Assembly (NCBI GenBank): GCA_012441205.1
Contig: GCA_012441205.1_4705.1
Reading direction: 5' to 3' (one strand)
Source of the DNA: a phage
Length of the DNA stretch: 64,000 nucleotides
Part shown: positions 1 to 64,000 of the stretch, piece by piece
How positions within the stretch are numbered: the first letter of the stretch is position 1
Layout of the letters: each line of letters opens with the position of its first letter
Notes under the pieces: model-generated
Seen by the model: only the letters and a program-made list of their open reading frames with translations
Database searches by the model: none
What the model was told of the DNA's origin: nothing
Position numbers and translations under genes: made by a program

Positions 1-605
1 TCTGATTGCTTGCGATAAACCGTCCACGAATCGTATATGCCGTGAAAGTTCAAATGACGTGCATTTAAGTTAACGGTGAATTCTTCCACAGAGGAGAAAT
101 CCGAACGAAGCATCGAATGGAAGGCGTCATCTCCGGTGCAGCCCCCGTATCCCTCACCCTGATAGATCAAAAGCTGATGTGGTTGAATACGCGCGGCAAC
201 CAGCGCAGCTTGTGGTTCGCAGTAAGGCGGCCACGACAGTAAAATAACATCGTACTGTGAAAGATCGATGTTCGTGTAGTCGACCTGCTGAATGTCCTCG
301 ATAAACGGGTGGGGATGTAATTCCGTATCGTAGGCGGTAACGTCCTCAACACCAAGTTTACGTAGTACATAAGTCAGGTAACCTGTCCCACAACCCAAAT
401 CAGCGACACGTCGCCCGTAACAGATATTCGCTAACTGGAGCGCGGTATCCATGGTTAACAACGACCATCCAATGTGCTGGGTACATTCTTCACGCACACT
501 CCATTGTTGATGGTACGTCATGGGTTCTATGATACTAGCAAGCTGCTGGTACGGCAATGGCATTCTGGTTTCGCCTTGCGTGAGTAATGCAATAACGTTG
601 TTCAT
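1..605 (-). CDS. class I SAM-dependent methyltransferase (N-terminal ~200 aa; C-terminus beyond window edge)
   Basis: ATG at 603-605 (minus) with upstream AAGGAAAC; motif I RRVADLGCGTGYLT; later LLSWPPY; frame open to nt 1. ORF-track 167..370 is an out-of-frame fragment of this region. Confidence 0.6.
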   Translation of the reverse strand, partial: MNNVIALLTQGETRMPLPYQQLASIIEPMTYHQQWSVREECTQHIGWSLLTMDTALQLANICYGRRVADLGCGTGYLTYVLRKLGVEDVTAYDTELHPHPFIEDIQQVDYTNIDLSQYDVILLSWPPYCEPQAALVAARIQPHQLLIYQGEGYGGCTGDDAFHSMLRSDFSSVEEFTVNLNARHLNFHGIYDSWTVYRKQS

Positions 606-621
606 TTTGTTTCCTTTTTTA

Positions 622-650
622 TCAGCATAAACCCTCCCGTGCCGGGAGGG
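622..650 (-). terminator. GC hairpin (ccctccc/gggaggg) followed by TTTATGC on minus strand
   Basis: Inverted repeat 632-650 plus gcataaa 625-631; lies just downstream of the 656..1084 gene end. Confidence 0.45.
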
Positions 651-655
651 TACGA

Positions 656-1084
656 TTATTCATTTTCAATAACTTTAAGATTCGGCGTACCGAGTGTTTT
701 CTTGACCAACGCCTCAGCAACGCGTTTCTCGATGAAATCGGTCGCATTGCTTCCGTCTATCGTGCGCATGTCACCACGGAAGTTATTGAAGACCATAAAC
801 AAGTCGCAACCGTCGATAGGTATCGCAAGATCATAACTGACTTGTGATGCCGTGAAATGGACACCGACGACAACGGCGGGAACGAATTTAACCGCTGCGT
901 TATCTCCTTCTTCTCCGGTTCCGAACGGAAGCTCAACCCGATCACCGATAGAAAATTGCGCAACATCACCAATGATGCGAGTTAATGCTGCTCGTTGCAT
1001 GTCGGCGATATTTTCCTTATTCGCGTCGCAAGGTAGGTCTAAGACTTCTTCCAACGTGAAGAATTTACGATCGAACCAGCTCAT
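656..1084 (-). CDS. hypothetical protein
   Basis: 142-aa ORF in minus-strand gene chain, tightly packed with neighbours. Confidence 0.45.
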   Translation of the reverse strand: MSWFDRKFFTLEEVLDLPCDANKENIADMQRAALTRIIGDVAQFSIGDRVELPFGTGEEGDNAAVKFVPAVVVGVHFTASQVSYDLAIPIDGCDLFMVFNNFRGDMRTIDGSNATDFIEKRVAEALVKKTLGTPNLKVIENE

Positions 1085-1085
1085 G

Positions 1086-1619
1086 TTAAGCTCCTTTCTG
1101 TTTGATTGATGATGTTAACCACGATGATCTTACCGTGAAACCCTCGGACTCGTAGAACGCCTGGGCTTCGTCGTTATCAGCACGAACATCCAGGCCGATA
1201 GAATGCCCGCCGCATCGGTAAGCGATGTTACGTGCTTCGTTCATCAAGGCGTGGCCGATCCCGCGTCCACGGTATTCCGGTTTTACAACAATCGATGTAA
1301 CATCATGAATGCCCATATGGCTCTCTGTATTCACTTCCAAGAGGCCTACCGGTATCGAAGCGATGGTGTCGATCATAACGACCAACTTTGCGGTGTCCGG
1401 TAAACGCTTCTCTAATTCTAAGGCATCGTACTCGCGTTTTAAATCGGGGATATTCTCAAACATAAACGTGGTTGCCCATGCCTCTGATTCTACATCATCG
1501 AGAATACGGTACAGCTCACGAATCTGTCGTTTATGTGGGTAAAGGTGTGGATCGGCAGCCGTTGAGGCGATAACGCAATAGAACGGCCGTTCATTAATAA
1601 CTACTGTTTTGATGCTCAT
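1086..1619 (-). CDS. GNAT family N-acetyltransferase
   Basis: RGRGIGHALM...GLDVRADNDEAQAFYESEGF resembles the acetyl-CoA binding motifs of GNAT enzymes; 4-nt start/stop overlap with upstream gene. Confidence 0.7.
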   Translation of the reverse strand: MSIKTVVINERPFYCVIASTAADPHLYPHKRQIRELYRILDDVESEAWATTFMFENIPDLKREYDALELEKRLPDTAKLVVMIDTIASIPVGLLEVNTESHMGIHDVTSIVVKPEYRGRGIGHALMNEARNIAYRCGGHSIGLDVRADNDEAQAFYESEGFTVRSSWLTSSIKQKGA

Positions 1620-2122
1620 GCTAAAATTCCCTCATTACCTAACAGTCGATTACGGTGACGTCGGTACATTTGACAAAGTGTTGTGATTTGATAAAGTTTG
1701 TTATAACGTAATTCGATACGTTTTTGCACCTCTTTCCATGAAAGTTTATCATATTGCCGATAACGATGGATTTCATTCAACATCCGAAGACGCGTAGGAT
1801 CGGTATTCTTTATTGTTACGAGCTTCACGCGTTGGTATCCGCGCTGCAACCCCGATTCAGAATACGTAATGCCGAACTCATCCTGAATGATAGTAATGAT
1901 CTCCCGCCATCGGCGCTTCTCGCCGTCACGTAAATGGACAACCCGCGATAAGATATCGTTCCGATTACGATGACTCAGTTTAATGTTAAGCATTGAAGCA
2001 ATCGCGCTAATTGCTCTCTGACTCCGCCCTAACGCCTCACCGATCTCTTTCGATGTCATGACGCCAGCGTTTCGACGTATGAATGCGATTTCGGTTGTTG
2101 TGTATTCTTTACCTGCCGCCAT
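1616..2122 (-). CDS. Myb/SANT-like HTH protein, paralogue 1 of 6
   Basis: Shares the N-terminal HTH-like segment (EIGEALGRSQRAIS) and C-terminal W..I...EFGITY pattern with the five downstream ORFs. Confidence 0.5.
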   Translation of the reverse strand: MAAGKEYTTTEIAFIRRNAGVMTSKEIGEALGRSQRAISAIASMLNIKLSHRNRNDILSRVVHLRDGEKRRWREIITIIQDEFGITYSESGLQRGYQRVKLVTIKNTDPTRLRMLNEIHRYRQYDKLSWKEVQKRIELRYNKLYQITTLCQMYRRHRNRLLGNEGILA

Positions 2123-2586
2123 TTCTTACCACGCGTGTTATAATAGTAACGTTGACAAAGATGTGTGTGATGGTACTCCCGTTTGAACTCGACATTGATA
2201 ATGCGAGCAACTTCTCTCCAGCTAACCCCTTCATGTCGAAGTGTCGTGATACGGTCTGAAATTTTGCACCATTCACCAGGATCGTATCGTCGCAGTTTAT
2301 GACGTCGTATTACGGAGGCGACGCTCGCTTTCGAGCGACCAAGATGATTCGACATTCGTTTAATCGAGTATCTATGGATATTATCGCGAATATAGGAAAG
2401 CTCGTTGTCTGTATACGTCGCGTTGGTTCTCGGCGAAGGGAACAATACGTATAACTTATTCTTAATCGCGCTTTCCGTGCGTTGAAACACGGTAACCAGT
2501 TCACTAATCGATGGTCTAGGTATTTGATACGCGTAATTCTCGAGGCGTGAGAGTTCCTCATCTGTCCAGCGGCGGTATTTGCGCAT
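2056..2586 (-). CDS. Myb/SANT-like HTH protein, paralogue 2 of 6
   Basis: Start trimmed to internal ATG (MRKYRRWTDEELSRL); W-x2-EE-x2-L motif. Confidence 0.5.
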   Translation of the reverse strand: MRKYRRWTDEELSRLENYAYQIPRPSISELVTVFQRTESAIKNKLYVLFPSPRTNATYTDNELSYIRDNIHRYSIKRMSNHLGRSKASVASVIRRHKLRRYDPGEWCKISDRITTLRHEGVSWREVARIINVEFKREYHHTHLCQRYYYNTRGKKWRQVKNTQQPKSHSYVETLAS

Positions 2587-3052
2587 GGGCAACTCCTTTG
2601 TTTTTCGTGTAATAACACCAACGTTGATACAACGCATGTTTATTCGTTGTAATCCCAAATTTAACAACAACGTCGTATGTGATAATATTCCAATTTTGGG
2701 TGACGTTAAGTCGTTCCGCGATAATCGCTTCCCGTTCTTGCTTGGTTAACGCACGACGAATTCCATTAAGCCGTATAAACTGACGAACCGAGTCATACGA
2801 ACGGTTTAAATCATACGCAATCTCCCTCAGCGATTTTTGTTTGATTACGGACTTGATGTACGCACGTTCTTCTTCCGTATACGGTCGATGCTTCTGGCGT
2901 TGACGTATTCCCAAACGCCCCAGACACGCGTCGATGCTGGCGTATGTTCGTCCTGTCCGTTGTGCGATTTCATCAATCGTCAGCGGCGTGTTCAAGTACA
3001 TGTGTGTAACATCTTTTAACTCATCGTTACGCCACGGCCGAGGTCGTCCCAT
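2558..3052 (-). CDS. Myb/SANT-like HTH protein, paralogue 3 of 6
   Basis: MGRPRPWRNDELKDV...IAQRTGRTYASIDACLGRL. Confidence 0.5.
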   Translation of the reverse strand: MGRPRPWRNDELKDVTHMYLNTPLTIDEIAQRTGRTYASIDACLGRLGIRQRQKHRPYTEEERAYIKSVIKQKSLREIAYDLNRSYDSVRQFIRLNGIRRALTKQEREAIIAERLNVTQNWNIITYDVVVKFGITTNKHALYQRWCYYTKNKGVAHAQIPPLDR

Positions 3053-3530
3053 CTTGTATCCCTCTTTTCTTTCTATGATGCCACCAACGCTGATAAACAG
3101 CTTGCTTCGTCCGTGTTATGCCAAAATGCGCATTAACCCGTTCAGCAATGTGGTACCAATCCTGCGTTTCTTCTAACAATGCATCAACGAAGGCTATGAA
3201 GATCTTAGTATCATCCTCGCTTAACCGCTTGAAGCCATGGCGGTGTGCTATTGTTCGAATACTGTTTGGATCTCTGTTTAAATCGCGTGCGAGCTGTTTG
3301 TAACTTTTGTGCTTACAGTGTAGTCTGATATGTTCTAATTCATCGACGCTGAAACGTTTATGCGGTTTACGGCGTTCGACGTTTAAGTACCTCAACCTTG
3401 ATTCGATTGCACCGTACGTCGTTTCCATGATTTCCGCGATTTCACGGATTTTTAATTTCGGGCGACGATCGTATAGTTTCAGCAACTGCTCATCGTACTT
3501 ACGATTCCATCGTCGTACTGGGGGTTTCAC
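3027..3530 (-). CDS. Myb/SANT-like HTH protein, paralogue 4 of 6
   Basis: RRWNRKYDEQLLKLY...IAEIMETTYGAIESRLRYL. Confidence 0.5.
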   Translation of the reverse strand: MKPPVRRWNRKYDEQLLKLYDRRPKLKIREIAEIMETTYGAIESRLRYLNVERRKPHKRFSVDELEHIRLHCKHKSYKQLARDLNRDPNSIRTIAHRHGFKRLSEDDTKIFIAFVDALLEETQDWYHIAERVNAHFGITRTKQAVYQRWWHHRKKRGIQDGTTSAVA

Positions 3531-3532
3531 AA

Positions 3533-4012
3533 CTAGATTTCTCCTGTTCTACGCGTTTTTAATGCTTGAGTGTAGTAAAGGGTATGAACACCGCTTAACG
3601 TGTAATGGGTGTTAAATTCGTTATTGATGATATTCTGTATTCTCTCCCAGGTTTTCTTCTCTTTTCTAAGAGTATGTATTCGGTGATAGATCATCTCTCG
3701 ACGTTGCGCTTTGCACGCGATAATACCGTAGCGGTAGCAGAGTTTAGCGATCGCATCCACGCTACGATTGAACATTACCGCGGCTTCTTTCACGCTGTGC
3801 GTCTTGAGATAATCGGCTAACATCACGCGTTCTTCGAAACAACAATAGCGGTGACGCGACGTGAGTTTCCAGCGCTTGCGATTACGGTTAATTCGACCTT
3901 GAACCGAACCTTCCGTTCGGCCAAGTCGTACCGCAATATCTTGCATCGGTATACCGTTTCGGTACAGGGTAATCAACATCGCATCTTCTTCGGGTGTCCA
4001 GTCCTTGACCAT
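3533..4012 (-). CDS. Myb/SANT-like HTH protein, paralogue 5 of 6
   Basis: VKDWTPEEDAMLITLYRNGIPMQDIAVRLGRTEGSVQGRINRNRKRW is a near-canonical Myb repeat pattern. Confidence 0.55.
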   Translation of the reverse strand: MVKDWTPEEDAMLITLYRNGIPMQDIAVRLGRTEGSVQGRINRNRKRWKLTSRHRYCCFEERVMLADYLKTHSVKEAAVMFNRSVDAIAKLCYRYGIIACKAQRREMIYHRIHTLRKEKKTWERIQNIINNEFNTHYTLSGVHTLYYTQALKTRRTGEI

Positions 4013-4024
4013 AATGCCACCCCA

Positions 4025-6715
<2,691 letters not shown>

Positions 6716-6795
6716 AAAATTGTCAAAATGTACATCGGCATAACGCCCGTGCCCGCCCGTGATGGGAGGGACACAGGCAATACGCTTTTATTTCA

Positions 6796-7404
6796 TCAAG
6801 ACTTCACAACGCATTCGACTTCGTCGTTCATATAGGCTTCGTATAAAGACAGTACTTCCTTCATTTTAATTTCAGGTAACGCAACAGAACGAATCGCTTT
6901 CAGGATATTCCGTGTCTGATGATGTTTAACCTTCGCTTCACGTAGTTTACAGAATTGACGGATGCAGGTATTAACTTTACCACCTTCCGCACGTTCGAGG
7001 GCGACGTGCAGTTTCAGATCCAGTAATACTTCCGTGAGTTCCTGGGTGGCAGGATCGTTACGAATAAGTCGCACCGTCCGTTCATCCGGATTCAACATCG
7101 TGAGGAACTGAAGCTTGATCTGTTCAGGTACGGGTTTCGTGTTCATCATGATGGCGTCAAACTGTTCCTTAACATCCAACTCATTGAACACATAACGTTC
7201 GATGTGTACGACGTGTGCTTTTCCCGACTCACCGTAAATCGCCATCGCACGATAGTCATCGAACAACACGACATACATCAGATCTTGTTCCGGTCCGATG
7301 GTACCATCCATGAGCTTCGGGGCGTGTTTCCTAAAGAAGCCGTAGCGAACCGCTTCATCCGGCATGAGCGTCCACGCATTAACGGGCTGTTTTACGAGTT
7401 CCAT
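6796..7404 (-). CDS. hypothetical protein
   Basis: Start trimmed to ATG at 7404 (MELVKQ) preceded by GAGGTG. Confidence 0.45.
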   Translation of the reverse strand: MELVKQPVNAWTLMPDEAVRYGFFRKHAPKLMDGTIGPEQDLMYVVLFDDYRAMAIYGESGKAHVVHIERYVFNELDVKEQFDAIMMNTKPVPEQIKLQFLTMLNPDERTVRLIRNDPATQELTEVLLDLKLHVALERAEGGKVNTCIRQFCKLREAKVKHHQTRNILKAIRSVALPEIKMKEVLSLYEAYMNDEVECVVKS

Positions 7405-7687
7405 GTAACACCTCATCAAGATTATCACTTACGCCAGGCGGTACCACAATACCGGTACGAATCACAGCAGCAACTTCCTGCATGCCCTTACCCTTCAACG
7501 CATAGGTTTCATGTACCACATTACGTCGAGTCGTTAATCCAACAAATTTACATACAACCATGTTGTTTTCTGAAAGATAAGCGGTGTCGAGTTCACCGTG
7601 CAACAATTCTTTTTCTTTGGTATCAATACCTAATAACGCAATTTGATAAGCAGAAAGTTTCCAATAACGCATAATCGTCCTATTCAT
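7379..7687 (-). CDS. hypothetical protein
   Basis: 102-aa ORF in gene chain. Confidence 0.4.
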   Translation of the reverse strand: MNRTIMRYWKLSAYQIALLGIDTKEKELLHGELDTAYLSENNMVVCKFVGLTTRRNVVHETYALKGKGMQEVAAVIRTGIVVPPGVSDNLDEVLHGTRKTAR

Positions 7688-8507
7688 AAACTATCAAATA
7701 TTCTGAAACCAAGTTTCTTGTTTCTACTTTTGCCGAAATCGTTCTTCGTACAGTTACAGGGTACAATTTTGTCGCCGAACTATAAATCTCTTCAGTCAAC
7801 GCACAAGCACTGTTGCTAATGATTGTAGGAATTCCCCGCGAGCGCAAGTTGTCAGCCTTTTCTGCAAGATAACGATGATCGTCTAATGTAAACCCCTCTT
7901 GAGTATAGCCCGTAAACGATGCGGTGGGGGAAATGGGAATATAAGGAGGGTCGCAATAAACGACGTCACCCGGAACCACCTTTTCAAGATGCTTCTGGAA
8001 CCCACCACTTACAATTTCTACCCCCCCCCCCTCGACGAAGGCAGCCTGAAGATGGTTCGCTGCCAGACGCAATTCCTGTTTCGGGAAATAGACGGTCTTA
8101 TACCGCCCATGCGCAACATTAAATAAACCATCACGATTATAACGACATAAGCCATTGAAACCGTAACGGTTTAAATACATGAAGCAAACTGCGCGTTCCC
8201 ACGGATCTTCAGCGCGGTTAAAACGTTCACGTATCTCGTAGTAGCTTCTGACGTCGGTAGGATCCGTTTGAAAAAGACGTTCCACTTCTTCGATGAAAGA
8301 TTCTGGACGCGCTAGCAACGCAGACCATACTGAGAGAATATCCTCATTCGCATCACCTATCGAATACGCTGGGTACTTAAGAGCAAGCGTAACAGCGCCG
8401 GAACCAACGAATGGTTCAACAAGACGCTTTCCTTTAGGTAACACTTTTTCAATCTCAGGGATAAGCCTGGTTTTGTTCCCAAGCCATTTAAGAAATGTTC
8501 TGCTCAT
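7680..8507 (-). CDS. dam: DNA adenine methyltransferase (Dam-like, N6-adenine)
   Basis: N-terminal FLKWLGNKTRL...LVEPFVGSGAV (SAM-binding) and catalytic DPPY motif, as in E. coli Dam. Confidence 0.9.
   Translation of the reverse strand: MSRTFLKWLGNKTRLIPEIEKVLPKGKRLVEPFVGSGAVTLALKYPAYSIGDANEDILSVWSALLARPESFIEEVERLFQTDPTDVRSYYEIRERFNRAEDPWERAVCFMYLNRYGFNGLCRYNRDGLFNVAHGRYKTVYFPKQELRLAANHLQAAFVEGGGVEIVSGGFQKHLEKVVPGDVVYCDPPYIPISPTASFTGYTQEGFTLDDHRYLAEKADNLRSRGIPTIISNSACALTEEIYSSATKLYPVTVRRTISAKVETRNLVSEYLIVYE
8021..8031 (-). repeat. homopolymeric C11 tract (G11 on coding strand) inside dam
   Basis: 11 consecutive C at 8021-8031; in frame it encodes E-G-G-G-V. Confidence 0.9.
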
Positions 8508-8922
8508 CGATTGGCGTTCCGATAATGTTGATGACTATTTCCGTTCGAACCGGATTGGTCAGTACGGCCTGCATGCATTCAAGCATTGTTGGGTTATCCG
8601 TAACCACCACATCGGCGTAACACAACGGATGGCTTTCGAACGCTTCGGTATCACTTACTAACAGAACACCCATCACATTTACGTATTGCGGTATGCGACC
8701 ACGAATGCGTTGCCACATGTCTTGAGTAAGGTCCTCGCTTTCTAATGCAACCACAACAACAGGACTGATATTTACCGGAAAACGCGGATGCACCGTACGA
8801 CGAAATGTTATCCAGTTTTCGATGTGGGATAATGCAAGTTCGAGAGAACAGCATTTTGGAGAAATCTGTATGTTTATTTGTTGAATCAATGAAAGGGGGT
8901 TTTGTACAGTCGCTTCAGCCAT
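8488..8922 (-). CDS. hypothetical protein
   Basis: 144-aa ORF in gene chain. Confidence 0.45.
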   Translation of the reverse strand: MAEATVQNPLSLIQQINIQISPKCCSLELALSHIENWITFRRTVHPRFPVNISPVVVVALESEDLTQDMWQRIRGRIPQYVNVMGVLLVSDTEAFESHPLCYADVVVTDNPTMLECMQAVLTNPVRTEIVINIIGTPIDEQNIS

Positions 8923-9900
8923 TTACTTTTTCCTGAAAATTAATGTTGGTAAGCCGTTTCTTACAGCATAATACAACACTAAGAGGTTAATCTTACCTGC
9001 GGATACCGTAAGCATTTTACGACGACGTGGTAAACTAACCGGTACGGTAGATGCCATCGTTGCGCTGTTCTTGAACGTTTGGGAATAACGTCGCAGCGAC
9101 GCTTCACCTAACAATGGAAGGAACAGATCCTCAGTAAGAATATCATCGCAGATATACGTAATCGCAAGTAACGGTGGATTCCACTCGTTCAGGAACTCGA
9201 AAATCTCGTTTGCGATACCCAGCGCGTTATTGGGAAGCGGAACCTCACGAACGTATTTCTGATTGCCTTTATCCAGCAGGATTCTTGACATACAGTAATC
9301 GTGGATTATACCCGCAACATCATCCGCTGTTTCTGCGTTCTGCATCAACGCCCGTGCTTCTTCCCAGGTCAGCTGACGTTTTGTTTCGTAGTAGGTTGGT
9401 TTCAAAACCGCGTAAAAATCGTGGATTAAGCGACCAACATCCCCACGGGTTTTCTCTGCCAACGCGATCGCGTACGCTTTCTTCTCCGCATCCGTTAAGA
9501 TCTGATTACGCCACAGTTCGTATTCGTCTAACAGCTCGGTGTATTTGGCTGTCCATTCAGAGGAAAGATAATAACCAATACTGTCAATCAATGCGTGCGT
9601 TAAAACACCCAGACGCTCGCGTTTTGGATCGACTGACGGCTCATAGACAAAAGGTAGCTTCGGTTTTTCAAAGCCGCTGGCTACGACGGTATCTGAAAAA
9701 GCGTTAGCGAAAACACCCATCGGTTTCCATGACGTAAGGAGATCCTGATATAGCATCGGATGAACGTTATTAATCGCTGTGAGTTTATCATCGAAAAGAC
9801 TCACGCTTGGATGTTCAGCATTCGCAAGCTCAAAATAAATTCTTTCGAGCAACGCCTTTACCGCATCGCGTGTCTTATCGATTGGGCCAATAGAAGCCAT
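8923..9900 (-). CDS. hypothetical protein
   Basis: 325-aa ORF in gene chain. Confidence 0.5.
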   Translation of the reverse strand: MASIGPIDKTRDAVKALLERIYFELANAEHPSVSLFDDKLTAINNVHPMLYQDLLTSWKPMGVFANAFSDTVVASGFEKPKLPFVYEPSVDPKRERLGVLTHALIDSIGYYLSSEWTAKYTELLDEYELWRNQILTDAEKKAYAIALAEKTRGDVGRLIHDFYAVLKPTYYETKRQLTWEEARALMQNAETADDVAGIIHDYCMSRILLDKGNQKYVREVPLPNNALGIANEIFEFLNEWNPPLLAITYICDDILTEDLFLPLLGEASLRRYSQTFKNSATMASTVPVSLPRRRKMLTVSAGKINLLVLYYAVRNGLPTLIFRKK

Positions 9901-9914
9901 GTAAATTATCCTCG

Positions 9915-10181
9915 TTAAAAAGTACCCATGATCGATAGGGCAATATGGTCTTTGTTCACACGCGCATTTAACGACATATCGAGACCGTTTTTCTTAATAT
10001 GCCAGCGTGCCACCAGTTCCGGTTGGTCAACGGAATACAGCCCTTCTCGATGTTGATTCAACCATTTAGCAATTGGATGCAGTTTATCGGGATTGACCAC
10101 ACCCAATTCCAACCCACCGGGTGTTAATGGTTTAGAATAAAAGTCAAGTGCGTTCCGTAAAAAGTCATCCTCGATGCTCAT
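9915..10181 (-). CDS. hypothetical protein
   Basis: 88-aa ORF; its ATG overlaps the stop of the small upstream ORF (ATGA). Confidence 0.45.
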   Translation of the reverse strand: MSIEDDFLRNALDFYSKPLTPGGLELGVVNPDKLHPIAKWLNQHREGLYSVDQPELVARWHIKKNGLDMSLNARVNKDHIALSIMGTF

Positions 10182-10292
10182 CGTAGCATACCTACCATGC
10201 CGATTACAGCAAACAGTACGCCGACAGCGCTATACGCAAGCAGCGCTTTAGCAACCCAAGATTTTATTTCCGTATACTCTTCATTATTCACC
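10178..10292 (-). CDS. small hydrophobic peptide (38 aa), putative
   Basis: Translated by hand: MVNNEEYTEIKSWVAKALLAYSAVGVLFAVIGMVGMLR; not in ORF track (under 60 aa). Confidence 0.3.
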
Positions 10293-10371
10293 ATGTCTCA
10301 CCTCGTTCGGTTATTGTCTGATCTCATACCTTTACTTAAGCGTATCCCCCGTCATTAAGACGGGGTGTTTA

Positions 10372-10746
10372 TCACCAGAGACGATTACCTTCCTCGTCCC
10401 ACCAAGCAATCGCTCGTGTCGACTCGAATGTGTTAGGGCGTAACGTCATGCCCTTGCGGTCAACGATTAACCGCAACTCAGTACCGAACCACTCAATCGA
10501 GATAAACAAACCCTTCCGAATGATTGCTTGATAACCTGATAGCCGCTCAAAGAGTCGTTGAAAGATCTCATCATGCCCACACGACACTAATGCTTCTGAA
10601 TAGCGTCGCATCGATTTTGCATCGCTAGGTAAACGTGTTTTACAATCCCACCATAACACAGCGTACATCAGTGCAGCATTACGCAATCGTAACGATTGAA
10701 CTGGTGTTAGCTGTCGTCCTTCAACATCATCGATAATGACATACAT
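10372..10746 (-). CDS. hypothetical protein
   Basis: 124-aa ORF. Confidence 0.45.
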   Translation of the reverse strand: MYVIIDDVEGRQLTPVQSLRLRNAALMYAVLWWDCKTRLPSDAKSMRRYSEALVSCGHDEIFQRLFERLSGYQAIIRKGLFISIEWFGTELRLIVDRKGMTLRPNTFESTRAIAWWDEEGNRLW

Positions 10747-10752
10747 CGCATC

Positions 10753-11007
10753 TTATTCCGCGCTTGTTTCCTTAACATGGACACATTCCGCATCGATAGT
10801 CACACCGGTAGAACGATGGGTCTCGTTGGTAGAATCAAATCCGCTGTTGAACAACACTGCGAATGTGTTATTATCCATACGAGCAAAGGTCTCCGCAATA
10901 CGATCGGGATGAAAATCAGTGCGGCTGATGGTCGATTTCACAAAAACTCCTATAAACAATTTAATTATTGGTATTAAGATTAAAGCAGGATCTGCGGACA
11001 GCAGCAT
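10753..11007 (-). CDS. hypothetical protein
   Basis: 84-aa ORF; overlaps next ORF, start uncertain. Confidence 0.3.
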   Translation of the reverse strand: MLLSADPALILIPIIKLFIGVFVKSTISRTDFHPDRIAETFARMDNNTFAVLFNSGFDSTNETHRSTGVTIDAECVHVKETSAE

Positions 11008-11465
11008 GATTCGTAACCACCTTCATGTGGTAACGTATTGCTGGTGTCAGGCCAAACGAGCTGAATACCCGCAACCTTTTTACCATATCGAGCGAAAGCC
11101 GCTATCGCATACACTTCGTTGAAGGATTCAATATCCTCTATTTCACGCACGTCAAGACGCAAGGTTTCACCCGTACCTTTCAGAGTTAGATTGCCATCGA
11201 ACGCGCCTAACGGGATGGTCTTTGCCTTCACCATGAAGTTACCCAGTTTGTTGATTGCTGAACCGAGAGCAGGGCAATAACCGGATACGAAGATTTCCGG
11301 CATTCCGTGTTCGGTTAGACCAACAGTATACATAAAGCCAGGCTCGTCGCTTCCCTCATCAGGAGCGACACTGATAATAGCCCATTGCTTTTTCTCGATA
11401 TATTCTTCGATAAAATCGTCCAGTTTTGAAAAATTGTTTTCATTAAGTTTAACTGTGTTACTCAT
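10980..11465 (-). CDS. hypothetical protein
   Basis: 161-aa ORF. Confidence 0.45.
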   Translation of the reverse strand: MSNTVKLNENNFSKLDDFIEEYIEKKQWAIISVAPDEGSDEPGFMYTVGLTEHGMPEIFVSGYCPALGSAINKLGNFMVKAKTIPLGAFDGNLTLKGTGETLRLDVREIEDIESFNEVYAIAAFARYGKKVAGIQLVWPDTSNTLPHEGGYESCCCPQILL

Positions 11466-11751
11466 GTTCTTTATCCTTTAATGCGTTTTCTAACCAGCGG
11501 ACATAACTTTCACGATAAAGGTGAATATGTCTTTTACCGTCGCGAAAGTTAGGGTCAATAAGATGAATCGCAGCATGGGTTGAGGTCGTCGCATGCTGTA
11601 AATGTTTTCGTGTTAATCGCCCAAGTTTTACCCAACGTTGAATATACCGTGCGTCTGCCGCTAAACAGGTACGTTCATCGATGAAAGGTACCAATACCTG
11701 AACGATACTACCGTAATACACCATCGAACTGTTGAACATCTGCGTCTCCAT
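11458..11751 (-). CDS. hypothetical protein
   Basis: 97-aa ORF. Confidence 0.4.
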   Translation of the reverse strand: METQMFNSSMVYYGSIVQVLVPFIDERTCLAADARYIQRWVKLGRLTRKHLQHATTSTHAAIHLIDPNFRDGKRHIHLYRESYVRWLENALKDKEHE

Positions 11752-11769
11752 GCAAATGGATGGGGCGGA

Positions 11770-12078
11770 TTAGTGAAGAATTACCGTTTGCGATCCGTTC
11801 TCGTATTCGGTAAGTAACTCGTCATACCGACGATCGACTACCTTGATTGCATTATCGATCTCTGTCGTGTCTGATACAACAGATCGTTTCGCTTCCAGTC
11901 GATATACTAACGCATCACGCATACCCTCGGCTGCAGCGAGTTCACAGGTTGCTTGATGTTTATTATCCGAAAAGACGAAGAATGGTTTGTTCTCTTCATC
12001 GGCCAGGAAGTAGTTACGAATCTCAACCAACCTTTCATCTGGAACCAGTTCACATTTGTTTTCGTTCATTTTCATCAT
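11770..12078 (-). CDS. hypothetical protein
   Basis: 102-aa ORF. Confidence 0.4.
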   Translation of the reverse strand: MMKMNENKCELVPDERLVEIRNYFLADEENKPFFVFSDNKHQATCELAAAEGMRDALVYRLEAKRSVVSDTTEIDNAIKVVDRRYDELLTEYENGSQTVILH

Positions 12079-12083
12079 CTCTC

Positions 12084-12416
12084 TTAAAGTTTTAACGTAT
12101 TGACGCCGCTTATAAAGGCGTTGATTTCATTGTCAATATTACCAGTTTGCTCGATAATCTTCTCCACGGTCAATCTTGGTTTGTTGTAAGCGATACATAC
12201 AGCATCGGGACCATTTCCATACATGCTCGCGACGTAAATTCGAAGTTCTTTTAAACGATCAAGTAACAACTGTGTGATATCCAGAACTTCTTCTGTGGCG
12301 GTCTGTGTGTTGCATTCGCGTAACTTGTGTTCTAACAGCGAAGTCGCAGCATCGAGCATGGATGTGTATTTACGGTAGTTATAAATATCAATTATAGCTG
12401 TCTGATTCATATACAC
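12084..12416 (-). CDS. hypothetical protein
   Basis: 110-aa ORF. Confidence 0.4.
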   Translation of the reverse strand: MYMNQTAIIDIYNYRKYTSMLDAATSLLEHKLRECNTQTATEEVLDITQLLLDRLKELRIYVASMYGNGPDAVCIAYNKPRLTVEKIIEQTGNIDNEINAFISGVNTLKL

Positions 12417-12421
12417 GTTAT

Positions 12422-12790
12422 TTATTTATCGGGGTCTGGAAAATAGTAAAATCGCCAATGCAACATAGAAATCGCATTTCTTATTCGATTCGCACGAACA
12501 CGGCGTCCGAGAAAGGACTTGTAGCAAGAATCGCAATCCATAAACAACTCATGGCTCGATTTCATCAGAACCACGATATCTCTTATATACGAATTGCAGT
12601 ACTCGATAAACGGGTCTGTATCGTACGTATATTTCCTCGCACTACCTATCCCCAACCCTCTATTTAACTCACGACAATTTATCATGAGCTTCACATAACG
12701 GATAAGCCGAACGAAGTCACGTAAATTACGATTAAACCAATATCGATACCAAAATGACTGTATACTCCGAACAGTTCTATTTAACTTCAT
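12422..12790 (-). CDS. hypothetical protein
   Basis: 122-aa ORF. Confidence 0.4.
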   Translation of the reverse strand: MKLNRTVRSIQSFWYRYWFNRNLRDFVRLIRYVKLMINCRELNRGLGIGSARKYTYDTDPFIEYCNSYIRDIVVLMKSSHELFMDCDSCYKSFLGRRVRANRIRNAISMLHWRFYYFPDPDK

Positions 12791-13418
12791 TGATACCTTC
12801 TATTAGTTGTACAGCAACTTCTTTTTCGGTGCTATAAAAGAACTTGCGATGGAACTGAACAAGAAGTTTTTCGAATTTACATTGAACGATCTTTTTGCGT
12901 TCGATATGACCCAGGGAGAGCAAAGCACCCATGCAACGTACCGCTTGTTCGAGAACTTGTTTCGCGGTATCGTGATCGTCCGGTAACGGTAAATCTTCCT
13001 CATCGTCTTTAGCGATAAGGCGTCTGATGATGTTATCGATACGTATCTCATCACCGTTAATAAAAGCCCCCTTCTCCCAGTCATCGAATCGTTGATGGAT
13101 TCGACGTTGTAAGTTGGCCCTGTCTTCCATTAACTCTTTCAACTGGCTTTCTAAATGGGATACGGTACGGCGGTCGGTTTCAGTGAAGTTTTCCGATTCT
13201 TTGTACCACCAATCATTACGCGATAGTAAATCGTTAACGCGCGAAATCGTCCGACGACACTCACTAACAAGCCCGTCACCATTCGGTAGCTCTGTACCAA
13301 AATAGCATTTGTATTTATAACGCATAACACGGATTAAACGTTTCGCTAGAAAACCTTGCCTTTCCAGTTTCTTCTTCAGTTGTGTGTATTTCTCTTCTTT
13401 TGTTTCCATTAATTCCAT
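12777..13418 (-). CDS. hypothetical protein
   Basis: 213-aa ORF. Confidence 0.45.
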   Translation of the reverse strand: MELMETKEEKYTQLKKKLERQGFLAKRLIRVMRYKYKCYFGTELPNGDGLVSECRRTISRVNDLLSRNDWWYKESENFTETDRRTVSHLESQLKELMEDRANLQRRIHQRFDDWEKGAFINGDEIRIDNIIRRLIAKDDEEDLPLPDDHDTAKQVLEQAVRCMGALLSLGHIERKKIVQCKFEKLLVQFHRKFFYSTEKEVAVQLIEGINEVK

Positions 13419-13807
13419 GATGTTGTACCTCGTTCAGCAATCAGGAGAGTCGTGGTTGTGCTTTTCACTAATCTATTAAAGTCTTGATATATCCGCCTGA
13501 GGGATGATTTCAAATCACAATAACGGCTGAAATAAACCTTCAAGTCATCTTTTGTCACAGTCTCCGTATTTATTTTCGTAGAAACACCGAGATCGATAAA
13601 CTCTTTTCTTAATTGGGATAATTCATCAAGAAGTCGATGATGGCTTAGATAAATAACAGATTTATCGGATAACAACTCGCCGGTTATCCGGCTCTGGCGT
13701 TCATCGAAATATTGGAGCCGCCATTCAATTCGCTTACGTAATTTATCAAGTAAATCAACAAAAGCGGTATAGCTGTTAACGGCTAGGTTAACTTGACTCG
13801 TTATCAT
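13409..13807 (-). CDS. hypothetical protein
   Basis: 132-aa ORF. Confidence 0.4.
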   Translation of the reverse strand: MITSQVNLAVNSYTAFVDLLDKLRKRIEWRLQYFDERQSRITGELLSDKSVIYLSHHRLLDELSQLRKEFIDLGVSTKINTETVTKDDLKVYFSRYCDLKSSLRRIYQDFNRLVKSTTTTLLIAERGTTSWN

Positions 13808-14154
13808 TCCACTTTCTCCGTTATATGCTTTAAACTGTTACGTATACTTTTCAATCGATGGTTAAATCCGGAACGATAACATTTCCGTACATCCCGTGCT
13901 GATCGCGCTTTATTCGCCTGATTAAGCTGCTCATTCACCTGCGACGCTATACGTAAACGCTCTAATAAAGACCTCAACCGAACGACAACCAACGGCTGTT
14001 CTTTCACCTTCTCTAGTTTGAGTAAAGAGTCAATATGAAACTTTATTTCGATAATCTGATTCCTGTTTTTGCGGTACTGATGAATATACCAACATCGACG
14101 AAAATAGGCGATGTTTAGCATCGGGTAGATCCTTTTCAACGCTACCTCCAACAA
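13804..14154 (-). CDS. hypothetical protein
   Basis: 116-aa ORF; 4-nt overlap coupling. Confidence 0.4.
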   Translation of the reverse strand: MLEVALKRIYPMLNIAYFRRCWYIHQYRKNRNQIIEIKFHIDSLLKLEKVKEQPLVVVRLRSLLERLRIASQVNEQLNQANKARSARDVRKCYRSGFNHRLKSIRNSLKHITEKVE

Positions 14155-14339
14155 TACATCGGATTAGGCGCTTTATGGTATTTATAGATACCTACTTTCT
14201 TCTGTCTGCCTTTACCCGGGCCTCGTTTAATACGTTTGTTATAAACACGATCCAAATATCGATCAACGATAAATCGGGATAAATACACCGGATCGATATA
14301 AGCCAGGGTACCCGCTTCTGTTTCTTCGAGACATTGCAT
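14142..14339 (-). CDS. small highly basic protein
   Basis: 65 aa, KRIKRGPGKGRQKKVGIYKYHK. Confidence 0.3.
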   Translation of the reverse strand: MQCLEETEAGTLAYIDPVYLSRFIVDRYLDRVYNKRIKRGPGKGRQKKVGIYKYHKAPNPMYCWR

Positions 14340-14365
14340 GCGTAACCTCTCTTTCCTCTAAAAAG

Positions 14366-14572
14366 TCAGTCCAACATAAGCCATGGCATCGCTTTCGCGA
14401 TAGAATCCACCGCAGCATTTGCGATCCTTCGTTCGGTGGTTGGTACCACATGCGCCACGAACCGTTTTCCTTTATTGCAACCTTTCTTGTGTTTTCCTTT
14501 GACTAAACGAACACCAATCATGTCGTTGATAACATGATTTAGTATATGGCGCTGTAGAGAATTAATCATCAC
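14366..14572 (-). CDS. small highly basic protein
   Basis: 68 aa, KGKHKKGCNKGKRF. Confidence 0.3.
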   Translation of the reverse strand: MMINSLQRHILNHVINDMIGVRLVKGKHKKGCNKGKRFVAHVVPTTERRIANAAVDSIAKAMPWLMLD

Positions 14573-14738
14573 TTTTACTCCAGGCCGAGAAGATTCTCGG
14601 TTTTAGTTCTATCTGTCCGCATATCCAGGTGTATCTCCATTTACCTTTACGAGGACCTTTCTTATTTTTAACACCTATCAGAATACGATAGGGATATGAC
14701 CAAGCCATTCTAAACTCCTAAAATAAATCTCGATATTC

Positions 14739-15065
14739 TTAATGCAGTTGCTTCTTAAAACCTAATTTAAGAAGCGTCATTCTCTTGTCGATGGTATCTA
14801 ATGCTTCCAGCAAGGATTCACGCTGTTCTTTCGTAAGCATATCGACGCGTAGACGTTCGTTAATTTCCGCTTTAAGCTGTATAGGAAGGGTTTGTGTAAG
14901 TATGCTATCAGCCTCCATCTCGTAACTATTTTTCGGTGTGGGTAATGCTTCAGTAACACCAGTGAGATAAAAACCGATAGTGGTTACTCGTTCATCCATT
15001 GCTTCTAGCAGTTCAGAACTTACCTCATCCACGATAGTTCTCCGTATTAGGGTGGGCGTACCCAC
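14739..15065 (-). CDS. hypothetical protein
   Basis: 108-aa ORF; start may be further downstream. Confidence 0.4.
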   Translation of the reverse strand: MGTPTLIRRTIVDEVSSELLEAMDERVTTIGFYLTGVTEALPTPKNSYEMEADSILTQTLPIQLKAEINERLRVDMLTKEQRESLLEALDTIDKRMTLLKLGFKKQLH

Positions 15066-15079
15066 CCTCAGTTGTTAAT

Positions 15080-16099
15080 TTACACCGCCACCTTAGCCTT
15101 GATAGCGGGGTGTGATTGATATCCGACGAACACAAAGTCTTCGTAACGGTAATCCGTAATACTTTCTGGTTTACGTACGATTGTTAGCTTCGGTAATGGA
15201 TACGGCTCACGACTAAGTTGTTCTTTAACCTGTTCGAAATGGTTGTGATAGATATGACAATCTCCACCTGTCCACACGAACTCACCAACGTCCATATTCA
15301 GCTGTTGGGCAAGCATATGTGTTAACAACGAGTATGATGCGACGTTAAAGCTCCAACCCAAGAGCGTGTCGCACGAACGTTGATAAAGCTGACAGGATAA
15401 AGCACGTGTTGGTACGTTATGCGCATTCAACCAGAGTTCTGTTTCACTGTGTCGTACATCATCCGTAACCCACTGGGTTCTTAGTACGTCATTGCGCTGG
15501 ACATAATCAACGCGTTCATCGATCGTGAGTTCGTGGGTATAGAACTGATAGAATGAATGGCACGGAGCGAGATGCATATCGTCTAAATCACCTACGTTCC
15601 ACGCGCTAACGATGATTCGTCGAGAATCAGGATCTTCTTTGAGTTGACGCATCATGTTTGCGATTTGGTCGTGGTGTTTAACATACAAGAGATGTTTGAC
15701 CATACCGGCGTCAACAACACCGCAATACTCATAGCCGCGTTGCATCAACTCACGAGTACGTTCTGTATCATGCGGAACAACCACTTTGTAGTCAATCCAT
15801 TCTCGCCATTGTCTGCCGTAAATCGGTCCTAGATTCCCTTCCTTATCAGCCCATTCATTCCAAATACGAACACCGTTATCTTGAAGATAAGCAACGTTTG
15901 TGTCGCCGTTAAGAAACCAGAGCAGTTCGTGGATAACGCTCTTAAGGTGAATCTTCTTGGTGGTTACCAGCGGAAATCCTTTCTTCAAGTCAAAACGCAT
16001 CTGACGCCCGAATACCGAACGGGTCCCGGTGCCCGTGCGGTCGGCCTTATCGCGACCGTTATCCATGATGTCTTGCAAAAGGTCCAAATACTGTTTCAT
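15080..16099 (-). CDS. thyA: thymidylate synthase with two insertions
   Basis: [70 protein letters not shown] and C-terminal [10 protein letters not shown] follow E. coli ThyA; 339 aa versus about 264 aa, with insertions after the REW and FYQFY segments. Confidence 0.85.
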
Positions 16100-16308
16100 T
16101 TTAATCCTCTAAGTGTTTCGAGTAGTTCCTGAAATTTATAACGATATTTAGGATTGCTTAACGTGTAACAGCAGCCATGTAACACGTTATACGCGTAATC
16201 AACTTGTAAACCATGAACCTTCGGATCCGATGATAGATTCAATGGCACATCATCAAAAATCCACGCTTCAATGTTCTTCTTAGATTCCTTCGTTAACATC
16301 GTTTTCAC
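16096..16308 (-). CDS. hypothetical protein
   Basis: 70-aa ORF, 4-nt overlap with thyA start. Confidence 0.4.
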
Positions 16309-16372
16309 CTCGTAGTAAAAATAAATAGAGTTTTTGTCGAGACGCCCTAATTACTTACAACGTAGGTTATCC

Positions 16373-17356
16373 TCAATAACGACCGTAGCGTTCCTCGAGC
16401 CGTTTTGGTTTTCTCAGAAGGCTATCTTTAAGTGGTACGACGTCGATATCAACACTCTCTGAGTAATAGCCGTTAGAACTACCATACCAACGGATAACAA
16501 CACAACCCTTTGCAGTACGGATATGGTAAAATGTCCATTGTATACGTTCGCTGTAATAACCGTAGTTATCGGTTCTTTCCTCGGTTCTTTCTTCAGCACT
16601 GAGTATCTTTTCACCGATGATATCATTAATATCGCCGTCAATGTCTTCAAGATACACCTCTTCGCAGCAATCCTGCTGATGACAGAATTCGACAACGTTT
16701 CCATCACCACGATAGAAAAGAAGGGCGATACCGTTTCGTAATTGCTCGCTCGTTACATCAGACACACAATGCAAACTTTTATCGTCGGTAATCACCAAGA
16801 CGTTGTTGATTACATGTCCGGCAAGCGCTCCGATCTTATTTACCGTGATAATCGGACGAACCGGTTCAGATTGAACGATAGGAATACGGACACAACCAAT
16901 TAAAGCCATCCGTCCTTTCTTTGGTCTAACCGCAAGGTAAGGTGATTTTCTTGGGTGGTTATGCAGACGTATTTCTAATTCGTCAAATTTAATCCCGTAT
17001 ATACCTAAGAAACGATCGAACAACCGATGAAACTCATCTGTTGCTTCTTCCAACGTTATGGTGTCTACCGTGAGTTTATGTCCCCTGAACACCCGGGTTA
17101 TATCGATAACGTCCAGTGTTTTAAAATGTATTTCCGTAAGGGGGTGATTTGTATTTTCCAGGTAAGTAATTGTTCTTTGAACCACGATTTTAGGTTGCGC
17201 ACCTTTAAAACGTTTCAGGTATTTAACACGATAGCGTGTATGATCTGATGTTAACATTTTAATCTCCTCTCCCGACTTCAGAGAATTCTTAAAATCCGTT
17301 AGTTTTGATAGATAGGGTAAGACGGCATAAAAGCCTCCCATTACGGGAGGCTTCAT
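16373..17356 (-). CDS. hypothetical protein
   Basis: 327-aa ORF. Confidence 0.5.
   Translation of the reverse strand: MKPPVMGGFYAVLPYLSKLTDFKNSLKSGEEIKMLTSDHTRYRVKYLKRFKGAQPKIVVQRTITYLENTNHPLTEIHFKTLDVIDITRVFRGHKLTVDTITLEEATDEFHRLFDRFLGIYGIKFDELEIRLHNHPRKSPYLAVRPKKGRMALIGCVRIPIVQSEPVRPIITVNKIGALAGHVINNVLVITDDKSLHCVSDVTSEQLRNGIALLFYRGDGNVVEFCHQQDCCEEVYLEDIDGDINDIIGEKILSAEERTEERTDNYGYYSERIQWTFYHIRTAKGCVVIRWYGSSNGYYSESVDIDVVPLKDSLLRKPKRLEERYGRY
17326..17353 (-). terminator. GC hairpin + TTTATGC-type terminator
   Basis: gcataaaagcctccc-atta-cgggaggct just downstream of the 17365..17634 gene end. Confidence 0.45.
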
Positions 17357-17364
17357 TAATCAGC

Positions 17365-17634
17365 TTATTTCACGTTAGAATCGAGAACCTCACGAACGGT
17401 TTTATCCGTACAACCACGAGCGATGTATGCATTAAGATCATCACGTAATTTACGCATCGTTGTTTTATCCGCATCAGAAACATCTGACTTGGTAAGACGG
17501 AATGCGATTGCATCGCGAATTTTATTCAACGTTGCTGGGTTATTACGCTGTTCTGCAAATACCGCTTTGATGAACTTATCGCTATCTTTCGAAGCAATAG
17601 CAGCATCAAGAATCTCAATATGCTTTTCAGACAT
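17365..17634 (-). CDS. hypothetical protein
   Basis: 89-aa ORF. Confidence 0.45.
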   Translation of the reverse strand: MSEKHIEILDAAIASKDSDKFIKAVFAEQRNNPATLNKIRDAIAFRLTKSDVSDADKTTMRKLRDDLNAYIARGCTDKTVREVLDSNVK

Positions 17635-17685
17635 CTTCTTTCCTTTATTAAACGATCATCGTCATATTCATTGCGCGTGACGTCG

Positions 17686-18939
17686 TCACTTCAGAAGCTT
17701 AGACATCGCCATGCTTCGCGCCTTCGCAACGTCATACGCATCCATGATCGCGTCACCGATAGCGGTATGACGGATCAACGGAATACCCATATCTGGATAC
17801 TCTTTGGTACCTAAGATGGATACCGGTTTGTCTTGATATGCGGCAATCATCGAACGGATATCCTGAACCTGGTTATAACGACAAACTGGCTTAAAGCCTG
17901 CTTTACGGAACCAATGCTCTAATTGAGGCCAATCTGTTTCACCGCGAGCAAGATAATAGAAGGTATCCTTACCGTAGTAATCAGTAAACACTTCACGAAT
18001 TGTGTTAATAAACTCGTTTACTTCGGCGATGGCTTCTTTATAATCCATCACTTTACTATGTTGAAAACAATAGTCACGCGCTTCCTTCGGTGCTTTGGTT
18101 TGCCACCATTCTACCGTTGATTCACTGATACGACCACCGTCGGCGATTTGACCGTGAACGTCAGGGAAGATATCTATACGTGGACCGTTAGCGATGGATT
18201 CCGGATTAGCTAGATCAAAGAACACCATACCGATTTCCAGCAGTACCCCGTTCTTTTCCAGACTGAGATTCTCAACATCCAGACAAAAAGCGGGTTTCTC
18301 TACCGTTGAAAGATCAAAACGTCCCTCATATCGTGGTGCTGGCTCGGCACCAAGGAACGTCTCTCGGATGAACTGTGAGAATGTTATATTCTCTGCTACT
18401 AAATCAATACCCAATTTACTTAACAAAGGTATAAGTTCACGATCGTTCTGCTGAATTAGCAACATTACTTGGTCGTTGACACAACAACTAATTGAGTAAA
18501 AGAGATGAACGATATCTAACGGTTTGTACGGAGCCTCAAAAATATGTGTCCGGAACGATTGGGCTAGCGCCTTATGCGTTTCTTCGCGATGATTCATCAG
18601 TCGGTAAATAGCGCAGCGCAGATAATGTCGAAGTGTTATCTCGTGAAGATGTGACGTATCTTCTTGAAATAACGTCATGAAACCGTGATATGTATAATAC
18701 TCTCCTCTTTTAATTTCTTCGTGGAGTTCTTTGTTCCCCTTTATTTCTTCTGGTGTTATCGGGTCGATCTGATCATGGATAACGTTGAGTAGATCATCGC
18801 CGTGTACCTTAAACAGTTTTTCAACGTCAAGATTAGGTAATGTCGCAATCGCCGCGTACATTAATGTTTCTGCGGGATTAAGTTCTTTATTGTCGATTGT
18901 GATGGTTAAAGCCATTTTATTATACCTCATCGAAATCAA
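17686..18939 (-). CDS. protein with C-terminal DEDDh-type 3'-5' exonuclease domain
   Basis: Exo I-like LDVENL and Exo III-like HTAIGDAIMDA (H-x-A-x2-D-A); N-terminal domain unassigned. Confidence 0.5.
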   Translation of the reverse strand: MISMRYNKMALTITIDNKELNPAETLMYAAIATLPNLDVEKLFKVHGDDLLNVIHDQIDPITPEEIKGNKELHEEIKRGEYYTYHGFMTLFQEDTSHLHEITLRHYLRCAIYRLMNHREETHKALAQSFRTHIFEAPYKPLDIVHLFYSISCCVNDQVMLLIQQNDRELIPLLSKLGIDLVAENITFSQFIRETFLGAEPAPRYEGRFDLSTVEKPAFCLDVENLSLEKNGVLLEIGMVFFDLANPESIANGPRIDIFPDVHGQIADGGRISESTVEWWQTKAPKEARDYCFQHSKVMDYKEAIAEVNEFINTIREVFTDYYGKDTFYYLARGETDWPQLEHWFRKAGFKPVCRYNQVQDIRSMIAAYQDKPVSILGTKEYPDMGIPLIRHTAIGDAIMDAYDVAKARSMAMSKLLK

Positions 18940-18959
18940 ATTAGTTCAGTTCTGGTTTA

Positions 18960-19295
18960 TCATTCCGGTCTATCAGCAGCCAGACCAAGTCCAGTCAGCA
19001 TCACGTAGTCGTACCAAGCTTTTACTTTTGCTTTCGCCTCATCTAAACTGAATGCGTTGATGTGCGGAAACTCATCGTTGACCGGGAAAGGTAAATCGCA
19101 GTCGTAGCTTGTATAGTCTTTCCAACCTTTCCATTCGATAGTTAGAGAACCAAAAACGGTCTCAGCGACAACATGGTTATAGCGACATTCTTCACACGGC
19201 GAGCGCTCTTCCGACCAAACAAGCTCATGCTGCGCTAAAAGTTGTTGTATGACCGATAACGGCTGCTCTTCATTAAGTTCGATGCTGTCTATCAT
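18960..19295 (-). CDS. hypothetical protein
   Basis: 111-aa ORF. Confidence 0.4.
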   Translation of the reverse strand: MIDSIELNEEQPLSVIQQLLAQHELVWSEERSPCEECRYNHVVAETVFGSLTIEWKGWKDYTSYDCDLPFPVNDEFPHINAFSLDEAKAKVKAWYDYVMLTGLGLAADRPE

Positions 19296-19888
19296 CGTAT
19301 ACCCTCCTTTTCCTTATCGTAATCGCTGCAAATATTGACAAACGCAGTATTATCAGACAGCGTGGCGACCATCTGACGGATTGCGTCCAACGGTTCAAGT
19401 TTAGGATTGATTGATTCACCGGTCAACGCGCTTATTGCTCGTGTGATCTCAACCAAATCAACGTTCGGGTCATTATCATCGATGATGAGCAGACTCTTCG
19501 CCGGTTTCTGACGACGTTTGACGATCAACAAATACGTGATGAGGTTCTCACGCCAAGCGTCAGAATCCAGATTGCGTATTACGGTTAACGCACGACGCTC
19601 TTCCGCCCATGATGGTTTCTCACGGATAACAGGCATGTAAGATAACTGCTCAGCAAGTCCTTTCAAACTGACACGGTTGGTACCACCAGGATGCTCACTA
19701 ATCCGCAACATCTCGGTTAACAGACGGACATAGGCGGCTGTTGTCGAAACACCCCTCAACGGCAGGAACACATTATATCCTGGGACACCATCGTGACTCA
19801 GCGGTGCGATATACGCCATGAATCGCCGAATATCATCATCGGTCTGTTCTCCAGCAACGAACTTAAACGCTTCACGTAAAACGCTCAC
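19292..19888 (-). CDS. hypothetical protein
   Basis: 198-aa ORF. Confidence 0.45.
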   Translation of the reverse strand: MSVLREAFKFVAGEQTDDDIRRFMAYIAPLSHDGVPGYNVFLPLRGVSTTAAYVRLLTEMLRISEHPGGTNRVSLKGLAEQLSYMPVIREKPSWAEERRALTVIRNLDSDAWRENLITYLLIVKRRQKPAKSLLIIDDNDPNVDLVEITRAISALTGESINPKLEPLDAIRQMVATLSDNTAFVNICSDYDKEKEGIR

Positions 19889-20174
19889 TATGAAGTCTCC
19901 TTAATGTTTCTTGTATACGCAGTCTCTCCGGCAGGTACAGACGTTTGTATAGATCAATTAACAGATAACGCATAACGGAAGCAACCACCAGGTATTCACC
20001 TTCAGCTTCCGAATAACGTATCATGTTAATTGGGTAGTTCAAATAAGAATAAGAAAAGAGATCATCGTTGGTAAGGTGATGATCTTCAAGATACTGACGA
20101 AACAATTTTGCTAAGGCATCGTACTCCATTCCGTAGTAACACAACGACACCTGTCTTGCAGATAGTCGTTTCAT
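19872..20174 (-). CDS. hypothetical protein
   Basis: 100-aa ORF. Confidence 0.4.
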   Translation of the reverse strand: MKRLSARQVSLCYYGMEYDALAKLFRQYLEDHHLTNDDLFSYSYLNYPINMIRYSEAEGEYLVVASVMRYLLIDLYKRLYLPERLRIQETLRRLHSERFT

Positions 20175-21013
20175 GCTGGGTTACCTTTTAGTTTTCCACG
20201 TATCATGTCGACAACGCGTGAGGGATCAGAAATAACATTGGCGATAAGATGATCGATAGGTAGGTCGAGAATGATATTCTTCAGCTGGAAAGCCGTATCT
20301 TTACGACGCACGCCGTAGAACACGCCATCTTTAAACACAACCTCGTACGAAATGGGGAGCTGGCTAATAACCGTGTTAGCGTAATCACCCAACCACATCG
20401 ACCCCGCCATCAGATGCGCACAAACCGCATGACTAATACGCACATCTTTGTTCTTCCGGCTAACGTCTTTGGTTTTCGACATGGTAACCAGAAGCTCACC
20501 GATCTTACTCAGCATATCGTCGTATACCCCAAAGAACTTAATCAGTTGTCGGGCACCTAACGATATATATGTTTCTCGTGGTAAGACACAACACACCTGC
20601 GGTAACGTTCCAACCCCATAGACACAACTGTGTGGCGATAATGGGAGCAAATCAGCAACCGCGTTCTTGATGTTGTTATACTCAACGATATCGTTGAACG
20701 GTGAAAGGCCTTTCGTAATCGGTTTATCGAGCGTTACATCAAACTCCGCGAATGTCCATGCTGCTTTACGGGTTTCCCCCTTCTGGTACGGTGGAGCCAA
20801 TACCGCAACAACGCGAAGCCGATATTCGTGGGTATCACGTAGCTTAAGTTGTATACCATCATCGTCGCCTTTACGCACCAGTAGGTAGCGGCTCGCACAA
20901 CCATCGCAGACCACCGTTGGTTCATGTTGACCGTATGCTGCAAGCATCGGTTTACTAAGATCTTTATCGCAATGACCGCAGCGATGATCCTGTTCCTGAT
21001 AACTGATTTTCAC
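20171..21013 (-). CDS. hypothetical protein with N-terminal zinc-ribbon (CxxC...CxxC)
   Basis: HRCGHCDK...VVCDGCASRY. Confidence 0.45.
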   Translation of the reverse strand: MKISYQEQDHRCGHCDKDLSKPMLAAYGQHEPTVVCDGCASRYLLVRKGDDDGIQLKLRDTHEYRLRVVAVLAPPYQKGETRKAAWTFAEFDVTLDKPITKGLSPFNDIVEYNNIKNAVADLLPLSPHSCVYGVGTLPQVCCVLPRETYISLGARQLIKFFGVYDDMLSKIGELLVTMSKTKDVSRKNKDVRISHAVCAHLMAGSMWLGDYANTVISQLPISYEVVFKDGVFYGVRRKDTAFQLKNIILDLPIDHLIANVISDPSRVVDMIRGKLKGNPA

Positions 21014-21029
21014 GTTGTCAACTCCCTTA

Positions 21030-21992
21030 TTAGTGAAGTACGCGATTGGTAGGAACGGTCACCGAACCGCAAGGGTTCAGATTCGTTGTTTCACGATCTG
21101 GGCTGAAACGGCGACTATTTTCTTCGTGATGTTTAACCGGATCGTCTTGCATCACGATTTCGATAGCTTCCTCAAACGACAGTTCCCGGTATCCGGCACG
21201 ATACAAGAACAACGGCCCGTCGGTTTCCAAACCCTCCACAAAACCCTTCGATAACCAAACACTACCATCGGCACTGTAAAGAATGGGTTCGACATCATAA
21301 TCGAAAACGTATTGGTACCAGTAATTAAACAGTTGGGCGATCCAACGATTGCGCAATAAATAATCGATTACTACAGCACTTTGTAGAATATGACTCCAGA
21401 TTATCTTTTCATTTTCCGTCTTCTGTAATAGCACACCACTTGTTGCTTGATGTACAGTGTACTTAAACAACCAAGCAAGGTTGGTGGCAAAAGCTGCAGC
21501 CAGATTTATATCTGGGAAATAACGTGCGGGTAAAACCAGATGTGGACGGTAAGCAGCAATCAGCGCTTCGTTAACTTCATCGCCTTCGACACAGATAACT
21601 CCATTTGTGGTCAGATGCCCCTGGTTCAATGATTGATCGATATAAAGATTACCTATCATTTCAACATGTTCAGTGCTTCCTAGAGGCAGTTCCGACATAA
21701 ATCGATCAAGGTCGACCTCTAACGTCGTGTTTACGACAAACGGATTGACCGGCCGGTTTAAATTAGGAAAAGTAATCGACCAAACCGCCTCGTGCTTCTC
21801 ATCAGCACTAACAAAGGAAACCCGGCGTTCAGCGTCACAATCGAGAACATAAGGTCTTAGTGTTTGATGACAATTCGAACAAACGTAACGGGCATCACGG
21901 ATAGGTGTGCTCGATATTACTTCGTAACGAATGGATGAAAGCGGGATTTCACATTCACAATGCGGGCACTCATTTTTGATGGTTATTTTCAT
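21030..21992 (-). CDS. hypothetical protein with N-terminal zinc-ribbon
   Basis: ECPHCECEIP...YVCSNCHQTL. Confidence 0.45.
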   Translation of the reverse strand: MKITIKNECPHCECEIPLSSIRYEVISSTPIRDARYVCSNCHQTLRPYVLDCDAERRVSFVSADEKHEAVWSITFPNLNRPVNPFVVNTTLEVDLDRFMSELPLGSTEHVEMIGNLYIDQSLNQGHLTTNGVICVEGDEVNEALIAAYRPHLVLPARYFPDINLAAAFATNLAWLFKYTVHQATSGVLLQKTENEKIIWSHILQSAVVIDYLLRNRWIAQLFNYWYQYVFDYDVEPILYSADGSVWLSKGFVEGLETDGPLFLYRAGYRELSFEEAIEIVMQDDPVKHHEENSRRFSPDRETTNLNPCGSVTVPTNRVLH

Positions 21993-22255
21993 TGTTGAAT
22001 TCCTTTTGATAAGAATAACTGAATATCGGTAAATTGTTCTTCAGGAACATCGTCGGCAGCCGTTAGAACCTTAGGGCCATGTTCGTTGAGGTAAGCTTCC
22101 CGTTGAAGATGATAAAGTCGATTGGCTTCTTGGAACTCAGTGTCTATCATGTAAACCAGCGTAAACTTCGAACGTTTATTCGGATTATATCTCTTATTAC
22201 GTTTCTTTGGTTTCTTCGTCATAATAGCCTCGTGAAGGTGGATGGGTACACCCAT
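21989..22255 (-). CDS. hypothetical protein
   Basis: 88-aa ORF. Confidence 0.4.
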   Translation of the reverse strand: MGVPIHLHEAIMTKKPKKRNKRYNPNKRSKFTLVYMIDTEFQEANRLYHLQREAYLNEHGPKVLTAADDVPEEQFTDIQLFLSKGIQQ

Positions 22256-22270
22256 CCACCTTCCTCCATG

Positions 22271-22792
22271 TTAAAGTGCGTTCAATTCTTCAGGTGTACG
22301 TACGGTACGCGTGTTGGGATCAACCATTGCTGGCACACCCGCTGGACATTTACGGACATCGATCCGCATCTCCGGCTCGATCGGACGAACGCGATACGTT
22401 TTGCCGTCATCGGTTAACACCGAAATGGTCAACGCTTGGTTCAATTCACTAACGAAGTTCACCAAACGCTGTTGTCCGCCCTTCGACCAGAAGTTAAGAT
22501 CGGTTTCTCCATTGAAATAACTGATTCCTTCCGCGGTTCCAATCGTGATTTTAACGATACCCGGATAGTCACGAAGAAGAGGTGCCTGATAACCTTCATC
22601 TTCCGTATCCAGTTTTACCCACGCGCCTCCCGTAGACAAACAGTTAACTTCCAAGGCGGTTGGTGCGCTGACTTCCGCCGATGACCAGGTATACATCGTG
22701 CCTAGTTTAGCGTGTCCGGTTTCCAGCTCGCTGTAATCCCAAGCATGTGCTGATGCCGTAATAAATAAAGCCGCAAGAAACAACTTTTTCAT
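22271..22792 (-). CDS. secreted or periplasmic protein (signal peptide)
   Basis: N-terminal MKKLFLAALFITASAHA is a typical Sec signal peptide with AxA cleavage site. Confidence 0.5.
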   Translation of the reverse strand: MKKLFLAALFITASAHAWDYSELETGHAKLGTMYTWSSAEVSAPTALEVNCLSTGGAWVKLDTEDEGYQAPLLRDYPGIVKITIGTAEGISYFNGETDLNFWSKGGQQRLVNFVSELNQALTISVLTDDGKTYRVRPIEPEMRIDVRKCPAGVPAMVDPNTRTVRTPEELNAL

Positions 22793-22847
22793 TCTTTTCG
22801 ATTCCTATTAAAAGTGACCGATTTCTGTGGTCGAGATTGCTAATAAA

Positions 22848-23309
22848 TTAATTCCGGTTTTGTTTCCGTATTGCACGGTTACGTTTACGTTCTTGGTCTT
22901 TGATGGCACCAAGAAACTTCTTTAATTCCGACGGTTCAAGCGTACCCTCACGTACCACACCGTTTTGTTCGATATGGTACGACCAATAACCAACTTCAGC
23001 CGTTAAGGATAACGTTGTCGGCTGCTCATCGGGTAACGATCGGGGTGAGAAAATAAAGAGTAATTCAAAAGGCGTTTCTCGGCTGATGATGGGACGGATA
23101 CTAACATCAAGCCCCTCCCATCGCTGAGGTTTAAATATTCCTCCAGCCGCGACGATTGTCTCCGAGCGTTGTTCTACAAGCTCGGCTAATTCACGATCGT
23201 CATTGAAATAAATATCGTGAAGGATATCCGTATCGATAAAAAACCCGCGATCCGAATCGTGACGAACAATGGAATTCTTCATTCTAACGCCTTTGTTGTT
23301 TGTTTTCAT
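22848..23309 (-). CDS. hypothetical protein
   Basis: 153-aa ORF. Confidence 0.45.
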   Translation of the reverse strand: MKTNNKGVRMKNSIVRHDSDRGFFIDTDILHDIYFNDDRELAELVEQRSETIVAAGGIFKPQRWEGLDVSIRPIISRETPFELLFIFSPRSLPDEQPTTLSLTAEVGYWSYHIEQNGVVREGTLEPSELKKFLGAIKDQERKRNRAIRKQNRN

Positions 23310-23358
23310 GTCCTATACGAACATGAAAAACCGTTAATTTTTACCATAGCCGCATGCG

Positions 23359-23634
23359 TTAAAATTCCACACCGCGACCTGTCATCGACGAAGGAACCGC
23401 TCGATAATAGAAGTAGATGTAATGGTCACGATGGCTAAAATAGTTTTTGCAAGCATAGAACTCTCCAGATCCAATGAATGATTTAATACGTGTAACTTGA
23501 GGGTGTCGTGCGATTAACGCCTGTATGACGATTTCCATTTGGTGTGCGCTCAAGCCTGGTCGAGCTGCAACATGATAATGAAGCTCCCTAAGAAATTGTT
23601 TCCAGGGGTCGTGGTGTGTCGATGATCGAGACAT
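23359..23634 (-). CDS. hypothetical protein
   Basis: 91-aa ORF. Confidence 0.4.
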   Translation of the reverse strand: MSRSSTHHDPWKQFLRELHYHVAARPGLSAHQMEIVIQALIARHPQVTRIKSFIGSGEFYACKNYFSHRDHYIYFYYRAVPSSMTGRGVEF

Positions 23635-23665
23635 CTTTATCTCCTTAACATGTGTTGGTAACGCA

Positions 23666-23690
23666 GCATAAACCCTCCCCGAAGGGAGGG
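23666..23690 (-). terminator. GC hairpin + TTTATGC-type terminator
   Basis: gcataaaccctcccc-gaa-gggaggg. Confidence 0.45.
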
Positions 23691-23700
23691 TGGTTGACGA

Positions 23701-24258
23701 TTACTCCATCCATACTTCTTCGTCGTAATGATTTTCTATCGCATTACGCCAAAAACGTACGGTGTCCAAACTAATCGGTGCGTAAAAATGTTGGTCAACG
23801 CCGACGTTAAGTCCGTTGGCCTTCGCTAACATACAACGATGAATATGCCCGAATAGATTAAAGTAGCCTGGGTTTCTTTCGCTGGGTTTATGGCATAGCC
23901 AGTAGGATTCGTCATTGCTAATCGGCAACACCAACGGATGTTCATAAACAGCAGCAAACCCCATACCGAGCAGTTTATCACGCCACGCTTCGAAGCTTAA
24001 TCCTGTCGCTTTGTATGCGTCTTCGTCCCAATTCCCCATTACCAATTGAACCTGGATATCAGAACGAATGGCTTCAATGAACTCGAACTTGCCCCAATCA
24101 CCCAGATGCCATAACACACTGTTCTTTGGAAGATTGTTGATGGCTTTCAGCATATGCTGGTTCATATCGGCGACGCTTGCGAACGGACGGCGTGAATACG
24201 TCCATGTACGCTCGCTATCAAAATGGGTATCCGACATAAAGAAGATGGGTGGGGTCAT
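23701..24258 (-). CDS. calcineurin-like metallophosphoesterase
   Basis: FFMSDTHFD (DxH), WHLGDWG (GD), later GHIH; 185 aa. Confidence 0.6.
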   Translation of the reverse strand: MTPPIFFMSDTHFDSERTWTYSRRPFASVADMNQHMLKAINNLPKNSVLWHLGDWGKFEFIEAIRSDIQVQLVMGNWDEDAYKATGLSFEAWRDKLLGMGFAAVYEHPLVLPISNDESYWLCHKPSERNPGYFNLFGHIHRCMLAKANGLNVGVDQHFYAPISLDTVRFWRNAIENHYDEEVWME

Positions 24259-24737
24259 TGATCTAATTGCTCCAGAAATGCACGACCCGATTTACTTGCT
24301 TTTAAATGCTGTTCTGCGGAAATAAGCAGAAGATCGGTTGGCGTGAACGCAGCGCTACCTTTCCACTCTGTTTTCAGTTTACCCTCTTCGATACTGAACT
24401 GAATCAGTTGTTGGGTACCGAAGTTAAGCGTGTTCGTCGCGGCGCTAAATACGCCACCCATCATGCTGTAACCAAAGACTTTCACGTTTTCCGTGTAGAA
24501 GTCATTGTCGATCAATTTGTTCTGGAGCTCGAGTTGGTCGGACGGCAGCAATCCTCCGTCAAAGACACTTAAAATACCAGCCAGGCGATACATACTCACC
24601 TTTCCTGAAACGCCCACCACGTAATTGCCGTACAGTGTTTCTTCCAGTTTAGCAACAACGGTGCGATCGTCGGAGGTTTTCATCGAAACCTCAATACCAT
24701 CACCAACTTCTGTTAACGTTAAATCAACGATACTCAT
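24255..24737 (-). CDS. hypothetical protein
   Basis: 160-aa ORF. Confidence 0.45.
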   Translation of the reverse strand: MSIVDLTLTEVGDGIEVSMKTSDDRTVVAKLEETLYGNYVVGVSGKVSMYRLAGILSVFDGGLLPSDQLELQNKLIDNDFYTENVKVFGYSMMGGVFSAATNTLNFGTQQLIQFSIEEGKLKTEWKGSAAFTPTDLLLISAEQHLKASKSGRAFLEQLDQ

Positions 24738-24759
24738 TCATTATTCTCCGCTTTCATGT

Positions 24760-25446
24760 TTAACACATGATTTCACCATGTTTCTTTTCAACATACGTAT
24801 AAACATCATCCAAATAAGCAATGAGTTTATCACGATCCGCACAGAGCGATTTAATCATCGCAATCTCTTTCATATAAAGCTGCTGACCTAACGCCGGATA
24901 GGTAATCCAAGCGTAGCCGTCAGGCGCAAATTTAGAAATAAGATAATCGGCGGTTTCCTGTAATGCGAACTCTTTGCTCATCTGGCCGTAACGATGTTCG
25001 ATTGCACGGATACCAAAACGTTCGCTATCGAGACGGCCCATATCCGCCAGACGAAGCACTTGAGAGGCAACCGAACTACGTGGACCAGAATACGAGGCAC
25101 GATGTTCAGCAATAAGTACGCGTATCTCCTCGATGTCTTCCGGTGTGAAAATATGCTGCTCGTTACGAAGCAGGATAACCGATGCACGAATACCCCCGAT
25201 AAGGTGGTGGTATGTTCTGTTTTCGTGGCAAGCGATATCATGCATAAATGCAGCGGTTAATAGACGACGACGTTCCGTGGGTCTGATGATCCCAACCACA
25301 TCAGCAAGTTCATTTGCCAGTTCAACAACGGCAAGCACATGTTCTTCTTGATGTGCAAGATCGTTCTTCCGAATATTTTCAATTACTTCAGCGCGAGTTT
25401 CCCGAGATAAGAAATTTAAACAATCCAACGAATATAAAGATTTCAT
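24760..25446 (-). CDS. HD-domain phosphohydrolase-like protein
   Basis: H...HD pattern (HVLAVVELA...AAFMHDIACHE). Confidence 0.45.
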   Translation of the reverse strand: MKSLYSLDCLNFLSRETRAEVIENIRKNDLAHQEEHVLAVVELANELADVVGIIRPTERRRLLTAAFMHDIACHENRTYHHLIGGIRASVILLRNEQHIFTPEDIEEIRVLIAEHRASYSGPRSSVASQVLRLADMGRLDSERFGIRAIEHRYGQMSKEFALQETADYLISKFAPDGYAWITYPALGQQLYMKEIAMIKSLCADRDKLIAYLDDVYTYVEKKHGEIMC

Positions 25447-25491
25447 TGCACGTACCTCTTTGAATCTATTAATAAATTTTCTTTACTCACG

Positions 25492-25511
25492 TAAGTAATA
25501 TAGCCGTGAAA
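25492..25511 (-). promoter_or_regulatory. early-promoter-like motif TTTCACGGCTATATTACTTA (minus strand)
   Basis: One of four near-identical copies, each 50-100 bp upstream of a minus-strand start codon. Confidence 0.45.
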
Positions 25512-25654
25512 GGATTTGTGTTGGTCCGTTTCGATACCCATCGTATTTTATGGATTGTCGAATGACGTCATTTTAAGGGACATCCCCGGCCTCCTCCCCA
25601 GGAAAGGTGTGGGGAGGAGTTTTTATCATACATTCTATTAAATCGAGCGCGATT

Positions 25655-27736
25655 ATGTTGGATAGAATCAATCGTTTAATGAACCGAATAGCGGTTAAAA
25701 ATCAGAGTAACAATACCGTGCATATCGGGGGTATCGATGCCTGGCGTCTTTCAGATGACATTCAGCGAATATGGGGTACCTCCCGATTTATGAAACACAT
25801 GTTTCGTAATTTCTCTTCCAGTGGTCTCAGTCTCCACAACTTTTACCTTCCCGATTTCGTTTATATTCTCGAAACGATCATCGAGGCAAAGAATACTCGC
25901 AGTAATAAACGCATGCTGAAACACCTTATTGAGGTACTGCTGCAGGAAACCTGGTTGCAAAATACCACAATCGAGCAACCTGCAATCCTCGATAAAGCAC
26001 GCATGAACAAAATGCTAACGCTCTCCCTGTTCGATTATCAAGATGAGTTTATCGACATCTATAACCGTAACGTACCTAAATATCGACTGAAAGGATACGT
26101 GTGTGCGATGGGTGCGGGTGCCGGTAAAACAATCACCGCGTTGGCTTTAAGCGCCGCAATGAACGTCGACGTATTTGTGGTCTGCTGTCCTAAGAACACC
26201 ATGCGTTCAGCATGGCAATCCGATGTAAACAAAGCCATCGTTGACCCCGCAACAGAAACCGCATTCTGGTCAGATACAATGCCACCGTCACAGCTGCAGA
26301 AAAGCGATAAGTATTATTTTCTGCATTACGAGTCGATGGGTTTATTAAACGATGTAATGATCAAGCATAAACGCACCGCGAAGCGCGTGTTGATCGTGGT
26401 TGATGAAAGCCATAACTTCAACGACAAGAACAGCCAACGTTCCCAACGACTGGTTGATCTCGTACAGACGATGCGTCAGACCATGAATGCGGATGTGCAT
26501 GTCTTGTTTATGTCGGGTACGCCCGTTAAACAGATGGGTTCTGAGATGATCCCCTGTTTAGGTTGTATTGACCCGATGTTCCAAGGACAGGTGGTCGATA
26601 GCTTCAAAGCAATTTACGGTTTAACCAGCAGCCGCGCTAACGATATCCTCAGACATCGTCTTGGGTTCATGATGCATGTTGTACCTAAAGAGGCTTATCG
26701 TAAAACCCGGCCGGAAGTTCAGGACGTTTACGTGAAGCTCCCTAACGGTAGCGATTATACCATCTCGAGTATCCGCGACGACATGGCGATATTCGTACGC
26801 GATCGGGCGAAGTATTACAAGGATAACTGGGGGCATTACAGAAAGATTTTTGATGACGCCTTGGACTACTATCGTAAGACTATTCGTACCGATGGTGAAC
26901 GTAAAGAGCTATCTCGATACGAATCGATTGTTGCTCGTTTCCAGAAAGGTTACGACCCCGTCAGAGACAAAGAAGATGCGATGTTCTGCAACGCGTTTGA
27001 AAAACGTTCTATTATGCCGGTTCTTCCTTCTGATTTAAGGGTTGCTTTCAAAGACGCCAAGAGCGTCATCAAGTACGTTGGGTTGAAAATTCAGGGTGAA
27101 GCGTTGGCGCGTGTTCTAGGTGCAGCCCGCATTCGGTGTCATGTCGACATGGTGGAGTACATCGACTTCGAAGGGTACATCAATAACGCTGAAGCCAAGG
27201 TGTTGATCTTCACGTCGTACGTTCAGGTGGTTGAGCGTGTCGACAACATGCTTCGCGATGCCGGTTTCTTACCGGAACCCATTTACGGGAAGACCAACAA
27301 GAACATCAACCAGATACTTGCTCGCTTACGCGATGATCCTGACAGCGGTCCCGCTATCGCAACATTTGATAGCTTAGCCGAAGGGGTTCCGATGTTGATG
27401 TGTAACGTGGGTCTCTTCTTGAACAACCCATGGCGTTCATCCGATGAAATCCAAGCCATCAGCCGTCTCGATCGTGTAGGGCAAACGCAACCTGTTCGGA
27501 TTTATCGTTTCATGTTAGATACAGGAAGCGAGGGTAACGTTTCTACACGTAGCCACGAAATCATGGAGTTAAGTCGACAGCTTGTTGAAGAAATCACAGG
27601 CGTCAAATACGTGGTGAACAAGCAAGATGCTGTTAACTTGCAGGAAACGTTGGCGATGGAAGGATACGATCAATACGTTACCGTAAACACCACGGAATAC
27701 GATATTAAACCACGACCTGCGTTCTTGGAATGGTGA
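25655..27736 (+). CDS. SNF2-family helicase/ATPase
   Basis: Walker A GAGAGKT, motif II VVDESHNF, motif III FMSGTPV; start set to ATG 25655 (ORF track GTG at 25607 lies inside a hairpin). Confidence 0.7.
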   Translation: MLDRINRLMNRIAVKNQSNNTVHIGGIDAWRLSDDIQRIWGTSRFMKHMFRNFSSSGLSLHNFYLPDFVYILETIIEAKNTRSNKRMLKHLIEVLLQETWLQNTTIEQPAILDKARMNKMLTLSLFDYQDEFIDIYNRNVPKYRLKGYVCAMGAGAGKTITALALSAAMNVDVFVVCCPKNTMRSAWQSDVNKAIVDPATETAFWSDTMPPSQLQKSDKYYFLHYESMGLLNDVMIKHKRTAKRVLIVVDESHNFNDKNSQRSQRLVDLVQTMRQTMNADVHVLFMSGTPVKQMGSEMIPCLGCIDPMFQGQVVDSFKAIYGLTSSRANDILRHRLGFMMHVVPKEAYRKTRPEVQDVYVKLPNGSDYTISSIRDDMAIFVRDRAKYYKDNWGHYRKIFDDALDYYRKTIRTDGERKELSRYESIVARFQKGYDPVRDKEDAMFCNAFEKRSIMPVLPSDLRVAFKDAKSVIKYVGLKIQGEALARVLGAARIRCHVDMVEYIDFEGYINNAEAKVLIFTSYVQVVERVDNMLRDAGFLPEPIYGKTNKNINQILARLRDDPDSGPAIATFDSLAEGVPMLMCNVGLFLNNPWRSSDEIQAISRLDRVGQTQPVRIYRFMLDTGSEGNVSTRSHEIMELSRQLVEEITGVKYVVNKQDAVNLQETLAMEGYDQYVTVNTTEYDIKPRPAFLEW

Positions 27737-27743
27737 TTAAGAA

Positions 27744-27775
27744 GCTCTGCCTGATGTCAGGCAGAGCTTTATGCT
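27744..27775 (+). terminator. rho-independent-type terminator (11-bp perfect stem + TTTATGC)
   Basis: gctctgcctga-tg-tcaggcagagc then tttatgc, directly after the helicase stop. Confidence 0.55.
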
Positions 27776-27836
27776 GTATTTGTTGCAAGATCGTATGACG
27801 TATATGCGTCGTAATTATTAAAATAGGGCAAAATAC

Positions 27837-29291
27837 ATGAAACTCAAACAAAGCTGGAAAGACGAACTTCTCGCGTTAGTAAACAGCAAAAACAGTTTAC
27901 AACTGACATTAGACGATGTAAAATTTGAACTAACGGCACCGGTAAGCGAAGTGCCTGGAACGGTCGTTGTTACAATCAAACCGAACGATAATAGTCGCTA
28001 CTTTAACGAGCAGTCTCTGACCTACATCCGTCGAGACATCGCTAAAAACTTCACCGGGATCCCGTTACGGGTTATCGTTAAGCAAGATACCGCTGTAAGG
28101 GATATCATCAATACGATTGCTGAACGTTACGGATTGGTATTTGACACAGCCGTCGACTTCCTCGAATCCGAGCTGAATAAACAAATTACGTTCGCAGACA
28201 CCGGTATTAAAGACATTACGGTTCCGGTTGCAAACACGTCTTATGTTTGGGCGGGTAATCTTCAGTTCAATATTGCTAACGATACGTTAAGCTTGATTAC
28301 TATCATCAAGAAAACCGATCTTACGAATCTGGTTTATCTGGATGGTGTTGAAGCTGACACATCTGGTTCGTTACTATTAGCAACCGCAGCACTTGTTAAC
28401 GAACACGTAAATGAACCGATGGTTGAAAACGAAGATATCGTTAATGAATTTATTAACGTTCTTAATACTCTAGCCAAATATGGTGACATAACCGGCGATG
28501 AATTAGATGCCGCCTTACAAGCGTACGATGAAGCAGAAAACAGGAATAAAACCACGGTAATAACTCTTGGTGATATCCAGTGTGTTGCAACAGAAAAAGA
28601 CGATTGGGAAATTGGACGTTTACGCGGTCAGATGGTTCTCGCGCTCAAATCCGATAAATACCCGGAGCCCGATAACACGTTCAGGTTGTTTACGAATGGT
28701 GGTGACGTATCGCTAACGTTAAACACAATGAAAGATATAAGTATCGATTGGGGTGATGGGAATAAAGTAACGTTGGATGCTGAAGAAAGATACGCGCACC
28801 ACACATACGCCGACAATAACCAGTACCAAATCGAAATTGTGTCTCGTACGGACCCAGATGTGCTGCGACCAAATTATATTTCTGGGAGTGAGATAACCGA
28901 AGTAATTCACTGGGCTACTACTTCAACAATAGCTCTGAATTTTGTTGGATGCGATAATTTAGCGACTGTTCCAGATGAGATCCCAACTTCGTGGACAACG
29001 TTGGACAGCATGTTTGAAAGTTGTACGAATTTGAATGATCCGTCTATCTCTAACTGGAATACAAGTAACATCACATCAATGAATGGTATGTTCGGCGGAT
29101 GCACTAAATTTAACCAACCTTTAGCTGCCTGGGATGTCAGCTCAGTAACTGACATTGGTGGTATGTTTAACGGATGCAACAGTTTTAACCAAGATTTAAG
29201 TGGGTGGCGATTACCGTCAGGAGTAACCCACGACAATTACGATAGTGGTGCTTTCTCGTGGCAGACGGAACATAAACCGACGTTCCAGTAA
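27837..29291 (+). CDS. DUF285-type repeat protein, possible adhesin or tail-fibre-like
   Basis: C-terminal repeats FESCTNLNDPSISNWNTSNITSMNGMFGGCTKFNQPLAAWDVSSVTDIGGMFNGCNSFNQDLSGW match the DUF285 repeat pattern. Confidence 0.5.
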   Translation: MKLKQSWKDELLALVNSKNSLQLTLDDVKFELTAPVSEVPGTVVVTIKPNDNSRYFNEQSLTYIRRDIAKNFTGIPLRVIVKQDTAVRDIINTIAERYGLVFDTAVDFLESELNKQITFADTGIKDITVPVANTSYVWAGNLQFNIANDTLSLITIIKKTDLTNLVYLDGVEADTSGSLLLATAALVNEHVNEPMVENEDIVNEFINVLNTLAKYGDITGDELDAALQAYDEAENRNKTTVITLGDIQCVATEKDDWEIGRLRGQMVLALKSDKYPEPDNTFRLFTNGGDVSLTLNTMKDISIDWGDGNKVTLDAEERYAHHTYADNNQYQIEIVSRTDPDVLRPNYISGSEITEVIHWATTSTIALNFVGCDNLATVPDEIPTSWTTLDSMFESCTNLNDPSISNWNTSNITSMNGMFGGCTKFNQPLAAWDVSSVTDIGGMFNGCNSFNQDLSGWRLPSGVTHDNYDSGAFSWQTEHKPTFQ

Positions 29292-29312
29292 AAAAAAAAA
29301 TAGTTAGCATAT

Positions 29313-29351
29313 CTTCCTCCCTACCCATAACGGGCGGGGAGGAAGGTTTTA
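29313..29351 (+). terminator. bidirectional terminator hairpin
   Basis: cttcctccc...gggaggaagg followed by TTTTA; preceded by an A-run; sits between convergent genes. Confidence 0.5.
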
Positions 29352-29363
29352 TGGCGTTATGAC

Positions 29364-29702
29364 TTAGAACCAGAGTTCTTTCATGAAGTAGGCTTCCGTA
29401 TCGTAGATAAGCCACCCATCGGGGATTTCTAAAGGATCGTCTTCGGTTAAGGTGAGCATGTGCAGGGCGAACGCACGCTTAATATCTTCCAACAGCTTAT
29501 CATCACCGTAACCTTCGGGTAGTTTACGGTCAGCCAGCTGAGTTTGTTTATAGACATCGCGGAACGCTTCAGGATTATGTTTATCCATCGGGAATTGTTC
29601 AGCAGCCTGAACCATCGAAAGCGTCCAGCTTACAACATTGTAACGCTCACCGTTAATTTCACTGAACTGATCATCGATTAAACAGATTTGTTGTATATTC
29701 AT
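29364..29702 (-). CDS. hypothetical protein
   Basis: 112-aa ORF. Confidence 0.4.
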   Translation of the reverse strand: MNIQQICLIDDQFSEINGERYNVVSWTLSMVQAAEQFPMDKHNPEAFRDVYKQTQLADRKLPEGYGDDKLLEDIKRAFALHMLTLTEDDPLEIPDGWLIYDTEAYFMKELWF

Positions 29703-30592
29703 TCATTTTCTCCATTCTTATCTTGGTCGCAATCACACTCTTCGACGTCTTTCTTACTTAAACGTAAGACACCGAGTGCGGCATGCTTGAGTTCTTGCAA
29801 CGCGCTTTTCAGCTGACCTTCTTCATCGAAATCAAAATACTTCTCGTTGTAGCTTAATGCTGGAATCATATTTACGAGAGGCTCGATGGCAGGCATCAAC
29901 ATTTCGATGACGACCTTAGGATCAACAAAGCGATCGAACCCTTCAGGAAGTTTGCTCGCTACAACCTTATCGTTCTTGATGAAGAATTTGTTCTTGAACA
30001 AATCGTCAAGAATAGCGTTCTCTTCATCCGTACGTTTTGCGTGGGGACGATCGATCATCTGAACGAAAACACCACTCAACGCTTCAGGCAAAGTCGGATT
30101 TTCACGAAGAGAAGTTCCAGCCGGAATTTCAATATCGATCTTTGCCCACTCAACAACCTGGTGATCTCGTGTGTAGATAACGTCTACTTCCCACGCCAGG
30201 CCGTCCGGACTTTCCACGGTGTAACGTGTTTTCGCTTGACCTTCCGGAGCCATACGCTCAATGGCATCAAACATCTCGACTGGAATTTCTACCTCGCTTT
30301 CCGTTGCATCACCTGGACCACGATACACCTTCGTGGTCATGATGTATTTCGGTTCTTCGTTATCGATCTGTATAGCTCGTGCTCGTACTTGACCTTTCAC
30401 ACCACCAACGGCCGTGTTATCAAACAACCATTGATGTTGCACCATATGTTCAATTTTTGATGCTACTTGACGAAGACGTTCAACACCATCCTCAGCCAGT
30501 TTGCCAAAGAAGACCAACTCACGTTCCTGCTGTGTCTCACCACTTAACATCATTAAATTGGCGATTTGTTTCACGCCTCTTACTTTTGACAT
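29699..30592 (-). CDS. hypothetical protein
   Basis: 297-aa ORF. Confidence 0.5.
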   Translation of the reverse strand: MSKVRGVKQIANLMMLSGETQQERELVFFGKLAEDGVERLRQVASKIEHMVQHQWLFDNTAVGGVKGQVRARAIQIDNEEPKYIMTTKVYRGPGDATESEVEIPVEMFDAIERMAPEGQAKTRYTVESPDGLAWEVDVIYTRDHQVVEWAKIDIEIPAGTSLRENPTLPEALSGVFVQMIDRPHAKRTDEENAILDDLFKNKFFIKNDKVVASKLPEGFDRFVDPKVVIEMLMPAIEPLVNMIPALSYNEKYFDFDEEGQLKSALQELKHAALGVLRLSKKDVEECDCDQDKNGENE

Positions 30593-30660
30593 ACATGCTC
30601 CGGTTATAAGGGCCTGCTTCGAGGCCCTTCATTGATTTTTGATTCCACCAAACGCTATCG

Positions 30661-32235
30661 TTACAATTCAAAATCTTCATCGATAACGCGCTGGGTAAGC
30701 ACTTTGTCGCTGAAGAACTCCACCTTGCGCTGATGGTATTTACGATGTGCTTCTATCGAAGTACATACCAGATACCAGAACGTTGGTGTCATTCCTTCAA
30801 ACTTCCCTTTCAGCTGACGTAGCCGTCCCAACACCTGAATGTTACCGGTTCGTGACCCCATCGCTAACGTCATGAACGTCATCACCAAGTCAGGAAGGTC
30901 GATGCCCGTACCTGCCGATTTCACGGTTGTAACGCTAATATCGTTATCCAACAAGACCATGAAATCTTCTTCAGCAGTATAAGGACCAATCTCTAACTCA
31001 GGAATACGTTCACTGAGATAATGCGACAACGACTTACACATATCGACGGTTGCACAATACACCAGCATCTTCATACCTTCCTGATACTGGTTCATGAAAC
31101 CTTTGATTATAACGGTATAGATGAAGTTAAAGTACGCGAGTTTGAGTTGCTTGTTCTTCATGATAGACTGTTCGAATATCGTGTGAGAATAAGAACCCCC
31201 AAAGCCTTTGTATCTGACTTTATCTGTACTGCGTAGTCGATACGTCACGGCATTTACCGCAATGTATTTCTTGTATTCGCATTTCGCATAACGTGCTTCT
31301 TTCGGATACATCAAATACAACATCCGCTCGATGAACGGATCGTCGGACACCGCCGTTGCTGACAGATAGATGATTTCCGGAATATTCGCGTAGCACTTCA
31401 CTTTGAACAAGAAATGCAAAGCTTCGTGACATTCGTCATGGATTAACAACCCAATGCCTGTTTTCTCCCAGAACTCGACTGGATGGAAAACATACGGTGC
31501 GACACAGTTGTTCTTTTCATAATCGGTTATGTATCTCTGAAACATGTTCAGTGAGAATAACGCAATTTTGAAATCCAGCTCACCTTGTTCCACCAACATC
31601 TGGAATTCCAGCATGCTGTAACGAGGAATGTCGGGATGCGGTGGGTCAGATTGGGCTGTACCGCGTATCTCGATAACATCACCTGGTTCCATACCGAAGA
31701 AACTTAGCAACGAGCTGCGCCATCCAGGCATGTATCTCGGTGACAGAATAATGCCCGTCCGTACACCACGTCGGAAAGTGATCTCCTGCGACATGGCTGT
31801 TTTACCACTGCCCGTGCCTGCGGTGTTTAGGCTCATTCTGAAGGGGGTATCCTTACCCCCGTCCATGTACTCCAACCATTCTTGCTGATCTTGACGCCAT
31901 GGAAACTTCCATTTCTTTACGAACTCCACTTCTTTACCTGGTACCGGATCGTGATAGACGATTTCCAACCACTCTTTTCGTATCCCTCGAGAAAAGATAA
32001 AATCCAAAAACGATTTCAACTGTTCACGGAGTAAGTATACCTCGCTATAATCGCTTCTTGCCGCGGCATACGTGTTTATGGTATCGGTAACCATTCTCCG
32101 TGTACGAGGATCGCGTCGTTTCCTCAGATGCAAACAACGGTCTCGAAGGTAATGGCCGATAAGATGGGCAAATCGAAGTCCGTATCCGCTCAGCCTCATG
32201 CCGTGCGAGAAGACGTCGATACGAGCTAACTTCAT
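30661..32235 (-). CDS. SF2 DEAH-box helicase
   Basis: Walker A NTAGTGSGKT, motif II HDECH, motif III SAT, motif V/VI TVKSAGTGIDLP. Confidence 0.7.
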   Translation of the reverse strand: MKLARIDVFSHGMRLSGYGLRFAHLIGHYLRDRCLHLRKRRDPRTRRMVTDTINTYAAARSDYSEVYLLREQLKSFLDFIFSRGIRKEWLEIVYHDPVPGKEVEFVKKWKFPWRQDQQEWLEYMDGGKDTPFRMSLNTAGTGSGKTAMSQEITFRRGVRTGIILSPRYMPGWRSSLLSFFGMEPGDVIEIRGTAQSDPPHPDIPRYSMLEFQMLVEQGELDFKIALFSLNMFQRYITDYEKNNCVAPYVFHPVEFWEKTGIGLLIHDECHEALHFLFKVKCYANIPEIIYLSATAVSDDPFIERMLYLMYPKEARYAKCEYKKYIAVNAVTYRLRSTDKVRYKGFGGSYSHTIFEQSIMKNKQLKLAYFNFIYTVIIKGFMNQYQEGMKMLVYCATVDMCKSLSHYLSERIPELEIGPYTAEEDFMVLLDNDISVTTVKSAGTGIDLPDLVMTFMTLAMGSRTGNIQVLGRLRQLKGKFEGMTPTFWYLVCTSIEAHRKYHQRKVEFFSDKVLTQRVIDEDFEL

Positions 32236-34238
32236 AACGTGATTACATCCTCCGGTTTAGGTTCTTTACGCGGTAAAAGCATGTAGTCGATCGGATGATC
32301 TGGCTTCATGGTTGGGATATAACTGTTCGGGTTTTGGAACGCATCCAGTTGCTCTTGGTGAGCGAACTTCATACTCAAGGAGCGCATGTTCATGTTCTTC
32401 TTGAAGGTACTGAAGTATCGTGTTGTTCCCTGTTTCGGCATGCGATAATCTTTCGTGTGTGGCGAACGAATCATGCTGGCGTAGAGAATAACATCGAGAT
32501 GCGAAAGGTTCATTCGCAGACGCTGGGCACACAGACGATGCCAATAATACAGCACGTTTGCAACTTCTTCCGGCGTTGCTTCGTCTTCCGAAAGGAATCC
32601 GGCACTGAAAGAACCTTTCCCGAATTTGAACTCACGTTCGATTTCTTTTGCGTATTCCATCATGTTTTTGTGGATTAACGGCATCTGGAATAACGTACGT
32701 GAATTGTCCCAATGTTTCAAGTCGAAAATCACAATCCCGTCAGACGTCACTTCCCAGCTATGGCGTTTTAGATAACGGATAAACGCTTTACTCGGTACAA
32801 CAGGACGACCGCAGAAATCGAAATTGACTTTGAGCTTACGATAGCTTTCATCTTTCCTGTCGTAAATCTCCATATCGCAAAGCGTCATGTTAAACAAACG
32901 TTGCGGTATCAGCGAACTAATTTCTTCCGCTTCGGCTACGTCGTACAACATGTTCGCAAGACCTAACTTCATCTTAATCAGCACGTGTTTACCTTTCAGC
33001 TCACGTGCGAGTTTGATGTCGTTCATGTTCTGGCTGTAGCGAAGGATATGTTGATATTCCGGTGGGATTGGTGCTGTGGATACCGTTGACGAACCATCGT
33101 GGTGTTTGGTAGAAAGAATGTTCTGCGTTACCTGTTGCGAACAGGTACGCGCTGCGCCATCGCCGACATTATCGGTTAGTGCGAAGTTATGACTTAATTC
33201 ACCGTAACACGTTGTACATACCCCAGCAGGATCGGGATGATGGCAATAGTTAACGGAGCGCATGCGTACCGTCGTACCAATCAATTCTTTCATGTGTGGT
33301 TGTATCGCTACCAACGAACCGTCATCACGAATAATGAATCGACCATGGAAGCCACGCAGGTCGGTCTCATCACGGATTGGCATCGGGATGGTCTCTTTAC
33401 TACCACAATCACCAGGATGAAGTCGTTGTACAACCGCTGTCGCTATCTGAAGTTCACGACCGAAATATTCAGACTTTTTAATCTGCTCTTTGTTGAACAG
33501 CAACGATTTCGCCGCAGAACGACTTTCTTTCAAGCTGTCGGGAAGAGAGATCAAACCAGCTGCGTACGACCGCATTACTGGATCACGGAATATCTCGGAG
33601 TTAATATCAGTCAAGAATCCACGCATCCCAATACACTGTAGCACCTGCCCAATCGAAACGTGTTCGGTTCTTACCGCACGTGCAATAGGGTTTGCATGTA
33701 ACGTTTTATCGGTGCTCAGTACCTTGGTCAGTTTCTTGTATGCGCTTTCGATACCTTCACGGGTGGGTTCCGCTTCGGCGATGATTTTCTTAACTTCGGG
33801 GTGTACAGTAATCTGATAAAAATCATCCGCGCAAATCGTTGTTACGTATTCCTCCAACGCATACGTAAAGAAGTTATACACATTGTTAAACATATCGAAC
33901 AATGCTTTCCAGAGAACCTCACGATTCTCTTGTGGGTAAGCATACATGCATTGACGATACGCGGCGCTTTGCAACGCAACCGATGAACCCGCTGTGAACT
34001 TGCGTTTATCAACCAGGTTCTCTTTTGTCAGTGGTGTCTCAGGATACATGCGATGCACAGACCAGTGCATGTAACTAAAGAAAATGCGTCGCGCACGTAA
34101 TTCATGAACGCCATCGTCCATCTCGATATATACGCGGTCATTAGGCTGTGCCCACTCGAATACCTCATCAACCGGCCAGTGCATAAGCTCGCGTGCCCTC
34201 ACACGACGTTTCGTGGTGGTCGTCTGTGTTGTAGTCAT
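32232..34238 (-). CDS. multisubunit RNA polymerase beta-prime homologue (C-terminal part)
   Basis: VRMRSVNYCHHPDPAGVCTTCYGE...AARTCSQQVTQNILSTKHHDG parallels E. coli RpoC VRSVVSCDTDFGVCAHCYG...[21 protein letters not shown] (recalled from memory). Confidence 0.6.
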   Translation of the reverse strand: MTTTQTTTTKRRVRARELMHWPVDEVFEWAQPNDRVYIEMDDGVHELRARRIFFSYMHWSVHRMYPETPLTKENLVDKRKFTAGSSVALQSAAYRQCMYAYPQENREVLWKALFDMFNNVYNFFTYALEEYVTTICADDFYQITVHPEVKKIIAEAEPTREGIESAYKKLTKVLSTDKTLHANPIARAVRTEHVSIGQVLQCIGMRGFLTDINSEIFRDPVMRSYAAGLISLPDSLKESRSAAKSLLFNKEQIKKSEYFGRELQIATAVVQRLHPGDCGSKETIPMPIRDETDLRGFHGRFIIRDDGSLVAIQPHMKELIGTTVRMRSVNYCHHPDPAGVCTTCYGELSHNFALTDNVGDGAARTCSQQVTQNILSTKHHDGSSTVSTAPIPPEYQHILRYSQNMNDIKLARELKGKHVLIKMKLGLANMLYDVAEAEEISSLIPQRLFNMTLCDMEIYDRKDESYRKLKVNFDFCGRPVVPSKAFIRYLKRHSWEVTSDGIVIFDLKHWDNSRTLFQMPLIHKNMMEYAKEIEREFKFGKGSFSAGFLSEDEATPEEVANVLYYWHRLCAQRLRMNLSHLDVILYASMIRSPHTKDYRMPKQGTTRYFSTFKKNMNMRSLSMKFAHQEQLDAFQNPNSYIPTMKPDHPIDYMLLPRKEPKPEDVITL

Positions 34239-34383
34239 TATTGCTTTCCGATTTAAATGGTTTTATCATACGGTTTACCAAATCCGTTGGACTTTACTAT
34301 CGTTGTGATAGCATCGGGAATCCCTTCCCTTAGGTTATGTAGGTGTTAATATATCTCCACTGCTGACCTTTATGTCGGCAGCA

Positions 34384-34869
34384 TTATCCAGCTTTCTGTT
34401 GTAAAGCGTATGGATCCATAGCGTCAGACATATCCGCAAAAACGGTGAGAATAAACCCCTTTATCTGTCTCACCTCGGTTACACGAAGCCCTTTATCATT
34501 ACGATATACGTTTTCTTCACCGACCAACTTCGGCCTGATAGCATAAACCCCATCAACAAACGGGAATGTCGGATACGGATAAATACCGATACGAATGATG
34601 TTTGGGTGATCGCCTAGAAGGTCACGTCCAAACTTATCGACTCGACCATAAATCGTTCCATCCACACCTTCCACTTCAATGAGATCATTTCGAATATCCT
34701 GAAATAGCTGCTCTAACGTGTCGGCGGGATACGCGTATGCGACGCCTAACGCTGGATCCTCAATGGTTTTGACACTGAATCCGTTAAGCCAAACAATCCG
34801 TTCGTCCGCCCATGTTTCTTCATATACCGTTAATCCATCGCCGTATATGTTGGCGTGTGCTATCTCCAT
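34384..34869 (-). CDS. hypothetical protein
   Basis: 161-aa ORF. Confidence 0.45.
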   Translation of the reverse strand: MEIAHANIYGDGLTVYEETWADERIVWLNGFSVKTIEDPALGVAYAYPADTLEQLFQDIRNDLIEVEGVDGTIYGRVDKFGRDLLGDHPNIIRIGIYPYPTFPFVDGVYAIRPKLVGEENVYRNDKGLRVTEVRQIKGFILTVFADMSDAMDPYALQQKAG

Positions 34870-35026
34870 AATCTCATTTCCTCTTATACGTTAGGATAGA
34901 TGACATGTTGGATATACGTTGCCTTTGCATATATTGCTTTATTTCCGTCAGAAATAACGGAAAATAAAAACAACGACATAGTTCCCTCCCACCTCCACAT
35001 GGGAGAGGGAGGGCTATTCGTGTTTA

Positions 35027-35389
35027 TTACTCTATGCTGTCTTCTTCAACACAATCCTCTTCGGAACCGTCGAACGTTTTCTGCACTGCGGTGGTATCCC
35101 AGTTGGCAGCGTAATCAGCCATCGCTTCGCGCAGTGCTTCTTCACCAGCATCACCAGCCAGGTCAAGCACAACCAACCCTTGCGCGACGTTTTGAGCGAC
35201 AGTATCAATAACGGTCGCATCTTCTTCAAAACTACGTACCGGTTCAATGGTGCCTACATCAACAGCATAGTTCGTGGTCGCTGTAAGCACGGCGACTTGT
35301 AGCGCGTCGCTATCTTCATCATGCAATGCTGCTTCAATACCGATTGGACGGGCCAGTTCTTGCAGTGTTAATTTGCGAATTAAGTTCAT
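35027..35389 (-). CDS. hypothetical acidic protein
   Basis: 120-aa ORF, D/E-rich. Confidence 0.45.
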   Translation of the reverse strand: MNLIRKLTLQELARPIGIEAALHDEDSDALQVAVLTATTNYAVDVGTIEPVRSFEEDATVIDTVAQNVAQGLVVLDLAGDAGEEALREAMADYAANWDTTAVQKTFDGSEEDCVEEDSIE

Positions 35390-35411
35390 TATGTTTTTCC
35401 TCAGGTGAATG

Positions 35412-35840
35412 TTAGCAATCGTTTAAAACTTTTTCGATACGATGGTTGACGAGTTCATTGAACGACTCTTCAACTTGTTCGATAATTTCATCAACGTCGA
35501 TATCTAATTGTTGGGGTTGGATAACATGCTCTTTCATGGTTTCTAGCCAGTATTCGGCTTTAACCATAACGTTAGCTACTTGTTCGACCTGGCTGCGTAT
35601 GTCGACGATCTGGCAGTCAGGATTTTTAATATCGATGATGTGCCCGTGCTGATTGATAAAGCCTAGCTTATTCGACGCCTTTACCGCATCGCGGGCAAGT
35701 TCTTGCAAGATTAAATTATTAACGTAGTTCACTGCTACGGAACGATTTTCGTTATCACTCATACCAGGGATCCTCTTTAAGTCATCACATTCTAGTGTTA
35801 AGCAGTTAAAATAAACCGTCCCTTTAATCAGCATAAACAT
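35412..35840 (-). CDS. hypothetical protein
   Basis: 142-aa ORF. Confidence 0.45.
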   Translation of the reverse strand: MFMLIKGTVYFNCLTLECDDLKRIPGMSDNENRSVAVNYVNNLILQELARDAVKASNKLGFINQHGHIIDIKNPDCQIVDIRSQVEQVANVMVKAEYWLETMKEHVIQPQQLDIDVDEIIEQVEESFNELVNHRIEKVLNDC

Positions 35841-35870
35841 CCTCCTCCCACCACAGGGGCAGGAGGAGGC
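35831..35870 (-). terminator. GC hairpin + TTTATGC-type terminator
   Basis: gcataaacatcctcctccc...ggaggagg downstream of 35881..36291. Confidence 0.4.
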
Positions 35871-35880
35871 GTAATATGCA

Positions 35881-36291
35881 TCAGAAAGGAGGGCGATCTT
35901 TAAATTCTAGCAACGTGTCTTCGAAGCAAGCGATAAGTTCAGACTGCAATTCGGTACGGCCTTGTTCACCGAAGAGTTCCAGCAACATTAACCCCCGAGC
36001 GGTCTTCGTAGCAACCTCTTCGCAGATGCGGAGATCGCGAACTTCATCATCGCCGACATCTTTACGTAACTGCGCTGCAATGGGCTTAAGATTACCGTTT
36101 TCATCGTGTTCGTCACGAAATGCATCATAAGCCGCATCGATGTTCGCGATCCGTGTCAACCCTTCAGAATCCCGCCAGTCTCGATATAATCCAAGCAGAC
36201 GGTTATGATTCTTCGTTTTGACGTTCGGTGCTGGAAGGTTGCGCAACAGATGTGGTGTAATCATTGCTATCACGCTATCCGAATGATCCAT
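35881..36291 (-). CDS. hypothetical protein
   Basis: 136-aa ORF. Confidence 0.45.
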   Translation of the reverse strand: MDHSDSVIAMITPHLLRNLPAPNVKTKNHNRLLGLYRDWRDSEGLTRIANIDAAYDAFRDEHDENGNLKPIAAQLRKDVGDDEVRDLRICEEVATKTARGLMLLELFGEQGRTELQSELIACFEDTLLEFKDRPPF

Positions 36292-36302
36292 CGTATACCT
36301 CG

Positions 36303-38471
36303 TTAGCTTTCGCAGTCATCTGCGTCGATGATTTGTCCGCCAGCAACGTTCAGTTGATGATACAGAATCCTCAACGCACGGTTGCCGCCAATGGGATACT
36401 TCTCGAAGTTGGTCGCAATAGGAATCGCTGACGGTTTATCGGTCGCATAGATGCTTTCAGTGATGCTATCCACCTGTTTTGGATTGTTCGCATAATCCAT
36501 AAAGACGCTAGCAAACCATCCGCCAGCAAAGGCGGTAACTTCGCGATGTTCAGATTCACCGCAGTAACGAGTTGGTTGCTCTTTACCAGGAGAACTGTAT
36601 TTATCGCTATTACTGAGTTTCGACGGTAATCCATGCGCTTGCAGTTTAGGGATGCCCACCGCTGACCAGTCGTTCGCCGTCTTCTCCAACATCATGATGT
36701 ACGTGTCACCGATCGCAATATCGTTCTTGGTTGTCCGCCATTGCCCAGAACGTCCACGATACCGTACAGGACCTTTCTTCAACGGGAACTCACGAATCAG
36801 ATTCTCCATACGTTCTGAACCTGCTGCGATACTGTCCGTCGGGATATAAACTTCCGTACCGTGGCGCTGTACGTACCGTAAATGATCCCATTTATCCTCA
36901 TCCGTGATACAGTATTTTTCAACAACCTGTTCCACGAACTCAGGACTGACGATATAGTAGTAGCGCATCAGTGTGTTCCAAGCGGTCTCCAGATCGCCTG
37001 CATCCATCACCGGTTTCAGTTCACGCATGATCTGATCACCAACACCGTTGATGTATGGCGCATTAACACGACTTAAACTCATCCTTTTGATTACCGTGCT
37101 ATCGTCGAACATAAAGTCCGCAACGTTACCCCATTGGTCAACCGGCATTTCATCGTCTTCCATGATGTCGGTTACGACGAATTTATCACCCGCCATACCG
37201 GTGAATTTAAACCCGATACCCGGAACAACATCGTACGTGTATGTGATGGTCACACGCCAATCATCGAGATTCTCTTTACGGTAATCGCGGGTCGGTAACA
37301 CATGACGTAGCTGTCCGTTAGGATTGCGGATATCAATACCGTGTTCAGCATCAGCCAGGTTCAACCACCACATCACCGTTTGATGATGACGTATCGGCGT
37401 ACCAACGCGTTCACGTTCGTACTTACGAACAGCATCCTGAATTCGGGTGTAAAGCAAACCAATCGCGTTCTCGTATTTCAGGAATTGACGATACGGAGGA
37501 CGCATCTTCTCTTCCATCATAATCGCACGCTCGCGGGCTTGACGTCCAGAACGACGATGTCGGTCGCTGACAACATCGATATCCGTTACACGCGCATTCG
37601 GTTCCGCGTAAGTGAGATCATCGTAAACATAATCCACACGCTGAAGGTTACACGTCATCATGTCAACAACGCTGAGGATAGGATCGATTTCGCGCGTTGC
37701 TGCAAGTAACCCATCCTTACGAATACGCTCACCGTTCTCGGGTATTGCTTGATATACCTCATCATCACCGTAGAGATTGATTGGGTATCGTGATTTACCT
37801 GATGTGATCGTTCGCTTCTCAATGCCGGTACTGGTGAAATGCTTCAATACACCACGACGGGCAACACCACCATCCTCGATACACTGATAGAAGCTACCGA
37901 AACACACTTTGCAATCGCGACCGTAACCCCACTCGCGCGTTTCTTGATTGATCGCTGGGCTTTCCATCAAACGAGAATACCGCGGTACGATCTGGCCTCG
38001 ACGAAGGGAATGGAACAAGTTGGTTGGTCGAAAACGGAAACCATACTGCTGATGCATGATGTGATGCTCAGGCACTTCAAGCAAGCGTAGCTCGTGACGG
38101 TTACCATCCTCTTGGTTTTCATACAGCACGTAATGCATCGTGTTTGTTTTGATGCTGTTTGCTGTATGTCCTGGTTGAAACCGCGGAATGATATCTATGA
38201 TGCGAGATTCAACTGGAAACTCTACTGACCAAGTGTTCTGTCCGTACTGGTATTCAATCCCCGTCGTTAGTCGGGACGGTTTCGCATCTTTGATAACCAA
38301 CGCTTGGCTAAGATGTCCACCAAACATCGCAGCGCGCTGTGCTGAGTTATAATGCAGTAGCCCGTTAAGTCCAGTCCCTACGCCAGTATACTCCTGTTTA
38401 ATGGGAATGATTTTACCTTCAGCGATTGCCTGCTTCACAGATTCATAAAGAGGTTTTTCTTTATAATGCAT
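36303..38471 (-). CDS. multisubunit RNA polymerase beta homologue (C-terminal two-thirds)
   Basis: LHYNSAQRAAMFGGHLSQALV...KPSRLTTG, GMAGDKFVVTDIMEDDEMPVDQWGNVADFMFD and C-terminal GGNRALRILYHQLNV parallel E. coli RpoB ([64 protein letters not shown]). Start trimmed to ATG 38469-38471 with AGGAAG RBS. Confidence 0.7.
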   Translation of the reverse strand: MHYKEKPLYESVKQAIAEGKIIPIKQEYTGVGTGLNGLLHYNSAQRAAMFGGHLSQALVIKDAKPSRLTTGIEYQYGQNTWSVEFPVESRIIDIIPRFQPGHTANSIKTNTMHYVLYENQEDGNRHELRLLEVPEHHIMHQQYGFRFRPTNLFHSLRRGQIVPRYSRLMESPAINQETREWGYGRDCKVCFGSFYQCIEDGGVARRGVLKHFTSTGIEKRTITSGKSRYPINLYGDDEVYQAIPENGERIRKDGLLAATREIDPILSVVDMMTCNLQRVDYVYDDLTYAEPNARVTDIDVVSDRHRRSGRQARERAIMMEEKMRPPYRQFLKYENAIGLLYTRIQDAVRKYERERVGTPIRHHQTVMWWLNLADAEHGIDIRNPNGQLRHVLPTRDYRKENLDDWRVTITYTYDVVPGIGFKFTGMAGDKFVVTDIMEDDEMPVDQWGNVADFMFDDSTVIKRMSLSRVNAPYINGVGDQIMRELKPVMDAGDLETAWNTLMRYYYIVSPEFVEQVVEKYCITDEDKWDHLRYVQRHGTEVYIPTDSIAAGSERMENLIREFPLKKGPVRYRGRSGQWRTTKNDIAIGDTYIMMLEKTANDWSAVGIPKLQAHGLPSKLSNSDKYSSPGKEQPTRYCGESEHREVTAFAGGWFASVFMDYANNPKQVDSITESIYATDKPSAIPIATNFEKYPIGGNRALRILYHQLNVAGGQIIDADDCES

Positions 38472-38502
38472 AGGACTTCCTATTATCGAATTGAGGTACG
38501 TC

Positions 38503-38856
38503 ATGTCTAACACGCCCCTGAACGACTTTCTTAAGACAAACCCCGATGACCTCATCCACGATCTTGATTTCAGGAACGTTGTTGAGATGCATCTGGAATA
38601 TTTCAAAAATGCCGGACTGGTCTCTACGATAGACATACCACCCGAACGCGCCTACGAATTCGATGGTAACTTTTATGGATTGTGTCGTGTTCTGCTCGGT
38701 GAGGGCAGTGAACCAATGCACTGGATAACCATGAGACTCAATGGTTATCGCGACCCTACGGAATACACCGCCGATGTTCTAACCATGAAGATTGTCGATA
38801 CAAGCGCAATCAACACATTAAAACAGCAGTATCGCACAATCCACTACAGCGCTTAA
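38503..38856 (+). CDS. hypothetical protein
   Basis: Plus-strand ORF (MSNTPLNDF...) followed by hairpin + TTTATGC at 38862-38900. Confidence 0.4.
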   Translation: MSNTPLNDFLKTNPDDLIHDLDFRNVVEMHLEYFKNAGLVSTIDIPPERAYEFDGNFYGLCRVLLGEGSEPMHWITMRLNGYRDPTEYTADVLTMKIVDTSAINTLKQQYRTIHYSA

Positions 38857-38921
38857 GATAACCCTCCCACAGCGTAAAGCGTAGGGAGGGCATTTATGCC
38901 GTCGTTCGATGACTTAATACA

Positions 38922-40202
38922 TCAGAAACGATTTACAGTACGTCCTGTCCACGCGCTCAGGATGTTGTTACGTTCCATCTCAGCACGACGACGTAAACCG
39001 TTTGGCGACTGCGGTGCTTGCGGCATCCCCCATCCAGCCGGTTGCATACCCATGCCCGGCCAAGCAGCGTTATTGAACATCGTACCGTTACGTTCCGCAA
39101 CACGGTTCATCAGCGCATCAAACGTGCTATTACCTGCCGGTTGGTTACCGCCGCTTTCCCACTGATTAGGTTGGACAGGTGCGGTTTTACCTAACAGGTT
39201 ATCGATCACACTGCCTGTTGAAGCAGGACGCGGTTGCATACCTTCATGTGCAGCTGCTGATGGATTTGGCTTAACCGTCGGCTGCGGACGACTGTTCAGC
39301 GTTACACCCATGTTGTATTTCGCTGGCGGAATCTGACCACGATGTTGATTGATCGGTTCAAAATCCTCAACCCAGGTAACATCACAGTAGCCGTTCTCTT
39401 TACCGTCGTACTTATCACCAAACAGTTTGATGAGATTGTTCAGCGGTTCCATCAGCTTAGCGAAGCTGTGGATAAGACAATCGAAATACGGAGCATGAGG
39501 ATCGCTTGACCCAGCGTTGTACGTTTCACTTACCTCACCCGCGTGTGGGATAACGTACTCAACCAGGTTTCTCAGCATGTTAAGATCTTTCTTGGAAATC
39601 TCAACACCACACCAGTACGTTTTCTTATCTTTCGTGCTGATATGTTCTTCTTCCATGAACGGGAAAGTAACGACCGCAACACGGGTCATCTTCTTACCCA
39701 TGTAGGTTGCACCAGTACGACGAAGATAAATTTTGGACAGTGTATACGGCGTATCACGTTTCAGCCAAACGGTGACCAGTTTACCCAGGGTCGTTAATGT
39801 TTTATCGCTGGCGTCCGCAAGGATGTTGAAGAACTCTTTTTGCTTCGGTCCGAAACGTTTTGCTTCTTTAGGATTGATTGCGGTTTCAACCATCCAAATC
39901 AGCATGGAGCATAGCGTGGCGTTAAAACGAACAACCATCGCACGACGCAGGAACTGAAGTACTTCCGATTCGCCGTTCATCACGTCTTCACTTAGCGGAT
40001 GGAACAGCACACGTTCAGCCAGCTGATTTCCGGTACGAACTTCAGAAACCGGCATCAGCAACGGCATGCTTTCCACGGTAGCGGCAACTGCAACAACTTT
40101 ACCATCCCCATCCGTAAAACGATATTCTAATTCGTGGGCGTCATTCTCAAAATAGTTAACGCTCTGTAGTGCTTTGCGATAAGCTTCGATAAGCTTCGAC
40201 AT
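38922..40202 (-). CDS. hypothetical protein with Gly/Pro/Gln-rich C-terminal low-complexity tail
   Basis: 426-aa ORF. Confidence 0.5.
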   Translation of the reverse strand: MSKLIEAYRKALQSVNYFENDAHELEYRFTDGDGKVVAVAATVESMPLLMPVSEVRTGNQLAERVLFHPLSEDVMNGESEVLQFLRRAMVVRFNATLCSMLIWMVETAINPKEAKRFGPKQKEFFNILADASDKTLTTLGKLVTVWLKRDTPYTLSKIYLRRTGATYMGKKMTRVAVVTFPFMEEEHISTKDKKTYWCGVEISKKDLNMLRNLVEYVIPHAGEVSETYNAGSSDPHAPYFDCLIHSFAKLMEPLNNLIKLFGDKYDGKENGYCDVTWVEDFEPINQHRGQIPPAKYNMGVTLNSRPQPTVKPNPSAAAHEGMQPRPASTGSVIDNLLGKTAPVQPNQWESGGNQPAGNSTFDALMNRVAERNGTMFNNAAWPGMGMQPAGWGMPQAPQSPNGLRRRAEMERNNILSAWTGRTVNRF

Positions 40203-40257
40203 ATTGTATTTCCTTTTCTTTACGTCAACGGTCCCCCTACAACAGGGGACCTATGGA

Positions 40258-41844
40258 TTAGAAGTTGCCTTTGGTAGTTACCGCATCCACCAGGTTAAAC
40301 AAATCAACACTCAGCTTGTAAACCTCCTGCTGGCTACGGTTGAGCAGCGGGCTGTATGCAGATGGGTTGATGTTCGGCATGGTGTACGGAATCGGTGCGG
40401 AGCCGTCAACGCTGATCTTGAACTGGCTGTCCAGGAACAGGTTAATCGCGCCGCTCACCATAACCGCATTCGGGTTGTTACCCAACATGGAGGGTAGGAT
40501 ATTGGTAATCATGTCAGAACGCATTTGTTCAGCAGCACGGTTACAATCGTATCCTTTAATGAACGGTACAGCGTCGGTAACCGCAACCGCCCACTGACCT
40601 GGCATGATACCGAGTTCTGGGTGACCATGGTTGTCAGCAATGAAACGGAACGACTCCAACATGCGATACGTCATCGCAGCAGGCATCATTGCAGCAAGCG
40701 ATGAGCAATACAGCGTTGGATAATCGATCACGTCCCAGCTCTGGCTGTCGGTAGGCATCCAACCAAACTCGGTGGTTGCTGATGTACCACGACGAGCTTC
40801 CACATACGGGAATAACGTTAAGACGTCACGGATATGTTCACCGAACATCCGTTTCATGTCAGCCCAACTCAGGCTACCGCTGAAAGCGAATCCTTCATCA
40901 CGCATAATCGCACCGAATACCGGATGCGCAACCAGAGGTTCTTCACGAACAGCTTGAGCGGCTTCCACGTAAATATCCTCGTTCTCTGCGCTACCTGGAT
41001 GAGACCCGCTTTCGTACGTCTGACGAATAGCTCCAACATTATCGAAGGCTTTTCTCAGATAGATGGTTGGGATGTTCGTATCAGCACTAGCTGGTTTGAT
41101 TTTCTCTGTTGCGAAACACATAGCTGCTTCCACACCACGGAAAACCGGTTCCGGTTGCGGTGGATAGGATGTACGATGAACCACATCAGCGTAGGCTGGA
41201 TCGAACTGCTGCATCACGTTCTGCATGGCTGGGTCCATGAACTGGTTATCAAAACCACCATTACCTACCCAACGTGCTGTTGATGCATAGGTCAGCGTAT
41301 CCTGAACACGAGTACTGAACTGAACATCACGATTAACAGGGTCGTATGCGCCGGTCAACAGGTTCGTTGCGTCCATCGGGGTTGCACGAACGATTTGCTT
41401 ACCGAACATATCCGTCGTGGTTGTTTCGGTTACCTGGATTACGTTCGTGAAGAAGAACACCAGTTCGTTCGGCAGATCGATAGCACGCGTTGTAAACGCA
41501 TCGAGACTTACAGAATGGTCGGTGTATCCAGAAATGTAATGGACGCGCTTGGTTCCTGGTGCAAGGGCCAAGGATTCTTCTACAGCCATCATGAAATGGA
41601 AACGGCGTGTGCCCCAACCATTCGCAATCTCCGAAACCCCCTCAGGTTCTGCAGACTGCTGCAACAACCCGGTTGCAAGCTTATTGATTGCTGATGGTGT
41701 TGTTGCCGTACCGAACCGCGTCGTGTTAATAAAGTCTTCGATGCTACGCATGCTATCTGCGTGGAATCGTAGCGGACGACGCTGTACGTTGTTGTACGGT
41801 GCGGTTTCAACCATCAGGATTTCACGAACATTCATCGGGATCAT
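40258..41844 (-). CDS. hypothetical protein (possibly structural)
   Basis: 528-aa ORF. Confidence 0.5.
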   Translation of the reverse strand: MIPMNVREILMVETAPYNNVQRRPLRFHADSMRSIEDFINTTRFGTATTPSAINKLATGLLQQSAEPEGVSEIANGWGTRRFHFMMAVEESLALAPGTKRVHYISGYTDHSVSLDAFTTRAIDLPNELVFFFTNVIQVTETTTTDMFGKQIVRATPMDATNLLTGAYDPVNRDVQFSTRVQDTLTYASTARWVGNGGFDNQFMDPAMQNVMQQFDPAYADVVHRTSYPPQPEPVFRGVEAAMCFATEKIKPASADTNIPTIYLRKAFDNVGAIRQTYESGSHPGSAENEDIYVEAAQAVREEPLVAHPVFGAIMRDEGFAFSGSLSWADMKRMFGEHIRDVLTLFPYVEARRGTSATTEFGWMPTDSQSWDVIDYPTLYCSSLAAMMPAAMTYRMLESFRFIADNHGHPELGIMPGQWAVAVTDAVPFIKGYDCNRAAEQMRSDMITNILPSMLGNNPNAVMVSGAINLFLDSQFKISVDGSAPIPYTMPNINPSAYSPLLNRSQQEVYKLSVDLFNLVDAVTTKGNF

Positions 41845-41845
41845 T

Positions 41846-43432
41846 TTATTTTTTTCCTCTTAAATTTACTACGTGTTCATTTAATCGAACAACTAATTGC
41901 ACAAGCTGCTGACGGATATCTGCTGGACAAAGCATCAATCCTTTACGGTCAGCTGGGACTTTCTCAAGGATTTCCGGGCCTGCTGCTGAAACATCCCAAT
42001 CCCATTCACAAAACGCATCGGCCACCATGTTAATACCGACAACCGGTAAAGTTGTACGTTCATCTTCATACATGGCGTGTGGATACAATTTATTGACAGT
42101 AATGATCTCCTGTGGTTTTAATTGGTGGATAATCTGATAAACATCGTCGCGTTTAACCTGGATACCTACGGTAAGCGCTGCCAGTTGAGGAAAACCCCAA
42201 TGGTCTAACAAGCACGCTGCGATGGCTAACGCTTTTGCCTGATGCACGGCTTCAATCGGTGCCAGACTTCTCGCCGGAAGATGGCTATCAAGCAACCATT
42301 GTGCCAGTGCTCGGCATCCGCGGTTGATTGGTTTTAACTCAACGGTGTCATCGTGTTTAGCGTACGTGTATCCATCGTAACGTTTTGCGATACGCGCATA
42401 CATGTCTTCAACTTTACCGTAAGGTGCCGTTTCGTCGACGTCGTGCAACACACGTTCCATCTGGGTAAGATAGGCGATGTCAAGAATGAGTACACGCGGT
42501 GAACGTTTATCTTTCACCATCAACGCATCGATCACGCCTTGACTGTCTTCATCTTGCGCGTTCCCTCGTGGGGTTTTCTCACGAATCGGTCCACTGAAAC
42601 GTCGTTCCGTACAAAGGTTATTCACATAGCTAAAGATTAACGTTACCAGATGCGTACAACTCACTAACACCCCATCTTTAACGACAGGCTGTACGGCTTG
42701 GTCCAAGTCGCGTACGGCGAGACGGCGGACGATGGCTTGTGAACGCAACCAGCCAGGCACTTTCTCCGTCGACATGTAATCCACGGTCATCGACAGCGTG
42801 ATCTTTTTATCACCCGTTTGTGCGCGGATATAGTCTTCCAGTCGGTCGTAAGCGGCGATATCGTGAATGCGTGTTTTATACATCAACGACATAGCCACTT
42901 CTTCTTTACGAACCGTTCCGTACGTTTTCCCTGCGTCAATCAGAAACTCTGCCCAAATCGGCACCATCAGACGGACGTAGATCGCTAACGCCGTTAACTC
43001 AACGTAATCATTTCGTAAATAGGTTTTCTCAGGAATATCATCCTCACCTAATGTTGTTTTCATGTCCGGCGGTAATTTTACCCAACCTGGGGTATTACAC
43101 AACGCCAGAATCTCTTCGTACACAACCGGTTTGTAAATTTCACCAACAGCGCGACTCAACTCCTCCATTTGTTGTTGTGGAGCAATGTAGTTATCCATCG
43201 CTTCACGTGCTTTAACGAACCCTTCGAAGATGTCGTCAATTCGACGTGGGTTCTTTTGTTCTATCCAGGCGAGATACTTGTTAATCTCCCGCATCTGATT
43301 GCTAGCCATATCCCCATCAATCTTGATGTAACCCTGGCCTGAAAATTCCACAGTACGTCCATCACGGTGTTTGATGAGATAGTGATCCAGCTTTTCTTTT
43401 CCTTGCGTCGTAATGACGGGCACTATGTGCAT
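41846..43432 (-). CDS. hypothetical protein
   Basis: Start trimmed to ATG 43430-43432 (MHIVPVITT) with AAGAGG RBS; promoter-like motif 57 bp upstream. Confidence 0.5.
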   Translation of the reverse strand: MHIVPVITTQGKEKLDHYLIKHRDGRTVEFSGQGYIKIDGDMASNQMREINKYLAWIEQKNPRRIDDIFEGFVKAREAMDNYIAPQQQMEELSRAVGEIYKPVVYEEILALCNTPGWVKLPPDMKTTLGEDDIPEKTYLRNDYVELTALAIYVRLMVPIWAEFLIDAGKTYGTVRKEEVAMSLMYKTRIHDIAAYDRLEDYIRAQTGDKKITLSMTVDYMSTEKVPGWLRSQAIVRRLAVRDLDQAVQPVVKDGVLVSCTHLVTLIFSYVNNLCTERRFSGPIREKTPRGNAQDEDSQGVIDALMVKDKRSPRVLILDIAYLTQMERVLHDVDETAPYGKVEDMYARIAKRYDGYTYAKHDDTVELKPINRGCRALAQWLLDSHLPARSLAPIEAVHQAKALAIAACLLDHWGFPQLAALTVGIQVKRDDVYQIIHQLKPQEIITVNKLYPHAMYEDERTTLPVVGINMVADAFCEWDWDVSAAGPEILEKVPADRKGLMLCPADIRQQLVQLVVRLNEHVVNLRGKK

Positions 43433-43488
43433 AACAACCTCTTTTCGCGGTTCCCTGTTAAAACGTCTTCTGTGACGTCTACCACAAA

Positions 43489-43505
43489 GGTAATATAAGC
43501 GTGAA
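43489..43505 (-). promoter_or_regulatory. early-promoter-like motif TTCACGCTTATATTACC (minus strand)
   Basis: Copy B of the TATATTAC family; TGACGTC half-palindrome at 43473-43479 between motif and start codon. Confidence 0.45.
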
Positions 43506-43636
43506 TAATTTTGGATTCCGGCTGAGTTATCGCTCAGCATGCAAGGCATCCCGCCGAAGCGAGACACCTTGCACTAACGGAAAATATTCGCGTTACCTTC
43601 TGAATCGAAGACTCAGAATGCGATGCTAAAGCATGA

Positions 43637-44428
43637 TTAGAACGCTAAGCCATCAAAGGCTACGGACGGATCATCGTCGTCATTTGCGCTTGGCGCATCC
43701 CAACGGGTATCAGGGGCCGCTGAAGCCGAACTTGATGCGTTAGAGTTACCGTTGTACTGGCCGTTACCAGCATTACGGTTACCGCCGCCGTTGTTATTGT
43801 TACGGTTATAGCTATTGTTGCCACCATTACTTACGCTACGGCTTTCACCGTCGAAATTGGTTGCGAGGATGCTCGGCAACACTGCGCGATGAATACGTAC
43901 AAATTCCAACGCACAAAGCGGAGAAACAACCCCGATCTGTAAAGGTTGCCCAGACTCATCAACCAGAGCGTGGAAACGCGGTGGCTTGAATACGAATTGG
44001 ATGTTCGGTTTTTGGTACGCGGTTACAGCGATATATACCGAACCATCATCGTTCTTACCAACCCATGTTGTACTTTCGGTAATCTGTTTCTTCTTACCTG
44101 GATTATTGCGATCGTCGATAACCTTTTCGTTCTTCATCGCAAAACGTTGGCCTGGCTTACCCTTAGCAACCTGCTCGAGGATCGCAAGCAGGTTATAGAA
44201 CGCGTATGAACTCATGCGTGCCCAAATGCTTTCGGCGCGACCCTGCTGGTCTTTACGACCTGTATAAACCGTGATGCGCGGTTGATTCTTAGCAACGCTA
44301 ATTTTCAATGAGGGGATTGAATTACCGCCCTCAACCTTTTCGTCCGCCCACAGTTTCCAGTTGTTGTCGTCATACGCTGTAGGAATAATGTTTCCTTGTG
44401 GTTTACTGCCCGAATTCCAATTGCTCAT
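43637..44428 (-). CDS. possible ssDNA-binding protein (Gly/Asn-rich linker and acidic C-terminal tip)
   Basis: C-terminus NGGNNSYNRNNNNGGGNRNAGNGQYNGN...DDDDPSVAFDGLAF resembles the SSB linker and acidic tail architecture; N-terminal fold not verifiable here. Confidence 0.3.
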   Translation of the reverse strand: MSNWNSGSKPQGNIIPTAYDDNNWKLWADEKVEGGNSIPSLKISVAKNQPRITVYTGRKDQQGRAESIWARMSSYAFYNLLAILEQVAKGKPGQRFAMKNEKVIDDRNNPGKKKQITESTTWVGKNDDGSVYIAVTAYQKPNIQFVFKPPRFHALVDESGQPLQIGVVSPLCALEFVRIHRAVLPSILATNFDGESRSVSNGGNNSYNRNNNNGGGNRNAGNGQYNGNSNASSSASAAPDTRWDAPSANDDDDPSVAFDGLAF

Positions 44429-44501
44429 TTTCAGCCTCGTTACGTAGTGTGAATCAATTTCTGGTTCAGATGATAGTCAATATTAGTTAAAAATTACAGC
44501 C

Positions 44502-45335
44502 TCAGCGGAACATGTCCAACAGAAAACGTTTTGCGAAGGGGTCACGTAACTGGTTGACACCAAAGCGTGTACGGTCTTCCGTTGTTAATGGATTCCACTG
44601 ACTCTGTTTCGCAAGATCTAACAGCATCCTTTTTATTTTCACCGGCCCGCTATTGAACTGTACGGCTTGGTCACCGAACGTTCCCAATGTCATCTTTGTA
44701 AATGGAAGGTTCGCAACCTCTGGACGATCCCCACCAGTAAGTTTGGTCGACCACTGATGTTTTCGTTTCAAGGTTCCGGTATGGCTTTCTACCAAAATAA
44801 GTTCACCAAAACCGGTTCTTGCCAACAAGTCAGAAACATAGTGCGTGGTGATATACGATGTCTTGGTTATCGTGGGTAATTTACAATCCATCGATTCGAT
44901 ATTAGGGAGTCGATCTACAGACGCCATCAACCCACGATAAAGTGTAGCGAGTCCTTTTTGTTTTTCGGTGTGTGGCTCCTTATGTATAGCGTGCGGATAA
45001 ACACGCTTTATTGACGCATAGGTTGGCGCATATATCCGCAAACGAATATGGGGAATGAGTTCATTCACCAACTGCCTTAGCTGCAGTAACTCGTTTTGAA
45101 AATCCCCTGTTATCATCGATAACGGTAATTTATGTTGTTCAACGTCTTCAAAGCTTTCAACGAAATTGCGTGCTAAAGTACGCAGGTTGAACAACCAATC
45201 CATCGGTGTTTCTGGCTGTTGCTGTACTGCTGATAGTGTTGCTGACGTCCCTACCGATAAAGGATAATCACCTAACGTGCGGGCGTACATATTGCTCATA
45301 CCCCACAACTCCTTCTTATCATGGCAACGTATCAA
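44502..45335 (-). CDS. hypothetical protein
   Basis: 277-aa ORF. Confidence 0.45.
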   Translation of the reverse strand: MIRCHDKKELWGMSNMYARTLGDYPLSVGTSATLSAVQQQPETPMDWLFNLRTLARNFVESFEDVEQHKLPLSMITGDFQNELLQLRQLVNELIPHIRLRIYAPTYASIKRVYPHAIHKEPHTEKQKGLATLYRGLMASVDRLPNIESMDCKLPTITKTSYITTHYVSDLLARTGFGELILVESHTGTLKRKHQWSTKLTGGDRPEVANLPFTKMTLGTFGDQAVQFNSGPVKIKRMLLDLAKQSQWNPLTTEDRTRFGVNQLRDPFAKRFLLDMFR

Positions 45336-46461
45336 GCCAAGCAGAAACCTTTAAGGCATCAACGTTCGGGTATTTATTACGAATGCGTTCGACCAACAAA
45401 CGCTTAACGTTGTCCTTTGTCAAGTCTCCACCTTTCTCGATAACGTTATTGACAAAACTGTTCTTTAATAGCGACTGGTTGTTCTTGGCGTCCGTTTTAA
45501 TTGACCAAACGAAGCCTGGATACAAAGAAGGGATAGAACGAAACGTTTTCGCCGCATCGTCTTCCTTATCGCAGCGTATTCGGATATGATCACCCTTCTT
45601 CAATGGAGCCAATTCCCGTTCCAACACACGGACAATTTCATCTCCAACAAGACCATGCAGTTTTATCGTCTTGTAGACATCTGCTTTCTTGTTTTCAACA
45701 AATTCCCACTGGTCGTTAAACGTTTCCGTTAACATATAACGGAGATACCCTTTTGGACCTTCTTCACCGTGCGCCAAGCGACCGAACGAACCGCCAACCA
45801 TGATACGTCCTTTCTGGGATTGTAAGTGAATATGTCCGCTCACGATCCATCCCTGGGTCTTCTCCACCATTGCGTTATACGCATCGCTGCTATGAACACA
45901 TGTCGCTTTTAACGCTTCTGGTGGAAGCTGATATTCAAACGCACCGTGCATCAGAATGAAGTCCGGCGATCCCTTCTCATCAATAAGTCGGTTCACGGCT
46001 GACAACGTCACATCCGGGTCGTGGCTGTAGTTATCTGGAAGATAAAGTACTTTTAAACCAAAGTCTTCATCAACCATGCAGAGGTCATCGTAATAACGAA
46101 CTTTCGCTCCTATCTCCATGACCTCGTTCTGTTCAACGAACCACTGACTTTGCTTCTGGTCGTGTAAGTTGGTACCCTCAAGAAAGATCAACGTAATATC
46201 GTGTTTTCTTGCATACCGTAACAACCAGGTACCCCAGGCACGAACAGCAACCACGTCACTCGTCACAAACGTCGTGATACGATCGAAGACATCACCACTG
46301 AACGTAATCACATCAAGCAGCGCAGGATCTTCTTTTGTAATGTAATAACGCAGCTGGCTAATCAGGTTTACTGTCGGTGTTTGACGATGGATAAAGTGAA
46401 TATCCGACAAGTTGATTCCACGTAATACCCCAGGCGTTTTATTTCGACTGAAGTCTCGCAT
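45319..46461 (-). CDS. metallophosphoesterase, Mre11/SbcD-like nuclease family
   Basis: Motifs LSDIHF (D-x-H), FSGDVFDR (GD-x2-D), EGTNLHD (GNH-like), MHGAFE, SGHIH. Confidence 0.5.
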   Translation of the reverse strand: MRDFSRNKTPGVLRGINLSDIHFIHRQTPTVNLISQLRYYITKEDPALLDVITFSGDVFDRITTFVTSDVVAVRAWGTWLLRYARKHDITLIFLEGTNLHDQKQSQWFVEQNEVMEIGAKVRYYDDLCMVDEDFGLKVLYLPDNYSHDPDVTLSAVNRLIDEKGSPDFILMHGAFEYQLPPEALKATCVHSSDAYNAMVEKTQGWIVSGHIHLQSQKGRIMVGGSFGRLAHGEEGPKGYLRYMLTETFNDQWEFVENKKADVYKTIKLHGLVGDEIVRVLERELAPLKKGDHIRIRCDKEDDAAKTFRSIPSLYPGFVWSIKTDAKNNQSLLKNSFVNNVIEKGGDLTKDNVKRLLVERIRNKYPNVDALKVSAWLDTLP

Positions 46462-47243
46462 CAGAATTCCTCTAAGTTGCTGCTGCTAATAGTCCCCGTC
46501 GTAGACGGCATGTTTCTACTACCCACCGACGCAGTTGTTGAAGAGGTTCTGGCTAGATTCAATCCGTTTAATAACCCACACTCTTTTACCGTACGACGTG
46601 AACCATCACGAACGTCATAAAGAGGTACGTTATAATGGTCAAAAATCCGAAGCCATTGCACGTAATCAGCAACAACATGGTCTTTGCTTTCATTCGGGGC
46701 AAAGCGATCAAGCTGATGGTCGACGTAAGCTTTAGCGCTTTCAGGATTGAAGTTATACTGTCGACGTGCTTTGTCCACCATCGCGAGGAAACATGTATTG
46801 GGGTCACGATTGATGTATGAACGCGTCCGGATAAAGATAGCCGGTACCGTAAACAGAACCTTGTTGTTATTCCCATCAGCAACGATGTTAACCGCACGAT
46901 GCGGTTGGCCTGCTATCTTACACCAATCGTGAACAATGGTGCTATTACTCAGCATCTCCGCGTATTCAGGATCCTGGGAAAACATTCCTGCGAACGGATA
47001 CAAGAAATGTTTAACGAACAGCGATTCAGGCAGGATGTTGGGACGCGTCATCTCCTGTAAACCTTTTCGTAGAAGCTCGCTATTGTCTACCAGCTCCTGC
47101 CACATGTCCGGTCGTGTTTTCGGGATGGACGGATCCTGAGCGCGGCGAATGCGCTCTTCCTCATTTACAACCACTACCCCAGCCGGATACCCCAATAAAT
47201 CCGTTCCTTCGCTAACGTTGCTGTTAGTTTGGCGCGCCTTCAT
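46461..47243 (-). CDS. hypothetical protein
   Basis: 260-aa ORF. Confidence 0.45.
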   Translation of the reverse strand: MKARQTNSNVSEGTDLLGYPAGVVVVNEEERIRRAQDPSIPKTRPDMWQELVDNSELLRKGLQEMTRPNILPESLFVKHFLYPFAGMFSQDPEYAEMLSNSTIVHDWCKIAGQPHRAVNIVADGNNNKVLFTVPAIFIRTRSYINRDPNTCFLAMVDKARRQYNFNPESAKAYVDHQLDRFAPNESKDHVVADYVQWLRIFDHYNVPLYDVRDGSRRTVKECGLLNGLNLARTSSTTASVGSRNMPSTTGTISSSNLEEF

Positions 47244-47631
47244 TTACTTCCTCCTGCCACTTGATAAAATTACCACGCTCGGATCGCAGAACACCACCCA
47301 GATCGTACGATATACCTTTCTCTGTGACAATCCCCCCAATCTGGAGATCAACACGTTCCGTCGTCGGATCGATATACTTGACACGGACTTTCAATTCCAC
47401 GCGATCGTAATAACGCATTAAATAATCATACAACATCCGGTACGTCGCATCTTCCAATTTGGGTGCGCTATACTGCGACGTTGCAATGAGGTACGGTAGT
47501 GAAACGATGGAACCTTGATAGCAATACGACTGGGAATAATTCGATATTGCGAAATTGGTCATTAACCCATCCAGCTTTTTACCCGACGCGGTTAAAAAGC
47601 TCGACAGTCCCGGTAACGGATTCGATGCCAT
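47224..47631 (-). CDS. hypothetical protein
   Basis: 135-aa ORF. Confidence 0.4.
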   Translation of the reverse strand: MASNPLPGLSSFLTASGKKLDGLMTNFAISNYSQSYCYQGSIVSLPYLIATSQYSAPKLEDATYRMLYDYLMRYYDRVELKVRVKYIDPTTERVDLQIGGIVTEKGISYDLGGVLRSERGNFIKWQEEVNEGAPN

Positions 47632-47644
47632 GAGGAACTCCTCT

Positions 47645-48184
47645 TTAAGCGTAATTCATTCCAACCAATCTATCGTAGTTAGGCATATGCCCTAACTCCA
47701 GTTCGACGGGCATGGATACATTGGTGCGTGGTGCGTAAAATGTTCGCGTATGCATATCGATATACCCACAGTCCAAATAAACAATATCGGACAACTCCGC
47801 TGGATGTTTAGGTGCGGGAATCTTTAAGCGATTGTAACACTCAAGCTGCCACCAGGCATGAAAAAAGTTATTGTAAGCGTACGATTTACTGTTAGCAACT
47901 TTAAGTCCGTAGATCACCCATAACGCCGCCATGAAGTTGGTCGCGTTAATTCGCATCGGTTGTTCATTATTGAGCATGTACGTGTAGGTAAACAACGGTG
48001 TGTTACCATCACCGAAACGTCCGACCAAGGTATTGTTTGTGCGTTCGACCTCAAAGGAAAAATGCTGGCTGCTATTGCCATCAAAATGGATCATTCCGTT
48101 CTCCTCAAGCTTTTTCATTTCATAGAGTGGTGGAAATTCGTAGAAAGTTACAAAAATAAAAAAGAATGGGCAGCCCCTCCCCAC
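47645..48184 (-). CDS. hypothetical protein
   Basis: 179-aa ORF. Confidence 0.45.
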   Translation of the reverse strand: MGRGCPFFFIFVTFYEFPPLYEMKKLEENGMIHFDGNSSQHFSFEVERTNNTLVGRFGDGNTPLFTYTYMLNNEQPMRINATNFMAALWVIYGLKVANSKSYAYNNFFHAWWQLECYNRLKIPAPKHPAELSDIVYLDCGYIDMHTRTFYAPRTNVSMPVELELGHMPNYDRLVGMNYA

Positions 48185-48213
48185 CCGAAGGTAGGGAGAG
48201 ACCGCAAATATAC

Positions 48214-48678
48214 TTAAACCAAAGCTGCGATAACGTCGTTAACATTACGGCCTCGCAACTCTGCCGCTAAACGAATAACTTCATCCAGGGAACGGTTTGT
48301 ACGAATCTTGGCCACTTTCCAATTTTCAGGATACTGTTCGAAGTTAAGCAACCAAGTCATTACCTTTGCTTGTTCCATACCGTTGAGTTTGATTGTCGTG
48401 CGCGGATTGGCTTTGAACCACTTCTTGCTCAGCTGCGCCATACGGCGAACAGGGTAAGCGTAAGCGCGAGTCCAGTCTTTGGACAGATTGTCGAGTAATT
48501 CACAGTAGCTGTTGTCGTAGTCTTTGTTGATACGACGTAATAACCAGTTGGCGGTCATCTGATAAAGTTTATCATCTTCACGTAACCGCATACCCGCTAC
48601 TGCTAAATAAATGATAAGACCTGCGCCCAGGATGAGAGACAGGATAAACAGAATTTGGGTTTCTTGTGCTAAAGTCAT
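48214..48678 (-). CDS. hypothetical membrane-anchored protein
   Basis: N-terminal hydrophobic helix ILFILSLILGAGLIIYLAVAG; promoter-like motif about 90 bp upstream. Confidence 0.45.
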   Translation of the reverse strand: MTLAQETQILFILSLILGAGLIIYLAVAGMRLREDDKLYQMTANWLLRRINKDYDNSYCELLDNLSKDWTRAYAYPVRRMAQLSKKWFKANPRTTIKLNGMEQAKVMTWLLNFEQYPENWKVAKIRTNRSLDEVIRLAAELRGRNVNDVIAALV

Positions 48679-48767
48679 TTTACTATCCTCGGATTTCGTT
48701 AGGATTTAATTTCCAATATAAGGGCAATGTGATATGCCTTATACAGTCGATTGATGTTGTACATCAC

Positions 48768-48787
48768 TTAAGTAATATAGCCGTGAA
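48768..48787 (-). promoter_or_regulatory. early-promoter-like motif TTTCACGGCTATATTACTTA (minus strand)
   Basis: Copy C; identical 20-mer to copy A. Confidence 0.45.
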
Positions 48788-48797
48788 AAATGTTGGA

Positions 48798-49634
48798 TTA
48801 ACGTGTTCTCCTATCACGATGCGTATACGACTGAAGACCGATGTCCATATGCGGTAACGTCAGCGTCTGCCAGATCTGTCGTGCGTAGCGATCGAGCGTA
48901 TGATCGTCAGTAACACAATCGACGGGTTCGATGAGGTGGGTCGTATACTGGCTTTTCTCAGAGAAAGGTTCGATGTTAGCTGTATCGCCTAATCCGCTTT
49001 TCACGGTGAAGACAAGACGTGTGACGATCATCGCCTTATGCTGCTGTTCATTATAACGAAGGCTGCGGTATACGGCATAGCTTCCTCCTTTTAAGCTTCG
49101 GGTATAACGAAGGTCGGAGGTCGTCTCGGAAATCTGATACAGCATCCAGTCCAACGTATCACGCCAGTACGCATCATCCACATCAGGAACTGTAATACCA
49201 TACCGCGTAGGTAGCAGTTCTAAAAGCAATTTATAAAGTCCGCGACGCAGACCATGCTCTTCTGTTTCCGATAAACCGTTTCCAACGTAACGTGAAATAC
49301 GTGTACGTAAATACGTACGGATGAACATATTCGCCATCAGTGTTTTCACTCTGCTACTGGTATCCTCAAAGCGATCAACGCTGAAACTCGTTTCAATCAG
49401 CCGTCCATTAAAATACAATGCGGCAACATACATCGCGTTATTGCTATCACGTTCAATGTTTAAACGACCGCAGATATTAGCCGCGTCGTTCATGGTAAAT
49501 TCTAATTTATCGTGTTCGATACGATAGATAATATCCTCTTGGGTTGCCAGGCTCGCAATGCGACGGTAGCCCGGAGAAGTACGTTTTACACTCATGATTG
49601 TCCTCGTTTTCAATTTTAAGATTGCATGCGGCAT
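48798..49634 (-). CDS. hypothetical protein
   Basis: 278-aa ORF. Confidence 0.45.
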   Translation of the reverse strand: MPHAILKLKTRTIMSVKRTSPGYRRIASLATQEDIIYRIEHDKLEFTMNDAANICGRLNIERDSNNAMYVAALYFNGRLIETSFSVDRFEDTSSRVKTLMANMFIRTYLRTRISRYVGNGLSETEEHGLRRGLYKLLLELLPTRYGITVPDVDDAYWRDTLDWMLYQISETTSDLRYTRSLKGGSYAVYRSLRYNEQQHKAMIVTRLVFTVKSGLGDTANIEPFSEKSQYTTHLIEPVDCVTDDHTLDRYARQIWQTLTLPHMDIGLQSYTHRDRRTR

Positions 49635-49661
49635 AAACCCTCCCCGCCTTATGCGGGGAGG
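49631..49661 (-). terminator. GC hairpin + TTTATGC-type terminator
   Basis: gcataaaccctccccgc-cttat-gcggggaggg downstream of 49678..50316. Confidence 0.45.
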
Positions 49662-49677
49662 GCAGCCATTAAATGGA

Positions 49678-50316
49678 TTAACCTAATTTACCACCGGCGA
49701 TATTGGTGAAATCTTCGCCATCAGGAACTTGCAGTAGGATACGTGCCATGTCCCAGTTGGTTAATGTAATTGCTTTATCATCGATACTCAGTTCTGGTAG
49801 GTCGAGTTCATGATCATCAAACTCGTAGGAAATACTCCACGTTTCATCTGTTTTAGGATCGGTTATCAACACACCGTCTGTTACACGCATGTAGTCCGGG
49901 TGCAGTTCATTACTGAACGTGCCGAACGGATCGGTGTAACATTCAGCATACCCCTCGATCTGCTGACGCTGTGCCTTCGTACGTAATTCAGGGCACGCCA
50001 TGATCAGTTGTCGAGATATGCCGTTTGCAGCTCGGAAATCCTCCACGGTGTTACATGGCATAACCACATCGTCATGGAAGATGTTCTCCGATTGTCTCAG
50101 CAAAGTCTTACGGAGTTCAGCATAGTTTATCTGATTGAATGCGTCGAACGTTGCTAACGATTCAGCGTAAAAATGCTTTACGTGTTCGCTTGCGCCGCCG
50201 AGGCTATTCATCAGCTTGTGGCCGTACTCCATAAAGCTTTTATCGAGACCGGAGGACATTTCTCCGAACCTCAGTGCACGATAACTGTCTCGTCCACCTG
50301 TAAATATTTGCGCCAT
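49678..50316 (-). CDS. hypothetical protein (possibly a further RNAP-associated segment)
   Basis: 212-aa ORF starting 15 bp after the stop of the beta-prime exon 3. Confidence 0.4.
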   Translation of the reverse strand: MAQIFTGGRDSYRALRFGEMSSGLDKSFMEYGHKLMNSLGGASEHVKHFYAESLATFDAFNQINYAELRKTLLRQSENIFHDDVVMPCNTVEDFRAANGISRQLIMACPELRTKAQRQQIEGYAECYTDPFGTFSNELHPDYMRVTDGVLITDPKTDETWSISYEFDDHELDLPELSIDDKAITLTNWDMARILLQVPDGEDFTNIAGGKLG

Positions 50317-50331
50317 TACAGGCGTCCTCCT

Positions 50332-50556
50332 TTAGCAATGGTTGTTAGTTGCTTCTATTTCGTCAAGATAAGGTTCTACGTCATCGCCCTCCACGAATTC
50401 GTTGAACCAACAGTCAATAGTGGAAATAACCGGTGACTGGTGTTCACATTTCTTAGATACCTTAAAAGGTACGTTATTATCCATCATACCGAGTTCGGGT
50501 CGAAAACGCCCGAAATGTTTCGCAGTCCAAATGTCTGGGACGATATGGTTGTTCAT
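50332..50556 (-). CDS. RNAP beta-prime N-terminal subunit, exon 3 (joins 52532..51282 + 50931..50917 + 50556..50332)
   Basis: Begins ATG 50554-50556, MNNHIVPDIW...MMDNNVP, aligning with E. coli RpoC QMAVHVPL...MMSTNNILSP immediately after NADFDGD; ORF-track TTG start at 50568 rejected. Confidence 0.6.
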   Translation of the reverse strand: MNNHIVPDIWTAKHFGRFRPELGMMDNNVPFKVSKKCEHQSPVISTIDCWFNEFVEGDDVEPYLDEIEATNNHC

Positions 50557-50916
50557 CAATATCTTCAATACGAATCGCTACTTCGTATCCGCAGCATTAC
50601 CTGCAGCTCCTGGTGTTACCAGGATGTTGAGAGTATATCATGTCCATATTCCAAATGGAACGTAGGACTTCCGCGCTGGATCTCGCTTGAGACCACTTAC
50701 TCGTTGAACGTTCTCCTAAAAGGAGCTTCGCTGCTGATTGGACATTGTTACGTACGGTAGGCGTCCCACTAAAGGGATTTTCATTGAAGCCGCGTACATC
50801 CGTTACCTTGTTTCTACCTTATCGGTTCCTCTTACGAGGCGTAACGGCTTTAGCCTATTCCAGCAATTCACGGAATGCATATTCTCCTTTTCAGGAGATA
50901 AGGCCATGGCTCTGGC
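50557..50916 (-). ncRNA. intron 2 (group I-like, ORF-less, 360 nt), paralogue of intron 1
   Basis: 5' exon ends in U, intron ends in G; conserved blocks and covarying hairpins shared with 50932-51281; separates micro-exon from exon 3. Confidence 0.6.
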
Positions 50917-50931
50917 ATCACCGTCAAAGTC
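50917..50931 (-). CDS. RNAP beta-prime micro-exon encoding catalytic DFDGD
   Basis: Minus-strand gactttgacggtgat = D-F-D-G-D, in frame with flanking exons under the proposed junctions. Confidence 0.65.
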
Positions 50932-51281
50932 CACGTATCTTCAGTATGAATCGCTACTTCATACCCGCAGCATTACCTGCAGCTCCTGGTGTTACCAGGA
51001 CGGAGAGATCATCTCATCACCCACGAAGGGTGTTCCGCGCTACCCTCAGCGAATTCGAGGGACATGATCGTTGAACCTTCCACCGATGATCGATGGCTAG
51101 GCTGCTGATTGGACATTGTGCGTTGGGGTGGCATCCTGGTTCAGGACTGTCATTGAAGCCTCCCAACATCCACTCACTTATTTCCGCCTCATCGGCTCCC
51201 ACAAGGGCAGAGTGGCTTTAGCCCGTCTCAGCAATTCACGGAATTCAAGCTCTTCCTTTCGGAAGGCAGGGCCTCATTTGA
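50932..51281 (-). ncRNA. intron 1 (group I-like, ORF-less, 350 nt)
   Basis: Begins right after codon GCU (Ala of ...GYNA) at 51282; ends in G before the micro-exon; paralogous to intron 2. Confidence 0.6.
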
Positions 51282-52532
51282 AGCGTTGTATCCCTTAAGG
51301 ATCATCACGCTTAACCCGATGGTGTTATCCTGCGGATCGCGTTTAACCTTGGTGATTTCAAGACATTGGTTACTGCTTCGGTCAAGTGATGGGTTTCGAA
51401 CAAAGCCACACACAATCCCATCGAACGGTGTATCAGCAATAAGCTCATCGTGCAGCTCGCTCATCATTGGATGATAATTACGGACATGTTCCGCAACGAA
51501 CGCACGTGCTGCTCTTGGCGAATAACCACGATGGAATAACTTGGATTGGATATGTTCTTTATTGGTTAAAGTAAATGGTGCGTATGGGAAATGCAGATGA
51601 TAATAACGATGGTTTGCTGTTATCGAACTGATTACGGTACGCGTGGTGAATGGATGTAATGTACCTAATATGTTTTTACGTGTGATACCTTTCTTCTTAC
51701 CAATGAACTCATCGAAAATTGCTGCGTGGTATTGCAGTAGCTTCAATTGTACTTTCGCCATCCAGTTTTCTTTCTTTCTGGCGCTCAAAGGTGTTGTTGG
51801 GTGATAGATACTATTCAACGTACCGATAGCATCGATCGCACCTTCCATTTTGCTATCTGCATAACGACCGGTTGGCGTATTCTCGATAACGAACATCATG
51901 GCCGCAGGAAAGCTGATATACTGACTGAAGAACTTATCACGATGGATACGGATGAATTCTCGTAGCGTGTCAACTTTCTCCGTGTTCTTCGGTCCACGTA
52001 ACGTAGGTCCTTTATACAAGATCTCCATGATGCGATCGAAGTTCTGTATAAAGCTATTTACGCCACGTCGTATCCCGAATACATCGAATTGCTGCTCCAG
52101 ATAGTTCTTGAGTTCGATGGGTCGTTTTACATTTGGACGGTAACTGGCATCAATGAGCCACGTCATCGTTTCAAAGCTTTTGATATTCAACTCGCTTGCC
52201 AGCACGAGATGGACCAACGGGTTAATGAACGCATCAATTCCTTCAGGAACACGCGCCCAAACCGTCGAACGAATCTCTTGTTCTGCTGGATAGGTTACAA
52301 CCGTTTTACAGTTCGGACACACCGTACCGAGCAGCTCACCACGATTGTAGAAACCACAACCACATTGTGGTGTGATATCCAACGTATCGCTGGAGTAAAC
52401 ACGGGTGATAAAACTGTTTAATTTCTTCTTCTCTTCGACGACTTTTGTATCGTAATCATTCAACAAAATCGGCGTGAAAGGAAGTTCTGCGAGCTGTCTA
52501 TCGAAACTCACGATATCGAGCATGATGGCCAT
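51282..52532 (-). CDS. RNAP beta-prime N-terminal subunit, exon 1
   Basis: Zinc ribbon CGCGFYNRGELLGTVCPNC; GKKKGITRKNILGTLHPFTTRTV (E. coli [23 protein letters not shown]); RNPSLDRSSNQCLE (NRAPTLHRLGIQAFE); LSVMILKGYNA (LHPLVCAAYNA). The ORF-track tail to 51228 is intron read-through. Confidence 0.7.
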
Positions 52533-52574
52533 GGGGTATCTCCTACAAATGAAAAAGAACGTTAGGACGTATAA

Positions 52575-52598
52575 GGGAGGGAGGTTGCCCTCCCTCCC
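52575..52598 (-). terminator. GC hairpin terminator between 631-aa gene and beta-prime gene
   Basis: gggagggagg-ttgc-cctccctccc. Confidence 0.45.
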
Positions 52599-52624
52599 GT
52601 CAGATTACATCGAACGTTCTTCCA

Positions 52625-54520
52625 TTAGAACAGGTTGAATGCCCCACCCATGTTGTTAACGCCAACATTCGGACGATCGCTACGTGCGTAGATGTTACCG
52701 GAGATGTTACCCAGACCACGAGCACGTGCTGCCATGTTACCACGAACAGCGGTACCTGCCAGATGCTGGATGTTCTCAGGACGGATGGTGAAGCCAGCAT
52801 CAGCAGCGGCCTCGATCAGCGCCTGCAGTGCTAACGGATCGAAGTCGTAACGCATTGCCCAGCCGGTTTGTTCCCAGCTACCAGACAGAACACGATCAAT
52901 GATTTCGTGACGAGCGACAACACGCTGAGACATCGTCATATCGGTACGGTCGAAGCTGTCTTCCCAAGCTTCTACGGTATCCGGGTTAGTGATGTTCATC
53001 ATGTACAGATCGTCCATATCACGAATATCGTGACGGTGACCATCCTGGTGGTTATAATGACCCAGCGGGATACGGTTACCGGTAGCGTAGACCAGTGGTG
53101 CGCCGTACTGATATTTCTTGCTGAAGCAACCCAGGGTAGTATCATCGAAGGCACGGAAGAGTGCTTTGTAACCTTCGGAGATTTCCCGGACTTCACCTTC
53201 AACTTTGCCCGTATAGATCTTCTCAGCCGCCGGGATCATACGCAGCAGCCAGCTGTATTCGCCTTCTTCCGGTACGTCGATAGAAATCAGCAGAGACGGA
53301 TACAGTACCTGTTGCAGGAACTTGTAAATCTGCTCGTTGGTTTGAGTAGACAGATCCAGCGGTGCGGTAACTTCCGGATCCAGTACCATCGCCAGAGCAC
53401 CCGGGTTATGCGGACCAATACCACGAGCAGCGTTGCTGATTAAAGACTGTGCCCACGCCATACCGCTGTTCAGCGTAGCGATGGTGCCAATCAGACCCAA
53501 CACGAAAGTGTTCGGCGTGAACGCATCCAGCTCCAGCGGGTAAGCGCTGGTCATCACGTAACGCGGTTGGTATTGTACAGTCGGCGGTACCGGATAACCG
53601 TTAACCAGAACAGGGCCTTGGTTGAAGGTCGGGTTCTGCGGGCTGTAGGTCAGGTCAATGTAACCGGTGGTTGCGACCAGACGCTGCTGACTATCGTAAT
53701 CGCTCATCGCTTGACGGATGCGGTTAGAGATAGTTACAGTGATGTCAGAACGCACAGGGTTACCAACAATATCGCTGTCCTGCATACCGCTGGTGTTGTA
53801 CTGAACGCTGCTGATTGGCTGATCGCTTGCCATCATGCCCAGGTTGAACTGCGGCAGACCCAGTTTATCGCCGAGACGGATTTCGATCGCGGTTTGGATT
53901 GCGTTATCTGCAGCAGACAGCAGGGTGGTTGCCAGATGCGCAGATTCAGCGGTGATTTCATTGGTCACCACAGCCAGACCAGCGATACGAGCAGTACCAT
54001 TAGACTTACCACCGATAGCTGCATACATTGCCGCCATGACTTCGTTGATGAACGTACCGTTCAGGTTATCAACCCAGGTACGCGGCACCAGAATGTTACC
54101 ATGCGGGCCTTGTTCTTCACGACGCGGCAGCGGAGCCAAACCGGCAACCAGTGGAAGCACATAACCGAAGAAGTGGTTATGGTCACCAACTTTTGCACCG
54201 CTCATAACAACCAGGGTCGGATACGGTACACTGTATTGGTTAGGATCGACGGTCACCATGATGAAGTCGTCTTTGAATCCTTTATCTTCCAGTTCTTTTT
54301 CCATCAGACGACGGAGATTCAGTACCTGCTCGGAGCCAGTATTACGGCTAATACGACGGCTCAGTGTACGGTTGATCGTACGCATCGTATGAGTTACTTT
54401 AGGCTGGCCAGCAAAATCTGCAGCGGTTTCCAGCGCCTCATCAGCACGTTGTGCGGTGCGGGTTTCAGCTGCACGAATTTCTACATTATCGTTACCGTTA
54501 TTACGTACGTCTAAGCCCAT
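52625..54520 (-). CDS. candidate phage-nucleus shell protein (chimallin-like); otherwise abundant early protein of unknown function
   Basis: 631 aa; own TATATTAC promoter-like motif 70 bp upstream and own terminator; immediately upstream of the beta-prime N-terminal gene; no motif-level confirmation. Confidence 0.4.
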   Translation of the reverse strand: MGLDVRNNGNDNVEIRAAETRTAQRADEALETAADFAGQPKVTHTMRTINRTLSRRISRNTGSEQVLNLRRLMEKELEDKGFKDDFIMVTVDPNQYSVPYPTLVVMSGAKVGDHNHFFGYVLPLVAGLAPLPRREEQGPHGNILVPRTWVDNLNGTFINEVMAAMYAAIGGKSNGTARIAGLAVVTNEITAESAHLATTLLSAADNAIQTAIEIRLGDKLGLPQFNLGMMASDQPISSVQYNTSGMQDSDIVGNPVRSDITVTISNRIRQAMSDYDSQQRLVATTGYIDLTYSPQNPTFNQGPVLVNGYPVPPTVQYQPRYVMTSAYPLELDAFTPNTFVLGLIGTIATLNSGMAWAQSLISNAARGIGPHNPGALAMVLDPEVTAPLDLSTQTNEQIYKFLQQVLYPSLLISIDVPEEGEYSWLLRMIPAAEKIYTGKVEGEVREISEGYKALFRAFDDTTLGCFSKKYQYGAPLVYATGNRIPLGHYNHQDGHRHDIRDMDDLYMMNITNPDTVEAWEDSFDRTDMTMSQRVVARHEIIDRVLSGSWEQTGWAMRYDFDPLALQALIEAAADAGFTIRPENIQHLAGTAVRGNMAARARGLGNISGNIYARSDRPNVGVNNMGGAFNLF

Positions 54521-54589
54521 TTGGGATTCCTCTTTTCTTAAACTTTATTAAATGACGTCATTGAATCAGCTTCTACTCGCTCATTCACC

Positions 54590-54609
54590 TAGGTAATATA
54601 ACCCTGAAA
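54590..54609 (-). promoter_or_regulatory. early-promoter-like motif TTTCAGGGTTATATTACCTA (minus strand)
   Basis: Copy D; 12-bp palindrome AATGACGTCATT at 54551-54562 between motif and start codon. Confidence 0.45.
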
Positions 54610-54774
54610 TTTTTTTCAATATTGGTGTAACCACATTGAACGATATAAACCCCTAGGCGAACGCTGCCGAGAAGCAACATTCTTTCTACATATAATCAGG
54701 ATATGTCTGTAAACTTTTACTTCTCTTATTGAGAGTAATGTCATATCCGTTTACCATCTTCTTACGGAGTTCGT

Positions 54775-55869
54775 ATGTTTCGTGTTTTAAATAACCTCCC
54801 GCGAACATCATCGGGTGTGCAACCCGTCCCTCAGAAAGACTATCTAATACGCGAAGTTCAAAGAAACCTACAGACAATCCAGAACCACTATCAAGGTTTT
54901 ACCTTCGCGGTTCAGAGCGATCACATCCTTGCGTTGCTGCTCGCACAGCTCCCTATGAGATACGACATCTCAGTACAAACTTACTACGACATGATTCTCG
55001 ATCTTACTCCAGAATTGGGTAATCGTGTTAAGTTGACAACATCAAGATACGCGGGTAAGTTATTCGACGGTGCTTTCTATCCGGGATTGCACGAAGCTAT
55101 TATCGCAACCGGTGAAAGTCGTCTTATTTCACGTGACGTTCTTGACAACTGGCGTAATTGGTCACCGGTTAGAATCGTGACGCACCCATACTCAAATCTT
55201 CGTTACATTCCTCTTCACCGAAAGCCGGTTGAAGAAGGACGAGGTTTTGCGGTCATTATGGTTGATGTACCTTTATTAGCGCTACAGTATCGAATGTGGT
55301 CTTTGGTCATGGGTCATAACGTCGACGGCAAATGGGTGGTTAAAGAACCGGTTACAAGCTTCCTTGCGAGTTTTCCGTTGGTTAACGCATTATACTCACA
55401 CAACGATGTTGTTATACGCAATCGTTGTTTGTGGGTATCTCCGGCTAAGAATCCACTCAAATCACCAATTTACGTTAACGACCTTGATAACGTATTCAGT
55501 CAAGTCGTTCTGTCCGTACAGCATCATTTATTACGAAGAAGACGAAGCTACACCGACATGCTTAAACAGATACCGAGTTTATACGGGGATCAGTACCAAG
55601 CAACCCGAATGGGTTACACCGTCGATCTTCGGCAAACGCGATGGGCAAGGGATCTGGGTTGTCTGTCATTATGGCAACAACTCGTCACGTTGCAAAACGT
55701 ATCTGAAAGCGTCGGGTTCAGCAGTCAAATCGATAATGACCTGTACCGTGCTGCCGACCGGAGTCTAAAAGAAGGTAACTGGGAGTCCTCTCCGTTACCT
55801 GGCGATTTAAGACGTGAAGTTATCGCACAGGTTGCCGACCTCTTAAAAATTCTTCCCGCTGGTGCATAA
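54775..55869 (+). CDS. hypothetical protein
   Basis: 364-aa plus-strand ORF ending at a bidirectional GC-rich hairpin region (55870-55925). Confidence 0.5.
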   Translation: MFRVLNNLPRTSSGVQPVPQKDYLIREVQRNLQTIQNHYQGFTFAVQSDHILALLLAQLPMRYDISVQTYYDMILDLTPELGNRVKLTTSRYAGKLFDGAFYPGLHEAIIATGESRLISRDVLDNWRNWSPVRIVTHPYSNLRYIPLHRKPVEEGRGFAVIMVDVPLLALQYRMWSLVMGHNVDGKWVVKEPVTSFLASFPLVNALYSHNDVVIRNRCLWVSPAKNPLKSPIYVNDLDNVFSQVVLSVQHHLLRRRRSYTDMLKQIPSLYGDQYQATRMGYTVDLRQTRWARDLGCLSLWQQLVTLQNVSESVGFSSQIDNDLYRAADRSLKEGNWESSPLPGDLRREVIAQVADLLKILPAGA

Positions 55870-55935
55870 TAACCTCCCTCCTCCCTTGCATCCTCCCAAC
55901 CCGTAAGGGAAGGGAGGATGGGGTGGTGGGTTATG

Positions 55936-58089
55936 TTACTCTGCGGTTTCTTGCTTCGGTAAATAACTTGCTGCGATGTCTTGGGCTAACAATGTATTGT
56001 TTTTATTCGAGATGAAAATACCATAACTTTCCATTAACGCGTAATACGAACGCACGAGCGTAGAGATCAATCGACGAATATCCATACCTTGAATAAAGAT
56101 ATCAGGAAGCCCGGAGGCTTCGATCACCGGTAATGGTATCGTTAAGTTGCTTATCGTTTTCTTATCGTTACGTACAATCCAATCACGGAAACGTTGTTGT
56201 AACCCTTTATCCTCCCAGGAATCAATCCAATCGTTAAGAAGCGTTTTGTTCTTCGTCGCCAACGGCACACGAACCCCAACATAGGGTGGTTCCTGGCAAT
56301 GGCCGTACGATTGAGCAAACACCTCTTCCCACATATCGTAAGACTGTTTCGTTACTGCAACATGCGGTTTCACTTTAACACGTGTTAAGAAATCAGGATC
56401 ACCACGTTTCATGGACTCAACGATTTCGTTTTCTAACGAGATAATATCGTCAAGAACCAATCGAATGCTGATCTTCTCGTTACGTAACAGCTTATCCATG
56501 ATACCACACATCATGCGTTCAACACGTTTGACGATCATTTTTGGTGCTGACGCATCGCGCATAACCGGACCTTTCAATTCCAGCTTCGGTGGATTGATGG
56601 GAACCCCTTCACGCATGGTCATGTATCCGTAATAGTTTTTACCCATCGAGGTTAACGACAGAATCAAGAACATATATTCGTTCTTCATTTCCATTACGTA
56701 CATATGCTCTTTCGCTACACCGATATTACCAGAACACATCGCCATCAGATGAACCGTAATCTGCGTAACCAGATAGATAAGCGTATTTGCTAAGCGCGTC
56801 GAAATTGGATTGATCTCCATATTTCCAAATCGCCACTGAACCCACTCCTGGCAGGTAAACACCGTCGAGTCGGTATCAGACAACACACCCACTTCACGGA
56901 TTGCTGACGGAAAAGCATAAACACCGGCCGGTTGGTTCTCGGTACGCCATAACGCCTTAATTAAATCAGCGTAGCTTTGGATGCGTTGCAACATTAATTT
57001 TGTCGTTGCTGCAGTAAGACGATAACCAAGTTCATTTCCTTTTTCCAGAGCTACGTAAATCGCTTCCCCGTTCAAGAACTCCGTGCATTGTGCCGTAATC
57101 CAAGCGACCGTGTTGTTATCCATGGAAGCAATAATGGCTTTAGCCTCTTCCATCGTTTCAACAGGTTCGGATGCCAGCTCGCATAACGAATCAAGAAAAT
57201 CTCGAACAAATTCAGGATTAAGCTCACGTAACGAGTACAGGTTATTGCTATACATGTAGCAGGCGCGTTCCAGTGGGGTTAAACCGGTAATTAACTCCCG
57301 GATAGTCAGTTCTTTCTCTGGGTCGAAAGTATACCGATGCAAGCATTTCGATACGTTAGCCCAAACCTCTTCCGGCGTAGGGTAATGTAGTTTGTATTTT
57401 ACCATTACCTGTTCAATGGCTTTACGATCGCTGTTGCGGACAATACTCACGATGTTTTCAATTGCGATATCACAATCGTAATAATGGAAATTGCCCGCAA
57501 GGAAGCGTTCGTTGTTCGCATTGGCTGAACCTGAAGCACAGCGACACGTTGTCGTTAAACTTGGATGCGCAATTGGATTATAAAAAGGGTTAAACTTGGA
57601 CGCCTGGGTTCCTGACAAACTGTTGTTATCTAACTTGGTGTTGGTTTGTCGTTTATCGTGTAACTCAGCTTCATCTTTACGTCCGTGTGCTTGCGCTATC
57701 GACATTTGTTTCTTTTGTTTCTTACGCAACTTACCGTTTTCAACCGCAAAGTCGCTTAGCACACTGGAACGTGTTTCACGTGGATAACAGTTAGCCCACA
57801 CCGGCGTGATAATTAAATTATTTTCTTTAATATCATTGAAGTATTGGCTGAACATGATGACTTCTTTTTCTCGATTTCCTTCGGTGCGCTGTGTTAATAC
57901 AAGGCAGTCGGGATCAACCATCCCGTATTTTCCACCAGGACGAACCGTATCAAGGACAAACTGCAACGCTTCCTGCTGTGATATCCCACGCATGCGCATT
58001 AAGAACAGGGTATAATCCTGTACCGCTTCTTTGGTCATATCCAACGTACGGCCATATCCGTTTTCATCGTAAAAGAACGGATTTTCCAT
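55936..58089 (-). CDS. hypothetical large protein
   Basis: 717-aa ORF; no motif recognised by eye. Confidence 0.5.
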   Translation of the reverse strand: MENPFFYDENGYGRTLDMTKEAVQDYTLFLMRMRGISQQEALQFVLDTVRPGGKYGMVDPDCLVLTQRTEGNREKEVIMFSQYFNDIKENNLIITPVWANCYPRETRSSVLSDFAVENGKLRKKQKKQMSIAQAHGRKDEAELHDKRQTNTKLDNNSLSGTQASKFNPFYNPIAHPSLTTTCRCASGSANANNERFLAGNFHYYDCDIAIENIVSIVRNSDRKAIEQVMVKYKLHYPTPEEVWANVSKCLHRYTFDPEKELTIRELITGLTPLERACYMYSNNLYSLRELNPEFVRDFLDSLCELASEPVETMEEAKAIIASMDNNTVAWITAQCTEFLNGEAIYVALEKGNELGYRLTAATTKLMLQRIQSYADLIKALWRTENQPAGVYAFPSAIREVGVLSDTDSTVFTCQEWVQWRFGNMEINPISTRLANTLIYLVTQITVHLMAMCSGNIGVAKEHMYVMEMKNEYMFLILSLTSMGKNYYGYMTMREGVPINPPKLELKGPVMRDASAPKMIVKRVERMMCGIMDKLLRNEKISIRLVLDDIISLENEIVESMKRGDPDFLTRVKVKPHVAVTKQSYDMWEEVFAQSYGHCQEPPYVGVRVPLATKNKTLLNDWIDSWEDKGLQQRFRDWIVRNDKKTISNLTIPLPVIEASGLPDIFIQGMDIRRLISTLVRSYYALMESYGIFISNKNNTLLAQDIAASYLPKQETAE

Positions 58090-58388
58090 AAATCCTCCAA
58101 AAGTTATTTAGTCTGTCTACATCATCTCGTATATCTGTTAAAAAAGAAGGACGGCATAAAAAAGAACCGATCCAGCCGAAGCCAGATCGGTTAAAAAGGA
58201 TAATAACTGACAGAAAGATATCGATGATGTTCGTGAAACAAGATCTTCTCTCGTGTACAATGATGCTAGATCAGAGGGAGGTTGTAACACGAGAGGTGGT
58301 CCGCCAAAGAAGGAATAAAAAACACGAACCTATCTTATTTCACTGATGGCACTAACCACTCAAAATATATAGTACCGTATGTAAAAGT

Positions 58389-58802
58389 TTACTGATTAAT
58401 CAAGTCGTTAGCAACAATCTTGGTGTAACCCGCCTGATTAAGAATTTGATTAATTTTCGTCACGTCGGTCGCATCCTCAATAACGATGCTGGGTTTATAG
58501 ATCAGCGTCTTGGTAACGACGATTGTACTCTCCTTAATCCAAGGAATCCCTAGAATCACATACTCACCATCGGCTGTAATGACCTCGACGTAATTGTATT
58601 TCGTCGGATCGTTCGGTACACTAGACGGGAGCCGGGAATAAATCTGTTGGTGAATGGCGTCTACATCACGACCGTTACGTACAGCTGTGCGATAATTGTA
58701 CACAGCGCTAATTTCTACTCCGTTGAAGTTAACCCCAAGTTCTGGGGCGTACACATCAAAACTCACAACAGAGCCAATCTTTTCTAAATCAGAAGCTGGC
58801 AT
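58389..58802 (-). CDS. hypothetical protein
   Basis: 137-aa ORF. Confidence 0.4.
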   Translation of the reverse strand: MPASDLEKIGSVVSFDVYAPELGVNFNGVEISAVYNYRTAVRNGRDVDAIHQQIYSRLPSSVPNDPTKYNYVEVITADGEYVILGIPWIKESTIVVTKTLIYKPSIVIEDATDVTKINQILNQAGYTKIVANDLINQ

Positions 58803-59334
58803 AATAGCATCCTTTATTTAAAATGTATTCATATCCGAAAGTCGTCGCTGACCAGACCCGGATAGATGATAGTGTTCCGCCACGATAAAACGTTTTTGTG
58901 AATTCCATATCCTGGACAACACGATAATAAACACGTCCGATAATACGCACGATAAGGTTTCGTGATAACGATCTCTCCTCGCAGTATTCATCGATAAAGT
59001 CATCGTCGATATCCGATAAGACAACATCCGCAATTTCTTGCAGTAGATTCCTCATCAGCATCTGCCTTCCTTCGGTACCCCACCCAGACAAACAGTAATC
59101 GTCTTCTGCCTGACTATAGATGTCGTTAACCGCCTGTTCGAGCAGTTGCTCAAGATAGTAGTCATCGCGTTTTATAACGTGGCGACGGCGCTCAGTGGCG
59201 TATTTTTCCATCCTGTGTTTCTCTTGTTCGGCGTATGTATTAACGACGCCACAGTCTTTTCTGGATCGTCCCACAATGCGCGACGAAAACTGGATACTAC
59301 CATAACGGTAGGATAGATTTGTACAACCTCCCAT
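58789..59334 (-). CDS. hypothetical protein (start uncertain)
   Basis: Overlaps upstream ORF by about 160 nt; true start probably an internal Met. Confidence 0.3.
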   Translation of the reverse strand: MGGCTNLSYRYGSIQFSSRIVGRSRKDCGVVNTYAEQEKHRMEKYATERRRHVIKRDDYYLEQLLEQAVNDIYSQAEDDYCLSGWGTEGRQMLMRNLLQEIADVVLSDIDDDFIDEYCEERSLSRNLIVRIIGRVYYRVVQDMEFTKTFYRGGTLSSIRVWSATTFGYEYILNKGCYYASF

Positions 59335-59660
59335 CCGTAACGATGTGCGTTAGTCGTACGTCCGACATTGAACAGACATAACTGATTTAAGAAACAGAGC
59401 TGCATCTTCGTAAACAACACCATATCTTCACGTTTAACGTATCCGAGGATATATGCATTCTCGAACGCCTCGCGTGACAAGACGGGACGATTAAGATACC
59501 GTAACGCTAATACCAACAACGTTGTTATGCGCAACGGATCTTCTGGGTCATTCATGGTGCTCAGCTCTGCTTGTAACCAGTCAGGGATAGTAACCGTCAG
59601 ACGATAGGTATCTGTTCCACGATCAACCACATTCAATGTTGAAAAAGGCAACATATCCAT
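59172..59660 (-). CDS. hypothetical protein
   Basis: 162-aa ORF. Confidence 0.35.
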   Translation of the reverse strand: MDMLPFSTLNVVDRGTDTYRLTVTIPDWLQAELSTMNDPEDPLRITTLLVLALRYLNRPVLSREAFENAYILGYVKREDMVLFTKMQLCFLNQLCLFNVGRTTNAHRYGWEVVQIYPTVMVVSSFRRALWDDPEKTVASLIHTPNKRNTGWKNTPLSAVATL

Positions 59661-60198
59661 GAATTCCTTCTAGCTCGAGGTTGTTCTCGCCGGTCTTCGG
59701 TAATAACCCACTGGCCGTTAACATCTGTGTCATCGAGTAGTCAAAGCACGGGAATATCAGGTTAACGGTTTCCTGGATCGCGTCAACATAACTATAAATG
59801 GCTTCATAATACTCACCGTCATGATCTACGCTAACCAGTTCCTGACACAGTTCTTCGCTTATCATTTCATATACCGGCGGATACCACGATTGAAATGGTC
59901 GCTGCATACGTAACGACCAATACTCGTACGTCGTATACTGAAGCACGTCGTAAGCCGATACGTTAATGCGGTCGAAGAAAGCATACTTGTCCATATGCTG
60001 ATACAACATCGCCAGCACGGTTTCCAAGCACACCGATATCCGCACGCCGTCATCTTTCCCGTTAAGAAAATTAGGTTTCTGCCGATAACGCACAAATGCC
60101 GACGGCTTTGATTGCATTATTCCACCACCAACCATAACGTCATACTCGTATCTAACGTAAAATTGAAATGCCACCAATCTTCTACACGTGGAATCCAC
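59623..60198 (-). CDS. hypothetical protein
   Basis: 191-aa ORF. Confidence 0.4.
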   Translation of the reverse strand: MDSTCRRLVAFQFYVRYEYDVMVGGGIMQSKPSAFVRYRQKPNFLNGKDDGVRISVCLETVLAMLYQHMDKYAFFDRINVSAYDVLQYTTYEYWSLRMQRPFQSWYPPVYEMISEELCQELVSVDHDGEYYEAIYSYVDAIQETVNLIFPCFDYSMTQMLTASGLLPKTGENNLELEGIHGYVAFFNIECG

Positions 60199-60602
60199 GT
60201 ACGAAGGATTTGGTTAACTTCGCTTCGCATCACCGATAAACGACAACGAAAATCGAACTTCTCATCATGACCGTAGTCTTCATGCATGAAAACTTCATCC
60301 AAAACGAACTCAAGTTGCATGTCGACATCACGACCAGAGATATTCCGTTTGTACAGATACAGTTCAATCGTGTCGTAAAGCAACGTATGAATATCATAAT
60401 TTCCGTTCGGTGAGAAATAAGGTAATCGCTCATCGAGCATCGAAAACAGATATTCACTGTAGTTTAATAACGGGATGATGTACCGACGTCCGGTCTGTGG
60501 TGCGCGAATATGTATCGAAACCTGACTTGGACGCGGAATAGCCGACGGCTTAGAATCGTCTCTCTGAAATTGCTCTAAAGATCGCAACAAAGGTGGCCGC
60601 AT
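60117..60602 (-). CDS. hypothetical protein (start trimmed)
   Basis: ORF-track N-terminal extension is W/R-rich and overlaps the next gene; ATG at 60600-60602. Confidence 0.35.
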   Translation of the reverse strand: MRPPLLRSLEQFQRDDSKPSAIPRPSQVSIHIRAPQTGRRYIIPLLNYSEYLFSMLDERLPYFSPNGNYDIHTLLYDTIELYLYKRNISGRDVDMQLEFVLDEVFMHEDYGHDEKFDFRCRLSVMRSEVNQILRTWIPRVEDWWHFNFTLDTSMTLWLVVE

Positions 60603-60846
60603 TGTAACTCTCCAACGCCCAATTGTAAGGCCCTTCCAACATGTGTTCCCATACGTGAATAAACTCGCTACCGAAGACAGGCTCCAGCGCCATGGTGAGA
60701 TTCGTAAGTTCTGACGCGGCCGCATGGTAAGCATCAACATGTCTTTCCATTGACGGATCGTCTTCATTGAAAATACGTTCTGTGTCGCCAGCCCGCTCAA
60801 TAAGTTCGGTAATGAGATCTGTCCATGTCTCGTGACACGTCATCAT
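60550..60846 (-). CDS. hypothetical protein (start trimmed)
   Basis: Internal MM at 60841-60846 chosen; upstream part overlaps the 60797..61774 ORF. Confidence 0.3.
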   Translation of the reverse strand: MMTCHETWTDLITELIERAGDTERIFNEDDPSMERHVDAYHAAASELTNLTMALEPVFGSEFIHVWEHMLEGPYNWALESYNAATFVAIFRAISERRF

Positions 60847-61774
60847 TTCCTGTTCTCGACTTAGTATGCCGATGTCTGCGTGGACGCTGGACTCGAACCG
60901 GTCTAAAAGGACCCGAAGAACGTGCACCTTGTCGATGTATTTCACCGTTATCCAAGAAAGCGGTTGCCACCGACTCAGCATCCATCCGGTACTCGGGAAC
61001 CCCAAACTCATATAGTACGGGTTGCACCGGACCGAAGACGGAGCGACGTTGTTTAAATCGTTCCTTAAGGGCAAGGCCTTGTTTAATATAAACGGGTTCA
61101 TTGGCGAGTTGTTCCGCTTTTCGTTTTGCGTGAGCCAATCGAAGTTCTTCCAATTGCCCAAGCCATTCAAATTGTTCATCTGTTAGCTCCTGGGGACGTT
61201 CAACAATCGCGCCAGACGGGCAGATATTGATCGTAATGTTAATTGACGGCATCGCCATCACTCGAGGATTACTATTACGTACGCGGACAACGTGTTCGGT
61301 TGCTGATTTACGATCGACGCAATACTCTGTTTCTTGGAACTCAAATGCTTTTAACGGTGTTGGTTTTGTTTGACGTTTAGGAACGCGGCCAAGATCGACA
61401 ATATAGGCATAATCGCACACACGTTCTATTCCGTAAATACGGTTATCCGACCAGTTCTTACCAAACAGCTTATTGTGGTGATAAGACAGATATTCGGTTA
61501 CCATACCCTGGACAACATCGAAGTCTTCTCGAAATTCAGGTTGGTACCAAATCGGACCGAGAATATCTGCGAACGATTCATGACGATATCGAGGATCATG
61601 TCGAGTCCAGGTCATTCTCTGATTAAGATCGAAATCCACCAACAACTCGGTTAATTGCAATTTTTCCTTCGGAGAAAGCTGGCGTTGATGATGCAAACTC
61701 AGGCAATCGATAAGCGGTAATGAAACCCACGATGCTAATGTGTACAAATCGATCCTGGCTAATCTCTTGGTCAT
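60797..61774 (-). CDS. hypothetical protein
   Basis: 325-aa ORF; the Arg-rich C-terminal tail may be read-through. Confidence 0.4.
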   Translation of the reverse strand: MTKRLARIDLYTLASWVSLPLIDCLSLHHQRQLSPKEKLQLTELLVDFDLNQRMTWTRHDPRYRHESFADILGPIWYQPEFREDFDVVQGMVTEYLSYHHNKLFGKNWSDNRIYGIERVCDYAYIVDLGRVPKRQTKPTPLKAFEFQETEYCVDRKSATEHVVRVRNSNPRVMAMPSINITINICPSGAIVERPQELTDEQFEWLGQLEELRLAHAKRKAEQLANEPVYIKQGLALKERFKQRRSVFGPVQPVLYEFGVPEYRMDAESVATAFLDNGEIHRQGARSSGPFRPVRVQRPRRHRHTKSRTGNDDVSRDMDRSHYRTY

Positions 61775-61865
61775 ACTCTTTTCCTAAGTCCCCATTGTTT
61801 ATACACACGATATCTGGGAATAGTTAAAATATACGGCGTAAAACGAAGCAGGAGAGTTTCTGACG

Positions 61866-62186
61866 TCATTTTCTCCCTCTTCGAATACCACCGATACCTC
61901 TTTCGTCTAAGACGTCCCAGGCACGCTTTATTTCATCCTCTGTTGCTCTGGTATCTGGAGGGACAACCATAACACAGTCGTGGAATGGCCAATGTGTAGG
62001 TCTGGGGTTAGCGAACAAATCATCCCATTCAAATGTCCATTCTTTCTTTGAGCGGTTGTAGTAGAACGTAAGATACGTATTGGTGTATGCTAGATAACCG
62101 TGCATAACCTCAATATTCTTACGATCCAGCCGTTCCTGATTCCAATCGTTAAACCGCTTTCTTATTTTCTCCCACCATTTTCCCAT
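61866..62186 (-). CDS. hypothetical protein
   Basis: 106-aa ORF. Confidence 0.45.
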   Translation of the reverse strand: MGKWWEKIRKRFNDWNQERLDRKNIEVMHGYLAYTNTYLTFYYNRSKKEWTFEWDDLFANPRPTHWPFHDCVMVVPPDTRATEDEIKRAWDVLDERGIGGIRRGRK

Positions 62187-62201
62187 GCTTTCTCCTACAC
62201 G

Positions 62202-62230
62202 GCATAAAAGCCTGCCCCGAAGGACAGGCT
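62202..62230 (-). terminator. GC hairpin + TTTATGC-type terminator
   Basis: gcataaaagcctgcc-ccgaag-gacaggct downstream of 62240..62440. Confidence 0.4.
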
Positions 62231-62239
62231 CGATAGAAC

Positions 62240-62440
62240 TTAACGACCATCCAATTTCAATGAAGGATGGTTGACGATATGTGCGTGTTTTGCTGGGTCA
62301 TATAGCTGATATGGAAAATAGCCATGCCATTGACGGCCTTGGCATTTCGTACACAGGAACTGACCAACACCTTGTCGATTCTCGTAAGCGAGTTCGGTAC
62401 TATCAACATGACCGCAACGTTCGCAGATAAACAGCGACAT
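62240..62440 (-). CDS. small zinc-ribbon protein
   Basis: 66 aa with CERCGH...CTKCQ. Confidence 0.45.
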   Translation of the reverse strand: MSLFICERCGHVDSTELAYENRQGVGQFLCTKCQGRQWHGYFPYQLYDPAKHAHIVNHPSLKLDGR

Positions 62441-62477
62441 AGCGCATCCCCATTCACTTGAACCTTTTGGTTCGGCA

Positions 62478-63458
62478 TTAGAAAAGCAAGAAACCGCTAT
62501 TCTTCGCTTCCGCTACAGTTTCGTCACCAACTTTCGGCGCTTGTTGACGTGCGTTACGATGTTCGATGTAACGTTTCGCTTCGTCCGCGATCTGTTTGAT
62601 AATACCCCCTAAACGATCGGTACTTAAAACAAACGACGTCGCTTCACGAATTGGGCTGCTTTCAGGCACAAAACCATCGCAGCTGTAAATAGCGCTAACG
62701 CCCATGACTTTTGTCGCGTCTTTCGGATAAAGCGTACAGAAAGCAATCGGGCTATCGTTCTCTTTCGTCCAATCGTATCCCATGAACGTATTCAGTTCGG
62801 TGATCGTTGGTTCCAAACCGGTAACACGTGGATGGTTTAAGAAGTTTTCCAGGTCGGCGCTGTCAAGACGACGGTTCTCGCCAGAAAACAGAACACAAAG
62901 CTGGCTAATAACAACCTGCACGTCCAGGTTGACATCCTGCTCCGATTTCCCATTTTCGCCATTCATGTGATAGCTAACAATCACTGGACGTTTCAACCCT
63001 TCTGCAGCCGCCATCAGTCCTTTGAAGGTGCGATCGGCGTTGATCGTTTGACGCTCGTCATCGAACGAGGCAACGATGCAACACACCACACGTTCACCAC
63101 GTTCCAGCAGGTTAGCAACCAACGCAGGACCTGCAACAGAACCTGAACCACCGCTCAGACTAAAGACCACGATATTAAATTTACCTGGCGTATGCTTATT
63201 CAGAATACCCGGGATTTGTGAACAGATCAGTTCAGCGTTCTCATCACGCTTCTTACCAGAACCGTCTAACTCACGACCGGCTACATCTTTAAAGATGTAA
63301 ATATGATCGTCACCCAGTGTGCTATCGCGTAGGTTAGCGCGGCTGGTATCGACATACGTCATGCTGTGTAATCCTTTCGCGACTTCGCCTTCAAATGCTG
63401 AGCCGATTTCGCCACCACAACCACCGACAGCCCAAATATGTACTTGGTTCTCTTGCAT
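62478..63458 (-). CDS. phuZ: tubulin/FtsZ-family GTPase (PhuZ-like phage tubulin)
   Basis: T1-loop-like HIWAVGGCGGEIGSAF (G-x-G-x2-G) and T4 signature SLSGGSGSVAGPALVA (GGxxGxGxAP); 326 aa, typical of phage tubulins. Confidence 0.7.
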   Translation of the reverse strand: MQENQVHIWAVGGCGGEIGSAFEGEVAKGLHSMTYVDTSRANLRDSTLGDDHIYIFKDVAGRELDGSGKKRDENAELICSQIPGILNKHTPGKFNIVVFSLSGGSGSVAGPALVANLLERGERVVCCIVASFDDERQTINADRTFKGLMAAAEGLKRPVIVSYHMNGENGKSEQDVNLDVQVVISQLCVLFSGENRRLDSADLENFLNHPRVTGLEPTITELNTFMGYDWTKENDSPIAFCTLYPKDATKVMGVSAIYSCDGFVPESSPIREATSFVLSTDRLGGIIKQIADEAKRYIEHRNARQQAPKVGDETVAEAKNSGFLLF

Positions 63459-63522
63459 GTGAACTCCTAACTTAATATGTATTTAACGTACAATGAATCT
63501 TTCTTTGCTAAAGGGGTGACCC

Positions 63523-64000
63523 ATGGGTGCTATTGACTACAGTGTAGATCGTATCTGTCGTACAATACCGGCAGATATCCTACAGTATTGCTATATCGAT
63601 CGTTACGACTGGCGTAATCGCTATCCTCGTTCCGTAGAAGACATCATTACCGATTGGGTAATCCGTAAACGGGTTATCGGCGACATCGATATCTACGGGG
63701 GACTACAAACCGTTATTCCCCTTGATGATGCAGGTGTCACAATCGAAGAAGTCACCATTAACTGTTATGTTTTCCACATTCCGTTGGAAGCCACACAGGG
63801 ACGTTATATCACGTCCGCATTATCCATTATTTCAGGGAGCGTGAACAACTACGGAATAAACTATAACGGGCAATGGGGCGCTTTCAACCAAACCCAATTT
63901 CAACGTCAGCTTTGTGGGTGGAACCCCGCAAGCAACACGTTACAGCAAGGGATGAACGCGTTCGGTCCCATGAACGTTCTTAGTACAGCCAACGTTGATA
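63523..64000 (+). CDS. hypothetical protein (5' part; continues past window end)
   Basis: ATG at 63523 preceded by AAAGGGG; open frame to nt 64000; not in ORF track because no stop in window. Confidence 0.45.
   Translation, partial: MGAIDYSVDRICRTIPADILQYCYIDRYDWRNRYPRSVEDIITDWVIRKRVIGDIDIYGGLQTVIPLDDAGVTIEEVTINCYVFHIPLEATQGRYITSALSIISGSVNNYGINYNGQWGAFNQTQFQRQLCGWNPASNTLQQGMNAFGPMNVLSTANVD

Follow-up and report, generated by a model that had tools for sequence, protein, structure and literature searches.

We have analyzed two related structured units in a stretch of phage DNA of 64,000 nt (the window) and conclude that they are very probably two paralogous group I self-splicing introns, neither with an endonuclease gene, which interrupt the nvRNAP beta' gene around a micro-exon. 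The fold of the units, their boundaries and the reading frame restored by their removal are observed in the DNA; the splicing chemistry, and splicing in this phage, would be expected from membership of the group I family. The window is related to Escherichia phage Goslar, one of the jumbo phages that form a nucleus; the two share 89% DNA identity over the matched parts. The ORF of the window at 52625-54520 (minus strand) is chimallin.

The interrupted polymerase gene

The segments of the gene are listed here in the order in which they are read.

51282..52532, minus strand: exon 1 of the gene for the N-terminal subunit of nvRNAP beta', 417 codons, ends ...LKGYNA, last codon GCT
50932..51281, minus strand: predicted group I intron I1, 350 nt, after GCT of YNA, ends ...ACGTG with the terminal G at 50932
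50914..50931, minus strand: micro-exon GACTTTGACGGTGATGCC, 18 nt, DFDGDA, read directly from the sequence
50557..50913, minus strand: predicted group I intron I2, 357 nt, after GCC of DGDA, ends ...ATATTG with the terminal G at 50557
50332..50556, minus strand: exon 3, 74 codons plus stop, MNNHIVPDIW...NNHC

Exon 1 carries a zinc-finger-like motif of beta' (CGCG...CPNC) within an unspliced ORF of 434 aa (51228-52532) that runs 17 codons past the exon into I1. The codons of the micro-exon (GAC TTT GAC GGT GAT GCC) specify DFDGDA, the Mg-binding aspartate triad of beta', and are invariant in all 11 contigs that share the I1 and I2 arrangement with the window (window-type contigs). Joining 52532-51282, 50931-50914 and 50556-50332 gives a protein of 497 aa that matches phiKZ gp55, the N-terminal subunit of nvRNAP beta' (PDB 7OGP chain A), with an E value of 1e-74. 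The alignment is gapless across both junctions (...LKGYNADFDGDAMNNHIVPD against ...LKAPNADFDGDQLNLTLMPD of phiKZ), and NADFDGDAMN aligns to NADFDGDQLN of phiKZ without a gap. By tblastn the same stretch is uninterrupted in homologues from 109 phage records, many of them chimalliviruses. Since the two flanks and the 18 nt between them continue one another within a single conserved protein, the units are, as judged from the sequence, two introns that flank a micro-exon encoding the catalytic aspartate triad. The initial annotation had described the repeat independently of the splicing interpretation; with a coding exon for DFDGDA between the units, the two matters are inseparable. Exact matches to the 434-aa read-through product occur on many Goslar-like contigs of ~235-245 kb, and those to the 74-aa product of exon 3 on Goslar-like contigs of all intron configurations (the form that matched starts at ATG and is contained in ~328 blocks of the collection; the 78-aa ORF with a TTG start had no match). 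A scan for tRNAs and tmRNA was negative.

A composite "tandem twintron", in which splicing runs from the 5' site of I1 to the 3' site of I2 as the main or as a regulated side route, would yield an in-frame YNA/MNNH product without the catalytic aspartates (here and below, a slash within a sequence marks a splice site). Skipping of 18 nt preserves the frame, I1 and I2 hardly differ in their 3' modules, and precedents exist: exon skipping among three similar group I introns of phage Twort, as related in PMC3073962 with reference to Landthaler and Shub 1999, and tandem group I modules of Ophiostoma mitochondria that splice as one unit (PMC12308204). However, polymerase catalysis depends on the DFDGDA that would be lost, which is unchanged in 11 genomes and is required by the gapless phiKZ alignment. 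Moreover, the guide sequence in each P1 fits its own site with 4-5 bp and the other site with only 3 bp, and in Goslar and in one related contig (L103) the micro-exon is of 13 nt, so that skipping would shift the frame. A composite intron has no exon between its modules; here 18 nt of conserved coding sequence lie between them. We consider the composite reading quite improbable. As the main route it is unlikely in that it would discard the catalytic motif itself; given the Twort precedent and the in-frame length, a minor exon-skipping product is possible beside the separate removal of I1 and I2.

Group I fold and covariation

No family was reached by either unit at the Rfam gathering thresholds. 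In a scan by E-value, the group I catalytic intron family (RF00028) matched, end to end, 50609-50970 (minus strand, 30.4 bits, E 1.6e-5) and 50985-51292 (minus strand, 30.1 bits, E 2.1e-5). Model positions 1-253 are covered in both units; both scores are below the gathering score of 50, and the E values for the whole window are 7e-4 and 1e-3. No other match in the whole window has E <0.01. A custom covariance model of the core only, without the P9.1/P9.2 tail, scored 298.6 bits for I1 and 363 bits for I2. In phage contigs of IMG/VR it found dozens of related introns, and a contig often has several of them.

An RNAalifold consensus of I1, I2 and an unannotated Goslar intron (B) contains 88 pairs, 28 of them compensatory, which agrees with the initial annotation that the stems vary and yet stay paired, with loops and junctions unchanged. 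The order of the helices is that of group I introns: P2, P3, P4, P5 (extended by two branches), P6, one hairpin lying between P7 and P3', P8, P9, P9.1 and P9.2. Single-sequence folds give a matching architecture (z = -2.6 for I1 and -3.05 for I2), and both introns have P1 to P9, including the P7 pseudoknot, and a terminal G. The blocks reported earlier as invariant are the P3/J3-4/P4, P4'/J and P9/P9.1 strands. The main elements of the core and of the 3' module are located as follows.

51228..51243, minus strand: I1 P3-5'/J3-4/P4-5' (UUCCGUG AAU UGCUGA), the block reported earlier at 51230-51245
50860..50875, minus strand: I2 P3-5'/J3-4/P4-5', the block reported earlier at 50861-50876
51006..51069, minus strand: I1 P7-5' (51063-51069, GAUCAU), P7.1, P3-3', P8 and P7-3' (51006-51012, AUGAUC)
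50630..50702, minus strand: I2 P7-5' (50696-50702, GAGUA), P7.1, P3-3', P8 and P7-3' (50630-50636, UACUC)
50944..50999, minus strand: I1 3' module, hairpins P9, P9.1 and P9.2, 90-100% identical to the I2 module
50568..50623, minus strand: I2 3' module, hairpins P9, P9.1 and P9.2, holding the block reported earlier at 50589-50624

Covariation was assessed on a model-based alignment of 50 sequences (a MAFFT alignment of 19 copies was off by one column in one region). In this alignment 95.8% of the cells are paired as against 70.5% in shuffles, and 64 of the 79 pairs vary on both sides; these pair counts are inflated by the fitting of the alignment to the model structure, while the P7 test and the single-sequence folds are free of this bias. 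The covariation score is 0.41 versus 0.107 for shuffles, none of 500 shuffles reached 0.41, and slid controls gave 0.03-0.07. The P7 pseudoknot, the helix that holds the guanosine-binding site in group I introns, is a cleaner test because it is absent from the covariance model. It pairs GAUCAU with AUGAUC in I1, GAGUA with UACUC in I2 and GAAUAC with GUAUUC in Goslar B. Across 48 sequences P7 is 96.7% paired with no one-sided changes, and its variable pairs (CG 26, UA 9, GC 8 and AU 2 for one; UA 37 and CG 10 for the other) differ by double substitutions only. Phage-type (subgroup IA) group I introns have extra P7.1/P7.2 hairpins between P7 and P3', and the 50-sequence alignment has one covarying hairpin (helix 16) at this place. 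The initial annotation had left the family open; its structured RNA stands, and can now be specified as a pair of predicted group I introns (RF00028) on the minus strand.

If the units were instead a tandem non-coding RNA gene of their own, or a leader with a regulatory role between two protein genes, this would be in keeping with the lack of any Rfam family at the gathering score and with the automated gene calls and the Goslar GenBank record, which list the flanks as separate hypothetical proteins. The group I matches, the fold and the P7 covariation all speak against it, as does the fact that the flanking ORFs and the 18-nt spacer form one conserved protein, uninterrupted at each site in relatives; it is highly improbable.

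I1 and I2 have no sense-strand ORF and no homing-endonuclease gene, and a tblastn search of the 64-kb window with the two HNH endonucleases of a neighbouring intron of relatives (intron A, described below; 336 aa in Goslar and 320 aa in L135) found no homologue. A 19-mer search for I1-type cores elsewhere gave 0 matches in IMG/VR and 3 chance matches in JGI. Among isolated phages, similarity to I1 is limited to Goslar B (72%) and a 48-nt match to the tail in 201phi2-1; complete E. coli genomes had no match.

Splice sites

The 5' splice site of each intron lies in a 14-nt P1 hairpin, the geometry of which is common to I1, I2 and Goslar B (GCU/U-AAUCAU-AGGC).

51271..51284, minus strand: P1 hairpin of I1, GCU/UC-AAAU-GAGGC, U.G wobble at the 5' splice site, also in the single-sequence fold
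50903..50916, minus strand: P1 hairpin of I2, GCC/A-GAGCCA-UGGC, C-G pair at the 5' splice site, also in the single-sequence fold

The P1 pairs covary in the 50-sequence alignment (helix 1). The helix is short and pairs only 3 nucleotides of the exon. No convincing P10 pairing was found; the sole candidate, UUUGA with UCAAA at +4 to +8 of I1, may be due to chance. At the other end, a terminal G is present in every related intron examined (B, the introns X and A described below, and the phiKZ-type intron).

The 5' splice sites of group I introns are almost always marked by a U.G wobble. I1 has this wobble and I2 does not. At the splice-site pair the 50-sequence alignment has UG 29 times and CG 10 times, the latter consistent with copies of I2, and the C-G pair of I2 is found in 11 of 11 window-type contigs, all of which carry the GCC end of the micro-exon. 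The 5' site of I2 was placed by homology with Goslar B (GCU/U...AGGC) and by alleles in which the site is empty. Other registers of the I2 P1 that give a U.G pair, after GAU or GGU, were rejected: no G-ending 3' site restores the frame with them. In published work on the Tetrahymena ribozyme, C-G in place of U.G slows the first step of splicing, and the C-G pair of I2 is therefore a real anomaly. It must nevertheless be tolerated in vivo, since the nvRNAP is essential and many phages carry the I2 allele.

The two repeated units

Within 50557-51281 the units, of 350 and 357 nt on the minus strand, are 64% identical over 366 aligned columns. The flanking genes and all substantial neighbouring ORFs are on the minus strand as well. 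A repeat search recovered the blocks with a period of about 370 nt that had been noted before. Block D1 (82 nt, 88% identity) lies at 50560-50641 and 50936-51017, D2 (60 nt, 75%) at 50846-50905 and 51214-51273, and D3 (24 nt, 92%) at 50725-50748 and 51096-51119; with the further blocks D4 and D7, the spacing is 367-376 nt for every block. Tandem Repeats Finder reported no repeat, the divergence of the copies being too great for it. The aligned units were also made into a profile, which matches two places only within the 64-kb window, with E values of 1e-120 and 1e-102; the repeat is therefore real and not due to chance. The limits given in the initial annotation are exact, 50557 being the 3' end of I2 and 51281 the 5' end of I1. 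Its term tandem duplication is loose, as the copies occupy different insertion sites and differ in their P1/P2 modules. Nor do the copies directly abut, being separated by the 18-nt coding micro-exon at 50914-50931.

The units also bear out its view of a functional RNA family rather than a recent DNA duplication, given the strong covariation and an identity of 64% that fits old mosaic paralogues. A recent duplication without function, or a pair with one decayed copy that no longer splices, is hardly credible: the copies do adjoin and their 3' modules are 90-100% identical, but overall identity is only 64%, the peripheral helices are 27-64% identical and yet paired through compensatory changes, and at least 11 independent contigs, from metagenomes and isolates, retain the arrangement with polymorphisms. 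Both copies must be removed for a working polymerase because the gene is interrupted at two different codons. That the plus-strand ORFs 50440-50760 and 50738-51067 are real genes and the repeat a duplicated protein can be dismissed, although the 106-aa ORF is open in Goslar too. Neither ORF has a Pfam match, the genes around them all lie on the minus strand, and the second ORF extends over a junction absent from Goslar. The 31 differences between the window and Goslar in the part antisense to the intron are spread 8/12/11 over the codon positions and make 19 codons non-synonymous against 8 synonymous, in line with the initial annotation that no real ORF crosses the units.

Natural alleles of the locus

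Exact-protein look-up yielded a sample of ~20 Goslar-like contigs with lengths of 234-245 kb; they stem from gut metagenomes and from assemblies of enterobacterial isolates. Between fixed exon anchors the locus measures from 418 to 1847 nt. The introns occupy four sites in a coding stretch of 27 nt, and each genome has one to three of them.

Site a: GGG T/AT, intron X
Site b: GCT/GAC, I1
Site c: GAY TT/C, intron A, with or without an HNH gene
Site d: GCN/ATG, I2, or B in Goslar

The configurations found (contigs are designated L) are as follows.

X only: L133, L139, L141
A only: L137
X and A: L132
A with endonuclease gene: L135, L136, L140
X and A with endonuclease gene: L134
X, A and B: L103, three introns
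A with endonuclease gene, and B: Goslar
I1 and I2: the window and 11 contigs, metagenomic and isolate

Closely related genomes thus show at least 8 intron configurations at this spot. The site of I1 is empty in L137, L135 and Goslar, where ..TAT AAT GCC GAC TT.. is uninterrupted, and that of I2 is empty in L132-L137 (GAC GCN ATG AAC). Every site is empty in some genome, and each intron boundary is therefore fixed to the nucleotide. No allele without any intron was found: a degenerate 44-nt pattern for one had 0 matches in either IMG/VR or the JGI metagenomes, and the closest homologue with an uninterrupted sequence in the protein database has 65% identity. A fifth site is used in phiKZ-type phages, in which a related intron at AAT/GCG scores 80 bits on RF00028.

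Origin of the pair and predicted splicing pathway

The similarities among I1, I2 and Goslar B differ from module to module. The peripheral helices of I1 and I2 are 27-64% identical and still base-paired via compensatory changes. In the P2 module I1 is 96% and I2 57% identical to B. In the core it is I2 that resembles B (86-100% identity), and I2 is 83.5% identical to B overall. In P9 and the tail I1 and I2 share 90-100% identity, as against 77-80% between either and B. In both introns the P9.2 hairpin occurs, among contigs, in one or the other of two fully compensated forms, as if gene conversion had taken place between the neighbouring introns. I1 and B both follow an exon ending in ..ACGCT and have a P1 geometry in common, GCU/U...(G)AGGC. 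By these comparisons I1 and I2 are old mosaic paralogues and not a recent duplication, and I2 is the orthologue of B; I1 would stem from an intron of the I2/B lineage whose copy took up a site 18 nt further upstream, after a look-alike exon ending (..ACGCU). Since neither has an endonuclease gene, they would be passengers spread by recombination, or be retained because imprecise loss destroys the active site.

The pre-mRNA would be read from 52532 down to 50332, and each intron would fold separately into a ribozyme of P1-P9 with extra P5, P7.1, P9.1 and P9.2 hairpins. Free guanosine is expected to attack the 5' splice site in P1, after the GCU of YNA for I1 and the GCC of DGDA for I2, and the freed 5' exon would then attack the bond that follows the terminal G of the intron (50932 in I1, 50557 in I2). 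Exon 1, the 18-nt micro-exon and exon 3 would thereby be joined in an mRNA for 497 aa with an intact NADFDGD catalytic loop, and the spliced protein would carry the junction-spanning stretches YNADFDGDAMNNH and ...GYNADFDGDAMNNHIVPDIWTAK. Unspliced RNA would give only the 434-aa protein, without the aspartate triad (DFDGD). The YNADFDGDA codons may be a hot spot of intron insertion in Goslar-like phages, which could be the reason for the presence of two introns. Once I1 had settled upstream, I1 and I2 would have exchanged modules by recombination.

A broader and rather doubtful reading would join these points and make the codons of the catalytic loop an intron battleground, with at least 4 sites in 27 nt, up to three introns and micro-exons of 13-18 nt. 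I1 would have moved 18 nt upstream and I2 would have remodelled its P1 (U.G to C-G, with the neighbouring pair flipped), so that the tandem ribozymes avoid each other's splice sites. The ORF-less pair would break up the recognition site of the intron-A HNH endonucleases and so protect the genome in co-infection, and the separation of transcription from translation by the phage nucleus may make such pile-ups tolerable.

Significance and comparison with known systems

Group I introns in chimallivirus RNAP genes, phage genes with several introns and tandem modules are all already known. What is notable here is the placement of an active site on a micro-exon, the high polymorphism among close relatives, the C-G pair of I2 and the fact that the arrangement was missed by annotation. 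Most primers are longer than the exon that carries this essential active site, and two side-by-side ribozymes must work correctly to yield it. The polymerase gene is mis-annotated as separate hypothetical proteins both in the Goslar record and in metagenome gene calls; pipelines miss introns of the I1/I2 type and exons of 13-18 nt because the scores fall below the Rfam threshold. The locus offers a natural system for the gain, loss and recombination of group I introns. It also bears on exon skipping between tandem introns, on the tolerance of a C-G splice-site pair in vivo, and on the shielding of a gene by introns from a rival homing endonuclease, a theme opened by work on PhiPA3 and phiKZ.

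The closest sequenced isolate is Goslar (MK327938), in which the gene (Goslar_00185-00188) is likewise split by two introns around a micro-exon. However, its upstream intron A is unrelated in sequence, contains an HNH/NUMOD1 ORF and is inserted after GAC TT, which leaves a micro-exon of 13 nt. Only intron A is annotated in the record, and the CDS is not joined.

Published group I introns of related phages are those of phiKZ gp55 and gp180 and of 201phi2-1 gp273/274 (PMC11512511). The intron in phiKZ gene 55 (gp55/gp56/56.1) interrupts the same host gene in the same catalytic motif, after the AAT of NADFDGD, and the spliced phiKZ protein is present in PDB 7OGP. The core of the phiKZ-type intron (AAUUGCUGG..., AAUCAGCAGC, GGUUCAACGA) and the kind of its 3' tail (GGGUAUGG...CCAUACUGAAC) are also alike. 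The arrangements differ in that phiKZ-type phages have only one intron, which includes a short HNH remnant ORF (annotated) and reaches 80 bits on RF00028, whereas I1 and I2 are two ORF-less introns at other codons, with 30 bits each and an 18-nt exon between them. In PhiPA3 an intron-encoded HNH endonuclease, gp210, is found in an RNAP subunit gene (PMC11620839). Here too a group I intron resides in a chimallivirus RNAP gene, and relatives of the window phage carry an HNH gene in the neighbouring intron A, but I1 and I2 themselves have no endonuclease gene.

Phage Twort provides a parallel: according to PMC3073962, a single protein gene of this phage contains several group I introns similar to one another, and exon skipping between them is a risk. 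The host gene and the phage group are different, and the middle exon in our case is of 18 nt and encodes the active site. Fungal mitochondria have tandem arrangements of two group I modules with a very short spacer readable as a micro-exon, such as cob-201 of Ophiostoma, with two IB modules 18 nt apart, and also cox3-640 (PMC12308204). Those modules are organellar, usually have LAGLIDADG ORFs and in some cases splice as one; the 18 nt between I1 and I2, in contrast, are unambiguously coding and conserved.

Introns and micro-exons of the beta' gene

Escherichia phage Goslar (L001, MK327938) has an unannotated second group I intron, B, at 3258-3612 on the minus strand, 13 nt downstream of the annotated intron. 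The annotation splits its beta' gene into two CDSs, each called 'hypothetical protein', and overlooks the 13-nt exon CGACGGTGACGCT. A three-intron allele is found in contig L103 (IMGVR_UViG_3300045988_173921, ~406-1530, minus strand), where the group I introns X, A and B lie inside 27 nt of coding sequence and leave two micro-exons of 13 nt each, ATAATGCAGATTT and CGACGGTGACGCT. Three to five related group I introns per 1-2 kb also occur on IMG/VR contigs from unrelated phages (L051/L064, L014, L025, L037, L023 and L060/L061), so putative genes with several introns seem to be widespread among uncultured phages.

Micro-exon and intron A endonuclease genes
Goslar (L001), 3613-3625, minus strand: micro-exon of 13 nt, CGACGGTGACGCT
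Goslar (L001), 3646-4656, minus strand: HNH endonuclease gene in intron A, 336 aa, NUMOD1/HNH
L135-type genomes (L135), 2018-2980: HNH endonuclease gene in intron A, 320 aa

The intron A endonucleases of Goslar and the L135-type genomes occupy the same position and share only 28% identity; the cargo therefore turns over independently of the ribozyme.

Goslar-like contigs of ~235-245 kb and their proteins (L122, L123 and cluster members P0072-P0081) turn up in isolate assemblies that NCBI lists under Salmonella enterica, E. coli, Shigella and Enterobacter hormaechei, which suggests that sequencing of enterobacterial isolates often picks up the phage as well, through either a carrier state or contamination.

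Antisense ORF

A 106-aa ORF on the plus strand, antisense at 50440-50760 of the window, stays open in Goslar as well as in the window. A search for a Pfam match to this ORF found none, and its substitutions between the window and Goslar lack a coding-type pattern. Conservation at the RNA level probably keeps it open.

The P9.2 hairpin and the 3' tail

Among window-type contigs the 3'-module hairpin P9.2 exists in two states, GUAUGAA..UUCAUAC and AUACGAA..UUCGUAU, in both tandem introns (I1, 50944-50964; I2, 50568-50588). Each switch consists of four linked changes, all fully compensated, and from the sequences the switching looks like gene conversion between I1 and I2.

In Pseudomonas phage 201phi2-1 (EU197055, 197585-197632), a stretch within an RNAP beta subunit gene matches the P9.2 region in the 3' tail of I1 at 83% over 48 nt. 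An intron has been published in the vRNAP beta subunit of that phage, gp273/274 (PMC11512511), and this tail module may recur among chimallivirus introns.

Follow-up and report, generated by a model that had tools for sequence, protein, structure and literature searches.

A Goslar-type chimallin gene and the adjoining RNA polymerase beta-prime gene in a jumbo phage genome

Does a 631-amino acid open reading frame (ORF) beside a phage RNA polymerase gene encode the shell protein of a phage nucleus? An earlier note on this DNA had arrived at that reading from the size of the predicted protein and from gene order. The window analyzed here is a 64,000-nucleotide stretch of phage DNA, and the ORF is present in it exactly as described, at positions 52625–54520 on the minus strand with an ATG start. 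We conclude that this ORF is almost certainly the chmA gene of a Goslar-type (Goslarvirus, Chimalliviridae) jumbo phage of E. coli and Salmonella; its product, chimallin, self-assembles and is the main protein of the phage's nuclear shell. The protein is near-identical to the published Goslar chimallin, and the finding is already known. A second feature of the locus, a beta-prime gene directly downstream that we propose is split by two group I introns, merits a further look more than the shell finding does.

Identity of the reading frame

In a sequence search of the PDB, the product of the ORF matched 'Chimallin' 7SQT_A (also 7SQU and 7SQV) over residues 1–631 with an E value of 0 and 1413 bits. 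The search additionally returned PhuN of phiPA3 (8FNE_A, 6.5e-21) and the chimallins 7SQQ_A (2.6e-10) and 8IGG_E (2.7e-10); all four PDB sequence matches are chimallin or PhuN. Pfam assigned one family only, PF25677 Chimallin_Phikzvirus, at 92.3 bits over residues 21–595, above the gathering score of 27 bits. PHROGs likewise returned a single family, 4795 'nuclear shell protein' (4.9e-52, residues 19–629). The shell protein reading was thus confirmed by PDB, Pfam and PHROG matches, including the profile comparison to chimallin families that the earlier note had suggested. Long ORFs on the plus strand inside the chmA region (e.g. 53567–54514) were rejected as antisense shadows, as it is the minus-strand product that matches a solved protein over its full length.

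The solved protein is the chimallin of Escherichia phage vB_EcoM_Goslar (PDB 7SQT, 7SQU, 7SQV), which is gp189 in the numbering of GenBank MK327938 and YP_009820873 (HOV27_gp246) in RefSeq, where it is labelled 'nuclear shell protein'. The window is collinear with Goslar and 97.4% identical to it across 40001–64000, and the DNA at 52400–54800 is 97.7% identical. Both chimallins are 631 amino acids long and share 98.7% amino acid identity, with eight substitutions (window residue, position, Goslar residue): E76Y, K80T, G81R, M88F, T90A, F455Y, T461V and A474L. Residues 1–75 and 475–631, which carry the assembly tails, are unchanged. The segments NTS, CTS1 and CTS2 are identical to those of Goslar, a likeness that concerns sequence conservation and not assembly. 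From the 98.7% full-length identity to the solved Goslar structure, the two-domain core fold predicted for the window protein follows, in which the N-terminal domain is alpha/beta and the C-terminal one GNAT-like. At the nucleotide level, the two chmA genes differ at 52 positions, in 37 synonymous and 8 non-synonymous codons; judged by these codon differences, chmA is under purifying selection.

The neighboring genes are those of the same phage group. As the earlier note had it, chmA lies directly upstream of a gene for a beta-prime N-terminal subunit, and this neighbor matches PHIKZ055 (PDB 7OGP_A, 1.4e-60). The note had also stated that gp54 and gp55 adjoin in phiKZ; this is consistent with the window, as the phiKZ chimallin is gp54 (PMC9365700) and the window neighbor is homologous to PHIKZ055. 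The PhuZ-like tubulin reported for the same window is found at 62478–63458 on the minus strand, where the ORF matches PHROG 4733 'tubulin PhuZ' (3.2e-68); against Pfam Tubulin it scores 29.6 bits, below the GA of 33, and its Goslar orthologue carries the RefSeq label 'tubulin PhuZ'. Additionally, a divergent family B DNA polymerase (Pfam PF20286, 679 bits) is encoded at 55936–58089 on the minus strand, with the SH3 partner of the divergent DNA polymerase at 58389–58802. Core genes of the Chimalliviridae, namely the non-virion RNA polymerase beta-prime N-terminal subunit, PhuZ and the divergent DNA polymerase, thus occur together, and this context indicates that the window comes from the genome of a chimallivirus of the Goslarvirus type. 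No tRNA genes were found in a scan of all 64,000 nucleotides.

The exact chimallin protein is present in the public collection, where its 90% cluster has 249 members. It is found on contigs of ~235–240 kb in isolate assemblies of E. coli (including O157) and Salmonella and in metagenome assemblies, and the NCBI label for these exact copies is 'hypothetical protein'. Its occurrence under that label on contigs of bacterial isolates could suggest a resident element, in which chmA would be a decaying, non-functional relic that no longer builds a shell. We regard this as highly improbable, as the chmA frame is intact and at full length, synonymous differences prevail over non-synonymous ones (37 vs 8), the tails, promoter motif, ribosome-binding site and hairpin are identical across 11 genomes, and ~235–240 kb is the size of a whole phage genome. 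Moreover, such contigs have been read as persistent infections by complete lytic chimallin-encoding phages (10.1101/2024.12.31.630880). That study describes 59 genomes of 'persistent' Goslar-like phages that lie within bacterial assemblies, and almost all of them encode a protein >90% similar to Goslar chimallin (10.1101/2024.12.31.630880), and the contigs with the exact protein match this published population. The region had no match in complete RefSeq E. coli genomes, which means that no finished chromosome or plasmid of E. coli in the set is the source of the window.

Two other readings of the ORF are weaker still. There is next to no chance that the product is a structural component of the virion, such as a capsid protein, and not a shell protein: a weak PHROG match to 'virion structural protein' (4.8e-11) is the sole signal of this kind, and it belongs to the divergent neighbor at 54775–55869 on the plus strand. 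The ORF itself has none; its single Pfam and PHROG families are both chimallin or nuclear shell and its four PDB matches are all chimallin or PhuN. The earlier note had held that capsid or virion homology, or a missing chimallin match, would speak against a shell protein; Pfam, PHROGs and the PDB search returned chimallin in each case, with no capsid or virion family in Pfam or PHROGs. Just as remote is an enzymatic role, as a GNAT acetyltransferase or with a toxin-like activity, in place of a structural lattice: the C-terminal domain of chimallin is structurally similar to AtaT-type acetyltransferase toxins (PMC9365700), but Pfam detects no acetyltransferase domain in the chmA product. We found no evidence that contradicts the chimallin assignment.

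The main value of this assignment lies in annotation. Chimallin defines nucleus-forming phages, and 8 residues separate the allele in the window from a chimallin with published structure, localization and knockdown. In isolate assemblies of E. coli O157 and Salmonella, the very same protein still bears the name 'hypothetical protein', so that many complete genomes of Goslar-like phages go unrecognized in bacterial assemblies.

Flanking signals and diverged patches of chmA

A Shine-Dalgarno sequence, AAGAGGA, can be read at 54528–54534 on the minus strand, 8 nt before the chmA ATG, and is the same in Goslar. The CTG share of leucine codons is 0.83 in chmA vs 0.17–0.44 in five neighboring genes, and its GC content is 52.5% vs 44–48% in the same five. 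By these measures chmA is strongly biased to host-optimal codons, which fits very high expression.

The earlier note had placed an early-promoter-like element at 54590–54609, and the octamer TATATTAC indeed falls inside that interval, at 54593–54600 on the minus strand. It is part of the longer early-promoter-like motif TTCAGGGTTATATTACCTAGGTG at 54586–54608 (minus strand), 72 nt upstream of the chmA ATG. The bare octamer is not above chance, with 4 copies in the window vs 2.25 expected and 16 of 100 shuffles reaching 4. The 23-nt context TTCASGNNTATATTACNTNNGTG was also found 4 times, vs 0.00 expected and 0 of 100 shuffles. All four TATATTAC copies share the TTCASGNNTATATTACNTNNGTG context and are preceded by A-rich sequence, and each TTCASGNNTATATTACNTNNGTG copy lies on the minus strand, in an intergenic position upstream of a minus-strand gene. 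Predicted promoter consensi that resemble the motif have been listed for 201phi2-1 (...WTTTRARR_BTATATTACDWHDGTG), phiKZ (TATATTAC) and OBP/N1M2 (TTTCARRYAKATATTATYWAAGTG) (PMC7058600 Table 2), and the early motifs of 201phi2-1 and phiKZ are experimentally mapped classes (PMC11512511). No sigma-70-like site was detected upstream of chmA on the coding strand by a sigma-70 scan. We infer that the 23-nt motif is a putative early promoter of chmA. Between chmA and the beta-prime gene there is no early-type motif, and read-through from the chmA promoter may therefore feed the beta-prime gene.

A 92-nt spacer separates the chmA stop codon from the start of the next downstream gene. Goslar and the window share the neighbors of chmA as well as its promoter motif, ribosome-binding site, hairpin and 92-nt spacer. 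The motif, the ribosome-binding site and the whole spacer are the same in Goslar and 10 other public genomes, and these flanking signals stay unchanged alongside as many as 52 nucleotide differences in the coding sequence.

The spacer holds a GC-rich hairpin with a perfect 10-bp stem and a GCAA loop (GGGAGGGAGG-GCAA-CCTCCCTCCC) at 52575–52598 on the minus strand; it begins 26 nt past the stop codon of chmA. The folding energy of a 71-nt segment that includes it is -31 kcal/mol (z = -4.9), a stability that 0 of 200 shuffles reached. The earlier note had called this chmA's own terminator. The hairpin is located exactly where that note had put it, but it is followed by TTATACG with no T-run, and a consensus terminator scanner did not call it; without a U-run, it is not an intrinsic (rho-independent) terminator in the textbook sense. 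The hairpin is identical in 11 of 11 relatives. A hairpin with a TTAT(G/A)C tail recurs three more times on the minus strand, at 49638–49662, 17331–17353 and 631–651, and this shared tail suggests a phage-specific 3'-end signal. The chmA hairpin may be a terminator-like or a transcript-stabilizing element, and may not terminate transcription.

Within chmA, the differences from Goslar are unevenly distributed. Codons 74–97 (patch A) hold 17 of the 52 (binomial P ~9e-12) and codons 453–475 (patch B) hold 10 (P ~2e-5), so that nucleotide identity to Goslar is 76% and 86% in the two patches and 98.6% in the rest of the gene. Among 16 sampled public chimallin variants, mean column identity is 99%. 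Patch A has two haplotype classes in these variants, EKGDMT and YT(R/Q)DFA, and these assort independently of the variants of patch B. As the patches are elevated at synonymous and non-synonymous sites alike, the simplest reading is that they are short tracts acquired by recombination with more distant relatives. That the patches are instead exchangeable allele cassettes, tuning shell compatibility (co-assembly) between co-infecting Goslar-like phages or escaping a host factor that recognizes chimallin, is a speculative idea that we consider unlikely.

Proposed intron structure of the beta-prime gene

In beta-prime, DFDGDA is the catalytic Mg-binding motif. The 434-amino acid ORF downstream of chmA aligns to phiKZ gp55 only as far as ...LKGYNA, the point at which the universal motif NADFDGD would be expected to go on. 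At this break, the group I intron model of Rfam (RF00028) matched twice over its full length, with 30.1 and 30.4 bits (E ~1e-4), both below the gathering score of 50, and DFDGD is encoded between the two. We propose that two group I introns interrupt the beta-prime gene, one on each side of a micro-exon for the catalytic DFDGDA.

In this model, all on the minus strand, exon 1 of the non-virion RNA polymerase beta-prime N-terminal subunit (the phiKZ gp55 homologue; 7OGP_A, 1.4e-60) would run from 52532 to 51282 and end in ...GYNA. The 434-amino acid ORF extends 54 nt beyond it into the intron, and its last 18 codons would be intron read-through. A first putative intron of 350 nt, at site b (50932–51281, 30.1 bits), would be followed by the 18-nt micro-exon GACTTTGACGGTGATGCC at 50914–50931, which encodes DFDGDA. 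A second of 357 nt, at site d (50557–50913, 30.4 bits), is paralogous to the first, and neither contains an ORF. Exon 3 (50332–50556) would then supply MNNHIVPD..., 74 amino acids plus the stop codon, which in the Goslar annotation is a separate hypothetical protein. The boundary of the micro-exon was taken from alleles that lack the second intron: three sampled loci without the site-d intron (L003, L007 and L010) read GAC GGC GAC GCA ATG AAC (DGDA|MNNH), which fixes the junction.

The predicted spliced product aligns continuously with 7OGP_A (phiKZ gp55) over 21–475, at 251 bits and 2.1e-73 vs 209 bits for the raw ORF, in a search made with a 15-nt micro-exon (496 amino acids, without Ala423), where the final 18-nt model gives 497 amino acids. 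A structure of 95 pairs is common to seven intron copies from sites b and d, and compensatory changes occur in 27 of these pairs. In the window's site-d intron, the 5' splice position is occupied by C and not by U, and its pairing partner is changed to compensate. Repeated peptides in plus-strand ORFs at 50440–51074 had been considered as tRNA or repeat genes and were rejected, as they are antisense to the two paralogous group I introns.

In 10 public contigs with identical chimallin, the beta-prime exons are 100% identical while the intron content differs. Inside the beta-prime gene, a span of 26 nt holds four insertion sites: a follows GGG T, b follows GCT of Ala417, c follows GAY TT and d follows the Ala423 codon. 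Intron a occurs alone, with an I-HmuI/NUMOD-like ORF, in L006, and intron b occurs alone in L003, L007 and L010. Introns a and d are combined in L009, and b and d in L011 as in the window. Introns c and d are found in Goslar (with an HNH gene), in L004 and L005 (without the HNH gene) and in L002, and introns a, c and d in L008, where they leave two 13-nt micro-exons. No intron-free beta-prime gene was found among the sampled genomes. A 25-amino acid exon duplication in L002 was dismissed as a scaffolding artefact, as it adjoins a run of N. The first beta-prime intron thus differs between the window and Goslar, and the window is without Goslar's HNH endonuclease. The 5' ends of the window's site-b intron and of the common site-d intron are closely similar, and ACGCT is present in both target sites; together these suggest that one intron spread to a nearby similar site.

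Introns in phiKZ RNA polymerase genes, including gp55, were already known (PMC11512511), and a role in competition between phages has been shown for an intron endonuclease of a chimallivirus (PMC12908238). The paper on the Goslar genome makes no mention of introns, and in the literature searched we found no published description of the split catalytic motif or of the multi-site intron arrangement. If the model is correct, the catalytic-center codons of an essential RNA polymerase gene would be split by self-splicing introns that vary in number and position among near-identical phages. Such an intron-variable beta-prime gene would be a natural system in which to study intron mobility and the competition between co-infecting nucleus-forming phages.

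Shell assembly and comparison with known chimallins

The function of Goslar chimallin is well described. Laughlin et al. solved the protomer, tetramer and cubic assembly of the 631-amino acid gp189 by cryo-EM (PMC9365700), and Birkholz et al. found that GFP-ChmA (gp189) forms a shell in infected E. coli, which PhuZ rotates (PMC9891218). Knockdown of ChmA by CRISPRi-ART reduced plaquing at least 10,000-fold and arrested infection at the vesicle stage, as reported by Armbruster et al. (PMC10541120). In the arrested cells, chmA transcripts were at control levels and the transcriptome matched the early virion RNA polymerase program (PMC10541120). Taken with cryo-ET, these GFP and knockdown data show that Goslar ChmA assembles into a shell enclosing phage DNA in infected cells and that replication depends on it (PMC9891218; PMC10541120). 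As GFP localization, structure and knockdown are published for Goslar ChmA, the experiments proposed in the earlier note already exist for a protein with 8 differences in 631 residues. By this near-identity, we infer that structure, assembly, localization and essentiality would hold for chmA of the window as well.

The course of events would then begin shortly after injection, when the phage RNA polymerase packaged in the virion would transcribe chmA from its TATATTAC-type early promoter, a step suggested by the motif together with published Goslar and phiKZ transcription data. The mRNA would be translated at a high level on host ribosomes, as the strong ribosome-binding site and host-optimal codons suggest. 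Chimallin monomers would link via the flexible NTS, CTS1 and CTS2 tails, which would dock into neighboring protomers, to form tetramers and then a single-layer square lattice with ~2 nm pores. This lattice would enclose the replicating phage DNA, keep out host nucleases and ribosomes and separate transcription from translation, and PhuZ filaments would rotate the nuclear compartment.

Beyond the Goslar type, the chimallin of 201phi2-1 (gp105; PDB 7SQQ/7SQR/7SQS) belongs to the same family as that of the window. Its N-terminal domain is alpha/beta and its C-terminal domain, which lacks catalytic residues, is GNAT-like; its NTS, CTS1 and CTS2 tails dock into neighbors to form the lattice, with near-identical tail interactions in Goslar (PMC9365700). 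The homology of the window chimallin to 7SQQ and 8IGG spans approximately residues 62–596, and these two chimallins share only ~19–21% identity with the Goslar-type protein. The Goslar and 201phi2-1 protomers nevertheless have a near-identical fold, with an r.m.s.d. of 1.8 Å, and a tail-mediated lattice, while CTS2 is shorter in the Goslar type than in 201phi2-1 and makes different contacts (PMC9365700). Lastly, PhuN of phiPA3 (gp53; PDB 8FNE, 8FV5) and gp54 of phiKZ are homologous shell proteins of phages with Pseudomonas hosts, distant in sequence from the chimallin described here.

The split beta-prime gene beside chmA

The RNAP beta-prime N-terminal gene (50332-52532, minus strand) adjoins the chimallin gene, chmA, and is interrupted by two group I introns, at 51281-50932 and 50913-50557 on the minus strand. 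Both introns lack ORFs and are paralogous to each other. Between them lies a micro-exon of only 18 nt (50931-50914, minus strand) which codes for the catalytic DFDGDA. Read-through into intron sequence is the source of the tail of the 434-aa beta-prime ORF, and the small ORF at 50332-50568 is really exon 3 of the same gene; the Goslar annotation lists its counterpart as gp185, a "hypothetical protein". Alignment to phiKZ gp55 is continuous for the spliced product, which scored 251 bits versus 209 bits unspliced when searched in an earlier version with a 15-nt micro-exon (496 aa; 497 aa in the final model).

Promoter-like motif and hairpins

The 23-nt early-promoter-like motif TTCASGNNTATATTACNTNNGTG has three more copies in the window, at 48765-48787, 43483-43505 and 25488-25510, each intergenic, on the minus strand and upstream of a minus-strand gene. 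Additionally, the minus strand has GC-rich hairpins at 49638-49662, 17331-17353 and 631-651, each with the tail TTATGC(C/T)G. They share the architecture of the hairpin after chmA, whose tail reads TTATACG. A hairpin with a TTAT-type tail and no U-run may represent a phage-specific 3'-end or terminator signal.

Composition, variation and public records of chmA

Host-optimal codon bias is far stronger in chmA (52625-54520) than in its neighbours (CTG/Leu 0.83 versus 0.17-0.44), and GC content is 52.5% versus 44-48%. Differences from Goslar concentrate in two short patches, codons 74-97 (54230-54301; 76% nucleotide identity) and codons 453-475 (53096-53164; 86%), with 98.6% identity outside them. 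Among public variants, the haplotypes of one patch combine independently of those of the other, a sequence pattern indicative of mosaic recombination inside the shell gene. Only 2 positions in the 254-nt spacer separating chmA from its divergent neighbour are changed relative to Goslar. This neighbour (54775-55869, plus strand, 364 aa) belongs to PHROG 3938, of unknown function, with a weaker second match to a "virion structural protein" PHROG.

Identical chimallin has been deposited many times as "hypothetical protein" (e.g. EFE5661883.1, EIF3301279.1), assigned to E. coli O157, E. coli or Salmonella enterica. The contigs that carry it, about 240 kb long, are complete genomes of Goslar-like phages lying unrecognised in bacterial assemblies.

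Beta-prime introns across related phages

We compared the beta-prime region of Goslar (L001, 9069-10880) with that of ten public loci, L002-L011 (about 9200-11050). Intron content varies among the latter despite identical chimallin and identical beta-prime exons. Four group I insertion sites fall inside 26 nt of the catalytic-loop codons, and at least six intron combinations occur across L001-L011, some introns carrying HNH or I-HmuI-like endonuclease ORFs. In L008, three introns interrupt the gene and there are two micro-exons of 13 nt each; no intron-free beta-prime gene was found among the genomes sampled.

In the window, the second (site-d) intron ends in ~68 nt that almost exactly match the 3' end of the first (site-b) intron, a similarity suggesting that the two have recombined. 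At the site-d 5' splice site (50905-50920, minus strand), GCC|A pairs with UGGC, placing a C-G pair at the splice position, whereas the site-d intron of other genomes has the usual U.G wobble (GCU|U with AGGC).

Follow-up and report, generated by a model that had tools for sequence, protein, structure and literature searches.

PhuZ of phiKZ, 201phi2-1 and PhiPA3 forms a bipolar spindle that both centers and rotates the phage nucleus, whereas PhuZ of the Goslar type forms a vortex that only rotates it (PMC9891218, PMC12908238). Goslar PhuZ was called gp201 in Birkholz 2022; it also carries the identifier Goslar_00201, and its RefSeq entry, HOV27_gp234, is named 'tubulin PhuZ'. As a GFP fusion, the protein polymerizes above a critical concentration, and in Goslar infection it forms a vortex-like array around the phage nucleus that extends to the membrane (PMC9891218). 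The direction in which the nucleus rotates follows the handedness of this array (PMC9891218). When Asp202 was changed to Ala to block GTP hydrolysis, PhuZ assembled at much lower expression and made no vortex, and the mutant acted as a dominant negative, lowering the proportion of rotating nuclei from 97% to 29% (PMC9891218). Work on Goslar PhuZ has been reviewed (PMC12908238, PMC10299810). PhuZ is accessory: about one third of chimalliviruses lack it, and phiKZ tolerates its deletion (PMC12908238, PMC10299810).

We analyzed a 64,000-nucleotide stretch of phage DNA (contig GCA_012441205.1_4705.1; hereafter the window) in which a first-pass annotation had proposed a PhuZ-like GTPase of the tubulin/FtsZ family. 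The ORF listing has this ORF as described, on the minus strand at 62478..63458, with an ATG start and 326 codons' worth of product (326 aa). A ribosome-binding site, AGGAG (63464..63468, minus strand), can be read from the sequence 5 nt 5' of the ATG. The product is the ortholog of Goslar PhuZ (HOV27_gp234). The two proteins are of equal length and identical at 324 of 326 residues (99.4%), differing only by A59V and E229D. Between the two genes there are 22 nucleotide differences, 20 synonymous and 2 non-synonymous, and the dN/dS of 0.027 against Goslar indicates purifying selection on phuZ. The two substitutions probably have no effect; V59 was absent from the 9 other Goslar-type PhuZ variants sampled. 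The ORF almost certainly encodes PhuZ, a GTPase of the tubulin/FtsZ superfamily, in an enterobacterial jumbo phage of the Goslar type that forms a nucleus (Chimalliviridae). Such a PhuZ is already known, as a 99.4%-identical protein has been annotated, characterized experimentally and solved structurally. Because this near-identical Goslar protein has been studied in cells, by live imaging and mutagenesis, and its structure solved, we regard PhuZ of the window as an ordinary finding.

Structural and family databases agree on this assignment. In a PDB sequence search, the protein matched 9pm9 and 9pmk (E 1.6e-219), cryo-EM entries for Goslar PhuZ deposited as 'Tubulin/FtsZ GTPase domain-containing protein', as well as phiKZ PhuZ (3zbp, E 8.7e-29) and the 201phi2-1 PhuZ structures 3r4v and 3j5v (E about 6e-15; 5.8e-15 for 3r4v). 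A literature search for a structural paper on the Goslar PhuZ filament or PDB 9pm9 found none and returned only a benchmarking preprint that names 9pm9 among cryo-EM structures. A search with tblastn placed PhuZ homologs in 173 phage records. The records listed are all of jumbo phages longer than 200 kb, and outside Goslar the identity does not exceed about 34%.

A profile search for the Tubulin/FtsZ GTPase family had been proposed as a check. PHROG 4733, 'tubulin PhuZ', spans residues 1-323 of 326 (E 3.2e-68), while the Pfam Tubulin/FtsZ GTPase domain PF00091 matches residues 9-151 with 29.6 bits (E 1.1e-6) and does not reach its gathering cut-off of 33. To place this score we used an alignment and profile of 13 sequences, comprising the window protein and 12 annotated homologs from phages of Erwinia, Burkholderia, Pseudomonas, Serratia, Ralstonia, Aeromonas, Salmonella, Vibrio and Klebsiella. 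PF00091 was found at E ≤0.01 in 12 of these 13 proteins, with a best E of only 1e-7; a sub-threshold score appears to be typical of PhuZ. Superfamily membership therefore rests on the PhuZ profile search, which reaches TubZ, FtsZ and CetZ, and not on PF00091. Against solved structures, the profile matched PhuZ entries at 1e-113 to 1e-75, TubZ of Clostridium phage c-st at 1e-18 over nearly its full length, M. jannaschii FtsZ at 8e-6 and CetZ at 8e-5. Matches to BtubA (E 0.01) and gamma-tubulin (E 0.1) were weak. Together with the 99.4% identity to Goslar PhuZ and the matches to solved PhuZ structures, these results bear out the proposed PhuZ-like, tubulin/FtsZ-family product.

The single-sequence AlphaFold2 model of PhuZ (mean pLDDT 39, pTM 0.41) was too poor for fold comparison. 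We infer the two-domain tubulin/FtsZ fold through homology to 3zbp and 3r4v and through the near-identical 9pm9 and 9pmk. Phage-encoded members of the superfamily also include TubZ of the Clostridium botulinum phage c-st (PDB 3v3t, 4xcq). FtsZ, CetZ and tubulin (PF00091) have T1 and T4 of the GTPase domain in register with PhuZ but are very distant from it (profile E 8e-6 to 0.1), and their C-terminal half and cellular role differ.

The two motifs on which the PhuZ proposal was based are in place. The glycine-rich nucleotide-binding T1 loop, AVGGCGGEIGSAF, occupies residues 10-22 (63393..63431, minus strand) and is marked by alignment conservation, with G12 invariant and G13 and G15 nearly invariant across the 13 homologs. 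The T4 tubulin signature, SGGSGSVAGPAL, occupies residues 102-113 (63120..63155, minus strand) within the PF00091 match, and its G103 and G106 are invariant in the same alignment. Invariant residues also mark the T3 loop DGSGK (G66 and G68), the T5 loop (N140) and the T7-type catalytic motif DSADLEN (D199 and D202), which alignment conservation places at residues 199-205 (62844..62864, minus strand). Asp202 is the residue that was changed to Ala in Goslar PhuZ (PMC9891218).

We used hhalign to set the PhuZ profile against a single E. coli FtsZ sequence; the resulting match (22% probability, E 9.7e-4) serves for motif register and not for homology. In this register, PhuZ GGCGGEIG (residues 12-19) lies opposite FtsZ GGGGGNAV, T1 also being set against GVGGGGGN, and PhuZ GGSGSVAGP (residues 103-111) lies opposite FtsZ GGGTGTGAAP. 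PhuZ of phiKZ (gp39), 201phi2-1 (gp59) and PhiPA3 (gp28) has in common with the window protein its family, the T1, T3, T4, T5 and T7 residues and the C-terminal tail motif. Like the window phage, these three are chimallin-encoding jumbo phages.

The alignment also delimits an extended C-terminal tail, residues about 297-326 (62481..62570, minus strand), which ends in NSGFLLF. G322 is nearly invariant in the tail and is followed by hydrophobic residues in 13 of 13 homologs. In 201phi2-1 PhuZ, the tail contacts neighboring subunits in the filament. By analogy, the tail of the window PhuZ may have a filament-contact role. The phage tubulin C-terminal domain PF22334 had no match to the window PhuZ even at E up to 1, although it matches 9 of the 13 aligned homologs (best E 2.9e-43). 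This difference suggests that the C-terminal half of Goslar-type PhuZ is unusually divergent within the family.

The genome around phuZ is that of a close relative of Goslar. The 2-kb stretch around the gene has 97.5% DNA identity to Escherichia phage vB_EcoM_Goslar (237,307 bp) and the last 25 kb of the window 97.3%; matches of both stretches in the phage collection were to Goslar only. The window is collinear with Goslar except for one replaced segment. It encodes chimallin, the nuclear shell protein (52625..54520, minus strand), which corresponds to Goslar gp246 and matches PHROG 4795 'nuclear shell protein' (E 4.9e-52). Chimallin would enclose the compartment that PhuZ filaments act upon. 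A divergent family-B DNA polymerase, like chimallin a hallmark gene of the phage family, lies at 55936..58089 (PF20286, E 8.6e-204). Because of the identity and collinearity with Goslar, chimallin and the family-B polymerase, the sequence identifies the window as part of a Goslar-type chimallivirus, whose DNA was most likely sequenced together with that of an enterobacterial isolate. This phuZ, then, is encoded by a chimallin-encoding jumbo phage, about 97% identical and collinear with the 237-kb Goslar.

Elsewhere in the window, we observed two tandem group I intron-like elements (50609..51292, minus strand) that are about 78% identical to each other. They follow the first exon of a phage RNA polymerase beta-subunit gene (ORF 51228..52532), and this exon ORF matches positions 1-417 of 478 in PHROG 2987. 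Their Rfam RF00028 scores, 30.4 and 30.1 bits (E about 5e-5), are below the gathering score of 50. The corresponding Goslar segment is 1496 nt long and contains a single, stronger intron match (46.9 bits) along with the HNH homing endonuclease gp186; that of the window measures only 406 nt and lacks an endonuclease ORF.

Directly downstream of phuZ on the minus strand, after a 37-nt gap, lies a 66-aa zinc-ribbon-like ORF (62240..62440). The first-pass annotation had noted this small gene and its downstream position, which is right for the minus strand. It had also called the product a zinc ribbon. The protein has two CxxC motifs, at residues 6-9 and 30-33; all Pfam zinc-ribbon matches fall below their cut-offs, the best being Elf1-type (E 9e-4; 19.7 bits against a cut-off of 29.8). 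The protein is the ortholog of Goslar gp235, a hypothetical protein, with 100% amino acid identity over residues 1-65.

An intrinsic-terminator-like hairpin follows the zinc-ribbon gene on the minus strand (62202..62231, the hairpin itself at 62208..62231). It has a 10-bp stem and a UUCG loop followed by UUUUAU, and RNAfold gives it -18.0 kcal/mol. We found it by reading and folding the sequence; a simple consensus terminator scan of 61700..64000 missed it because the T run is short. The intergenic sequence flanking the hairpin is identical to that of Goslar, whose annotation has a terminator at the equivalent position. The hairpin 3' of the zinc-ribbon gene, together with the separate ribosome-binding site of the gene that follows, suggests that phuZ and the zinc-ribbon gene are a hairpin-terminated two-gene unit and appear to be co-transcribed. 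Goslar has the same gene order (divergent gp233, phuZ, zinc-ribbon gp235 and terminator), and its two intergenic regions downstream of phuZ are identical to those of the window.

Zinc-ribbon homologs were found in 5 other jumbo phages (LucasX, pPa_SNUABM_DT01, Xoo-sp14, pEa_SNUABM_54 and Xanthomonas phage RTH11), and we compared neighborhoods in the first four. In Xanthomonas phage LucasX the homolog lies directly downstream of a PhuZ homolog (PhuZ 34% identical). The homolog of Pseudomonas phage pPa_SNUABM_DT01 shares the strand of PhuZ and is found 1.8 kb downstream of it. Neither Xoo-sp14 nor pEa_SNUABM_54 has a PhuZ gene within 3.5 kb of the homolog. The coordinates of zinc-ribbon/PhuZ neighborhoods in other phages are 2452..3689 (L015) and 744..3698 (L018). 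The shared neighborhood is a weak hint of a functional link, which conserved block order explains equally well. Gene order would also be the support for a dedicated PhuZ partner, with the 66-aa protein, for example, nucleating or anchoring filaments or modulating their geometry, a role we consider unlikely. If it did hold, such a partner might help explain why the Goslar type makes a vortex instead of a bipolar spindle, a choice whose controlling factors a 2025 review describes as unknown (PMC12908238).

How PhuZ of the window would work can be outlined from the Goslar protein. GTP-bound monomers would polymerize head to tail, with T1-T4 of each subunit forming a GTPase site that the T7 loop (Asp199, Asp202) of its neighbor completes. 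A site completed between subunits would yield dynamic filaments, and the extended C-terminal tail may bridge neighboring subunits. The filaments would surround the chimallin-shelled nucleus as a vortex, push on the cell membrane and rotate the nucleus. Rotation is thought to spread arriving capsids over the nuclear surface for DNA packaging, and midcell positioning would not be a task of PhuZ in this lineage. Published work on a protein that differs by 2 residues is the source for filament formation, the vortex, nucleus rotation and the D202A effect; our own analysis shows what the protein is and which family it belongs to, the conservation of its motifs, purifying selection on the gene and its genomic surroundings.

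The first-pass annotation had linked phage tubulins to centering of the replication compartment in nucleus-forming jumbo phages. The presence of chimallin in the window agrees with a nucleus, but centering does not belong to this lineage, in which Goslar makes a vortex. Centering is the role of PhuZ in phiKZ-like Pseudomonas phages and in Erwinia phage RAY. Nevertheless, the window protein is of the same family as PhuZ of phiKZ, 201phi2-1 and PhiPA3, and centering is the best-known PhuZ function (PMC12908238, PMC10299810), so it could be proposed to build a bipolar spindle that centers the nucleus at midcell as in those phages. We consider this very improbable. The 99.4%-identical Goslar PhuZ forms a vortex around a nucleus that is not enriched at midcell (PMC9891218; PMC12908238), and D202A lowers rotation of the Goslar nucleus while leaving its position unchanged (PMC9891218; reviewed in PMC12908238). 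Furthermore, the window protein shares only about 23-27% of residues with its spindle-forming counterparts from phiKZ and PhiPA3 in the 13-sequence alignment, and the published identity between Goslar PhuZ and 201phi2-1 gp59 is 26.96% (PMC9891218). By analogy with Goslar, the window PhuZ would rotate rather than center the phage nucleus.

For segregation of a plasmid-like prophage, TubZ relies on a centromere and the adaptor TubR; the TubR proteins known are of the winged-helix type and not zinc ribbons. The profile match to c-st TubZ (E 1e-18), and a small, putatively nucleic-acid-binding protein that is apparently co-transcribed with phuZ and whose gene adjoins the PhuZ gene in LucasX as well, would suit a TubZ-type DNA-segregation motor (type III partition) with the zinc-ribbon protein as its TubR-like DNA-binding adaptor. 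However, the E-values of the PhuZ matches are tens of orders of magnitude lower than that for TubZ, the phage encodes a chimallin nucleus shell, and the adjacent small gene is zinc-ribbon-like, with no TubR recognizable by Pfam. The zinc-ribbon homologs that have no PhuZ gene within 3.5 kb, in Xoo-sp14 and pEa_SNUABM_54, also argue against a dedicated adaptor of this kind. In contrast to c-st TubZ, the window PhuZ belongs to a nucleus-forming jumbo phage. A partition motor is thus extremely unlikely, and we rejected this identity on the far stronger PhuZ matches and the presence of chimallin. The glycine-rich motifs could in principle be coincidental features of an unrelated fold, given a PF00091 score below the gathering threshold and a structure model of low confidence (pLDDT 39). 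We assign this a negligible probability and rejected it as well, because the protein has full-length homology to three PhuZ proteins solved by crystallography or cryo-EM, matches PHROG 4733 at 3.2e-68, and yields a profile that reaches TubZ and FtsZ with the motifs in register. At the level of sequence, these PHROG, PDB and profile matches exclude the chance-motif outcome that had been named as a refutation of the PhuZ proposal.

The region upstream of PhuZ separates it from a divergently transcribed neighbor on the plus strand (63523..64000, cut by the window end), the ortholog of Goslar gp233 (PHROG 3179). The intergenic region (63459..63522) is 64 nt long and AT-rich, differs from that of Goslar at 2 of 64 positions and presumably holds one or more promoters. 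A sigma-70 promoter scan of 61700..64000 gave 4 sites against 3.9 in shuffled sequence and thus found no promoter. Chimalliviruses use their own RNA polymerases, so the missing sigma-70 excess is unsurprising. In LucasX, the gp233 homolog is also divergent and upstream of the PhuZ homolog, and in Erwinia phage Ea35-70 the gp233 and PhuZ homologs have consecutive locus tags (Ea357_206/207).

Public databases already contain the exact 326-aa PhuZ under the label 'hypothetical protein'; these entries derive from assemblies of E. coli O157 and Salmonella, with contigs of up to 239,671 bp. Its 90%-identity cluster has 111 members, which also come from Shigella sonnei, Shigella flexneri and metagenomes. 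Megablast against complete RefSeq E. coli genomes gave no match. Evidently, Goslar-type lytic jumbo phages accompany enterobacterial isolates into their assemblies, where annotation of the phages is incomplete. The 'hypothetical protein' records in E. coli O157, Salmonella and Shigella assemblies could be re-annotated as PhuZ. The many natural Goslar-type variants also already provide a modest collection of substitutions that a phage tubulin tolerates.

One Goslar-type variant, P0002, is an NCBI cluster representative from a 7,174-bp contig and carries G106A and S107A within T4 (GGSGS to GGSAA). Apart from these two changes, it resembles variant P0003. The T4 change in P0002 may be an error of sequencing, or the record may represent an inactive allele or an engineered construct.
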